A stretch of 59,747 nt of DNA, counting the filler, from Basidiobolus ranarum (taxonomy: Eukaryota), in the NCBI GenBank assembly GCA_040143965.1. It is 7 parts of 7 records of this genome, joined end to end, with 100 filler letters (N's around TTAATTAATTAA, not from the genome) between each part and the next. Parts side by side here need not be neighbours in the genome. Positions count along the whole stretch, not along the records: positions 34,237 to 42,681 come from JASJQH010000968.1; 6 more parts are not named here. One strand, written 5' to 3'. Of this stretch, positions 1 through 59,747 are shown piece by piece. Position 1 is the first letter of the stretch; each line of letters opens with the position of its first letter. The notes beneath the pieces are model-generated. The model saw nothing but the letters and a program-made list of their open reading frames with translations. It did no database searches and was not told the origin of the DNA. The translations under genes and the position numbers were made by a program.

Positions 1-490
1 ACGAAGTCAGTTATGGGTTGGTTTGTTCTGAGGAGTTGGATTGGCTACTTTAAGTTTACGTTGACTAAGTTTATGATACATGTATTCTAAAGAATGTTGA
101 GGCTTTTCCACCGTATCTATTACTAAAGGAGGTGTAGCAAACCATAATAACTTCCCATTATTTGTGGTGGAGAAATTATCCACTTGAAAGAAACTAAGTC
201 AACCAATTGTTGAGTAAATTCTATTCTTAAAAAAGTGCTCAAAACTTACCGGTATCTGGGCTTAAGTTTAGTTCTACATAATTCATAGCTGCTGTCTGCT
301 GTGAGTGTTGTGCGGTTGGCATGGTGTGAGTTTGCGATACGTGTGCAGCTTCTGAATTGGCCATAGTTCTAGTCTATTCGAAGATATAAGTGTTTGTAGG
401 GAATAGAGTAGTTTTTTCTTTAAAGGTACTAACTTGGTGTGTATCTGATGTCTCAGCATAGACATTTTGATAAAAGCTCGGTGTTGACAT
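1..490 (-). CDS. Possible spliced hypothetical gene, 3'-truncated, divergent from TXNL4B
   Basis: Manual reading gives open segments MSTPSFYQNVYAETSDTHQ and TRTMANSEAAHVSQTHTMPTAQHSQQTAAMNYVETKLKPRY bounded by GTTAGT..TAG and GTAAGT splice-like signals. No recognisable domain. Confidence 0.3.
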
Positions 491-665
491 AATGTGGTGA
501 GAATACGCGTTACCACAGTAGTAATAATTCACGTATAACTTTAAGAATTCAGAAAGGATGCTTTAATACAAAATCCAGATTCTATACAAAAAATTAGGAT
601 CTTCTTTCGATCCAATCAAACCAATTATTACTTGATCCATAGCTTCCCACTGTTCCTACTCAAAT

Positions 666-1235
666 ATGTCCTACTTGTTAACTAATTTGTGTCAAAAGCG
701 TGAAATAGACAGTGTAATAAGAGAAACGGAAGATTTGGTGGTCGTATTGAGATTTGGTAGAGCAACTGACACAGTATGTTTACAGTTAGACCATTTAGTA
801 AGTATTTCTTTACTTGAAGATTTTATTGTATCTTCCTGCGTATAACCATTTCTTTAGTTATCCAAAGCCGAACCTGAGTTGGCCAATATGTCACGTATAT
901 ACACAGTAGAAGTAGATCTTGTACCAGAATATGTGAAATATTTTGATATCTCTTTGATACCTTCCACCATTTTCTTTTTCAACGCTCAACATATGAAAGT
1001 AGATTATGGGTGAGTATTCTATTCAACCTCCATTACTTATTTCTACTTTTGTAACCTTTCTGTCTCTAGCACCCCAGATAATACCAAGTTTATCGGGGCT
1101 TTTGAAACGAAGCAAGATTTCATTGACCTAGTTGAAGTAGTGTATCGTGGCGCTATGCGAGGCAAGCGTATAGTAGATTGTCCCATTGAGAAGTCTAGAA
1201 TACCACAATATGATCTTATTTACAAAGATATCTGA
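666..1235 (+). CDS. TXNL4B: Thioredoxin-like Dim1-family protein, TXNL4B/Dim2 subtype (3 exons: 666-797, 858-1009, 1070-1235)
   Basis: Not in the ORF track. Spliced translation [170 protein letters not shown] and the P.YDL.Y.DI tail match TXNL4B as I recall it, rather than Dim1/TXNL4A. GT-AG introns. Confidence 0.92.
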
Positions 1236-1316
1236 GGTTGTGTATGCGTATAGAAGACATTTTATTACAGACTTGTTATTCTATATCATTAAATTTTTAA
1301 CCATCAAACCAATATT

Positions 1317-4300
1317 TTAATCGAACAACCAACCGAGATCGGTTTCTTCATTGTCAGGTCGTTGGGATTTGATGAATGAAAGTGGGACTACTTGGGCGGC
1401 ACGAGGTGCTGATGTTGGATCATAATTCTGTTTCTTTTTGAACCATTCGCCCTTGGAAGTCTAAAGAGAAGAAAGAATTTTCATGGAGATTAGTCATATA
1501 AATGGGTAAATGCGTACATAGAGAGGAGGATTCCTGAATTTAACTTACTCCAATAATATTCTGAAGGAAAGTTCGCATGAGAGCTTTTTGTGAGCGTGGA
1601 TCGGTTGTTGTTGCTAAGGAACTCTCGAATGTTTCTAACTTTGTTCTATTGACATCGGGTAATTTCGTGAAGGTTTCGTAGGGAATACTGGTGATACCAC
1701 GTAGGGTTATGTAAATCTCAACTACTAAAGATATGATATTGCTATGGCCTTCTTGGTGGTAACCATCATGTAATGCCTGTAATGCGGCCATTAAGAGATC
1801 TCCACCAACCAGTGAGTGTAGCTGAGGAAGTGGTTTGATAATAGGGACGATCTTTAAGCAGATATTGACGGTTCTTAAACAAGCCACTGTATCTTTGAAA
1901 GCGATCAGTTGAATCAAGGCTTGCATTAAAGGCTCAGCTACCGATGTCTTGAGCATGTATTCTTGTAGAATAGTGTATCGAGTGGAAAGAGACTCGTCAC
2001 TAGCATCAATGGGAATGAATATTCTGTTCCATAAATCAACATAAGACCGAGTGAAGTCCCGGAGGATTTTCTCGGTGACCATCTCATCCGAAACGTCTCC
2101 CTCCTCTAAATCATTCTCGAATGCTACAGCTTCCTCTGGAGTAGTCAACTGCAGACCTTTTTTGTACAAGGCTTGCCATTCGGTCTGAAGTCTATCATTA
2201 ATGAATCGAATCATGGATGGAAGGAACGAGTTAAAAGTAGCTTCAAGGCGTTCGGGAATGCAGTGAACAATTAACGGCCGAATCACCAAAGTGATCAGCG
2301 ACTTCCAGTGACGAGTTGATACATTGGACACACTTTCAAACAGTGAATTAACAAGGTATTCGTTGAGTGCGGGGATGTTGTAAAATCCGTTTTCAATGGT
2401 GGTCAGCATCCCCAAGACACTGTAGCTAGATTGTCTAATGTTACCAAACCAACTGGTATACACACTGGTGGCGTATTCAAGGCTTTGTGGAGCCAGAGCG
2501 TCATGACGTTTGGATGGAACACCGCCAATTAGTAAGGTCCGTTCGTTCGGGCTCATCTCCAAAACAGCCAATGCTTCTTGAGGGTAAGATTGCCAGTTTT
2601 GGGTGTTCCAAAGTCCATGCAGACACCTGATGAGTGAGAGCAAATTCGGAAGAATGTACTCCAAGTATGGGAACCAAAATTGATCCTCAGGGCTGGAAGA
2701 ACCTAGTTTTGCGTTCGGATCCAAAGTACGACGTAGGAAGAGAGATAATGCATTAATGGTGCGTAGTATTTTGGTACGGTTGTTTTGCGAAGGTTGTGTG
2801 TAGTCACGATCAAGAGAAGTGGAGGGACTGATGGAAGAATCGTTGTTCACCTTGGTTACGGCAGAGACATAGTCGTTGATACCAATGTACTGCATGAAGG
2901 CTGATTGAGATGCGATCGCATTCTGGATTTCTGGTGAGCACCATTCCTGCATAAAAGGATCCAAGACTGAGGTGAATATGCTCTTTTTTTGGTCAAGTGA
3001 AGAGGTAGAGTGGTGTCCAATCGCCAGAAGCCATTCAAATATGTAATTCTTCTCCGGAGGACGCAATCCATCCCCTTGTATTAGTGGCTGGACGGCCGAC
3101 ATTATATCCGAGAAGATTCCCATCAAAACGTCAGGTATAGTCACCCCTAACCTGACCAACGAAGTGGAGGCTTTGCGACGAAGTTGTAGAGTAGGTTCAC
3201 TTAATTTGTCCACATTTTCACCGTCCAGTTGAAAAGTAACAAAGGTGAAGATTTTCTGCAGAGCACTCATGAGACATGAGGAATCAACCTTCATCAACTT
3301 TCCAAAAACCACTATACCAGGTAGCTGACGAGTAACAATCAATGTATCAGGATACTGGAAATCAATCAGTTTAGTCAACAGCCCATTCATAGCCATTATT
3401 ACTTGCATCTGAGTCGCCTGTTGGTTCTCATCTTTAGGGTTAGAAATCACCTCCACCGATAAGCCACCCAACACTGATTCAAGCAGAGTCATATGGGCAT
3501 CAAATTGAATATAATATGGAGAGCGAGTGGTGCACATCCCTTGAGCGTTGCGATTTGAGGTATCCGCGGGTGCATCTAGGAAGGTAGAAACTTTCTCGTA
3601 CATCCAGGACAAGACATCCAATGGTTTAGAGACAACCATAAGCTTTAGTATATCTACCATTCTGGTACGTAGACCATCTTCAAATCCACGAAACTCGGTC
3701 TGTGTCTCAAAATCATCCGCAGCGTACCGTTGCGTGATCAAGCTAGGGAAGTCTTCTGTTGTTTCGACCTTGTGTAGGTGGCGGAATGTTAAGTTCAACA
3801 GGTATGGAAATTGTTCAATAACCGCCTCTTGTTTGCTGATGTAATCATGCTTTAGCGCGACGATCCAAAATTCGGTTATCATTGAGGATAAGAGGATGGA
3901 TTGGTTCTCCGAAAGAGTGTTGATCAAGGAAATATATTGCTTGAATTGCTTGGGTATCAGGGAGCTATTTTTCTTGAAGCATATATTGTTTACTCCCAGC
4001 ACAATTATTGTCTAAGTAGTACGAAAAGATTAGTTTCAATTTAGAGAACTCATCTATAAATAAAACTCACTTGAAACATTCTTTTCATAAAAAGGTACTC
4101 GTTGCTACCCAGGGGCTCGACATTTGCTTGATAAATTTTAGTATAAGCTGCAAAAATCAACTCTAAACCGCCTTCGTCTAGAACAGGCCAAATCACAGTT
4201 GACCTATCTTCAAACTGAGGAAAGTTACGACCAAAGACTATAAGAAGACACTCAACCGCTCCCATCCTGATTCCATGCGAGTCGAAACTGAGTAGAGTAC

Positions 4301-5397
4301 AGAGTAACCCGATAATACGAGTCTCAGCAATAGCCTTGGATGCAACCCAGTCGAGATGAGCAGCAATTGTGTTTAAAGTTGAGATAGCCAATATTTCGGC
4401 CCCTCTGCTTCGCTAAAAGTATATCAAAGATGATGAGTTTGGATCTCAGAGTCGTACGAATCCACATATATCTTACATCAGAGTTCCACTGGCTAGTTAG
4501 AGACTCAAGTCCTTGAGCCCATCTAATCAACCATCCCTCATTTCCGGCTTCACCTCTCATGACAACAGCCTCATCATCAGTTTCCTTCTTCAGTCCATCC
4601 GGATACTGCGAGGCTAAAGCAACCTCACTCACCACTGAGCATATCATGGCTGCTCGCAGCTCTTTCCGACGTAACTCGACGATGGGATCATCATATTCAA
4701 AAACATCTTCAGCCAGAGACCTGTATATCATCAAAGCGTACTCTTGTGTAGTTTGCTATGATACAATAAAAATACGTTTAGAAGACAAATATTGGTCAAG
4801 AGAAATCAATGGACCATTCTTACAGATCTATAATACATGTCTCTCAGAAGCATATCCATTTGGGGCCATTTACTTGGCCAAGTACGTTTCGCTATTTCTA
4901 CAAATATCGAAGCCACCTTTTCCTTGATAAACTTTCTCTCGGTTAAAATATCGTGAGTTCCCTATTGAACAACAGTTTTTAGTGAGAACTGGACGAATAT
5001 AAACGAAACCAAGTAAAAAGTGGTTACCTCAAGGATCAAGCTAACAATATTCTCCCGAATACTGACTTTCTCTTCCTCCGAGTATACACTCCAGTGATAA
5101 CGAACGGAATTTTCAATCATGCCCAGACCAACGTGTCTTACTTCGTCTGAGAATTTATCCTTACTTGCCAAGTAATGTCCGTAGATTGGACTCAGGTTAC
5201 TCTCCTTGAGCTCATCACAGAACTTGAAGTATAAAATCAATAAATATATAACTAATAAGGAGGTTTGGTTTATAGTTGGAGAAGGTAGGGACTCCCACCT
5301 GTTGTGCTACTCTACGCTCTTCGTTATTTTTGGAAATGTCATAGATCGTTTGAACAGCTTGAACAAGCTGATTTGCTACGGCTTGTATGTCGCTCAT
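1317..5397 (-). CDS. MSN5: Exportin-5/Msn5-like importin-beta family karyopherin (multi-exon)
   Basis: ORFs 5215-5448, 4962-5240, 4324-4734, 4050-4391 and 1540-4002 join through GT-AG introns. N-terminal IBN_N-like segment (VRHVGLGMIENSVRYHW), Xpo1-like segment (YRSLAEDVF), Exportin-5-like C-terminal HEAT region (LRRKASTSLVRLG, LPNLLSLIRCLHGLWN). Last exon ends DLGWLFD-stop at 1317. Confidence 0.85.
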
Positions 5398-6094
5398 CTT
5401 GAGACAAGTACGTTGTGCCGGTAAATTGGTTGGAATAGAAGTTATCAAAATAAAAAATAGATACCTCCTCTTTACTATATCAGAGTTTTTTGTATGTATA
5501 TCAGCTGTTTATTACTAGGGTAGTAAAAGGATATATACGGTAGAATATAAAGAATAAAAAATAAACAAACTTGGAGTACACGCCAAACATATTGGATATT
5601 AAATTCAGTTTATATTAAATTCAATACTATAAGAAATATCACGTGTATTGGCTACATATCATATCCCATCACATTTGACAACTTTCTATTGAGATGGTGC
5701 TTAATATATCCCGAAAGTCAAGCCACATTATGAATGAATGCTGAATACCTATAACTGTCAAGTATATTTTATATTGAGCAACAGAACTAGGCTTAATTGA
5801 CAGTTTAAGGAACGTCAAGTGCATTGTAGTAGCAGATAATATCAGTTTCAAGGTATTCATTAACAACTAGTTAGAACCAGAGTTCCGAAGAATTTTAGCG
5901 ACAATGAGAAGAGGGTGTTGAATTGAAAGTGCAAGTCAATTTATTACGTATCTACCAAGCATATTGGCAAACTTTAGCTCCATTACGGGGTAAACAGGAC
6001 ACGAACCAAGAAAAAGCAAACGAACACTCGTTGTAATATCAATTGCTGGACACGGTTGATTTTTCGGGGTTTATTGAAAGAGATTTTATGTAGC

Positions 6095-6411
6095 TTAGAT
6101 CTCAGCAACGGTGAGGGAAGGAGGAAGGGATTGCTTAAGCTTCTCAGCCTTTTCAAGATCGGCAACAACGAGAGTGTAAAGATACTTGGAGCATCTGATC
6201 TTGAATTTGACTTCAGCACCATTCTTCTTGATGCGGGCGGACTTGGCGTCCTTACGGCGAGCGATTTCAAGGAAGTTCTTGATGTCTTGGACTTGCTTAG
6301 GCTAGAGTAGAGAAGAAAAATTGTCAGTCATTGGTTCGATAAATCCTCTTTTCATCTGGTTCCATCCATCGTTTTGTTGGAATAATAATAAAAGAAATGA
6401 ATGCTAACCAT
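6095..6411 (-). CDS. RPL38: 60S ribosomal protein eL38 (ATG-only first exon, intron 6302-6408)
   Basis: Not in the ORF track. [69 protein letters not shown] carries the canonical L38e motifs KFKIRCS.YLYTL and KLKQSLPP. Confidence 0.97.
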
Positions 6412-6890
6412 TTTGAAGAACGGCCAAATGGATCGAAATGTCGAAAGAGAGAGATTCACACCGTTTATTATCAACCTTTATTGCTCCTAACCCTCGATAT
6501 GTGATTCGCTGTCCTACTGGATACTTACTTTTTAGATTTCACCAATCATATCGTTTAGAAATTTTTTTGCACTGATCTTAGGAAATAATCTAAGTGCCGA
6601 TAAGTCACAAAGATGGGCATATAATCGATTGACAGTGAGCCAAGCCAAGTTGAGTAGACTTTTAGTTAACCAAATTCAAAGCATATTTTGCATATATATA
6701 TCAAACCAGTGCCATAACTAGGTACCTTTTCTTTTATTCAATCCTCGCAATGCTCATATTATATTAAGCAAGACAAGATAAATACTTCACGAATAAACTA
6801 TATGCTAGTTAAATATACCAATGATTGAGGAAAGTCTCGCCAAAGAGAACCCCGTTTATTTTTCGATAGGTATGGAAAGTTCGAGGATAT

Positions 6891-7223
6891 TCACGTACGA
6901 GTAAGGTTCTTTTGTTGAGTTATGGCAGTGATATTGTTTTCTAAAAGTTGAACCTTTGCTTCCATCTCTTCAACATATTCCATATGGTAAAGTGCACTCC
7001 AAGCGAAATGAAGTCCTACTGTGGTAACTGAACCCCAAAGAAAAAGGTTCGTAAGTGGGCCACCGAAGATTTGCCAAAACGTTAAGGGCTTAGGGCGTAT
7101 AACTTCTGGTTTGAGAGTTTCTAGACCGGCATTGGTTGAATATAAGTTTCGCGAAGTAATTCTATAGGTAGGTAGCCGGGGTACAATTGTACGTCGAATG
7201 GAAGAGAATGCCCTAATGTTCAT
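6891..7223 (-). CDS. Small putative mitochondrial membrane protein
   Basis: 110-aa ATG ORF with an Arg/Ser-rich, acid-free N-terminus (presequence-like), one hydrophobic segment and a short C-terminal coiled coil. Confidence 0.6.
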   Translation of the reverse strand: MNIRAFSSIRRTIVPRLPTYRITSRNLYSTNAGLETLKPEVIRPKPLTFWQIFGGPLTNLFLWGSVTTVGLHFAWSALYHMEYVEEMEAKVQLLENNITAITQQKNLTRT

Positions 7224-7667
7224 TTAGTAGAAGATATATTGAGAAGGGTCTATACAAGTTTAAGTTCAAGATAAAATTTTATGTCGAATTATCTCAACCT
7301 TCACCTTCACTCTCACCCTGATATTTGAGGATTGAAATTGATCCCCATATTTCCCACTGTTATCGACCATGCTATAACACAATAATGATCAAAAATTGTC
7401 AATAGAATGATGGAGAATGAAGAACAATTATTGAAGAGTAACCTTTCCATCAATCTTAGTTGCACCATCGAAGCCCACTCTTATTCCTGACATGATAAGA
7501 ATGCTACAGTGATTGATGATTGATGATTGATGATATTATCTCTACTAACATCCTAAATATCTGTTCTAATTGTAAACCAAGTTATATTTGACTTTATATT
7601 CTCTACCTTCTTGGATGGGATATATAAAGTGGTTAGATATAGAATAAGAAGAATATTAAAAATCACA

Positions 7668-7785
7668 GTGTTCAGTTAGAATATTGACACCAACTTAGAA
7701 GATATCAGATACATAGATTTTTCACACCTGTGCTAGAAGCCCTAAACTTTCCACAAAAATTTCTGGTACCTTTCTTAGCATATTC
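7668..7785 (+). repeat. Internal fragment of LTR family A, interrupted by the 7786 copy
   Basis: Reverse complement matches the gggcttctagcacaag..aaaaatctatatatctg..cttctaagttgg core of 7786-8133. Confidence 0.7.
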
Positions 7786-8142
7786 TGTTAAAGTATTTGG
7801 GAGCCTGTTGGAAGTGGCTTGGAGAATTAGAGAAATTGGTGGTTTTCACTTATTGATTTATTGAGTTGAAAGTTGACATTTATAGTTTTGTCAAGATATA
7901 AGCAAACCAACATGTAGAATGTGTTAAGGAAGGTCCCAGGAACATATGTGCAGAGTTTGGGGCTTCTAGCACAAGTTTAAAAAATCTATATATCTGTGAA
8001 CTTCTAAGTTGGTAAAAGCATTCTAAGTAAATCTCAACGGAGAATAAAGGATAATATCTTAGTGAAATATAAGATAACTAAATAGTAAGCTATATATGAC
8101 TATATAGGTGTTTAGACAATGCTCATTTCAACACTCTCCCTT
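7786..8142 (-). mobile_element. Complete LTR (family A, 7786-8133, 348 bp) with adjacent polypurine tract; probable 3' LTR of a copia-type element
   Basis: TGTT...AACA termini. On the minus strand AAGGGAGAG (8134-8142) directly precedes TGTTGAAATGAGC. Related copies at 8249, 37465, 40818, 42782 and 43613. Confidence 0.8.
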
Positions 8143-8207
8143 AACTAAACAGTCTTATACACTAATCCTAAGGAAGGTCAAAATTTCTGGAATTTCTGTC
8201 TAGCTAA

Positions 8208-8472
8208 TGTTAAAATTAGCATTGCCTAAACACCTATATAGTCATATATGTTAAAGTATTTGGGAGCCTGTTGGAAGTGGTTTTGGTGAATTAGAGGAAT
8301 TGGTGGTTTTCACTTATTGATTTATTGAGTAGAAAGTTGACATTTATAGTTTTGTCAAGATGTAAATGTTGAAGTTTATTGTCTTTATCATATATGTTAT
8401 CCCTATCTTTATACACCTAACTATTTCATATATCACATATTAGTTAGTCAACATTATTTAGTCAAATATCAC
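8208..8472. mobile_element. Nested LTR fragments: 41-bp family A end (8208-8248), oppositely oriented family A end (8249-~8366), possible third TGTTGAA-starting LTR (8367-8472)
   Basis: Near-identity to both ends of 7786-8133, with abrupt TGTT junctions at 8208, 8249 and 8367. Confidence 0.7.
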
Positions 8473-8572
8473 NNNNNNNNNNNNNNNNNNNNNNNNNNNN
8501 NNNNNNNNNNNNNNNNTTAATTAATTAANNNNNNNNNNNNNNNNNNNNNNNNNNNNNNNNNNNNNNNNNNNN
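8473..8572. other. Artificial contig linker
   Basis: N44-TTAATTAATTAA-N44. The 12-mer gives stops in all six frames. Confidence 0.98.
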
Positions 8573-9760
<1,188 letters not shown>

Positions 9761-10865
9761 TAATGACAACTTTAGAGAGAATTGGTACTGAATATAATAC
9801 ATATATTTAAACGATACTGCAAGAAATATATAATCATTTATTTATCTTGTCGAATATCTTTGACCTCGATACATAGATATTCATTCATGGTAGGAATATT
9901 CAAAACACTCTCCATTCAGTATACAATACAATAGTACACCTCCTTAATAAACTCTACATAAAGTAATTACCTATTTCTGAGTATAAACCAGTATTCGCTA
10001 ACTCGGTTCCATATTGCTGAACCTGGCAGATTTGTTGATAACTTCGAACACACCATAATTTACCCATAGAAGAGATCTTATACCATATTACGACTTCTGC
10101 CCAATAGAGATATAAACAGGAGATCAAATCCAGGGATGTTTCTGCAAAAGGATAAGATTTTCGAGAAATTGAGAGATCTCGATTAAGGGTATCCGAGGGG
10201 ATATGTTTGAGACAAGGTCGACTCGCCCCAACCCACAATGAAAATATCGAAAATGTTGCATTGGAAGGTATATAGTGGACATGACCCCAAATCATTTCAC
10301 CAGATATTTTTCTCAATGGTTTTGGCCTGTGAAACACTCTACAATTATCGATTTCTGATAGTAATCCTATTGACTCACCAAAGTGTTGACCTGCAAATCC
10401 TGTGACAGGTGGATGGGGATCAAGGTTATCAGCAACCTATCAACGGACTCTGTCCAATCTTGAAATGACCAGTACTCCATAGAGCGTCATCACAGGAAGT
10501 GGACATAACCAATCATCTATCTCAATTGATGTGTGAGAAAAGATCTGATTGAACTTGGGAATATAACAGCATATGGAATTGCCTTCTTTGGGAGCATTGT
10601 TCGCCTTATGAGCCAAAATCATTAATCTGATTTTAAAAATTAGTTCGAATAAAATAGTGGAAGCATTGATTAGAGTTTTTCAACATCCGGATTGTCCAGT
10701 GAGACTTATGTGGATAGTTAAAATGCCAATTTGTACAAGGGTTCAGTATCAAAGGCAGGGGAATATGGACTATAAAAGGGCGCTAGTATCACTAATCAAT
10801 TTGTAAACTACAATACGTGTGTTTCTTAATTTTTATTCACTAATAAGCTTTAAAATTTCCTCGTC

Positions 10866-12452
10866 ATGAGTAACTTTATCCGAAAGAAGTTAACACATTT
10901 CAAGGAGAACTTCACTCTCGCAGAGATCAGTGGTAGTTTGGGTGACTTGGGTACTCTTGTACCATTGATGGTCTCCCTCTCTCTCAATGGTCAGGTCTCC
11001 TTGACCTCTACCCTAATCTTCGGTGGGTTGTGGAACATAATCACCGGCCTCAAGTTCGGAATCCCCATGTGTGTCCAACCTATGAAAAGTAAGTGCCTCT
11101 CAATAGATTTACAATTGCTCATTATCACTGCCGACTTGAGCAACCTCCTCATCCCTTCACCCTTGTGTGTTATACCTCAAGTGTATTGATGAAGTGCTAC
11201 TAAATATCTATTCGAGTGTATCATGGCTAAACTTCTCCATCTTATTACTATAGCCATCGGAGCAATTGCCTTAGCAAGTAAGATGAGCATGGGCGAAATC
11301 ATGGGAGCTGGTATGTTTGTCAGTGGAGTGGTTCTGCTCCTTGGTTTGACACGTACAATCCACTTGGTCAATAAGTACACGCCTAGTGCGGTAGTGCGTG
11401 GTATTCAGATGGGTACCGGAATTACCTTGATGACAAAAGCAGGAACCGATCTTCTATTCAAGATCGATACACCTTGGGGTGGACCTGGATGGAAGTGGTA
11501 TGACAACTATGAATGGGCCATTGTGTGGTTCTGTGTTGTCTTCTTCCTCTACCATCAACGTCGCATCCCTACGGCTATGATCATCTTTGCCATCGGATTG
11601 ATCTTTGCGATCATTGTTGTGTACACCTCTAGCAACGTAACTCAGCCACCAGCACCTGGTTTCTACTACCCTAAGCCTATTGTCCCTACTCCAACCGAAT
11701 TTGTCAATGGTATGTTGAATGCGGGTCTGGGGCAACTCCCCCTCACAACACTGAACTCGGTAATCGCATTGGTAGCACTGATCCGAGAGTTATTCCCGGA
11801 GAACAAAACGACTACTGTGTCAGTGGCCACGTGCGTCGGCCTCATGAACCTGACTGGATGCTTCTTCGGAAGTATGCCATTCTGTCATGGCTCAGGTGGT
11901 TTGGCCGGTCAGTACAGATTCGGGGCTCGTACTGAGGTGAGTATCATATTCTTGGGACTGTGCAAGATGATTATTGGATTCGTACTTGGTGGTTCATTTC
12001 TCGGACTGCTCCAATACTTCCCCAAGTCATTCCTCGGTGTGATGCTCTTTGTCAGTGGGCTAGAGCTTGCCATGGCCGCCAGAAACTTCTGCAAGCCTAC
12101 CGACTCTCAAGCCACCAGAAACCGTAACTTCTTGGTTGTGTTGGTGTCGGGAGGTATGTTGATGACATTCAAGAATGACGGAGTTGGATTTGTGTCTGGA
12201 ATTGTGGCATACGTTTGCCTGTGGTTAGATGCACGTCGTCGTGGGGTTGAGTTCGAGAGAGATGGATCTACTGTTGACAATAAGAATAAAGAATGCGGTG
12301 ATGTAAAGGGTAGTGGACCATCCGTCATTGTTGAAGAGCCACCCAAGTTCCATAGTCAGCCTAATATTGATCATGAACTCAATGAAGCCTTTTCATCAGA
12401 AAAAGCTGAGGACCTGTCGCATGAATCTCAATTTCGCCATCACAAGCAATAA
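10866..12452 (+). CDS. Molybdate transporter, MOT1 family (intron 11089-11253)
   Basis: EISGSLGDLGTLVP, PMCVQPMK, GQLPLTTLNSVIA and MPFCHGSGGLAGQYRFGART are MOT1-family signatures; multiple transmembrane segments. Confidence 0.88.
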
Positions 12453-14204
12453 GCACCCTGTTGCATCTTAAATCTAGGGTCAATATCATCGATTTTTTTA
12501 AATGTATAACATCAATTTTATCAGAATACGTAAATTAATAAATTTAACCAGCTAAAATCATGATTCTAGAAATATTTTGTAGTTGGTTGTGGTGACAAAA
12601 GCTACCTTGCTTAAATAACAATTACTCTGTATGACTCTGCACTACTGGGACCAAAAAAATAGAATCAATATCTATGATAGATGTCAGTACCAGGGGGTGA
12701 AGTGAAACAAAGCACTCTCGTATCGTTATGATTACTAGTCACTCCTAACAGGAATCTGGATCATATTGGAAGTCAATACTTTGATTTTTACTCAAGTGAA
12801 AACCAGTTTAGACTCATATATTTACTACATATCTCTCAGTAAACTAGTGAATACCGAATATCCTTCTTATTAAGCTGCAAGTAAACCATTGCGCCTTATT
12901 CTAAACAATGCATCTGATGATCAAGTATTCTATGCTACACGTTGTTCGTATGGCATAATCTGAGGATCTGGTTTATATCTAGGTCCAGGAAGAATGTAAG
13001 AACTTCAAAATGGTATCGTTATGCTTTGGAAATTAAGCATTGAGGTAATGATGGAAGTAGGGAGATTCGTGATATCAAATCTAAAATTCTGCTCAGACAA
13101 ACGAGAAGACGCCCCTAATCACTTATTGACAGAGAGTATCATCTTACTGGAGGCATTACTGTTCACGAAACCCCTGAACCAAATCGAAGACTTTCACGTA
13201 GTGAACAATGTTGTATATAAGAATACTTCCTCCTAGGTGGGTTTTCTTTGTTCTTCATGCACAATCCAGCCTTTGAAACAAGCCGTATTGTTCGGAAGTG
13301 GATCAAAAACCTGAGGCTTTATTATGACCAGCTTATGAAATATTTATTCACAGCACCAGCACAAGATAAATGATCAGCATTGAAATATGAGCGATCATTG
13401 TATAGAGTGCATATGAAATCAGGGATTTTATCATTTACGCGCTCATCTTATTTCATTAAACTCCTCAGTAACACGTTCAGAGGTTCTTAGGATTCTGTAA
13501 CGAGTAGCACGCTACACCACCGTTGAAAATCCCATCTCTCATGTTATCAGGATACATGCAATCGAATCACCTAAAGTAGTCGAGCCGCTAAATAGATCAA
13601 GGTACTAGAGAAAATGATCCGGAAAAGTAACGCAGTAGAGCTGCAAATTTCGGTGGATGTCTAATGCTCATGGGATCAACCATTCTCAAATTATTTTGTT
13701 GCAACGCATATCAGTGCATGATCGCCATTCTATTCCGCCCCGAAAATCAACCTCTTGGTTGAAGTCCGAGGGGATAGGAGCTTGTAATGTGCGGTATGTA
13801 CACGCGTTTGGACAATCTCTGCACTGCACTAAGCTTCGTTATAGCATCGACATGCCAACGATGGTTTTGTATTTGTTCCCTTTAAAAGTATAAATTTCAC
13901 CGATCAGTAGATTATCTTGAAGCTCCTACTCTCTATCCCTCCCTCGCCCCTGTCTCTGCGAAAATTCGGGCTCGACTCAATTTATTGAAATACTTTCAAA
14001 AGTCATTGTTCTTGCCTTGGAGGAGATCTTGAAAAACACAGTTTTTGCTTTAATCCGTTAGATAGGACCTAGAGTTTGTCCCAACAATACAGCATCTTTA
14101 GAATATCAGTTAGATTTTGCAGATTTCGCCTTGATTACTTTCTGCCTACCGAAACCCATACCTCTCCTACCCTCTGCCCCATTGCCTTTGTAGGTCTGAG
14201 TTGG

Positions 14205-15737
14205 ATGCTATCTCTAGTTATAAAGATTCTGCTGATCTTTACATTGCTCGATCTAACTCGAGGTCAAGAAGATTCTCCAACTTTTAGTATAAATCCAAGT
14301 TGGGCGCATGTGTTGAAAAACATCACTATTCCCGATATTCCAAGAAAGAAGGTTGGTGAAGGAACCTGCTCAAACTCCAATTGTTCTCCAGGAGAGTGTA
14401 ATACTTGCTGGGAGACGTGCGGTAGTTGTCCAGGAGATAAAGAGATTTATGGTTGCAAAAATCCCCAGCATTGGTCGTTGACATTTGACGATGGCCCAAC
14501 GTAAGTAGAAGATTTTTCATCTCTTCCCCTTCTGACAAGATCATTACTAACCCTTCCTTATTTAACTTTCTTAGTAAGTTTACTATGGATTTGCTACTTG
14601 CCCTAAATCGATTAAATATAAAGGCTACCTTTTTTGTACTTGGAAAAAATGTCCAACAATTTCCAGATCTACTAAAGAGTATACATGAAAATGGCCATGA
14701 AATTGGAAGTCATACCTGGTCGCACTCGCATCTTATGGTAACTATTTCATCCATTCTTTCCTTGAAATCCTTTGACGTTTCCTTTCAATACGAAGAGAAT
14801 TTTCGAAACTTCTCTACATTTCCCGGCTAACCAGATGTTATTTTGAACTTTAGTCATTATCCAATGAAGAAATAGTAGCTGAAGTCAAAGCCACTGAAGA
14901 GGAGATTTTCAAAGTGATCCAAGTTAAACCCAAATATATTAGAGTACCGTAAGTGACCCTAGTACTACAGACCTTTATTCACCCAAAACTAATATTCTAT
15001 TCTTGTATAGTTACGGGGAAATTGACGAAAGAATTCGAGGTATCCTTACCGCTCTAGGTTATGAAATCGTTTTTTGGAATCTCGATACACAAGATTGGCA
15101 ACTGGAAAATAAGGAATATACTCAAGACGAAAATCAACTCCTCGAAAAATTTCGTAATATATCTCATAACTCCACAAACTCAAGTGGTTTCATTTCGTTA
15201 CAGCACGAATTTCTTCCCATTACCAGTCAGAGTTTACCCAAAATTCATCAAATCCTTCAAAACAAGAAGTTCGACTTAGTCAGTCTGGACCAATGTTTAG
15301 GAAATACCCCGTTAGAGATTCCCTCTGAGGTCCAAGAAGCGAAACCCATGGAAGACATCACAGGTTCAACTGAAGAGGTCCCCTTTGAAGAAATTCCAGC
15401 TCAAGATACTCCAACTAGAGAAAGTTCAGCTCAAGATACACCAACTGGAGAAAGTTCAGTTCAAGGTACTCCAACTGAAGAAAATTCACAAGATACTCCA
15501 ATAGAAGAGAATTCAGCACAGGAGAATAAAACTGAAGAAGACTCTGACTACGAAGAGCCAACAGAAATGATAAACGTAAATAGCTCAGAAGAATTTGAAA
15601 TCACCAAGATACCCACCTTCATAGATGACCTCTCTGAACGACAATACCTCATTAGTAACTATGGTTCAGTAATCACTCCAAAAGCAGTTATCTTAAAAGT
15701 AACCTTTGGCGTATTGATTTGGATATTAATAAATTAA
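14205..15737 (+). CDS. Secreted, probably GPI-anchored polysaccharide (chitin) deacetylase, CE4/NodB (4 exons)
   Basis: Signal peptide, Cys-rich segment, TFDDGP, HTWSHSHL, RVP|YG, DTQDW and LQHE motifs, then an acidic Ser/Thr stalk and a hydrophobic C-terminus. Confidence 0.88.
15396..15530 (+). repeat. Coding tandem repeat, ~33-bp unit (SSAQDTPTxE-like) in the deacetylase stalk
   Basis: cagctcaagatactccaactagagaaagtt-like unit repeated about 4 times with decay. Confidence 0.7.
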
Positions 15738-16539
15738 ATTTACGTATTGAATACCATCCTATATCATCTTGATATTGTTGGAGATATGTGACTTTGCTCT
15801 GATCCCAAATATAACGTAAATAGGACACGAAATATTATTGCCAGATATATATGAAGGCTATTCAAATTTTAATTGATAATTCTTAAACTAAGATCGAGTT
15901 AAAATTCGAATTAGAACATTATTAACTAGAGATTCATGTAGCGGTATTTAATTTGAAATCTGATTGGCTTTTGACTGTCAGTTTTTGAGATACAAGGACT
16001 ATTTTGGGTACACAAATATTGACGAAATCTGCCTGGATTATTCTATACAATAGCTCCATTATCTCTGCTAAAACCAAAGGGGATAAGGGGGAAGAGGTAA
16101 TGTGAATAAGCTCATGGATTCTGCTCTTGCCTGATGTACTCAATGAAGCTAAACAGGAGCGCAAATCCGACATATCAACCAACAGGCCCTACATGCAATA
16201 TAGGAGCCCATCTTATTTTTATATTCGAGCAACCATTACAGAACATTATGTGAGCCTTGCTATGGCAAAATGGATATTACTCGAGTGGTGGGGCGCAATC
16301 CTAAATCCTTCATTACTCTTACTAACAAAGACCACGAGTATTACATAATTCAATCGGACAAAGGATTCGATTCATTAAAAAGAACTTTAATTCTAAAGTA
16401 GTAAAGAAAATTAACATATCTTCGATCATACACTACCACAAAAGAAGATTTGGTGATAACATATTATGCGGTTATCTGAGAAGCCAATAAAATACTATCC
16501 AATTATCACAGAAAACGATCAATAAATCAACACATCACA

Positions 16540-17033
<494 letters not shown>

Positions 17034-17133
17034 NNNNNNNNNNNNNNNNNNNNNNNNNNNNNNNNNNNNNNNNNNNNTTAATTAATTAANNNNNNNNNNN
17101 NNNNNNNNNNNNNNNNNNNNNNNNNNNNNNNNN
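17034..17133. other. Artificial contig linker
   Basis: N44-TTAATTAATTAA-N44. Confidence 0.98.
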
Positions 17134-17552
17134 CACCGATTAGTTAAATAATAGAATATATTCCCGCTAGCTAAAATGAGCTAACTTCAGCATTGAAAAT
17201 ACAACTTATATAACGATAGCATTGATAATATAACTACTCCTTAATAGCCGCTTGAATTCTTCATACAATTTATTATTTAGCCAAAAATCACTAGTAATAG
17301 GAATGTTTGTACCATCCATTAACACAAAAATTGTAATGCTCTTGAATTTATAAATATGAAAAATTGCATCCAATTTAGTCAACAAAAATTTATACACACT
17401 AATTTAGCATAGTGGTAAGTTGAATGAATCGCCATTTTATTGAATAACATTTTGGTCCTTGGAACTGCTTCAAGAACTAGTCACAGGCAACTGAGCTTGT
17501 ATATTTTTTAGCTTTGAAAACTTTTCTACCACAGTTTACGTAGACGGTGGCG

Positions 17553-20500
17553 ATGTCTTTTGCCGGTTATCTATTTGGAAACATCGATGAAAAGGGTCAT
17601 CTAGACAACACCGATTTAGACAAGGTTACTATTTACACTTGAGAATTGGTTTACCATTGGAAGGAGCTTTATGAACATTCTTTTCAACTTTATTTCATAT
17701 AATAGGAGCTAAGAGAAAGTCTAGAAAAAGCTACTGAAGATGGGGATAGTCGTTTGTTAGATCAGTTTTTTTCAGTTAGTTCACTTGGTCTTGATCAGAC
17801 CGATGAATATGGAAAAAGCGAAGATTTATCTGAGGTTGAAGTAACTGATGTAGAAGATTCTATAGATCAAGTAAAGCCTGTCGAAGATGCGGTGGATTAT
17901 TCGGATTTTAATGAGCTTGCTGACGATCAGATGTTTTCTAATAAATATTTCCAACGTGGTATGAAAGCAGTGAAATCTGGCGACAATAATTTACGTAGAT
18001 TATCTCGACTTTCTAACGTTACTAGTGATTTCGATGACGATTACGATTGCGACACGGAAGAATCAAGTGTGGAAAATAAAGAAACCATCTCTTTATCTGA
18101 GATCCAAATGCCCCAACAACCTGTCGTCTCTACCATAGAACCATCAGCACTTATGAAACCAATCAAGCCAGCTGAGGTTGAAGAACCACCGATTGATGTT
18201 AAAGCTTTATATCCTGCTTTCGAGAGGGGAAAGATACTTAAATTCTCGGAATTATTTGCAATTAAAATTCCCAAACGATACTACAAACCAAAGAAGAGTG
18301 AGTATTTTATTTTCCAATGCCGGTATTAGCTTATTTATACTCTATACATACGTAAATCGCGGATATCTATTCATACAAATATGGAGACGTAGATTAATAA
18401 TTATCTTTTATTCTAGCCGTAACGACTCCACAACTCCAAGAACTATCGTATACTACCGATGACCAAGAGCTGTTTGAGGCACCTCTAAAGGCTGAGCCCG
18501 CAATCAATGGAATACAGCAGTTTCTTGGATCTTCCAATGATTTCGATAATTCTACCGAACAAAACGCGTCGATTACTCCAACATCTGAAGAGGAATATGA
18601 AGAATCCGAGGTAATATTTTATCACAAATACACTTTGTATCTGAAAGCATTCCCTGAACCCTGTTTAAGAGCAAAACGTCAGAAATACCGAAAGTTGACT
18701 TCAAGGTCCCTGAGCTCTTTCACTCAGTAACGCTTGATTCATGGGAAGACAAAATTATTTGGGAGAATGATGAAGACGAGGATGAAGATACAAGGTAACG
18801 GACTGGCCAAGGTTTTTTGTCAGTAGAAATTAAGCTAAATTCTTTATTTAGCCTTGACCTAGAGCTCAATCCTAGTGCTCACTCACCAGTAAGTCCTTAG
18901 ATTCATTGAACAAATAGTATGTGTATCAAGAGAGTTAACTAATCCTATAGAAGAAATCGGAACGTTCTAGCGATGTATTCTCTTTTCGCAATTATGATGT
19001 GGAGGACGGAGACTGGACTGAGTCGATTATATGGGATACCAATGAACCCTTTGTTCCGTTTACTAAGCTAATCTTGGATCTGAACGACACAAACATGCTT
19101 TTTGATACCACTTCTAACCTAGATGTGCAGAAAACCTCCCACCATGAACAAAAGAGTAAGTATACTATTGCCCATCATTGAGAAGTTGTTTAAATCAATA
19201 TTTTTTGTACTATGTAGACTCGAAGAAGACCAAGAAATCCTCCAAAAAAGCCATTATCCAAGTGGAAGCCCCCAGACTGGATCCCAAAAGCAAAGCAATC
19301 GTGGACAAATTTAATCTCTCGAATGATCGATATTATGAAGCTTTGAAAAAAAGAAGAGTGAGACAAACTTTCGGACAATTAAATGTCCAACACTCTTTAC
19401 CCGCCTTAAAGCTGCAACCTCCTTTCGTGAGTGCAAATCTATCATATGATGCTTTCCAAAATCTGTACTAATCTCTTTGGATAGTTCAAATCGAAGTTGA
19501 CCAAGGGAGACCTCCGAGCTTTTCATCGACCTTCTGCACAATTCCCGCATAATGTTTTGTTGAAAGTATCTCGGGTTCGAAGTGGAAAGAAGAAAAAATC
19601 CAAGAAAGAGTTCAGCGAGCTTATACGTAGTTCGAAAGATTTGAGTTTGAAAGATCGCTCTAATTATATTCTCTTGGAGTTCTCGGTAAGTGAACAATAC
19701 ACATATGAGAGAGTACCAGTTTACTCATATTGCACTAGGAGGAATACCCGTCGATCATCCAGAACATCGGTATGGGAAGTCTTCTCATCAACTACTATCG
19801 TAAAAGAGACAATGACGATGAAGAAGTACCTCAGGTAGGTTCCAAACTCATCAATGCTGTATTACTCTGTGCTGAAAAGTATTATTAGTTGGATATTGGC
19901 GATCCTTTTATATTAGATGTAGCCGATGCATCTCCTTTCATGAACTTTGGTAATGTTGAGCCAGGACAGACCATCCAGACTTTATACAACAATCTGATGC
20001 GTGCGCCCTTGTTCAAACAACCTGCCCGAGAAAGCGATTTTCTTTTGATAAGGTTATTCAGTCAAGTGTACACTCCATTGTTTGCTTTTTATTCACGAGT
20101 ATCATTAGACATACATACCGAGGTGTAGCAAAATACTATATTCGTGAAATCCCCTATCTCTTCGTTGTGGGACAGACCTACCCCGTTCAAGAAGTTCCTG
20201 GCCCGCATTCTCGTAAAATTACCACTACAATCAAAAATAGGCTTCAGGTAGGATTGAAGATATTGATTCTCCGGGTAGGATAGGTGAACTTACTTATTTT
20301 CAAATTCATCTTAGGTTGCTGCGTATCGTTTCATTAAAAAAGACCCTCAACATGTCTTGAGAGTTAGCAAACTTGCGAAGGCTTTTCCTGAATATTCAGA
20401 AGGACAAATTAGGCAAAGATTGAAGGTGTGTGTCGAATGAGTTATCCTCCAGGATGTATTCGTAGTTTCCAAACCTAACAGTTTCGTATTAGGAATTCGC

Positions 20501-22318
20501 TGAATTCCAAAGAAAAGGGGATGTTAACGGATGTTGGAAATTGAAACCTAACGTTCCACTTCCCGCTGAAGAAGAAATAAGAAAGATGGTAACCCCTGAG
20601 ATGGTTTGTCTTTATGAGAGTATGCTTGTTGGTCAGAGACATCTGCAGGATGCTGGTTATGGTAAATCGGCCGATGACGAAGAAGAAAATAATGAAGACT
20701 CCGAGAGTAAACTGGATATCGAAGAACAATTAGCTCCTTGGATCACAACAAGAAACTTTATTTACGCAACACAGGTAACTATTAGTTTATGCAGACCGGA
20801 GAAACGGAATTACTAGAATACTAACCAAAATTTAGGGTAAAGCAATGTTAAAGTTGTACGGGCCTGGTGACCCGACCGGCCGAGGTGAAGGTTTTAGTTT
20901 TATCAGAGTCTCTATGAAAGATATCTTTTTAAGAGCTGGAGAATCTGCTGAAGAGAAACTCGGTAATGTATATAAAGCATAGTACTATTCATCAAGTTTA
21001 TTCACTAACATTAACTTTTTAACAGCTGAGATTGAAGCTCGACCCAAAAGTGCTCATCGTTATAATGTGGCCGAGCAGCAACAAATCTACAGAGAAGAAG
21101 TAAGTATTCTTATGACATCAGAGAGCAAATGTTTATCACAAACTAATATTGGAAATTTAGATCTCTAGGATTTGGAATGCACAATTCCAAGCTCTTAGTA
21201 GCATTGAAGAGCCTTCTCTGTCCGAAGATGATAGTGAGGACAACTTTGACGATGTAATAGATGATTCTCTTCAATATATATTCAAGTCATTACCACCTAA
21301 CAAACAACCGTTGATTCCACCAGGACTTACAACCCTCATCTCACCGACTTCGCTCTCGGTCACCTTCTGTGTGCTCTGTCGATGATGATCTCTCCGTTTC
21401 TGGAATTGGTAGTCAGAACAAGTTATTGGTAATCAAACGTCTCGTAAGAGACAAGAATGGAGAAACATCATGGCAATCAGAAGTGGTCAGAGATCCAGCT
21501 GTTATGAATGCTTACCTTCGTCAACGCCAACTGATTGAAGAGCAAACAACAAGGTATGGAGTAATCTCTTTGTTTATGGCTGATTTTTTCAATAACCTCC
21601 TATTTCTTAAAGTGTTGAGATGCTTGAGCCTACTAATGATGAAGAGAAGAATAGAAGAATGAAAAAGAGGTAAATTTAAGTAGTAAAAGAGATTTGGAAT
21701 AATATAGTAACCAAATTGCCCTGATAGAATTCAGGATCGCTTGGCGACTTTGAAGAGAAATCAGGAAAGACGCCATGCTCGAGCCAAAGCTCGTGAGGCA
21801 ACTGTTTCCAGCCTCAAGTCAAGCAGTATTTTGTCATCTTCAACACCTACTAAGAGTGGGAAGAAGGAGCTTATTGTGAGCCAATACAGTAATCTTTGAC
21901 TGTTGTACTATTATTAAATAGAATCATTGCTTTATTCTAGCGTCGCTGTGGTAATTGTGGACAACTCGGCCATATGAAAACCAACAAAAAATGCCCCAAG
22001 TACAATAGTGCTAACCCTTCCGGTGTGAATACACCCGTTTCAGTTGGAGAGCAAACGGACATTGTCCAAGATGATGAACCTAGTATTAGGATGGAGGGAA
22101 CCAAAATATCCATACCGAAGTATGCCATGCAAAAGTTAGTGATCCGTTTTCAACTAACGATCAAGATCACTTATATCTAACCTGTTATTTTTAGGGCATC
22201 GGAGCCGCTTACCATGCGTTTACCCTCCAACATCTTCACCAATTCCAAACGAAAGCGAAGTGATGAATCGGATGTTGAAGATTTATCTTTCGATTCGCCT
22301 CAGTCACGTAAAAAATAG
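17553..22318 (+). CDS. TAF1: TFIID subunit 1 (many short exons)
   Basis: N-terminal GYLFGNIDEKGHLD, DAVDYSDFNELADD, FNLSNDRYY, DUF3591 core (EEYPSIIQNIGMG, LYNNLMRAPLF, VGQTYPVQEVPGPHSRK, EEQLAPWITTRNF, GPGDPTGRGEGFSF) and a C-terminal CGNCGQLGHMKTNKKCP zinc knuckle. Exact 3' end is less certain. Confidence 0.93.
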
Positions 22319-23472
22319 ATAGCAAACTTGTATAGAGATGATTTCTTTTCTAGTTTTGGGTATTTCAAATATTTACTTTAAATGTGTCATTGTATCTTGA
22401 TTTCGTACTTTTGTTGGAGACTTATACGCCGTTTTCGTGGAATGGGTTACTGAGCACGATAAATGTGACTTTAAAGTTGGCATTCTTGTAAAATAAAGAC
22501 CTTTTTTATATCAACTAGACAAACCCAACCAAGTCTTGTAAGGGGGTGCGATCTAAGATATCAATTTCAATGACCTGATTGTCACACCAACGGATGACCC
22601 CTTGTTCACCTTTAACCGTTCAATTGGTTTTATTGATCTTGAGGCATGTCAAGTGATACAGCAGTAATTGACGAAGCTGACGGTCTTCAAGTGATGTTTA
22701 TAGTCAGACAGCCACAGAATATTAGAGTTTACTGCATCATTCCCGCACTGTTACTTTTATGGAGTTTACTAGTTCGGATATTTATTCCAGGACTAGCTTG
22801 AGCCTAGAGCTAGATAGAAGAGTTCTAAGAATAGCTTGGTCACATGCTACGTAGATTGGGAGCAACTCCGTGAACGAATTGATCTTGATGGCCATGGCAC
22901 GCTTGTTCGAATCCTTGTTGATATGAGGATGATGATATTGAGATACAGAGACTGCAACCAATGGTCGCTATACTCTTCACAGCTGGTTAATGAGAGTGAT
23001 ATAGTTGGCGGTATTCGCTCAGCAGAAAGTCCCAAGTCTGCCGCTGCAATCGTGGGTTTCACATATGGAATATTCAGTAGGAGGAGGGTATCCGTAACTC
23101 CTTACCCGTAATCAGAAAGATCTCGATCGCGTGTAAGAATAATAGGAGATGGGCTGTGGATATTTTGGAATGGCTCTTTCCATCTTTATTACTACTTGTC
23201 ATTCTGACGAAACAACGTCGCTCGATTTGTTGCTGATTGGATTTATTGATGATTGGCATAAGCGTCTCTTAGTTCAAATCATTGTTCGATCATACACGAG
23301 ATCCTTTGCGTTTGTTAAAAGCACATGATTGGCTGCAGAGGTACATCCATGATTTATCCGTTACAATCCATGATGTTGAAGAGTGAGATGGACATATAAA
23401 TAGGTGCCAGTGCTACATATAAAAATCCATCTCTATTTGTAAGTCTCTCCTTCAGACACTAAAAGCGATACA

Positions 23473-24556
23473 ATGTCTCCAAAGACTCTAATTGCCTACG
23501 ATTTCGACTGGTACACTACAAATTTAATGTGAATTCTTTGATTGTTTGATTAATCCGTTCTTTGCCGCTGTTCCGGTAAATGTTGATCACCTTTAGGTCT
23601 TTAATTGATCAAGACAGGTAAGTCACGGTTTCAAACACTTTGCATGGGATCACCAAGGGGTTAACAATGTAAACTTTTTGTAGTGACCATTTCTTGGTTA
23701 GTAAATTGAACACTCTTCTTACCAAGAAGATGAACGAGCTTGAACTCAACATGCAATGGACCGATATGATGGTAACATTGCCATGTCCCACACTTGCGCC
23801 GAAATAGAATACTCAACATAGATGTATTTTAGAATCAACTTTTAGGTGAACTTCACGAACTCGGCGTTACCGAGACTCAAATGAGTACCGTATGGGCTCA
23901 AATTCCTTTCAGTGAGAACATGATAAAAGCACTTCATATCGCCAAAGAAGCCAATGCTGATATTATGATTATCTCGGATGCAAATAGCGTAGCTATTTCA
24001 AAAGTTCTCAATCATTATCAAGTTGACCATTTGTTCAACAAGATCATTACCAATGCCGCTCAATGGACCGAAGATGGAAAACTAGTAATCAACCGTCTGG
24101 TACCCAAGGAAACACCCCATGGGTGTAGCACTAAAGCCGAAGGATTTGGTCACACCTGTAGTGTGAACATGTGCAAGGGACAGGAAATTACTCGAGTGAT
24201 GTTAGAAGGTGGCTACGACCGAGTAATCTATGTAGGTGATGGTGCTAACGATTTCTGTCCTATCACCAAGTTGGGAGTGTAAGTAAATTCCAATCACACA
24301 TATTGAATCTATCCTGGTTAAACTAACTCTTCTCTTCAGGAATGATATCGCTCTAGTGCGTAGCGGTCGTATTCTTAGTAAAATTGTAGAGGCCCCTAGT
24401 TCACGTGCTCAAATCAAAGCCAACGTAATTCTCTGGTCGGAAGCAGCTGATATATTGGCCATGTATCGAAACCTATTCCGACTCTCACCTCAATCTTTGG
24501 AGCCCATCACAAACATTATTACTCCTAAAGAGACTGTTCGTTTGGCAAGCAATTAA
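23473..24556 (+). CDS. HAD phosphatase, PHOSPHO1/2 (pyridoxal-phosphate/phosphoethanolamine phosphatase) family
   Basis: Spliced motif I YDFDWSLIDQDSD spanning a ~21-nt micro-exon near 23596, then ISDAN, CSVNMCKG and YVGDGANDFCP. Confidence 0.88.
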
Positions 24557-24848
24557 TATTAATCGAAATTTATTGTATGTATGTGTATAAAATATCCATA
24601 AATAGTCACAACTATACTTCCAATGCCTCTTTTCTCAGCTTAGAGTGAAGACATGATCGAGATCAACCACTCTATGAATCATATCGTAGATCTTTACTAA
24701 ATTGAGTCAACTGGGAATGATTTTTAACCTGATTGTATTGATAATGAGTATTTTAATATTTATGCCATTGTAAGATACATAACCATCACAGTGGAGGAGG
24801 GGGATATATTTTTCAACTGTGCATTTGGGCATTGGGGCATTGGGGCAT

Positions 24849-25587
24849 TTAATGTAATAACTTGGTGAGTTCTGGACCCTCCTCGGTTTGAGGTTTATCA
24901 GAGACGTCGATATCTTCTCTGTCACGATCATCATTTAACCGGGAATACTTCTGAACCATGTGTAGTTCTTCCATTAAAGTTTGATATCTAAAAGCAAGAC
25001 GAATATCGGGAACGCTACTTTTACGCATATCTAAGAAATACCTGGTAAATGTGTGTTTCTAAATGTGTCGTCGTATCAATGAGAAGTTACCATTTCCATC
25101 TGGTCCAGGGATGTGGCAGTTTTCACCAACAAAATGTCGCTTGATAGTCATCTCAAATCCACTTTGTAATACACTATTGCGAGCTAACTCACACATATCA
25201 ACATTCGAGAGTTTCCAAATCTGATACGAGAAGAGCCAGTTGAGAGACGTGGATAATGGTGACTGAATTGATAAACATAAAGTGTATTACCTGAGCGGCG
25301 ACGCTATATTCTTCGATAAGAGGTTCCTTTGTAAAATGAAATTGTAATGGGTCATCAGTGGAAAGACTAATGTTCAGACCTCGACGGAAGAATGTTGGAA
25401 ATGGATTTCGTTCGTAATTCAGAAATAATGCGTTATTGCTTAATGGTGACATAGCAAGACCGATTTGTTTAAGAAAATATAAGTATTGAAGGGCTGGAAC
25501 TTTACGAAGAAGAATCCCATGATTAATACTCCACGATGTCAAATAAGCTGAAGCCAAATGATCCGTATCCCCTGCTTCTCCAGAGTG
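24849..25587 (-). CDS. AMD1: AMP deaminase, C-terminal part (5'-truncated)
   Basis: [78 protein letters not shown] and VPDIRLAFR. Confidence 0.95.
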
Positions 25588-25687
25588 NNNNNNNNNNNNN
25601 NNNNNNNNNNNNNNNNNNNNNNNNNNNNNNNTTAATTAATTAANNNNNNNNNNNNNNNNNNNNNNNNNNNNNNNNNNNNNNNNNNNN
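25588..25687. other. Artificial contig linker
   Basis: N44-TTAATTAATTAA-N44. Confidence 0.98.
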
Positions 25688-26129
25688 AGAGCTGATCTGC
25701 CATAGTTTTTATCCGATTTATATGATTAAGCATTGAATCATCAGGATTCATCTGAATTGAGAACAATTTTCACCTAAGATACAGCCTATTAGCCAGACCT
25801 TTAGTCTCATATAGTCCCTCAAGTGTTTCCCAAGCATTTTGGACGTTTTTGGCTGATTGTATGTGCATCAATTGAGAATCTCTGAGATGTAGACAAAGTG
25901 TACAGAGTGCTTTCCTCTGCTTCTTGTGAAAGGCAAGGATAGCTTCTGGTGGTCCCTTTGGCTCTATTTCTTCTCCTGTAACAAATCCCCAAAGGTCCTT
26001 GTTTTCTAGCACCATTTGCATCTTGAACTGCCAAAGGTGAAAGTCTTCACCATCAAACTTCTCTGTGGATGCAAAAACGTTGGTAATAGTACTGGTAAAC
26101 ATTCCTTTAACAGCTAGCTTGGGGTTCAT
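25688..26129 (-). pseudogene. Ty1/copia gag N-terminus with an in-frame stop
   Basis: KFDGEDFHLWQFKMQMVLENKDLWGFVTG and AWETLEGLYE...ANRLYLR are copia gag (DUF4219/UBN2-like) motifs. Reading continues past a TGA as KLFSIQMNPDDSMLNHINRIKTMADQL. Confidence 0.85.
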
Positions 26130-26485
26130 AACCTGATAAAAGTGTTTAGGGGATTTGGAAGTGTTTTGGACAAGATTTGGATTTGTGAGTTAGACACTTA
26201 AGTTTTATTGAATTCAATATGTCCCATTTATAGTTTACTATGAAATAGGACTATTGGACATGCTTAGATCATAACAAACATGCCTGTTAAGCATGGGTGA
26301 AAATTTGAGGTGATTTGCAGAAGTTTTGAGAAAATAGTGAAAATTGGTAAAGGTGATATAATTGATATTTCTATCAATTAGAGCAATAAACACACGTTTT
26401 TGAATAACAGAATTGAGTGCTAAATAATCTGAATATAAATAAACTAACTACTAAATAATGAGTTGCTAATTACCTAATTTCAACA
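26121..26485 (-). mobile_element. 5' LTR (family B, 26134-26485) plus primer-binding site GGTTATGAACCCC (26121-26133)
   Basis: TGTTGAAATTAGG...TTTTATCA followed directly by GGTTATG and the gag ORF. Second copy at 33887. Confidence 0.88.
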
Positions 26486-26869
26486 TATTCATGGTGTCTT
26501 AAGTTTAGAGCTCTCAATGGATATCTTTGAGTATGATTGTATTGAGAATTAATCAAGATTTGGGCTACTTTGCCTAACTTTGATTGCGGCCCACAAAATG
26601 GTTTTTCTTTATACTTTCCTGCTACAATGCTATATCTCTTCTGGAAACCAAAGCTGTGTTTGACTCTTGCCATAAAATGGCAAATACTGTCATTATCAGG
26701 CTTTTGCCTCTCTGTGAGTATCCCTCCTCTGGGCCTCTGTTAGCTGTAACAAATCCTAGCGTTCTGCATTCTTCCCCAACATATGCAAATCAGCCATAAT
26801 TTTCTCATATCTTACCAATGGTGCATGCCTCTGAATCCAAAGCCTTTTGTGATTGTGTCTCCCCTGAAA

Positions 26870-29200
26870 AACAAAAATCAATTTGATTTGGATAGGATCA
26901 ACCCTTCTTAATCTCAAAATCATTAGAGAACTGTCATGATATCAGTGGTTTGCATTCTGCCAGGGATTTTTACAATGTGATGGCATCATTTTGATAGTAT
27001 CTTGATGGAATTCAAAGATGTTAAAATATTGAACCACATATATAGCATGCATTATTATATTTCCATCAATTTTTGAAAAAATTTAATTTTTGAATGGCAA
27101 ATTACTGGGTTTATTGCTGCAGGAATCTGAATTAGTATACATGCCTTTATTGAGATTTTTTGGATTTGTATTCCATCCATAATGAGAATCAAAAAATACA
27201 ACAATCTTGTTGTGTTTAGTCTCTACAGATGCACATACTTGACTGATCAGACATAACTATGCAACATCAATATGCTTTACCAACAAACTAACGGTGGAAA
27301 AAAAACATCAGATATTTTGAATAGCACCAACACTTAGCAAATAGTTGACTCTTGTTACCAATCACAATGAGTATAAGCTCTTGGATTTTGGCAAATTTCT
27401 GTATAGAATTCAGCCAATACATCCATAACTTGCAGTCAACAAATGTCCTACCACAAGTAGATGTGTCATTGCTTCAATAGATTATCCCATTGCTAAAACA
27501 ATAATACTGTGTTTCTTGATCTAAGAAGTCTGTCTTGCAGCTTTCCTAGTAATACCATCAAAGGATCACACAAACAAATTAGTGCAAATAATAGAGGTAC
27601 TTACTTTGTGTCCATGGATTGGGCTTTGTTGCCATTATTGTGCTCAAACAATGTAAAAACCCATGAGCACATTGAACAGAGACCGTTGTTGCAAGGCTAA
27701 TACATATTGGAGTCTCCTTAACCCATTCATTATATCCATCACTGATTTTGCTAATACATTTTTAATCAGAGTAGCATAATGCAAGACTAACAATTTCACA
27801 TAGAGCATTATTTTGCCACAGGTGCACTCCATTGGGAACTCCCAGAAGGTATAGCAAGTGCCTATAATCTCCAAGCATTGAGAAAGATGCAGCATGGAAT
27901 GTATTGAATACTTGCATAGATTCAGTCTATCTTCTTTAAACCCATGCTAAAGTTTTTCACATCCAATTACAAAATCTTTGCATAGTTGCTGTATCAGCCT
28001 GAGATCTGCCAGTGTGAGTTGATGACACAAGAATATATTAAAAATGCTGACAAATAACTCCCAATGTTGCCAATACAGATCAGGCAGAAATCATTTCAAG
28101 ATTTCACTTTATTATACACAAATCCAATACTTCCAGTCCTTACATTTGAATATATGCCCAGACAAGTGGATAGTGATGGGAGTCCTAGTAAATTATGATG
28201 GTATCCTGATATTTTCAAGCAGTATCCCAATCAATTCAAACTTTGAACCCCTCTTCAAAGGCACACTCATATTGAATTTTCCACTATATAGCTGAGTTAG
28301 TAGTTTTGGAATTGTTTTGAATACCAAGTGTATAGTGCCTGATGGGAAACTTTGGCTCCAGCAGATGCCCTTGTACAATATAATCTTGGGCTTATAGCTA
28401 ATACCAAGTTTGACGTTAGACTGTCTACTTTGTGAATTGATATCAGTGATCATGTTGAAGTTTGACTGGGCTCTTGACAGTAAAAGCATGGAGTTTAGTT
28501 TTGTATTTGGATAGTAGTAATGGGTATGCCTGATTGAGTAGACTCCAATGATTTGACAAAATCTACAGCAAGAGAGTGCATTGTGCCAGCAAAAACCTGC
28601 AAGTTTACTGATGGCAGGAGTGTAACCAATACATACAATGGTATTAGCTTTACTAAAATATTCAGCCATCTGAACCCCTTTAGATAACTGTTCAAGTTAC
28701 ATGATCAAAGGCTCCAAGAAGCTATTTAGAAGTACTGGTGATTTGGGGCCAGAAATGATGGATAGTATCAAAATATCATGACTCTTATACCATTCAGAAG
28801 GAGGAAGATTTAAGTTATTCCAAATTATTGGCCGGCAAGCCTTCCCAAAGGTACATTTGTTCAGTTCAAAACCATCCAGAGCCACAGCAAATGAATGCTT
28901 GGATGTGTTCTCAAACAAACCTTGACTTTTCAGAATCCGGTAGTGATATCCATCAAGTATTGTTGTAATGTCATCAGCATTACAGTGAGTACTTGGGTAT
29001 TGGATCAATGATCTATATTTGGGTGATTTCATTAAAACTTTAAGACAGGGAATTAACTGTAAGTTAGCCAAATATGAAAAATATTAACCTGATTCAGTGA
29101 TTACCATTTGTGTGCAAACAGTACATGACTTCAGGCTTTTCAGATCACCGGTGAAACCCAAACAACCATTTGGAAATGAAGGATGCTAAATTACTGAAGA
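26870..29200 (-). mobile_element. Degenerate CACTA/En-Spm-like (Tnp2/Transposase_21) transposase relic
   Basis: Fragments ALDGF...PIIWNNLNLPPSEWYK..ILILSIISGPKSP..LNSFLEPL, GYTPAISKLAGFCWHNALSCCRFC and SFPSGTIHLVF resemble Tnp2-family motifs. Many stops and frameshifts; homologous copy at 41653-42681. Boundaries approximate. Confidence 0.75.
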
Positions 29201-29999
29201 ATTATAAGTCATAAAATTGACAAGTATTTTCCATTTGTTCCAGGTCTGTGGCAAAAGTGTAAGAAAACCAATAAACACCTGGTTGCTAAGATTGGATTTG
29301 ACTCCCCACTCCTCCATAATCAAAGCTGCTTCCTTTACAGTAAGTGTTACAAGTGGACTAATGCTTGCCAATAACAAAGAGTCCATAACAAAACCATTGT
29401 CTTCTTCCTCAACTTGTGCTGCACTACCATTGGTACTGGAATAACCATCAGCAATATCTAGCAGCAAGTCCTCAAAGTTGTCTGGACTTACTGGTTTGAC
29501 CAAAGTTGCCATTCTATCTACATTATTCAGATCATATAACTGTGTTAACTCCATGGTATCTTGACTTTTGGCAATTTTACCAAAACTTTGAGGCAAAGTA
29601 CTGTAGGTGGACTTAGTGGGCAAAACTAAAGTTGACTTTGTGCACTTATTATTGTCGTTAATCACCAGGCTTTGTGCAGCTGGTGGCTTTGTACAATGAC
29701 CATGCTTGCAATTGTCTTTTCTATGAAGCCTCCGGCTTTCATAACATATGATTATGTGATAATACAAGCAGGGCTTCTTTAAACATTTGTGTTCAGGCAT
29801 AAGAAGGATATTGTAGAAAAAAGAACACCTCATACTTAAAGGTTGTATTTCAGGTATAGCCCATCAATTTCATCAGCTGATTCTGAGATGGTGTCACCAA
29901 TGAGTCATCAGGGGATTTACAAGATATTTCTGGTAATGGCTGGCAATTTTGGTATTTTATAAAATTTTTCCAAGTAATTTTTGTTTTGTCAAAAACCAG

Positions 30000-32900
30000 C
30001 AAGAATAGAGGACTTAATTGATGACCAGTCTAGCAATCCACTATTCACTTTGAAAGGCATCAACATGCCAGAAACTTACTCAAGTACTGATGAAGCATTA
30101 ATTAATTAACCAGCTGTGTTCCTTTACAGTAATAGTGCAAGTGAAGAGATTGTAATGCCTCAATTACATAGTAAATCAATAGTTGAGCAAAGTTCAAACA
30201 AAACATCATGAAGACCATCAACTTCCAAAATAGCTACTTTACTCACTTTTGAATCAACCTCCAGAGAACATTTGGAAAGATTTATTACAACAAGGAATTG
30301 CAGGCAGAACACTGTAATGATTTGTATTCAATCATAAGTAAAAACTACAAAGTTGCTATACAGGCCATGACAACCAGTAATGCCACACTATCGAATTAAT
30401 GTGGCATTTGGAAGCAACTAGTCAATAGTTAGAGAGTAACTCAACAATGATACAAGAGCTTCAGAATGCTGTACTTGAGCTATAGCAACATGCTGCTCTC
30501 TCCATCCATTCTCATATGCAATTTGAATCAACCCACGTCATATATATGAATGTAACTGTGATAATCTAGCAGAGCGGAATATGTGTTGGACTATTAAGCC
30601 TACACAACAGCCCAAATTGCTTAGGCTCATGAGAGTAGAAACTCATAGGAAAGCTGGCAAACCAAAAGACTCTGAATGTCAGAGCTGCCATCACTTGCTA
30701 TGATGCTCAGTGGTTGAACATTTTGGAAACTGTGTGAAATCATGCCCCAAATCACCTGGATTTGAGCCAATTGTGGGAAAATCAAAAACCAGGCATTACT
30801 CTGAAGGTTCTTAACTTATTTCATGTGGCTTATCCTGGGTAAGAAAAGCCACTAAAGAAGTACTCAAGGAGCAGGAAGCTAGTAAACCAAAGGGAAAAGC
30901 CAAGGAGCTTGTGAGTTTAGGCTCTACTGGCCCACTCACCAAATTCTTCGCACCTTTACAAAGATCTGCACTTCCAGAGTCAGATTTACTGGCAAAAAAG
31001 CTTAACCTGACTATAGTATCAGGTACACTGGTTGGAAGAGTGCTTAATTCAGAAGTTTATCCAAGACCTGGCTCCTCTCAACAAGCCAAAACACCAGCAA
31101 ATAAAACTCATAGCTCTCTAACCTCAGATAGTACTTTTCAAAGTGTTCAAATCAGCCCCAAGCTTAAAGGCAAGCAAAGAGCACCACAAACACTGCAAAG
31201 CACCCACAGTAGTGTCACACTACAATAATCTATGAAGATAATAAAAGTGCTAGAGGAGTATTTTCAAAAGTATGATGGGAAAAATGCAGTGCAAGTATGC
31301 GGAAAGTGGCTTCAGAAGAAGAACATTTGACTTGACATTCAGTCTGGTGTTGACCATGCAGATATCTGCAAAGAACTTAATACAGAGTAGCACAATATTA
31401 CAGGGTATCCACCAGGTAGCTGGAAGAATGTTGATTCAGCAATGTTAATACAATGGACTTGTTCCCTGCAACATTAATACAATGGTGGGATTTGATGGAG
31501 ATATTAATACAAACACATGTTGCATATGAGCTAAACCTTGGGTATGAAGAACTCTATAAAAATATTCAGGAGAATATATCAAAGAAACTGCGATTTTGAA
31601 GGTGGCAAATTAGCATTGAAGTAGTAAATGTGTAAAATTGGAGTACATTTTTTTCACAAGTGTTGATCCATAGTTTGCTGAGATTGTAGCTAATAATGTG
31701 CAACTATTTTACAAGAACTTGAAATTTCACTACTTCCAAAATTTTGCATGTGCAGTTAAATGAAGGTGTAGGTGGCATAAAGCAGTGCATGCCTAATGAT
31801 TTACAGATGCCTAGGTATCTACCATCAATTCTTGCTTGGATATATGTGAGTTAAGAATGAACTTGACAGAAGCTTGGGAAGGGGACATCAGACAAAAGTG
31901 AAAGCAACTTTCAACTCAGCTTTGGAGAGAATACTACATCTTGATGCCTTCAGAAGTCCACAAGAAGATATACAATAAGACTCATGAGGATTGAAAGCAT
32001 ATAATTGAGAAATAGGAATTTTGATTTTTAGTCTGTGAAGTCACAATTGCAATTACCTTTTTGCTTGTATGGACTGGAAGATACCTTTGCGGCCTCAGCT
32101 TTGGAGACAAAGGATGTTCTAGATAGATAGCTACTGCTGCTAATTAAGAATTTGCAGCACCTGCTGATGGAGATTGCCAAGTTCAAAACATTGTTTCAGG
32201 ACACTATGGCAAGAGTAATCAACAGAAGTTTAAAGGGAAAAGAAAGACAATTTGTTGATTCAAAAGATACTCCCAAAGGCAAATTGGACTAGTCCAGACC
32301 ATTGCACAGACATGCTAGATGACTCCAAATCAAAGAGACTGCTGACAAGATATCTATATCAGAAGAGGAATCTACACAACTCACCACTAGATTTGATGTA
32401 GCACCTCTAACAAGGGAAAGAGGCCAAGCAGTTAGTTCATCAGCTAGTACTGCACATCAACAGGAACACCAGCTTAGAAGAGGCTATGATGTTCCTCCCA
32501 TTTTATATGAAGAGCCAGCAATTGATGAAGAACCAGAGACAGGAGGGCCTGTATTCTCATGCTTCATTGAGCACAATTTACCAGATTTAACCAAACCAAT
32601 CAGTGAGCTTTTACATTGAAATAAGTGTAAGCTCCAAAGAGCATGCCACCAGACAGACATACTGGTTTAATGCACACTACTACACAACAGCAACAGAGGC
32701 TAACTGCAAGAATTATTGTACCTTGCACTTTGTTGGATGAAAATCTGACACCTGACCCAATCTATTAAGGCAGCAATCCATGACAATGCTTACCCCCACA
32801 AGACTAAGACATTGGGTGTTTGAGAGAGATAGTAAAGCTCTTACTGAGCTTGAAGAAGCCACTGCAGACAAACACAAAACTCAAGGTGGACAATATGTTC

Positions 32901-33300
32901 CAACTCCTTCCACCATCCAACAGAAGTCACAGCATCTAATCAAAAGAGATGAAGCTTCTATTTTGGTTGAAAAGGCAAAAACTGCCAAACAAAAACCTGA
33001 AGTAAGATATTCCAGGTTGATACATAGAACTGTACACCAGCAGCAATGGCTGGTTGACCTATTAAGTAAAGGCTACACATCTGAAGAAGAGACTGTGGAC
33101 ACATATAAACTACAAACTAGACTGGATAAGCCAACACATACCACAACACATTGACCTCAAATCACAACTCATGCTGGCCAAGGTAGAGAAGCCTCAGCAA
33201 GATCAAACTGTCCAACTCAGCACAGAGGTTCAAGCAAAGTTCCTTCTGTGGAAATATCAAGGAGACAACAAAAATAACAGAAGTGAATCAGCATGTACGT
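30000..33300 (+). pseudogene. Decayed transposon-derived ORF remnants, possibly gag-like
   Basis: CpG-poor, coding-like stretches broken by stops; a frameshifted Cys/His knuckle-like remnant near 30690-30750; segment RLRHWVFERDSKALTELEEA. Family unassigned. Confidence 0.35.
31596..31735 (+). repeat. Dispersed repeat shared with 43348-43488
   Basis: gaaggtggcaaattagcatt..aaatgtgtaaaatt..tgttgatccatagttt..tgtgcaac..aaatttcact is present in both contigs. Confidence 0.75.
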
Positions 33301-33886
33301 TGATATGGATTGCCATTAAATAAAGCAAAAATTGCTATATTACATCATATTTGCTTATGTTTTTATAAAACACTAATAGCGTGACATTGTCATATATCAA
33401 AAAAATAAATGACAGCCAATTAATACAAGCAATTTCACTACATTTAAATGAAGAATGTCTGTCAATAAAAAGCTTGTGTAGCCATATTGGCTCAATATGG
33501 CTCCATCCATTTGCATCCTCACCCAATTAGAAGCTTACATGATTGAAAGAATAACTTGCTGATGTAAAGTGATGACTCAAGTAATCCTGATCAATACTAT
33601 CATAGTGCAGATCAATCAATCATAACTGCTGTGATTTGTCACCAGCGAGGCAAGACTACAGGTGTCTCATAATGCAGGAGCTGTTAGGCCCAATTGAAGA
33701 TCAGAATATTGTGTGAGTGAGAGACAAGTGATTGGCCTCAAAGCATATGTAAGTCTGGGTTATACATTTGATTGGGTAACCTACAATATAAATTTTGCAT
33801 TGGTACACATTTAATAATTGGCAAGTCATAAAAACATTGGTTATAGCACAGGTAGACATTTCTTTAACAGCTTAATTGGGACTCAT

Positions 33887-34136
33887 TGTTGAAATTAGGT
33901 AAATAGCAACTCATTATTTAGTAGTAAGTTTATTCATATTCTGATTATTTAGCACTCAATTCTGTTATTCAAAAACGTGTGTTTATTGCTCTAATTGATA
34001 GAAATATCAATTAGATCACTTTTATCAATTTTCACTATTTTCTCAAAACTTCTCCAAATCACCTCAAATTTTCACCCATGCTTAACAGGCATGTTTGTTA
34101 TGATCTAAGCATGCCCAATAGTCCTATTTCATAGTA
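33887..34136 (+). mobile_element. LTR family B copy, truncated by the contig end
   Basis: About 9 substitutions in 250 nt (by eye) against the reverse complement of 26236-26485. Confidence 0.9.
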
Positions 34137-34236
34137 NNNNNNNNNNNNNNNNNNNNNNNNNNNNNNNNNNNNNNNNNNNNTTAATTAATTAANNNNNNNN
34201 NNNNNNNNNNNNNNNNNNNNNNNNNNNNNNNNNNNN
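34137..34236. other. Artificial contig linker
   Basis: N44-TTAATTAATTAA-N44. Confidence 0.98.
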
Positions 34237-34806
34237 GTATACTAGTGGAGAATTGTGACGCTTCTCAATTTCATCTACATGTGGGCCGTTGTGTCGCTTT
34301 TCAACACTGTCTATATGTGGACCATTGTGGCGCTTCTCTACATTAGCAATGTGTGGGCCGTTGTGTCGTTTCTCAATGCTGTTAACGTGTGGACCATTGT
34401 GACGCTTTTCAACATCGACGATATGAGGTCCATTATGACGCTTTTCAACATTAGCTATGTGAGGGCCGTTGTGTCGCTTTTCAACATTGATTACATGAGG
34501 ACCATTATGACGCTTCTCAACATTAGCTATGTGAGGTCCGTTGTGTCGCTTTTCAATACTGTTTACGTGCGGGCCATTGTGGCGTTTCTCTACATCAGCG
34601 ATATGTGGACCATTATGGCGTTTTTCAACGCTGTTAACATGTGGGCCATTGTGGCGTTTTTCCAAATCAGCAATTCTCACTCCATTGAACCTCTTTCCTC
34701 CAACAATTCTTCTTGGTAGAATTTGTGACTCGGCTTCCACACCAGTACCTGCTAAGGCTAATGAAACTAAAGCCAAGACAGTTAAGCTGAAAGAATTAAA
34801 ACGCAT
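34237..34806 (-). CDS. Secreted Kex2-processed repeat protein (KEP / peptide precursor), 3'-truncated
   Basis: Signal peptide MRFNSFSLTVLALVSLALA, pro-region ending in KR, then 11 complete 12-aa units HNGPH[IV]xx[VI]EKR, flanked by degenerate FNGVRIADLEKR and HNSPLVY at the contig edge. Confidence 0.9.
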
Positions 34807-34938
34807 ATTGTTGTGAGGTTGCTAAAAAGATTATGAGATATTTTGGGATTGAAAAGATATCTTCACTTGATGAGTAAGATTGGAGTTTTTGAAGTAATTG
34901 AAAGGTGAACTGATTTAAAAGTTTCTTCCAGCTCATCA

Positions 34939-34947
34939 CTTTATATA
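34939..34947 (-). promoter_or_regulatory. Candidate TATA box of the KEP gene
   Basis: TATATAAAG on the minus strand about 135 nt upstream of the ATG at 34806. Confidence 0.45.
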
Positions 34948-35589
34948 GTGATGGAAAGGTCTTTGAGTGGAGCCTACATATCCTTGTAGAAGTGGTACAG
35001 TAGCCATCGATTCAATTCAATCGATGTCTGCGTGTTTTTATTGTTGACCACGAGTTGATTGAGACTTTACTCTCTTATGCAGCTCCTGTCACAACCCCTA
35101 GTTTTTGATGTCGATCATGTATATATAATTCTACCTAAATACTACTGTAAACACCTTGCACATCTTACATATGAGTTGGTATGGGACTTGTTACAGTACC
35201 CACCGAAATCTGCAGTAGCAATAACACTTGATTTATTCGTAGTATTATTCAAGCCAAGCTTATCCATAGTTCATGTATCCCAAGAGGAAAGCAATATGTA
35301 AATTTGCGAATCCAGTCATAGTGACGATTATTACGTGTCAGAAAGGAGAATTACCATTCTATAAGAGTAACATTGAAAGGTAAATTACCAAGTGACCTGT
35401 TATTGCGTCAATGAGCGTAGTAACATAAATTTTCAATCAACTGATAGGTTAATTCGTTCCCTTTTTTGGTTCTTTTTCGATCCCTTTTATTACTTTATTG
35501 TTCATAGAAAACATACCAAGCATAGAAAAGAGACAAATTCAATCAACTCGAACTCAACCATGGGATCGGGTTGGTTTCAGCCGAAGCGT

Positions 35590-36141
35590 TCACTCAAATC
35601 GAACGTCCGTAAGTCCATAGTATACGTCGTCCCACGGATATACCCAAGAGTAGGCTGGCCCTTTACTGTAATAGAGAACATAGTGAGTATCAAGAAGGTT
35701 GTCTTTGAAAGCAACCATAGTTAAGTTACCTAAGCACATTTCCGTATACTGCAATGAAATATCCCGTCTTCATCTCCTTCGTAAATACGGGTACTCTCCA
35801 GGGAATTTTATATTTTAGGCCTTCGGCTTTGATCGAATTGGTGTGTCCAATGGTGGCAATTTTACGGGAGGATCCCGCCTGAATGGTATTAAGGGACCAG
35901 AGTTCAGCGGTAAAGCTCATGAAACCCATATCCTTTGGTATTTTCCAAACCACGTCGATTTTCTGACCCATCTTCAACGTCTCACCTTGCTTCGGGTTCA
36001 AGATGGTGACGATCTATGCAGAGATTAATAGTGAGAACAACCAACAAAGTAGAGATTTTAACGAACCTTTCGATCTTGGCAAGACACCACGCATAGGGTA
36101 AACAGTAGGAACGTCAAGTGGAAAAGGCCTGTAAACTTCAT
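35590..36141 (-). CDS. Small secreted beta-rich protein, possibly a Kre9/Knh1 N-terminal Ig-like fold (3 exons)
   Basis: Spliced: MKFTGLFHLTFLLFTLCVVSCQDRK|IVTILNPKQGETLKMGQKIDVVWK...YKIPWRVP..GYFIAVYGNVLS|KGPAYSWVYPWDDVYYGLTDVRFE. Signal peptide plus a P..G.....G....V.W pattern. Confidence 0.65.
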
Positions 36142-36588
36142 ATTGCTCTGACCTTCACCTCTCTTGCTGCACCCTTTTATACGTTCCACTCATGGCCTTG
36201 GCTAGAATCCGCTGATCATTGCTGTTTATTTGGCTTTGGATTGTCATGGATGACTCTCTGAAACTTACAAACACGTTCACGTCATAAGATACATCCTATT
36301 TTGGAGATTCACTTTAACGTAAATTTATAAATACCTGCCATGACCCGACATAGACGAATCCACCAATAATTTTTCATTTAGCCTTCGGAATAGATATTGT
36401 GGGGGAAGGTCAAGTCATGAAAATTTTTCTCTTTCACAATAAGTAGATTCCTAATCGAGGGTCCCTACAGAATCTAGTTAAAATTTGGGGGGTAGGGTAG
36501 GGAAGTGAAATATTTCATGATAAGTTGAGATAAAGAAGTTTCTTGTATCTAGTCAACCTCTACATTCTATTGACACACTTCCACAAAC

Positions 36589-36981
36589 ATGAGTGACTAC
36601 GCCAGTGATTTTTCCATGCCTTCCAGCGGTGCCGGTAAGAAGCAACAAGTTATGGAGCAAGTTAGAAGTGAGTTAGCTTTAGCTAATGCTCAAGAACTTA
36701 TCAACGTAAGTCCATATATTTCCACTTGGTTATTCCCGTTTTATTGAACTGGTTTCTTTGAGTTAAAAATATTCCTTTACTTATTATTATGGTTTATGTA
36801 GAAAATGAACGATAAATGTTTCGCCAAGTGTGTTCCCAAGCCTGGTTCTCGTCTTGATAATGGTGAACAAGCATGCATCTCCAAATGTATGGATCGTTAC
36901 ATGGAGGCCTGGAATACTGTTTCTCGTGCTTACATTTCACGTGTTCAACGTGAATCTCAAAACATGCAAGGTTCTCTTTAA
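36589..36981 (+). CDS. TIM13: Mitochondrial small Tim chaperone Tim13 (intron 36706-36801)
   Basis: Not in the ORF track. VMEQVRSELALANAQELIN|KMNDKCFAKCVPKPGSRLDNGEQACISKCMDRYMEAWNTVSRAY has the twin CX3C motif. Confidence 0.95.
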
Positions 36982-37464
36982 TTCATCCACTTCAAGTGAC
37001 ATAAGCAATAAACACATTTCATTAGATTGGTTAAGTGAAGTTTCTTTCTTACTTTCTTTCCTCTTTGAAAGCTCAGAATTTCTTACTATGATTTCCCGAA
37101 TATGTTATACCAAACCAATGGTACTTTATGTTTGAATATTCGTAACGATATTGGCTCTATGTTCACTTGAAATACCTAATTTGATATAGGTGAACTAACT
37201 GGTATATTTAGTAGTTTATCTTGAATAAGAGAAGTTTTCTTTCGGAATATATTCCAATCGTTTCATGAATATTACCTTGAATCTAAAAATTCACTCAATT
37301 TTTATAACTGCGATGATACTATCATGATATAGAAGTGAGCTAATACCACTCTGTAGAGATAGAAACAGTAGTTAGTCATGGTGAATTCAGTAGATTCAAA
37401 TTTGTATCAAAGTCAAAAAGTAATTTTAATGATCTAGCTATTGTGACTATGGTAGAGTACTTTT

Positions 37465-37745
37465 TGTTGAGAATGACTTAGTTTAAGCACATATATAGTC
37501 CTATAGTTAGCTACCTAAATTTCATTGCAATTATTTAATATCTTCATTTACTGAAAATATTAAGACAAACTAGGAAGTTCTCAAACTTGTCCAAGAGACC
37601 AAAAACTTTGTACTCTACATGTTAGTTTGTCTACTTCTTGACAAAAGTATCAATATTAACATAAACTCAATAAATCATCAAGTAACAACCACCAAGTCTT
37701 CTGGTTCTCCAAGTCACTTCCAACAACTCCCAAAATACTTCAACA
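37465..37745 (+). mobile_element. Diverged LTR related to family A
   Basis: TGTTGAG...TTCAACA termini; reverse-complement similarity to the gggagcctgttggaagtg..ttggtggtt..gatttattgag segment. Confidence 0.6.
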
Positions 37746-37781
37746 CTCTAACCATTCGAGTTTACATTCAATTCAATTAGG

Positions 37782-37868
37782 AATTTCAGTATTTAATTAC
37801 TATTTAGATAGGTTCTTCATATATTTCAGTATTTAGTTACTATTTATATAGGTTCTTCATATATTTCA
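37782..37868. repeat. Short tandem duplication (~40-bp unit, 2 copies)
   Basis: atttcagtattta.ttactattta.ataggttcttcatat occurs twice. Confidence 0.8.
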
Positions 37869-38247
37869 ATTTATAACTGTGATATATGAATATAGAGAAC
37901 TGCTTGGTGTTAGAAAAACTTATGTCTTCTGTCAATAGTTTGTGTATATGCTGAAGAACAAACATGTGCTTAATATAAGATGGTTTAATGAACCAGACAT
38001 ACAAACGAGACATTTACAAGATATAGACGGGTGATTACAGGTGGGTTAAGGGGATGGTGGTTGACCTAGCAACATATCCAAGGAGAGATAGCATAAGAAG
38101 GGAAGCAGTCATCTCGGGAATTTCCAAATCAGTGAGTATATAACAGCGGGATCTATTTCAAGTGTGCCAAGGGAATTGTGAATTATGCTCAAAGAATGAC
38201 AGCAATGGAAGAAGTATCAGAAACGCCCACCCATCAACCATATCCAA

Positions 38248-39259
38248 TCAAGGATCCAGACCTGACGTGGATTCAAGTTGGCTTGGACTCCTAGTGGCTA
38301 ATTGTCTCTAAGATAAAATCGGAATAAGCATGGAAAAGTGAGGTGGCTACTGGTCACTTACTACCTTCTTGTAACGTGCTTTTGTATTTTTCACTTTTAC
38401 ACTCACTATTTTCACCAGTTCGTCCACTAGGTCACTTTTTAGCACGTGGGGGAAATGAAGTTGTGCAAAATTATCCCAAGTCGGTGAATCATAGATGCCA
38501 AATTTCTTCATAGTAGATATAGCTAACAATCCAAAAAATTCTTTGGTAAGAATAACATCTGACTCTACCAACATTAGTGAAACAAACATCACTCTACCTC
38601 CGACATGGTTGTTAACATTTGTAAAAGTAGAGGCATTTTTTTCGATATGACTCATCGCACTAGCGGCAAATTGTCTCAACAATACCTTGACCTTAGCGTT
38701 TTCCTCCGAAGGTAGTTGTGATACTAGAAGATAAGATCCAACTAATGAATCAGTTGGGGAACAACTTTCCTAGTCAATAAAATGGGAATATTTAAGTACC
38801 GGGAGTGGTTGGTGAAAGTGCATTTATTATACTATCAGAGTCGGTTCGATGCTTTGTAGAGCTATCCGGGACCTGTCGCCTCACAGGAGTTTGTATTATG
38901 GCCTCGTATGGTTGTCCGTCGTTAGCTAAGGAGTTTGGCGGAGGTTTTTGTGAAGAAGTTAAAAGTTCGTTTAGATTAGCTTCAATGCCAGACAATCTAG
39001 CGTGTAAAAGATTTGCCGGAGACATTCTCAAGGCGGTTTCAAGTTTCTCTTCTATTCCGTCGAGACGCTCGTGCAAACTTCTAAAGTCAACTGCAATCTG
39101 AGAGAGTAAATTATTTTGAATTTCCTCTAAATAATGCCTTAAATGTAATGGTGTATCCACCAAGTTTCCAGTACGCATATCAAAATAATGTCCGGCATTA
39201 CCAGTCAAGGAGGATTCCCCAACAAGTGACTCTGGTTGATGATGTTCTCCAAAGTCCAT
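38248..39259 (-). CDS. Hypothetical protein: N-terminal coiled coil, Pro/Ser linker, C-terminal helical basic domain (3 exons)
   Basis: ORFs 38792-39259 and 38347-38682 plus a short last exon joined by GT-AG introns; heptads FRSLHERLDGIEEKLETAL; basic end IVSVKVKNTKARYKK. Confidence 0.65.
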
Positions 39260-40817
39260 GAAGTAACAGACTAACAGAGCAAAGTGAAGCTTATTTGAGA
39301 TATCAAAGCGGCTGAGCAGTTACAGTTCAAAAAGCCATGAATATCCTGTGGTGGCTGGCATGGTTTTCTGGCCTTGCTTGGATACCCTATACAGGGCCCT
39401 AGTTTATGGTAACTTGAACAAGAACTGGCCTTTTTTGTTGATAGACTCTGTTCGGGTACAACTCAATCAATTCAGCGATTCAAGTAATTGATTGAGTTGA
39501 TGAGATAAAATAAGGGAATGTTTTTCTCTGCGTCATTTAGTAGGTGATTTCAGGATTACTTCGAGGTGGCTTAGGAACTTGAACGAGTTTGTTTGAATTT
39601 AAATATCGCCATCAGTGAAACTAGCAGAGCAGAGCTATTCGTAGACTTTTCATTTTTGATTGGTTCTGGGTTGAAGTACTGAAGGAATAATTGAAATGTT
39701 ATAATGGTGAATTAAATATCGACATCGATTCAATTGTGTCACAATTCGGATTCAGCCTTTTGCTTTAGCGGTATTTCGTTTGATTCATTAAATATCGACA
39801 AATAGCAAAATATCCCAATCCATTTCCACAGCCATTTATTTTCTACAACGCCACCCTTACATATAAAACCAGCTGAAGAGGATACTCGGCACAAGCCTTG
39901 AACCAATGACTGTTCAGGATATACAGTAGCTATAGTAATGCTCAAGTATATACACATATGCGCATTCATTCGACCTCGTTACTTATTCAAGTCGTATGGT
40001 CTAATTGGAGATGAAACAGATTAATTCCTGGAGGGAGGAGAGTATATCCGAATACTCTCTCCTACACCAGTTACACCATTTTAATAATGTAAATTTCTGG
40101 TCTCCTTTGAGTCAGTAAATGAAGCTGATGATAAAACTGTACCTGATATTGTGTGATCAAAATACACGTCCACATGGGGATAGTGTATGGCTCCAGCATC
40201 CGCGTGCCTCGTTAATGGTAAACTGGCAGTTATTAAAGTAAGGATATCAAGGAGTTATTTGCATCTGCTTTCTCACTTAGATGTGAGGGTACCTTGGAAG
40301 TCATTTCAATTTAATTAGATAGTTGGATGTTTGCTACAATCATGGCTAGGGCTAGTATAGCAAGTGGTATCACCAGAAACCACCAATTTGAGGTATACGC
40401 AGATAGATAACTCCCTAATAAGTTGCGTAATGTATGTGGCACATGGTTTATAATGTTGGAAATACAACTTGTAATCCTAATGACTATTTGGCTTTGCCCG
40501 GATACCAGGATTTGATGTCCAGAATCAGTGCTGCTATGTTACAATAAGTTACATGGAGTACCATTGTATCCAGGTTCTTTTGCGACTGACTTGTAATACT
40601 AAAGCCATACAGTACTCTCTAAATGTATCAACACGCTGCTTTGAACACTTAAATATATCGATTTTGCCAGGTATAAACTGATCTGGTCAAAAATTGGAAT
40701 GTTTATTGGCAGAAGAATGATCTTTCCTATTTGTTATTTTTAAAATGGGGAAGCTTGCTTTGAATTATTTGGAATTTTCTAAACAGCCAACATTTGATAT
40801 CCTACTAGTGGATATTC

Positions 40818-41157
40818 TATTAAAGTATTTTGGGAGTTGTTATAAACAATTTAGTGAACTAGAACAATGGATGATTTTCACTTAATGATTCATTGAGTGT
40901 GACATTTGTACTTCTGTTAAGAAGTAGATAAACCATAATGTAGAATATGTTCCGGATGGTCTGAAGAACATGTGTACAATGCTTGGAGTCTCTTCAACAA
41001 GTTCGAGAAAATTAAAAGATCTGAGTACTCCCAAGTGGATCTCAATATTGTTACTAAATTTCCATTAAGAATAGCGGGTGATAACTTAGTGAAATACAAA
41101 TAACTAAACATTAAGCTATATTTGGCTATAGGTGCTTAGGCAATGCTAATTTCAACG
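40818..41157 (-). mobile_element. Diverged solo LTR, family A
   Basis: ttaaagtattttgggag start and ggcaatgctaatttcaac end match 7786-8133. Confidence 0.7.
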
Positions 41158-41652
41158 CAAGTAAATTACAAGTGGATATGGAATAATATGCCGGTAATAT
41201 TTTAATGTTTTACTTTATGACTCTATAGATGTTGAAGGTATGTGCTTTTTGAAATATTCATCATCTTCTATTCAAAGTTATTGAACTACTTAAAAAATCT
41301 CTTCTTAAGGACTGGTGAATAAATATTTCTCTTTGTATTCTCAATCATATATAGGAACTTAAAATTCTTTTTTAAACTCTAACTTTGAAATTAGTGGCTC
41401 TGTGTCTTCCTGTTTCCCTTAAACTTTAGTATATGAATAAAAAGTCAACAGTGCCACTTCTCAATTGCAAAAAGCAAATTTCAGCTACTTCAACTCATAA
41501 GGGAGCATTCTGCTTTCCAGATACTACTTATAGACAACTTGTTGCAAATGAAAAATCACCATAAAGCCTGAAAGAACTTGTTTAAACATAGTAAATAAGT
41601 AAATAGCAACATCCTAAATGGCAAATAACATCTTGTCCCCTAACAAAAATAA

Positions 41653-42681
41653 AATCAATTTGAACCAGATTGGATCTACCCTTCTGGATTGCCAAACCAT
41701 CAGAGAATTGTCATAATATTGGTGGTTTGAATTCTGCCAGGGATTTTGATGGTGAGATGGTGGCTTCTTGATGGTATTTCAATGGTTTTCATACATGGTA
41801 AAGTAGTGATCCTTATATTTGACATGCATTATTTATTTTCCGACAATTTTTGCAAAAACTAATTTTTTAATGGCAAATTACTGGGTTTACTGCCATAGGA
41901 ATTTGAATGAATATGCATGTCTTAATTTAGATATTTTAGGCTTAGTATGCCAGCCATAAGGAGAATCAAACAATAAAAGAATCTTGTTGTGCTTAGTCTC
42001 TACATATGCACATACTTGACTGATCACACATAACTTAACAATATCAATATGCTGTACCAGCAAACTAATGGTAGAAAAATTGCCAAATATCTGAAATTTT
42101 GAATAGCACTGACACTTGGCAAATAGCTGACTCTTGTTACCATGCACAATGAGAATAAGCTCTTGGATTTTGGCAAAATTCTGTAAAGAATTCAGCTATA
42201 ATATCCCCAACTTGCAGTCAACACATGTCCTGCCACAAATAGATGTGTTATTGCTTGAATAGATTACCCCATGGCCAAAATGTTAATACTGCATATCATG
42301 ATCTATCTTGCCAAGAAATCTGTCTTGCAGCTTTCCAAGAAATACCATCAGATTATCACACAAACAAATTAGTCCAAATTATAGAGGTACTTACTCTGTG
42401 TCCATGGATTGGGTTTTGTTGCTGTTATTCAGCTAAAACAATGCAAAAACCCATGAGCACATTGAAAAGAGCCCTTTGTTGTAAGTTTAATACACTCTGA
42501 AGTCTCCTTAACCCATTGCATTACATCCATCACTGATTTGGCTGATACATTATTGATCAGATTAGCATACAGTAATACTGACAATTTCACACAGAGCATC
42601 ATTTCACCACAGATGCACTCCATTGAGAACTCCCAGAATGTATAGCAAGGGCCTATAATCTCTAAGCATTGTGAAAGATGC
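41653..42681 (-). mobile_element. Second copy of the CACTA-like transposase relic (3' part)
   Basis: Colinear with about 26876-27890 over ~1 kb with frequent substitutions. Confidence 0.8.
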
Positions 42682-42781
42682 NNNNNNNNNNNNNNNNNNN
42701 NNNNNNNNNNNNNNNNNNNNNNNNNTTAATTAATTAANNNNNNNNNNNNNNNNNNNNNNNNNNNNNNNNNNNNNNNNNNNN
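42682..42781. other. Artificial contig linker
   Basis: N44-TTAATTAATTAA-N44. Confidence 0.98.
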
Positions 42782-43007
42782 TGCAAAGTTTGGGGCTTCT
42801 AGCACAAGTTTGAAAAATCTATATATCTGAGAACTTCTAAGTTGGTAAAAATATTCTAAGTAAATCCCAATTGAGAATAATTGATAATATCTTAGTGAGT
42901 TATAAGATAACTAAGTACTAAGCTATATATGACTATATAGGTGTTTAGGCAATGCTAATTTCAACATATATGACTATATAGGTGTTTGGGCAATGCTAAT
43001 TTCAACA
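42782..43007 (-). mobile_element. LTR family A partial copy (to 42966) followed by a second 41-bp LTR terminus (42967-43007)
   Basis: High identity to 7949-8133; the terminal tatatgactatataggtgttt.ggcaatgctaatttcaaca occurs twice. Confidence 0.85.
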
Positions 43008-43347
43008 CTCACTATGTCATTTTTCACACTTAAGTTTGTTGACTTTATTTAGTCAAATATCACTTTGCTGAAAATCAAAATATATATATTTTATATGTAT
43101 GTGAATTATCTGAGAATTAGCAATTTTATACTGGAAATTTTAAACTCAGCCAAATATCCCTAAAGATAGCCCATTTTACTCCCACAGATGTTTTGAACAC
43201 AACCCCAGTGTTAATTTTCTGTATTTCAATCAAAATGTATAATTGTATCATTTCTGAACAATAATTATTATCTCACAAGCTAATCACAACTCCATTTTTC
43301 TTAAGTTCATTCACATAGCCCATATTTTTGCAATAGAATATAGGCAT

Positions 43348-43488
43348 TTCAAAGGTGACAAATTAGCATTCAAGTGGTAAATGTGTAAAATTTTGGTTAC
43401 ATTTTTCACCCATGTGTTGATCCATAGTTTTCTGATATTGTAGCCAATTATGTGCAACCATTTTGCAAGATCTTCAAATTTCACTCCT
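43348..43488 (+). repeat. Dispersed repeat shared with 31596-31735
   Basis: Colinear similarity seen by eye. Confidence 0.75.
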
Positions 43489-43612
43489 GAAGTTGAAAAA
43501 ATTGATTAAAATAAATATGACTTGATTTTATGATGGTAAGTGAGTGGTCAGCCCAAAATGGATTAAAATTGCAATACTTTTCTTACATTAATAATGCTCA
43601 AATTTCTGTTAG

Positions 43613-43961
43613 TGTTCAGGTGCCTTAGGAGCCTATTGGAGGTGACATGGAAAACTAGGGAAATTGGTGGTTTTTACTTATGACTTATTGACTAGAAAGT
43701 TAGCATTTATAGTTTTGTCAAGATAAAATCAAAAGAATTTTGTAACATATGCTAAGGAAGATCCCAGAAGCATGTATGCAAAGTTTGGGAATTCTAGCAC
43801 AAGCTTGAAAAAACTATATATCTGGGAACTTGTCAGTTGGAAGAAATATTCTAACTAAATTACAATTCAGAAAAGTCAGTGATATCTTAGTTCATTATAG
43901 GATAACTAAATACTAAGGTATACATGACCATATAGATTTTTAAGCAATGCTGACTTCAACA
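43613..43961 (-). mobile_element. Diverged full-length solo LTR, family A (349 bp)
   Basis: TGTT...TTCAACA termini; colinear with 7786-8133. Confidence 0.8.
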
Positions 43962-45787
43962 GACTCAATCTTCTATATGGGTATGAAAATGGAGATTAAT
44001 AGTTGAGAGCTCTTTATGGAAAGTAATATTTCAATTAGTATTATACTGCTATTACTGGCATCCAGTAATAATTGGATATTACTCAACATTGTAACTGGCA
44101 ACTTTTAAGTATATAGATATTGTTCAAAATGATTGGTATGTCTGTTCCTAACACCATTTGTTAAGACTGTTGGAGCAATGTAGTAGGAAGCTGCCTGCAT
44201 ATACTGTTGGTGAGGATTCAAATAAGCACTGTATTTATGCTTCAATAATAACTTGTCAATAGATTGCGCACTCCAAGATTAGCAAATATGAAGATGACAT
44301 ACAACTTCACTGACATGTAGCAATATGTTGAGTATTGCACAAAATGGAACCGTGTTCTTGAGTGCAATGACATGAAAACAGTAAGCAAGATCGGAGCATT
44401 TGATCCCACCTTGAAAGATATCCACTTGGTCACCCTTTCCTTTAACTACAAATGAACACAGATATAATAGCGCGTACACAAAGAAGGAGCCGCGTCAAAA
44501 TATTTATTCTAAAAATCCTATTCACAAGCCTCAATAGAATTTGATGTAGAATGCAACATCAGTGATTGAATAAGCATCCCGAGATAATTACAAGCCAATC
44601 AGGACTCATAAATTATGCGCATATCTTGGCAGTGGACATTCACGGTCAAATTATTACAAATATCTGAAAAAGCTACTAATATCAGACTTGTATAAGGTCG
44701 ATGGATAATGAGAGTCTCGGCTCTACTGCCAAGGTATGTTGTGATGCATTGACCAAATCGACGTAACCATGAACCAATGAGATGCTGTACCAATATAACA
44801 TATTTGATTGGAAGCACGAACACGGGATAAGTCTGCGGAGGTCCAAGACACGAATCGCAGCATCGTTTCACTTCACCGCATAGCCACAACATGTCCAGAT
44901 CAAGGGCTGTTCGCAGTGTATTAAATACAATATTGCATGTGTATCTAGATCAGCTGGTGGAAATTGGCATGTATCGGTGCACGCAGGATGCATGCTTCTT
45001 CGATATCATTCACGGTAAATCTAAATGTAATCAACACCCTCCCCCCGAATACAGCGTAACCTGGCATGATCTCCAGGTACACTTAATCATTACTACTTGT
45101 CAAGTTTTCATTGTTGAGCACAATATCAAAATTACACGTAGTTGAGAGCTTCTTACAAGCATCCTGCTCCATCCATAACAGATGCGTATTTCTTATTTCT
45201 GGAAATATGTTATCATAAGGAGCATACCAATGAGCTTCAAGGAGTATTAATTAGCGAAGGGAAACAAGCGGATATGATTGGACTCAGTCCTAAATAGATA
45301 GCCATCCAATAACACCTGGAGAGGGGAAATTGGTAGCAGTTTAATAAAATTACAATAATCTACAAAACAAAGGGAATGCATTTCTGACGACTTCCAATTT
45401 GAAAATAATCCGTATTTCGATATTAGCCCATGCATTTTCTTCATGGTACACTACAATGGATGTGGTACAATCACTATAATTGAATATTACTAGGGACACG
45501 TCGTAGATATCTATTGGCTATTCTTGCGTATGGCGAGGCTTAGCCCTACCTTGGGGCTCCCCCAGCCAGACTAAAGTAATTTTCATCACAACAAACCCCA
45601 AGTAGTTTCCACTGATCTAACACTAGTATTAATTGAAAAAGTCGACATGTAATACAAAACCGGTATCGAACCCTGGGAGGTTTTTTACCAGGTGACTTTT
45701 AACGACCAGGATTAATCCTTGTATTTCAGTAACTCTTGTTGTTATTTTGCTTGAGTACTGCTTAGTCCCATACTACACATTACTATC

Positions 45788-46447
45788 ATGGAAAAATTCA
45801 AGGAGGTAAATATCTATGTTCCTGGTCTAACAAACCATTATCTTAGTGTCTCTCCCACTATCATGGAATCTCAATACTGTTCCTTATTTTATAAATGGAA
45901 GCTAAAGATTTTTCTTCTCTAGAAACTTAATGCCCTTCGCACTGAGGTCGATGCTGCCAATGCTCGTGCTGATGAAGCCGAGTCTGTCCTTAAAAGATTG
46001 AATGATAGTCAGAATGACCGTGACCAAGAAATCATGGGACTTCAAAACAAGATTCAACTTCTTGAAGAGCAATTGGAGACCGCCGAAGCCAGAATTCATG
46101 ATGCTAAACTTTTGAAGGAAGAGGATGAACAAAACCGCAATCATAGCGATACCTTGACTAAGAAAATCAACATGCTTGAAATTCAACTGGAGACTGCTGA
46201 GAACAACTTGAGAGAAACCACAGAGAAGTAAGTTATTTTATTCATGAGTGATGAAGCTTTTCTTGCTAATTCCTTCTTTTGTAGACTCCGTCAAGTGGAT
46301 TTGAAGGCTGAGCAAGCTGAACGCAGAGTTCAACAGCTTGAAACTGAAAAGGTTGAGATGGAGTCCAAGTTCGAGGCTTTGCAAGAACAGTACCGCAATG
46401 TGAAGGCTGAACTTGATGAGACTTTGAAATCTCTTGAAGAGATGTAA
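45788..46447 (+). CDS. TPM1: Tropomyosin (Cdc8/Tpm-like, 3 exons)
   Basis: MEKFKE|KLNALRTEVDAANARADEAE...LQNKIQLLEEQLE...LRETTEK|LRQVDLKAEQAERRVQQLE...VKAELDETLKSLEEM, a continuous fungal tropomyosin coiled coil. Confidence 0.92.
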
Positions 46448-47297
46448 ACACAACAGCATTAACTGTATAACACGCTGCTATTTTCACTTTTTCTTTCACT
46501 CATTGGTATCTTAATTCCTATGGTTTTCCTTTAAAATCATCCTGTCATTGTTCTTCTTTACTTTATAACATTGCATAAAAATTGACTTGACACACCTTGA
46601 ACCTGGTCAGCTTAACACAACTGTTGTATATCATTATTATAAGAAGTGCAATGTAGGGTTCTAGGTAGAATCAGGAAGCTTGACACAACTAATAGCTATG
46701 TGGACAATAATTTGTATGAGCCATTATTTTCAGCGCAAGTTCATCTACGTACATGGGAAATAGCAAGGGCCTAATACGATCAGAGATCATATACTCGAGG
46801 TTGACCATGTTGGATATTTCACATTGTAGCGTGCGTCCATTAAAATGTCAATCCAAGTCGTATCACGAAGAATGTTAGCCCCAGTTGCCTCAGTGTTTCT
46901 TAGTATTCAAGACTAAGAGTAGTTGATATAAACTCTAAGCGTGACGTGGAGTATATTACTGCGGAGGGCTGCGGATTTAAAAATCACAGCGCAACTTTGT
47001 TTATAAGATTAATGAGGGTTTAATCGGTTTTAGCGCAAGTTACTCAGAGTTGAGCCACTGAATTTTTATTTTCGATTAGTTTACTTGGACTCAAATATAA
47101 TATACGTTGATGACATTGATTTGATCTCTGTAAAACTCATCAGACTAGTTTCTACTAGAAAGTATTGTTCTGTAGAATTCCATTTTTTTTATCCAAATAT
47201 TTTTACTTTTGCTAACCTGATTTTTTTCTCTAAATCGAAGGTATTCTGTTGCCCGCTTTTATTCCAATTATTAGATACAAAGATAGAACGTAGTTAA

Positions 47298-49717
47298 ATG
47301 TCCAGCTTTGATGACTCTCAAAATCCTTCGCTGGAGAGTGGCCCTCCGAGAAGACGTAAAGTCACTAGAGCGTGTGACACCTGCAGAAGAAAAAAAGTTC
47401 GATGTGATGGAGAGAAGCCTATCTGTTCATATTGTATTTCCTTTGGATATGAATGTACATATCTTGATTTTCTGAAGAAAAGAGGTCCTAGGGGAAATTG
47501 CTCTGTCGGACTTGAGAAGCGTATTAAGAGACTAGAATCCGTGTTGTTTAACCTGAAGGACAAAGATCCCCAACTCTATCAACAAATATGTTCTGTTGAC
47601 ATGCCAGAGAATACGAACACTACACGTGGTGGCTCTTTGAATGAAAAGCTGGGTCATGATGAGGTACGCTTTAATTATTATTAGCATCAACTTTTTTACG
47701 GTTGCTTGCCAGTCAAACTTGTTTGATTGGCTTTCCATAAGTGGATAGTACAGTTTGGACTGATAAACGTAACATGTTTCTCAACTACTCTTTCTATCTG
47801 CTGTAGTTAGAATTGGCCGGCAACAATAGTGACGGTTCGTCAGAGGATATGTATACCCTGGAAAGAGCTATTGGTGAGCTCACTACCAATGAGAAAGACC
47901 AGTGCAGATATCTTGGCCCCAGCTCTGGTGCGTACCTTTTTGAGAGCGGTTCATTTTATAAACGAGGGATCTTTAGAGACTTTTCCATGCTTACCGAAAT
48001 CAAGTCAGATTTAAAGATGAATTACCCAAGAACAAGTGAGGATTTTGATTATGTTTGCGATATAAGCACAGATTTTCCGCCGCCAGATGTCCGAAAGCAT
48101 CTATTGAGCATATATTTTGCCCATCATCATCCATATTTCCCAATTTTTCACAAAAAGTGGTTTCTCAACAGGCTTGCTTCAGGAGAAAAAGTCTCTGGCG
48201 CCCTTTTGAACGCGATTTTTGCTGTTGCTTGTCTTAATTCAGGAAATCTCACTATGTATCAGAAGCCTACAAGCTCCGGAATTACGGGGGATGTTTTTTT
48301 CCACAGAGCCAAGAAATTCTTGGACACTGAGTGGTATGCTTCCTCTGTAGATAACGTCCAGGCCTTAATACTCTTGTCATTTCACCCTACTCATTCTTGG
48401 CATTTCCTTGGAAATGCAATTCGAATGGCTCAAGATCTTGGTTTGCATCGAAACTTATTAGACAAAGGTGGGGCAAATGATATTGAAAAAGAAAATCGTC
48501 GAAGAGCTTGGTGGGGGTGTTATGTCCTTGATAGAATATGTAGCTGCGGAGCAGGTAGGTCAATGTCGATTGACGAGGCGGATTATGATACGATTCTGAA
48601 ATTCTATGAGGAGGAACATACACAGCCTGAGTCAGAAGATGAGGATACTTCTATTTCGTTGAAGTACTTTGTTCAGCTGATCACGCTTAGCACTTTACTA
48701 GGCAAGGTTCTGAAAGCGATATATCCTGTTCGAAACACTTCAGCACTGAGTAGTGAAGATGTGTTGTGGATTTTAAATAAGTCCCTAAATCATTGGTATT
48801 CCAGCTTACCCACTGAATTTCAGCTGAGTTATACCAATTTACCAACAAGCTACAATACCTACTCAAGTATATTGAATGCTATGTATCATTGGGTAATGAT
48901 CTGTCTACATCGACCGTTTATCCCTCTTCCCACCAGCCAATTCGATTCGAACCCGCCCTCTCTCAATGTCTGCAACCATTCAGCTAGTATCATCAACTAT
49001 ATATTTCATATTACGCCGTGGCAGTTCATGATGCATGGGGTATTTCTACTATGGTATCCATATTCACACGCCTCTATGGTGTTCGTGGTTAGCATATTTT
49101 CGAAGGATTCACAAGTTGCCAACTCAACATTAGTGAATCTATCAACATACATGCACAGAGTAGAGAAGCTTAAGCCGGCAGTACACCAAGTAAATAAGAT
49201 GTTTATTTTCTTGGAGGATCTTTTACATTCGCGAGAAGTAAAGTTGTTAGAAGATCCTTCTTTGCGCCCAATCATCATTCCACTTGATCAGAATTCCTTT
49301 TCGAAGCCTGGTGGAGCACGATTTTCGCGGCGTTCCGATTCGGAAGCAATGGTTATCTATGCCGAAAAGACGGCACCCATTTCGCGTCCACAGGCCCCCT
49401 TTGAAACGTATCCAGCATCAAGCATCAGTGCTGCTCATATCAACGTAAGTGTATCTCCCACTAGTGAAGTTGAGGCTGAACAAGGTCCAATGGACATATT
49501 CCGTAACCAAGCTTGGAATCACAACCTATTCCCCACCAGTCCTCCGATATCCAATCCGTCTATTACTGTAGCCCATCAACCTTTTGATAGCTCAGGGGGG
49601 GCTGCAGCATTTGCAAATCCCGCCTACTGGAGCGGTAATGTCGAGTCTGAATTACAACAGTGGAACAGCTATATTAGTCAGTATACAATGGACAACTCAT
49701 TTCCATCAACAAAGTAG
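47298..49717 (+). CDS. Zn(II)2Cys6 transcription factor with fungal-specific middle homology region (one intron)
   Basis: ACDTCRRKKVRCDGEKPICSYCISFGYECTY; YLGPSSG; YFAHHHPYFPIFHK; AIRMAQDLGLHR; RRRAWWGCYVLDR; ICLHRPF. Confidence 0.95.
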
Positions 49718-51218
49718 CCCATATTCGGGCAAGTAAGTTTATGAAGTGTTCTTGTCCATTTTTATAGAAGGTGTGTGGGATCCCTTCATACTCGTTCCCT
49801 AGAGCTCTCTAATATAGCTTCCGATTCTAATGAAATCATATATAATCATTGGTATTGTAAAATAAGTATGAAAGCGCATACAATAAGCCATCCAATTCAA
49901 TACAATACGACTAAGACTTGTTGATGAGCAATCCCTCATGTTATTGAGATATTCGGTTGCTGCTAAATTTCACGGACCCGAATCAGAATGAAATATATAC
50001 TTGGTGCAGTTTTAATAAATAGAGCATGCCAACATACTAGATCAGAGGTATGAATATGTACGCCATCCCTTAAGAGTTTCTTTTTTGCTCGATTATAATA
50101 TGCGGGATAGTTAAAATAGTCACGGTATCCGAAGAATAGCCCAGGGGGGACATGAAGCGTTTAGTATATTAGAGTAGAATGGGGTGTGCTGCCCTCATTG
50201 ACTTCCATTTAAGGGCAACTAATAAATTAGATTACAGCATTGAATCGAATTGGGGATTTCCATATATATCAAGGGACGAAGGATACTGATGATCAAGTGA
50301 GCATCGCTATTCTGAAGAGCCATTTCAATCCAGGGTAGGAAGCCACAGGTTTCACCAGGTTGAAGCAAATTGAACAGACCTGGGAGATCATCGTACAGTG
50401 CAGAATTCCTGTAGCCACCGAAACCGTGGTAACGAAGTCCAGCCTAGTGATGGATGGCGATGAATGAGAATTCTCAGTAGCATTGATTCTAGATTTACTT
50501 TGAACACAAGGCCATCAATGTTCAAATGCATGTGGAAGTTTCAGGAATCCTTGAGTTTTCTAATGCACAAATATGATCTCTAACTGGGATAGGGATATCC
50601 AAAATCCTCATGGATCGAGCACATGACTCCCTTGGATCCATTGAGAGTGGAACAAATTCGAGCCTTGGGCCCGTTCAAAAATGAAACTCACAAGATCATC
50701 TGGTCACTGCTGGCCTTTCATGTGACAACAATACTTGGAATAGCCATATGCAACAAGAAGCTTCTTCAGGAAGATGATGCAATTCCGCCTGATGTAAACA
50801 TGGTGTGGGCCAGAAAACCTCAGCGTGAGGTAGCCAGCTGCCACCGTGTAGCCATCATCTGCATGTATTGAACCGGAGGATACCACCTTCGTGCTTCCTG
50901 CTTGTAGTGATCATGAGTTGGCGGGTGGAAACAAAGGAACGTATGGTGCGGTGCACTCCCAATGGGTAGAATGGTGATCACAACTTAAGCAGGCAATCAT
51001 TCAATAGCATAATTATGTCGATCAAATATTGGTTTAGAGATGGCTGGACACAATGTACTCTTGAAACCCATTTATTACTGCGCCTAAGGTTATTGGGGTG
51101 GAAATGTCGGCATATTGTTGTAAAGAATGGAATACATACGGTGGCCTTGATGTATCTAAAGATGTGTTTCCATTCCCCGCATCAACCTCTGCCAGAAACC
51201 GTTGAAATTAGAGCGAAA

Positions 51219-51318
51219 NNNNNNNNNNNNNNNNNNNNNNNNNNNNNNNNNNNNNNNNNNNNTTAATTAATTAANNNNNNNNNNNNNNNNNNNNNNNNNN
51301 NNNNNNNNNNNNNNNNNN
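51219..51318. other. Artificial contig linker
   Basis: N44-TTAATTAATTAA-N44. Confidence 0.98.
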
Positions 51319-51716
51319 GTCAACTCTTTAGGTGCAGGTTTTTCCTCTTTGGGACCAGCAGTATCATTGCAAGCAGCCTTAGCTACTGTAACTACTTTGG
51401 CGATCATTTCTTCGGATACATTCAAATCACGTAGAGCTTTGCCAAGATCATCGACCACAGCATCGAAATGCTCGTCTTTGAGGTTGAGATGGTGATGAGC
51501 GATATTCATCTTCTCACCATTATTTGCGGGGCCACCGAGAGCACAGGCCAAGGATTTTGCTTGGATGATACGTTGTTTTTCCATATCAACACCAACGAAG
51601 AATTGTTTAATTCGGACATCATTTAAAACGTATTTGCTGTAGAATAGATCTATAACTTGGGAGATAGTTTCTTCACCACCAAGTGTTTGATAAAGGGACT
51701 TTTCAATGGTAGACAT
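51319..51716 (-). CDS. Group I truncated (2/2) haemoglobin, trHbN-like; 3'-truncated
   Basis: SLYQTLGG, DLFY (B10 Tyr), DVRIKQFF (CD1 Phe), QRIIQ (E7/E11 Gln), ALGGP, AH (proximal His) and EHFDAVVDDL. No intron in the visible part. Confidence 0.9.
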
Positions 51717-52783
51717 GTTGCTTGAGGAGATTTTTGATAATGCTATTAAGCCTAGACACTTCTTTATTATATACTCCACATTTCTCCAGTCTCTACGACA
51801 ATAGTGAATATAATGTATCTGGAAATGTGAACTCTATTTGTTATTAGGGCCAATCAATACAGGCTCGATGAATAATCAAGCGCGAATATGGAATGCTTCT
51901 TAGTTTGGACCAGAAAATTATTCATCAAGTGAGTTTGCTAATACTCATTGGCAGAAGTGGAATTGACAGTAATTTGTATATTCAAATCAAGAATATTAGT
52001 GGAAATCGCAATTTCAAACCCTCCCCTGTCACACGACCAAATGGCCACTGTCAATCTGATAACATTCCATGGTGGTTACCAAATATATTCTAGATTTGAT
52101 ATTACCCTCTTCCAAATTTACTACAGAGCCCACTACAGAATCCGTTATCTCAAATCCATCTCACCATTTCAATAGTATGGGCGTTGTTATTAACATGTGT
52201 CATATTCATCTTTCCATTTTATTCTTACTTGCCCAAATGATGCGCTGAGTCAGAGATATCCATTAACTTACGATAGCAACGTAAATTACCTATAGCTATA
52301 TAAATCACCATACTCTGCAAGAACTCGGTCATCAACCCTATTTTAATCCAACCCACCAGAGCAACCCTTTGCGCTTATAACAAGACACCTTGTCCAAATG
52401 AACTGACCACTACAGGGTATGAAAATCAAGATTCTTCAGATTTGTAAAAAGGAACAATAAAAGAATCATCTACCCAAAGTTCCTAACAAACTCCTATCAG
52501 TTCCGATGTAGGTGAATCGAATAAACTTCCAACATCTACTGAGGATATGGAGAGTACTGTTCATAAGGTAAGAATATTGCTCATGAAGATTAATAAATGA
52601 TGTCAGATTCAATCCTTGAATGATATATGGAGTGACGCTTCATAATGACGTTAAAGCTACGAATGATTTATGACTATGTCTATGACCGTGATCATGACTC
52701 CAAATTCAATTACCTTCTTGGATATATAACTGAAGAACACATCCGCCGCACTAATGAGATCACTTTCCCTACCCATTTACACT

Positions 52784-53413
52784 ATGTCTCTTCGTACTTT
52801 GTTTACTTCTCGTTCTTTCTTAACCAAACCAGTATTATACACACCCCTTAGGGCTCAAGTAGCCCATTTCTCCGGGACATCTTTAGTTCAAGAAAAATCG
52901 GACCCAGAATCATACAGCATAGAAGAAATCACTGGATATCTAAAATCCAAATCACCTAAAGTATATCATTTCGAAAGCACTCATATCCCCTCCCCAAATT
53001 AACATATCCAACTATACTTTAGCAAACATTTCAACTATCTATCCGTCAACCTAGTGAAAATTCCAAGCAAGGTGATGCTGCTGTAGGATACAAAGTAACA
53101 GGTATGTATATAGAAGTGTTTGATTACCCCCTCCCTCTACTTTTAATAATTCATGATCTTCTCTTAAGCTCAGACAATCCTGGATAGTTTGAATGATATT
53201 GAAGATAAATCATCGGATCGCTTTCTGGTACAAGATGCAAATGAAATCGTATACATGACGAAGACCAGTGTGAAGCCAAAGTTTGAAGTAAAACTACACC
53301 AATTGACTAAGCAAGAATCAAAAGCAGGTATGGAACGAAAGACGGAATGGAGTGCGAAAGATCAGAAAATCAACACCACCTCTAATAAACGTGGCTCTCA
53401 ACCAGTCGGTTAA
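52784..53413 (+). CDS. Putative mitochondrial protein of unknown function (3 exons)
   Basis: Presequence-like MSLRTLFTSRSFLTKPVLYTPLRAQVAHFS; GT-AG introns join ORFs 52754-53002 and 53189-53413. Confidence 0.55.
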
Positions 53414-53546
53414 ACGCTTCAATGAGTTCTACATTTTTTATTTATATTCAATAAACTATGTTGTTATATATCAATCAAACAGTTCCATGGATGTTAGATA
53501 CTCTAGTAACTAATTAGAAACATATCAAGTGTAGCTGCGTCTCTCT

Positions 53547-55782
53547 TTACACTTCCAATATCTGGCCTTCAATTAATTTCTTAAAAGGTCCCTGATGAGA
53601 AACCAACTTCTCATAAGTGTCCATTTCTGCGATTTGTCCATTCTCAAGACAGATCACAACGTCCGAATTCTTGAGCGTAGAAAGACGATGAGCAATGGTA
53701 ATGACGGTACGATTACGAGTTAGTCGATCCAAAGCCTCTTGAACCAACTTCTCATTCTCACTATCCAAGGCACTGGTGGCTTCATCCAGAATCAACAAGA
53801 TCGGATCACACAAAAGTGCTCTAGCAATAGCGATTCTATCGAGGAATCATGCAAAGTTAATAAAAAAGTACAAACTAATCGTCATTATAATCTAACTACC
53901 TTTGTTTTTGACCGCCACTTAAAGCAACACCTCGTTCTCCAACGTAAGTATCTAAACCCTCTGGGAATTCTTCGATGAACCCACAATTGGCAATTTTAGC
54001 AGCTTCCTCAATCTCTACATCTAGAGCCTCTGGTTTCCCGTAGCGGATATTTTCTCTAATAGTGTTGGCAAAGAGAACTGGCTCTTGACTAACTATGGCA
54101 ATTTGGTTATGCCACCAATGAAGTTCTAAATCTTTCAGGTCTACTCCATCGATCTTCACGGCACCATTGATAGGATCATAGAAACGTAATAGAAGTGAGC
54201 CAATAGTGGTTTTACCAGCACCTGACGCCCCAGCGATAGCAAGAACGGAGTGTGCATTTAAAGTGAAGCTAAGTTGTTTGAATACTTGATTGTCAGGGCG
54301 AGTAGGATAAGCAAAATCGACATTCTCAAATTCAATTTTCCCCTTAAGCTCAGGAATGGTTTGTTGACCGTTTACCAAATTATCAGGTTTACGATCCAGT
54401 AATTGGAAGAGCCTAGTACAAGCACTCAAGCCTTTCATAGTTTCTGCAAAGAATGAAGCCAGTCCCATCATGGAATAGCCAGCATAGGCAGTATATATGA
54501 GGAAAGAAGATAACGCTCCGACCGATATCTCATTATCAAGAACCATGGTACCTCCCATGGATAATACCGCCAAAACAGTCAAGTTACCTGACATACCAGC
54601 AACACCATAAAAGATTCCACTAGCATAAGCCTCTTTTTTTGCCAACTTTAGAATGCTGTTGACTTGGCTTTCGTAGAATTGAGCCTCCACCTCTTCTTTG
54701 GTAAAAGCACGAACGGTACGTATATTACTGATACGTTCTTCAGCGGTCACATTGATATCACTTAGAGCATCTTGAGTTGAGCGTGAAAGTTTTTTAACTC
54801 GTCTACCGTACATGGCTGCTCCAACAGCAAATGGCGGGACAACTCCCATCATGGTCAACGAAAGTTTAGGAGAAATATATACCATCATGCCGAAGCCTAC
54901 AATGGCTGAGGCTAAACTTCTCAATCCATCAGAGAGATTGTTAGTCACAGTTTTAGCCGCTACAGTAGTATCTAAAGTCAATCGACTGACTAGATCAGAA
55001 CTACGCGTAGCATCGAAGAATGCTATTTCTTGGCTCATGATACTACGATAAAGTTTGGTACGAAGACGACCTGTGATTCGTTCGTTAGCCAGCTTCATTG
55101 TTACCACGCGACCAAAATTGGCAAATCCACCCAGCACAAACACACCAGCAAGCGCAGTGAAGAATTGATTTGGTGTCATATCAAGAGGAGCAGCACTTTT
55201 TTTCGTAACTACATCGACAATGCGACCTATAAGATATGGAACGGACTGTTGAAAATGCTTAACTCTTTGACCAAAATAATTATCGATATTTTCAAATGAT
55301 ACATACCATAGTAATGGCAGAAGAGGTACACAAGCATAATGCACCGGCTAATTTATAAAATATATCAGCATATACCAGTCAAAAAGAGTACCGGATTACT
55401 GTCACTTACCGAGCAATTTTGGAATATCTGGACTAGAAAGAGCTAGTAGTTTACTTAAACCGCCTTTTTTTCTCTTTTCTTTTACCACTTTGGTGATTTC
55501 GTCATTATCCTTAGTTTTTTGGCGCTCCAATTGCAATACTTGATTCCAAAAATCAACTTTCTCATTTATATCTAGAACACCAGGAAGTGTAACCAAACTT
55601 CTATATGACATAGACTCTACGGTCGTAGATAAAGTGCGGAGACCAATTCCAAGTTGACTTGACCGAAGACGGTTCAACGAGGCATGTGGTAAACGTCTTA
55701 ATTGTTGTGAAGCAGTTCGACAACTGTGTGCACTCTGGCATGATAGAGGGATAGTACGCTTTGAAGCGTTCAAGTGATACAT
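53547..55782 (-). CDS. MDL1: Mitochondrial ABC half-transporter, Mdl1/ABCB10-like (multi-exon)
   Basis: Presequence-like N-terminus, ABCB transmembrane domain ([21 protein letters not shown]), Walker [11 protein letters not shown]-loop [26 protein letters not shown] and IAHRLST. Confidence 0.92.
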
Positions 55783-57336
55783 ACTACAAATACTATTGAA
55801 GTAAATATATGCTCACTATACTTGTAGTTTATTAGGGCTTGGCCGACAACTCAAAAATATTCGTGCAGTCCGAAGGAAATAATTTCAATGATTTCAAATA
55901 CCAATGTTGAACAGGAAATTTGTGAAAAGGAAAATTCTTAGTATAACCCATTTTAAAATTTCGATCAATCTGATCCAGTGGTCACATTTCTGCATCCATC
56001 ATTTATTGTTGAATACCTTGGTACTATATCTGCCGCCAATAATGCAAACTAACTAATCCAATCAGAATAATATTTGACTTGCAAAAATTAAGGATGATGA
56101 ATGACGAAAGTTATCCCTAGATTAAGCGCGAAATGGAAGTAAATCACTTAGATATACTTGTATAGATGAGTGTATGCTTGTATGCTAGCGAAGTGAATCA
56201 CCTTATCGAGTGATCTATCAGCATATAAATAAAGCAACATTTCAGGCCAGTGTGAGCACTCAAAATCTATCAATTGGAAAACACCTACATTGCGCAACAG
56301 ATCAGGGGTTTGGCAAGAATTAGCCTAGATCTAGAGTGGCTAATTCCAAGCGAGCTAAATCAGAGGATGACCAATGGCAATGATGGCGATCCATGAAATA
56401 TATATGTACTAATACAGCTGGTATATTATCGAGATTATTCGTAGTCAATATTTTTAGCGCCGTCAATGTTTATGTTAGCTCTGGTAATCGCAATGACTTA
56501 CCTGGTTCATCGTATAAGAAAGATCGATTGTAACTGATACAATGAGTTACACACAACACTATCTGCCTCCAACATATCACTTTCAAAGCATGTGCTGCAT
56601 TGAAGGCTTGGCGAAAGGGTATTTGCTGTATAATGACTTAATGTAAGAAACCGATTCATCCAAGTTTAATCAGACTATGATGGGATGATTGGATCGAGTC
56701 AGGAGTGTACAAATATAAAGAATGAACTTTAATCAACTTTGCCCAATTAATCCCAGTTAAAACGGCCATTATATTTCGGAGCAGGATCACTTCCCATGCT
56801 ATCGCTAAACTATCGGAAAGTACTCAAATTTATTAGCGGACAAAACGGAAAGCCCTCACATAATGGAATGGATGTTGTGTTTTGGAAATTCGTCAGTGTC
56901 TAGTATAGGCCCAATTGGGGTTAGGATTCTTCCACCTGGGTGCTTTTCTTTGCCCATTTCTAGCAATACCGCAGGGGTGATCAATGGATATATTTATCAT
57001 TTATCCGCTCATTACGCTCATTACGTTGGTTGTTAAATATCGCTTTTAAAAATATCCTACTCTCATGATATTGAACTAAAAAGGGAAATTCTTGAGAAGG
57101 ATCCATGAATCAAAGTCTCCTGTATTTTCTTACTTCAAGTATTTGAATAAATACCCATCAGAAACCAAATTTCCTGGAGGTTTCTGTCCATTGATCAAAA
57201 CAAATCTCTTCAATTTCGGTTAAACTGACAGCCTTTCCACCCTAGTTAAACTCTTTACTCTTAGCATCCTATACACGTTATTTAGAGACGCCCTATCTAT
57301 CAAAACTATTCCCTCTTGGTTTCTTTTTAACTCAAA

Positions 57337-58560
57337 ATGGTCACTTTCTCTCCTGACTTTTGGGCTCCTGCTATGGATTCCAATGTCCGTCGCAGAGCTG
57401 AGCCCGGACTCTTTGGTGATACACCGGTGACACGCAGTGAGAAAATCCCTGTCCCCAAGACAACACCTAGCAATGTTCTTTCACTTCCTCTTCCTGAGCC
57501 CGATAATGATAACACATACTCGGATGATTCTGACTCTGAGCAAAACAAAAAGAATATCTTACAACGATTCTTCAATTCTCCCCCACCCTCAGAAAGTGGA
57601 GACAGTAAGCGTGCTAGTGTTAAACGCGACAACGTTCTCAGCAAGAAATACATATGCGATAAAGGTTGTATTGGACGTGGTGCTACTGCTGTTGTCCGTC
57701 TTGCTTACAAGATCGATTCTACAGATAAGGAGAAAATGTATGCAGTGAAGTCCTTTCGTCGTCGTAGAAAGGACGAAGGAGAGCGTGAATATGTGAAGAA
57801 ACTAACTTCTGAATTTTGTATCTCTTCTTCTTTACATCACACCAACGTAGTTGAAACCGTAGATCTTGTAATGGATGATAACGAACAGTGGTGTGAGGTT
57901 ATGGAGTTCTGCCCTGGTGGTGATTTGTATAACGTCATTAAAAGTGGCAGTATGTCAACTATTGAAATCAACTGCTGCTTCAAGCAACTTATTCAAGGTG
58001 TTGCTTATTTGCACTCTATGGGTGTTGCTCATCGTGATATCAAGCCGGAAAATCTACTTCTTGACAACAGAGGTCACTTAAAAATTACGGATTTTGGAGT
58101 TTCCGATGTGTTTAGAATGTGCTGGGAACGTCAAGCCCATCTATCTCGTGGTATATGCGGTTCTGAACCATATATAGCTCCAGAAGCATTTACAAGTAAA
58201 GAGTATGATGCTCGTGAAGTTGATATCTGGGCTTGTGGTATTGTTTACTATGCTATGACATATCATGGTATTCCTTTCCGTACGGCTACGAAGAATGACC
58301 CCAACTATAAAAACTTTTTGGAGCTTCGACGCCTTGGTTCCTACGAACCACTTAACAAACTACCTGATGGATGTCGTGAGCTTTTTATGTCTATACTGGA
58401 GCCCAATCCCGCCGAGCGGATCACAATGGAAGCTATTCTGGAAAATGAGTGGTTCAAAAGTATTGAAGTTTGCGACAACTGTGAATCCTCCGAAGGTCAC
58501 CATCGTCATTTCACAGAAGAAATGGAGTTAAAACGAAATATGAGTGTTAAGAGATACTGA
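57337..58560 (+). CDS. Ser/Thr protein kinase, fungal NPR/HAL family (Hrk1/Sat4-like)
   Basis: IGRGATAVV, YAVK, family-typical EYVKKLTSEFCISSSLHHTNVVETVDL, HRDIKPEN, DFG and GSEPYIAPE. Confidence 0.93.
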   Translation: MVTFSPDFWAPAMDSNVRRRAEPGLFGDTPVTRSEKIPVPKTTPSNVLSLPLPEPDNDNTYSDDSDSEQNKKNILQRFFNSPPPSESGDSKRASVKRDNVLSKKYICDKGCIGRGATAVVRLAYKIDSTDKEKMYAVKSFRRRRKDEGEREYVKKLTSEFCISSSLHHTNVVETVDLVMDDNEQWCEVMEFCPGGDLYNVIKSGSMSTIEINCCFKQLIQGVAYLHSMGVAHRDIKPENLLLDNRGHLKITDFGVSDVFRMCWERQAHLSRGICGSEPYIAPEAFTSKEYDAREVDIWACGIVYYAMTYHGIPFRTATKNDPNYKNFLELRRLGSYEPLNKLPDGCRELFMSILEPNPAERITMEAILENEWFKSIEVCDNCESSEGHHRHFTEEMELKRNMSVKRY

Positions 58561-59542
58561 ACCAATCTGCATCTTCTATAATATCATTACCCCGCTTCCT
58601 CCTTTACTTTCCGTGTATCATAGTCCGCCTAATTGTTGTCTCAGCGAAGGCCTCAACCCTGTGTTTCGAGTGTGAACGTCTAGTTTACCTGGTTGCCCAA
58701 TCAACCTAATAACTTTCCATTACACTCATGCAATGCACCTGTACAGTAGTTAGCAGTTCTTGCTTCATCAATCATCTTAAGATTTAATAAATTAAATGTC
58801 TAGCATCAATGTCACACTATTACGTATTCTTTACATCATACAGCTGTGTAATACAAATGCCTATTGAGATATACATGGCTGAAATTGGATTGATACCCAC
58901 TTTGATAACTTCGCCAAGCTTTGTTGCTGCCACAATGCTTGGAACCCACTTAGAAATCCATGAAATACGTGAACAATGCACCGTAGATAGTTACACATCA
59001 AGTATTGTGGCAATGGACGACAAACTTTCTAACCAAGAGCATGTGGTAAGATCCGATTAACTTTGCCGGTTTCAATCGATACGCCAGTCAAGATACATTT
59101 ATACTGAGCAAAGTTGCTTAAAGTGCGAAACAATATATTTGACGACACATGTGATCGGATGATTTTGTTCTTGACATCCTTAACCCTGACCTAGAGTCTA
59201 CTGCATGATAGGATTACATAGTGAGTAGTCTAGGAATCACAGTGTAGAATAGAGAATACCTTGTCAAATCCACTGGACTTGATCAAAAGTGGAGATTTTT
59301 TTGGGCTCCAAGTCTAGAGAATGTTAGCTAATCTTCATTTAATGAACCTTGGTAATTCATGATTAAATTCCACCTCATTAATAATCCCCATTCAATCAAA
59401 TGGATGAAATATCAAGGAAATATTGGTATATCGAGAGCTTTTTTTTTGATAAAAAATTTCGAATTTTCTATTTTCAATTTTGTATTTGGGTTTCAATATA
59501 GATATGATTTCTTTTTTCTTTTTCTTCGTCTAATTTTTAATT

Positions 59543-59747
59543 ATGGTTAAAAAAGCTGTGAAGATCGTTGAAGCTGTGGAATCTGAAGAGGAATGGGATG
59601 AGTCAGAGGAAAGTCAAAGTGAAGAAGTTGACGCCTCTGAAGAAGAAGATAATGCCGAATTGTCCCAATCAGAGGAGGAGCAAGGTGAAGAAGTAGAGGA
59701 CGAGGTGAAGGAAGACGTCGAAGAAGAGGAGGAGGAAGAAGAAGAAG
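59543..59747 (+). CDS. Start of a protein with a highly acidic N-terminus, truncated by the window end
   Basis: Open frame MVKKAVKIVEAVESEEEWDESEESQSEEVDASEEEDNAELSQSEEEQGEEVEDEVKEDVEEEEEEEEE to the end. Confidence 0.7.
   Translation, partial: MVKKAVKIVEAVESEEEWDESEESQSEEVDASEEEDNAELSQSEEEQGEEVEDEVKEDVEEEEEEEEE

Follow-up and report, generated by a model that had tools for sequence, protein, structure and literature searches.

The partial coding sequence at positions 34237-34806 (minus strand) of the window, the 59,747-nt stretch of Basidiobolus ranarum DNA that was analyzed as a whole, probably represents a genuine fungal protein-coding gene for a Kex2-processed repeat protein (KEP), cut short on its 3' side where a draft contig stops. 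Its frame runs open for 570 nt, or 190 codons, from the ATG at 34806-34804 to the last base before an artificial linker (34237), and contains no stop; it is the only open frame on the gene strand, as the other two are closed by 14 and 21 stops. The window consists of seven draft contigs of 8.43-8.47 kb, arranged by decreasing size and separated by six artificial 100-nt linkers (8473-8572, 17034-17133, 25588-25687, 34137-34236, 42682-42781 and 51219-51318), each composed of N's, TTAATTAATTAA and again N's. Because draft contigs are joined in this manner, the 3' end of the gene is missing. The linker next to the gene (34137-34236; an N run, TTAATTAATTAA and a second N run) leads into an unrelated contig, and genes on the two sides of any linker are not neighbors in the genome. 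A further copy of TTAATTAATTAA, at 30098-30109, is devoid of flanking N's and is native sequence.

All parts of the precursor lie on the minus strand and were read off the translation. On inspection, the signal-peptide-like N-terminus (aa 1-19, 34750-34806) combines a basic n-region (MR) with a hydrophobic core of 15 residues (aa 5-19; mean Kyte-Doolittle value 2.17) and an A-x-A site ahead of G20. It is followed by a short pro-region (aa 20-39, 34690-34749) with dibasic sites at RR32-33 and KR38-39. Next comes FNGVRIADLEKR (aa 40-51, 34654-34689), a degenerate first unit that is identical to a true unit in eight of its 12 residues. Eleven complete 36-nt units encoding HNGPH[IV]xx[VI]EKR occupy aa 52-183 (34258-34653), and the start of a further, divergent unit, HNSPLVY, abuts the contig end (34237-34257). 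Eight distinct peptide variants are found among the eleven complete units, with IANV present three times and VNSI twice. The EKR sites, 12 in the whole precursor, are spaced by 12 residues, and in the array (aa 52-183) serine and threonine together make up 3% of the residues while W, Y, F, C and M are absent. Tandem Repeats Finder reported a 36-nt period with 10.8 copies (34274-34662), as well as higher-order periods of 72 and 108 nt. In the 919 nt upstream of the gene, a scan for motifs identified a TATA-box-like TATATAA (34941-34947, minus strand) at -141 from the ATG, and a CCAAT at -77. No second copy of the gene was found elsewhere in the window by tblastn.

The elements named in the preliminary description, namely a signal peptide, a short pro-region, 11 complete 36-nt units and HNSPLVY, were all seen on the translation. 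Cutting the latter at the units returned the eight variants that had been claimed, IANVE occurring three times, and the array is indeed cut at the contig edge, with the frame open up to the artificial linker. The degenerate twelfth unit FNGVRIADLEKR and the two dibasic sites of the pro-region go beyond that description.

The distribution of nucleotide differences among the eleven copies was examined codon by codon. Eight of the 12 residues of the unit are invariant, and the codon of each of these varies at its third base. Of 36 columns, 18 are variable (12 in third, four in first and two in second codon positions), and within the eight invariant-residue codons the variable columns are third positions exclusively. 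At least 11 changes are needed in these codons, all of them synonymous (P about 6.5e-8, according to a simple model that counts 38 synonymous changes among the 171 single changes that can occur). The codon pairs and triplets listed earlier (CAC/CAT, AAT/AAC, GGC/GGT/GGA, CCA/CCG/CCT) were all recovered, and the accompanying claim that selection acts on the peptide rather than on the DNA repeat is borne out by invariant residues with synonymous-only variation. Since the residues are fixed while the third bases vary, the array is coding sequence, with selection acting on the peptide. Purifying selection on the peptide was in this way shown, as were the gene itself and the anatomy of its repeats. 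The units display a mean pairwise nucleotide identity of 73%, and those that encode the same peptide differ by two to six bases.

These figures also bear on another explanation, according to which the array does not code for protein and is satellite DNA, or an artefact of the assembly, with one frame left open by chance. The repeat does stand at a contig end, the least reliable part of assemblies, and neither a homologue nor a transcript is in hand. Nevertheless, the confinement of variation to third positions in eight codons, an ATG and a signal-like leader that share the frame of the array, the TATA-like box upstream, and a DNA identity between copies that is unlike that of a collapsed or chimeric repeat render this explanation barely credible.

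The architecture of the precursor was compared with the definitions used in two KEP surveys. Le Marquer et al. (2019, PMC6339444) called for a signal peptide, at least three similar fragments after cutting at KR or RR, and repeats that cover at least 15% of the length, and Umemura (2020, PMC7329392) for a signal peptide and three or more tandem repeats, each 8 aa or longer and set between dibasic sites. In the present case the leader was recognized as a signal peptide by inspection (SignalP was used in both surveys), 11 complete units and one degenerate unit of 12 aa each end in KR, and the repeats account for 132 of the 190 visible residues of a 3'-incomplete protein. A signal-like leader followed by many short KR-ended cores, which is the KEP architecture proposed in the preliminary description, thus agrees with both definitions. 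As in the KEPs described in these surveys, a signal peptide is combined with a compact array of similar, short, KR-bounded cores, and a repeat number of 11-12 with a core size of 10 aa corresponds to the commonest KEP class. The precursor differs from the surveyed KEPs in its core, HNGPH[IV]xx[VI]E, which appears in the main text of neither survey, and in that its gene is incomplete here.

That the precursor is secreted, cleaved and trimmed is predicted from the translated sequence, as is any role of its products. The signal peptide would take the precursor into the endoplasmic reticulum, where the leader would be removed; a Kex2-type subtilase of the late Golgi would then cut after every KR, and also after RR33 and KR39, and a Kex1-type carboxypeptidase would trim the trailing Lys-Arg. 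Such a Kex2-then-Kex1 pathway is described as established for precursors of this kind (PMC6339444). The expected secreted output is at least 11 linear, hydrophilic and anionic decapeptides, HNGPH[IV]xx[VI]E, the eight variants of which have predicted masses of 1087-1146 Da, pI values of 4.9-6.0 and net charges of -1 to -3; IVGG and FNGVRIADLE would be released as by-products. As a His-Asn start is not an X-Ala/X-Pro substrate of Ste13, the N-terminal histidine should stay in place.

Cleavage of the precursor being a prediction from sequence, a different scenario is that the repeat protein is secreted and remains intact, serving in a wall, an adhesive or a coat, and that its KR sites are incidental. 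The phmmer search described below yielded many unrelated 12-residue repeats that end in dibasic residues and are clearly not peptide precursors, as this scenario would have it. We consider it very unlikely, however, as E-K-R is invariant at all 12 sites despite codon variation, and as the protein is free of hydrophobic or Cys-rich modules. The unrelated period-12 proteins, moreover, are mostly long and not of the signal-peptide-plus-array type, with the reservation that one of them, P0028, has a signal-like start. No N-glycosylation sequon was found in the 190 visible residues and, together with the very low Ser/Thr content, this disfavors a wall glycoprotein.

Searches for relatives of the precursor were conducted at several levels. 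Pfam, with E values up to 10, returned sub-threshold noise only (APC_u13, Sp38 and EXOSC1). Word-indexed searches of a 5.8-billion-protein index produced 1423 word-sharing candidates of near length, none at E<=0.01, and 1666 of longer length, among which there was no homologue. An exhaustive phmmer search against 1.84 billion representatives yielded 103 matches at E<=1e-3. The HNGPH motif was absent from all 103, as well as from every match of the protein searches. Regularly spaced dibasic sites were found in 14 of the 103; the six of these that were inspected are unrelated period-12/13 repeats, all within larger proteins except for the 234-aa P0091, and P0028, one of the six, begins with a hydrophobic, signal-like stretch. 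Among the 12 of the 103 matches that were inspected, P0062 alone resembles the precursor. In two other proteins, P0045 and P0056, KRHLGP motifs are repeated at irregular spacing, with no tandem array of the HNGPH type; P0056 resembles a precursor from which another organism would release several peptides, and apart from KRH-x-GP neither appears to bear a clear relation to the HNGPH gene. A cluster look-up gave no names for P0062, P0056 or P0045. In JGI metagenome contigs, a pattern scan flagged 54 stretches, none of which was confirmed by tblastn, and a degenerate DNA pattern for EKRHNGPH hit three loci, all single chance matches without a repeat. In the Atlas feature search, in which scores below 0.9 are leads only, all precursor matches fell below that value, the best (0.87) being to an unnamed 52-member ascomycete cluster; unnamed fungal clusters took the leading ranks.

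The sole candidate relative is P0062, a 173-aa singleton from an ENA assembly. Like the precursor, it has a signal-like leader and a degenerate first unit followed by repeat units, five in this case, most of them QKDGPQIIDVE[KR]R, and the core common to both proteins is GP-x-I-x-D-V-E-K-R. It was matched by phmmer at E 2.3e-5, with 48% identity over the matched stretch, and by BLASTP with 41% identity. The two differ in period, 13 in P0062 versus 12 in the precursor, and P0062 carries Gln at both positions at which the precursor has His1 and His5. In the non-repeat parts of the two proteins no significant similarity is seen, as the observed local score was reached by 125 of 2000 shuffles. A profile built from the precursor (P0001) and P0062 gave 3160 candidates in the 5.8-billion-protein index, with P0062 itself as the sole match. 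Homology of P0062 to the HNGPH precursor may be regarded as a lead, and these searches revealed no convincing homologue.

The motif had been reported as unrecognized, and so it remained: it was absent from the protein-search matches and from the main texts of the two KEP surveys (PMC6339444, PMC7329392), and within the literature searched it occurs in two unrelated papers. The high novelty that this seemed to imply was not sustained. KEPs occur in nearly all fungi and are extremely diverse. Umemura counted 7878 of them in 1345 of 1461 strains, and 2560 of the 7878 likewise have no homologue (PMC7329392). With orphan KEPs in the thousands, one more that has a core motif of its own is nothing out of the ordinary; the HNGPH core motif is new as far as these searches reach, and the precursor design is common in fungi.

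The same architecture is shared by the alpha-type mating pheromone precursors of ascomycetes, and the precursor could in principle be one of these. Its likeness to MF-alpha-1 of Saccharomyces cerevisiae and to ascomycete alpha precursors lies in the pre-pro-repeat design and in the expected Kex2-then-Kex1 processing, and its 10-residue cores fall within the 9-24 aa class given for alpha pheromones by Le Marquer et al. (PMC6339444). An MF_alpha cluster was the fourth match in the Atlas search, a lead only with its score of 0.80. The precursor also begins with MRF, and an MRF start is typical of many yeast MF-alpha precursors. It nevertheless matched neither Pfam MF_alpha nor MF_alpha_N, at E values up to 10, and the cores lack Trp, a Cys pair, PYGxPxG, a GQP-type motif or any aromatic residue. 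The X-Ala/X-Pro signature of Ste13 (as given in PMC6339444) does not follow KR, where the cores start with His-Asn. Unlike MF-alpha-1 and its ascomycete counterparts, the HNGPH precursor lacks the Pfam domain, the Ste13 spacer and the aromatic/Cys signature, and it has many variants, eight among eleven copies, with anionic and hydrophilic peptides. Membership in the alpha-pheromone family was rejected on the Pfam families and on the Ste13 and core signatures alike (0 W/Y/F/C in the array), and we consider a pheromone precursor of this type highly improbable.

An additional scenario is that of a RiPP precursor, the cores of which would undergo cyclization or other tailoring by the products of genes on the missing flank. 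A DUF3328 gene lies near 22% of KEP genes, at a mean distance of about three genes, and histidine motifs are reported for some DUF3328-linked KEP types (PMC7329392). The contig that carries the gene spans 34237-42681 with the precursor at its low-coordinate end, and the flank that can be seen is hence one side only, 7.9 kb upstream or about 2-3 genes. On that side, no tailoring enzyme (DUF3328/UstY or tyrosinase) and no Pfam family at all was found in the 12 of 16 other contig ORFs (at least 70 aa, stop-to-stop) that were scanned, apart from one noise row at E 0.14, in line with the earlier statement that none is visible on the contig; the remaining four ORFs comprise a pair on the plus strand overlapping the repeat, one antisense to 38792-39319 and one that runs into the linker. 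The histidine motif of PMC7329392, furthermore, is HH and not HxxxH.

The composition of the cores argues in the same direction. In dikaritins the crosslinked residues are Tyr, Trp and Phe, and an aromatic residue in the core is required. The HNGPH cores contain none of the three (aa 52-183), and a dikaritin (ustiloxin-type) precursor was rejected on this account. Precursors of the ustiloxin, phomopsin and asperipin type resemble the HNGPH precursor in being KEP-type with many short cores (PMC7329392); they need a core aromatic and nearby DUF3328/UstY genes, whereas neither was seen in the HNGPH cores or on the one flank available. A tailored RiPP is unlikely in our estimate, and the absence of aromatic residues and Cys disfavors both dikaritin-type cross-linking and the known alpha-pheromone signatures.

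The nearest upstream neighbor of the KEP gene is a two-exon gene at 35726-36141 (minus strand). Its exons, 36141-36067 and 36013-35726, are separated by a 53-nt intron (GTTCGT..TAG), and TATAAAAG lies upstream of the gene. The product, of roughly 120 aa, has a signal-like leader and matched no Pfam family with E values up to 1. As this neighbor is also signal-led, two small secreted-protein genes stand head to tail. Farther upstream, two adjoining open stretches of 175 and 140 aa (38347-39319, minus strand), with no Pfam match, probably form a single intron-split gene; the Atlas leads for this ORF were sub-threshold and within chance range, the best (0.80) being to a viral p24 cluster. The rest of the contig (39400-42681, about 3 kb) contains short ORFs only, without family matches, has a G+C content of 31-34%, and could be intergenic or consist of degenerate repeat. 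Over the window as a whole, 2-kb segments have G+C contents of about 31-44%, and no tRNA genes were found in it.

The contig of the precursor carries no taxon-diagnostic gene, and it is from its companions in the record that a fungal origin was concluded; the 53-nt GT..AG intron of the neighboring gene also counts in favor of a fungus. The other contigs hold ordinary housekeeping and regulatory genes that mark the record as fungal: an exportin-5 family gene (1540-3882, minus), a DEAD-box helicase (8657-9760, plus), a MOT1-type molybdate transporter (11223-12452, plus), a Fungal_trans transcription factor (PF04082, E 1.2e-38; 47849-49717, plus), an ABC transporter (53896-55179, minus) and a protein kinase (57337-58560, plus).

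A special case of the KEP reading is that the decapeptides are secreted binders of Cu, Ni or Zn, which they would coordinate through the amine and imidazole of His1, through His5 and through C-terminal carboxylates. The preliminary description had suggested such a chelator, of a histidine-brace-like kind. All 11 units retain both His1 and His5, and each peptide closes with an acidic residue; for short peptides with an N-terminal His, histamine-like binding of Cu(II) has been reported (PMC2267047). The sole candidate relative, P0062, has Gln in place of both histidines, and two His per ten residues are a modest ligand set in comparison with known metallophores. An ATCUN motif consists of a free N-terminus with His at position 3. 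This pattern is absent, His being at positions 1 and 5, and an ATCUN-type Cu/Ni-binding peptide was rejected. The 919 nt upstream contain no Mac1, Zap1, Aft1 or SreA-type consensus, a weak test, as these motifs are yeast and Aspergillus consensus sequences and may not be those of the host. In the literature searched, no paper joining Kex2 with metallophores was found, and the idea would thus be new. Metal binding by the HNGPH peptides is chemically plausible and, judged from these sequence features, slightly weakened; as an account of what the peptides do, it seems quite unlikely.

Peptides of similar size, linear and KEP-derived, were detected by LC-MS/MS in Coprinopsis and in edible mushrooms by Vogt et al. 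(2022, PMC9769878), who describe no visible phenotype for kep knock-outs and suggest roles in biotic interactions. The products of KEP 497993 of Coprinopsis cinerea and of related agaricomycete KEPs are, like those predicted here, short, linear, hydrophilic and acidic (PMC9769878). They were detected in culture supernatant; their cores start with Gln, are pyroglutamated and are conserved in at least 13 species (PMC9769878), while the first residue of the HNGPH cores is His and no homologue of these is confirmed. Most likely, the HNGPH peptides would act outside the cell as diffusible molecules, unmodified or minimally modified, in signaling or in interaction with other organisms. A role as mating pheromone, membrane-active toxin or wall polymer is unlikely, a membrane-active peptide being disfavored because the cores are anionic and non-amphipathic.

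Among the molecules that fungi secrete, KEP-derived peptides are a large class that has hardly been explored, and to our knowledge only a handful have a known role, among them pheromones, ustiloxin-type toxins, candidalysin and repellents. There is a small chance that the HNGPH peptides would turn out to be the first Kex2-released fungal metal binders, or a new family of extracellular signals with a receptor of its own. Should metal binding prove true, one gene would give rise to a dozen small secreted Cu/Ni/Zn ligands that are ribosomally made. On present evidence the gene raises no new question, orphan KEPs being known in the thousands. It does add a well-supported KEP precursor, with unusually clear selection on the peptide and a motif not seen elsewhere, and constitutes a reasonable candidate for peptidomics.
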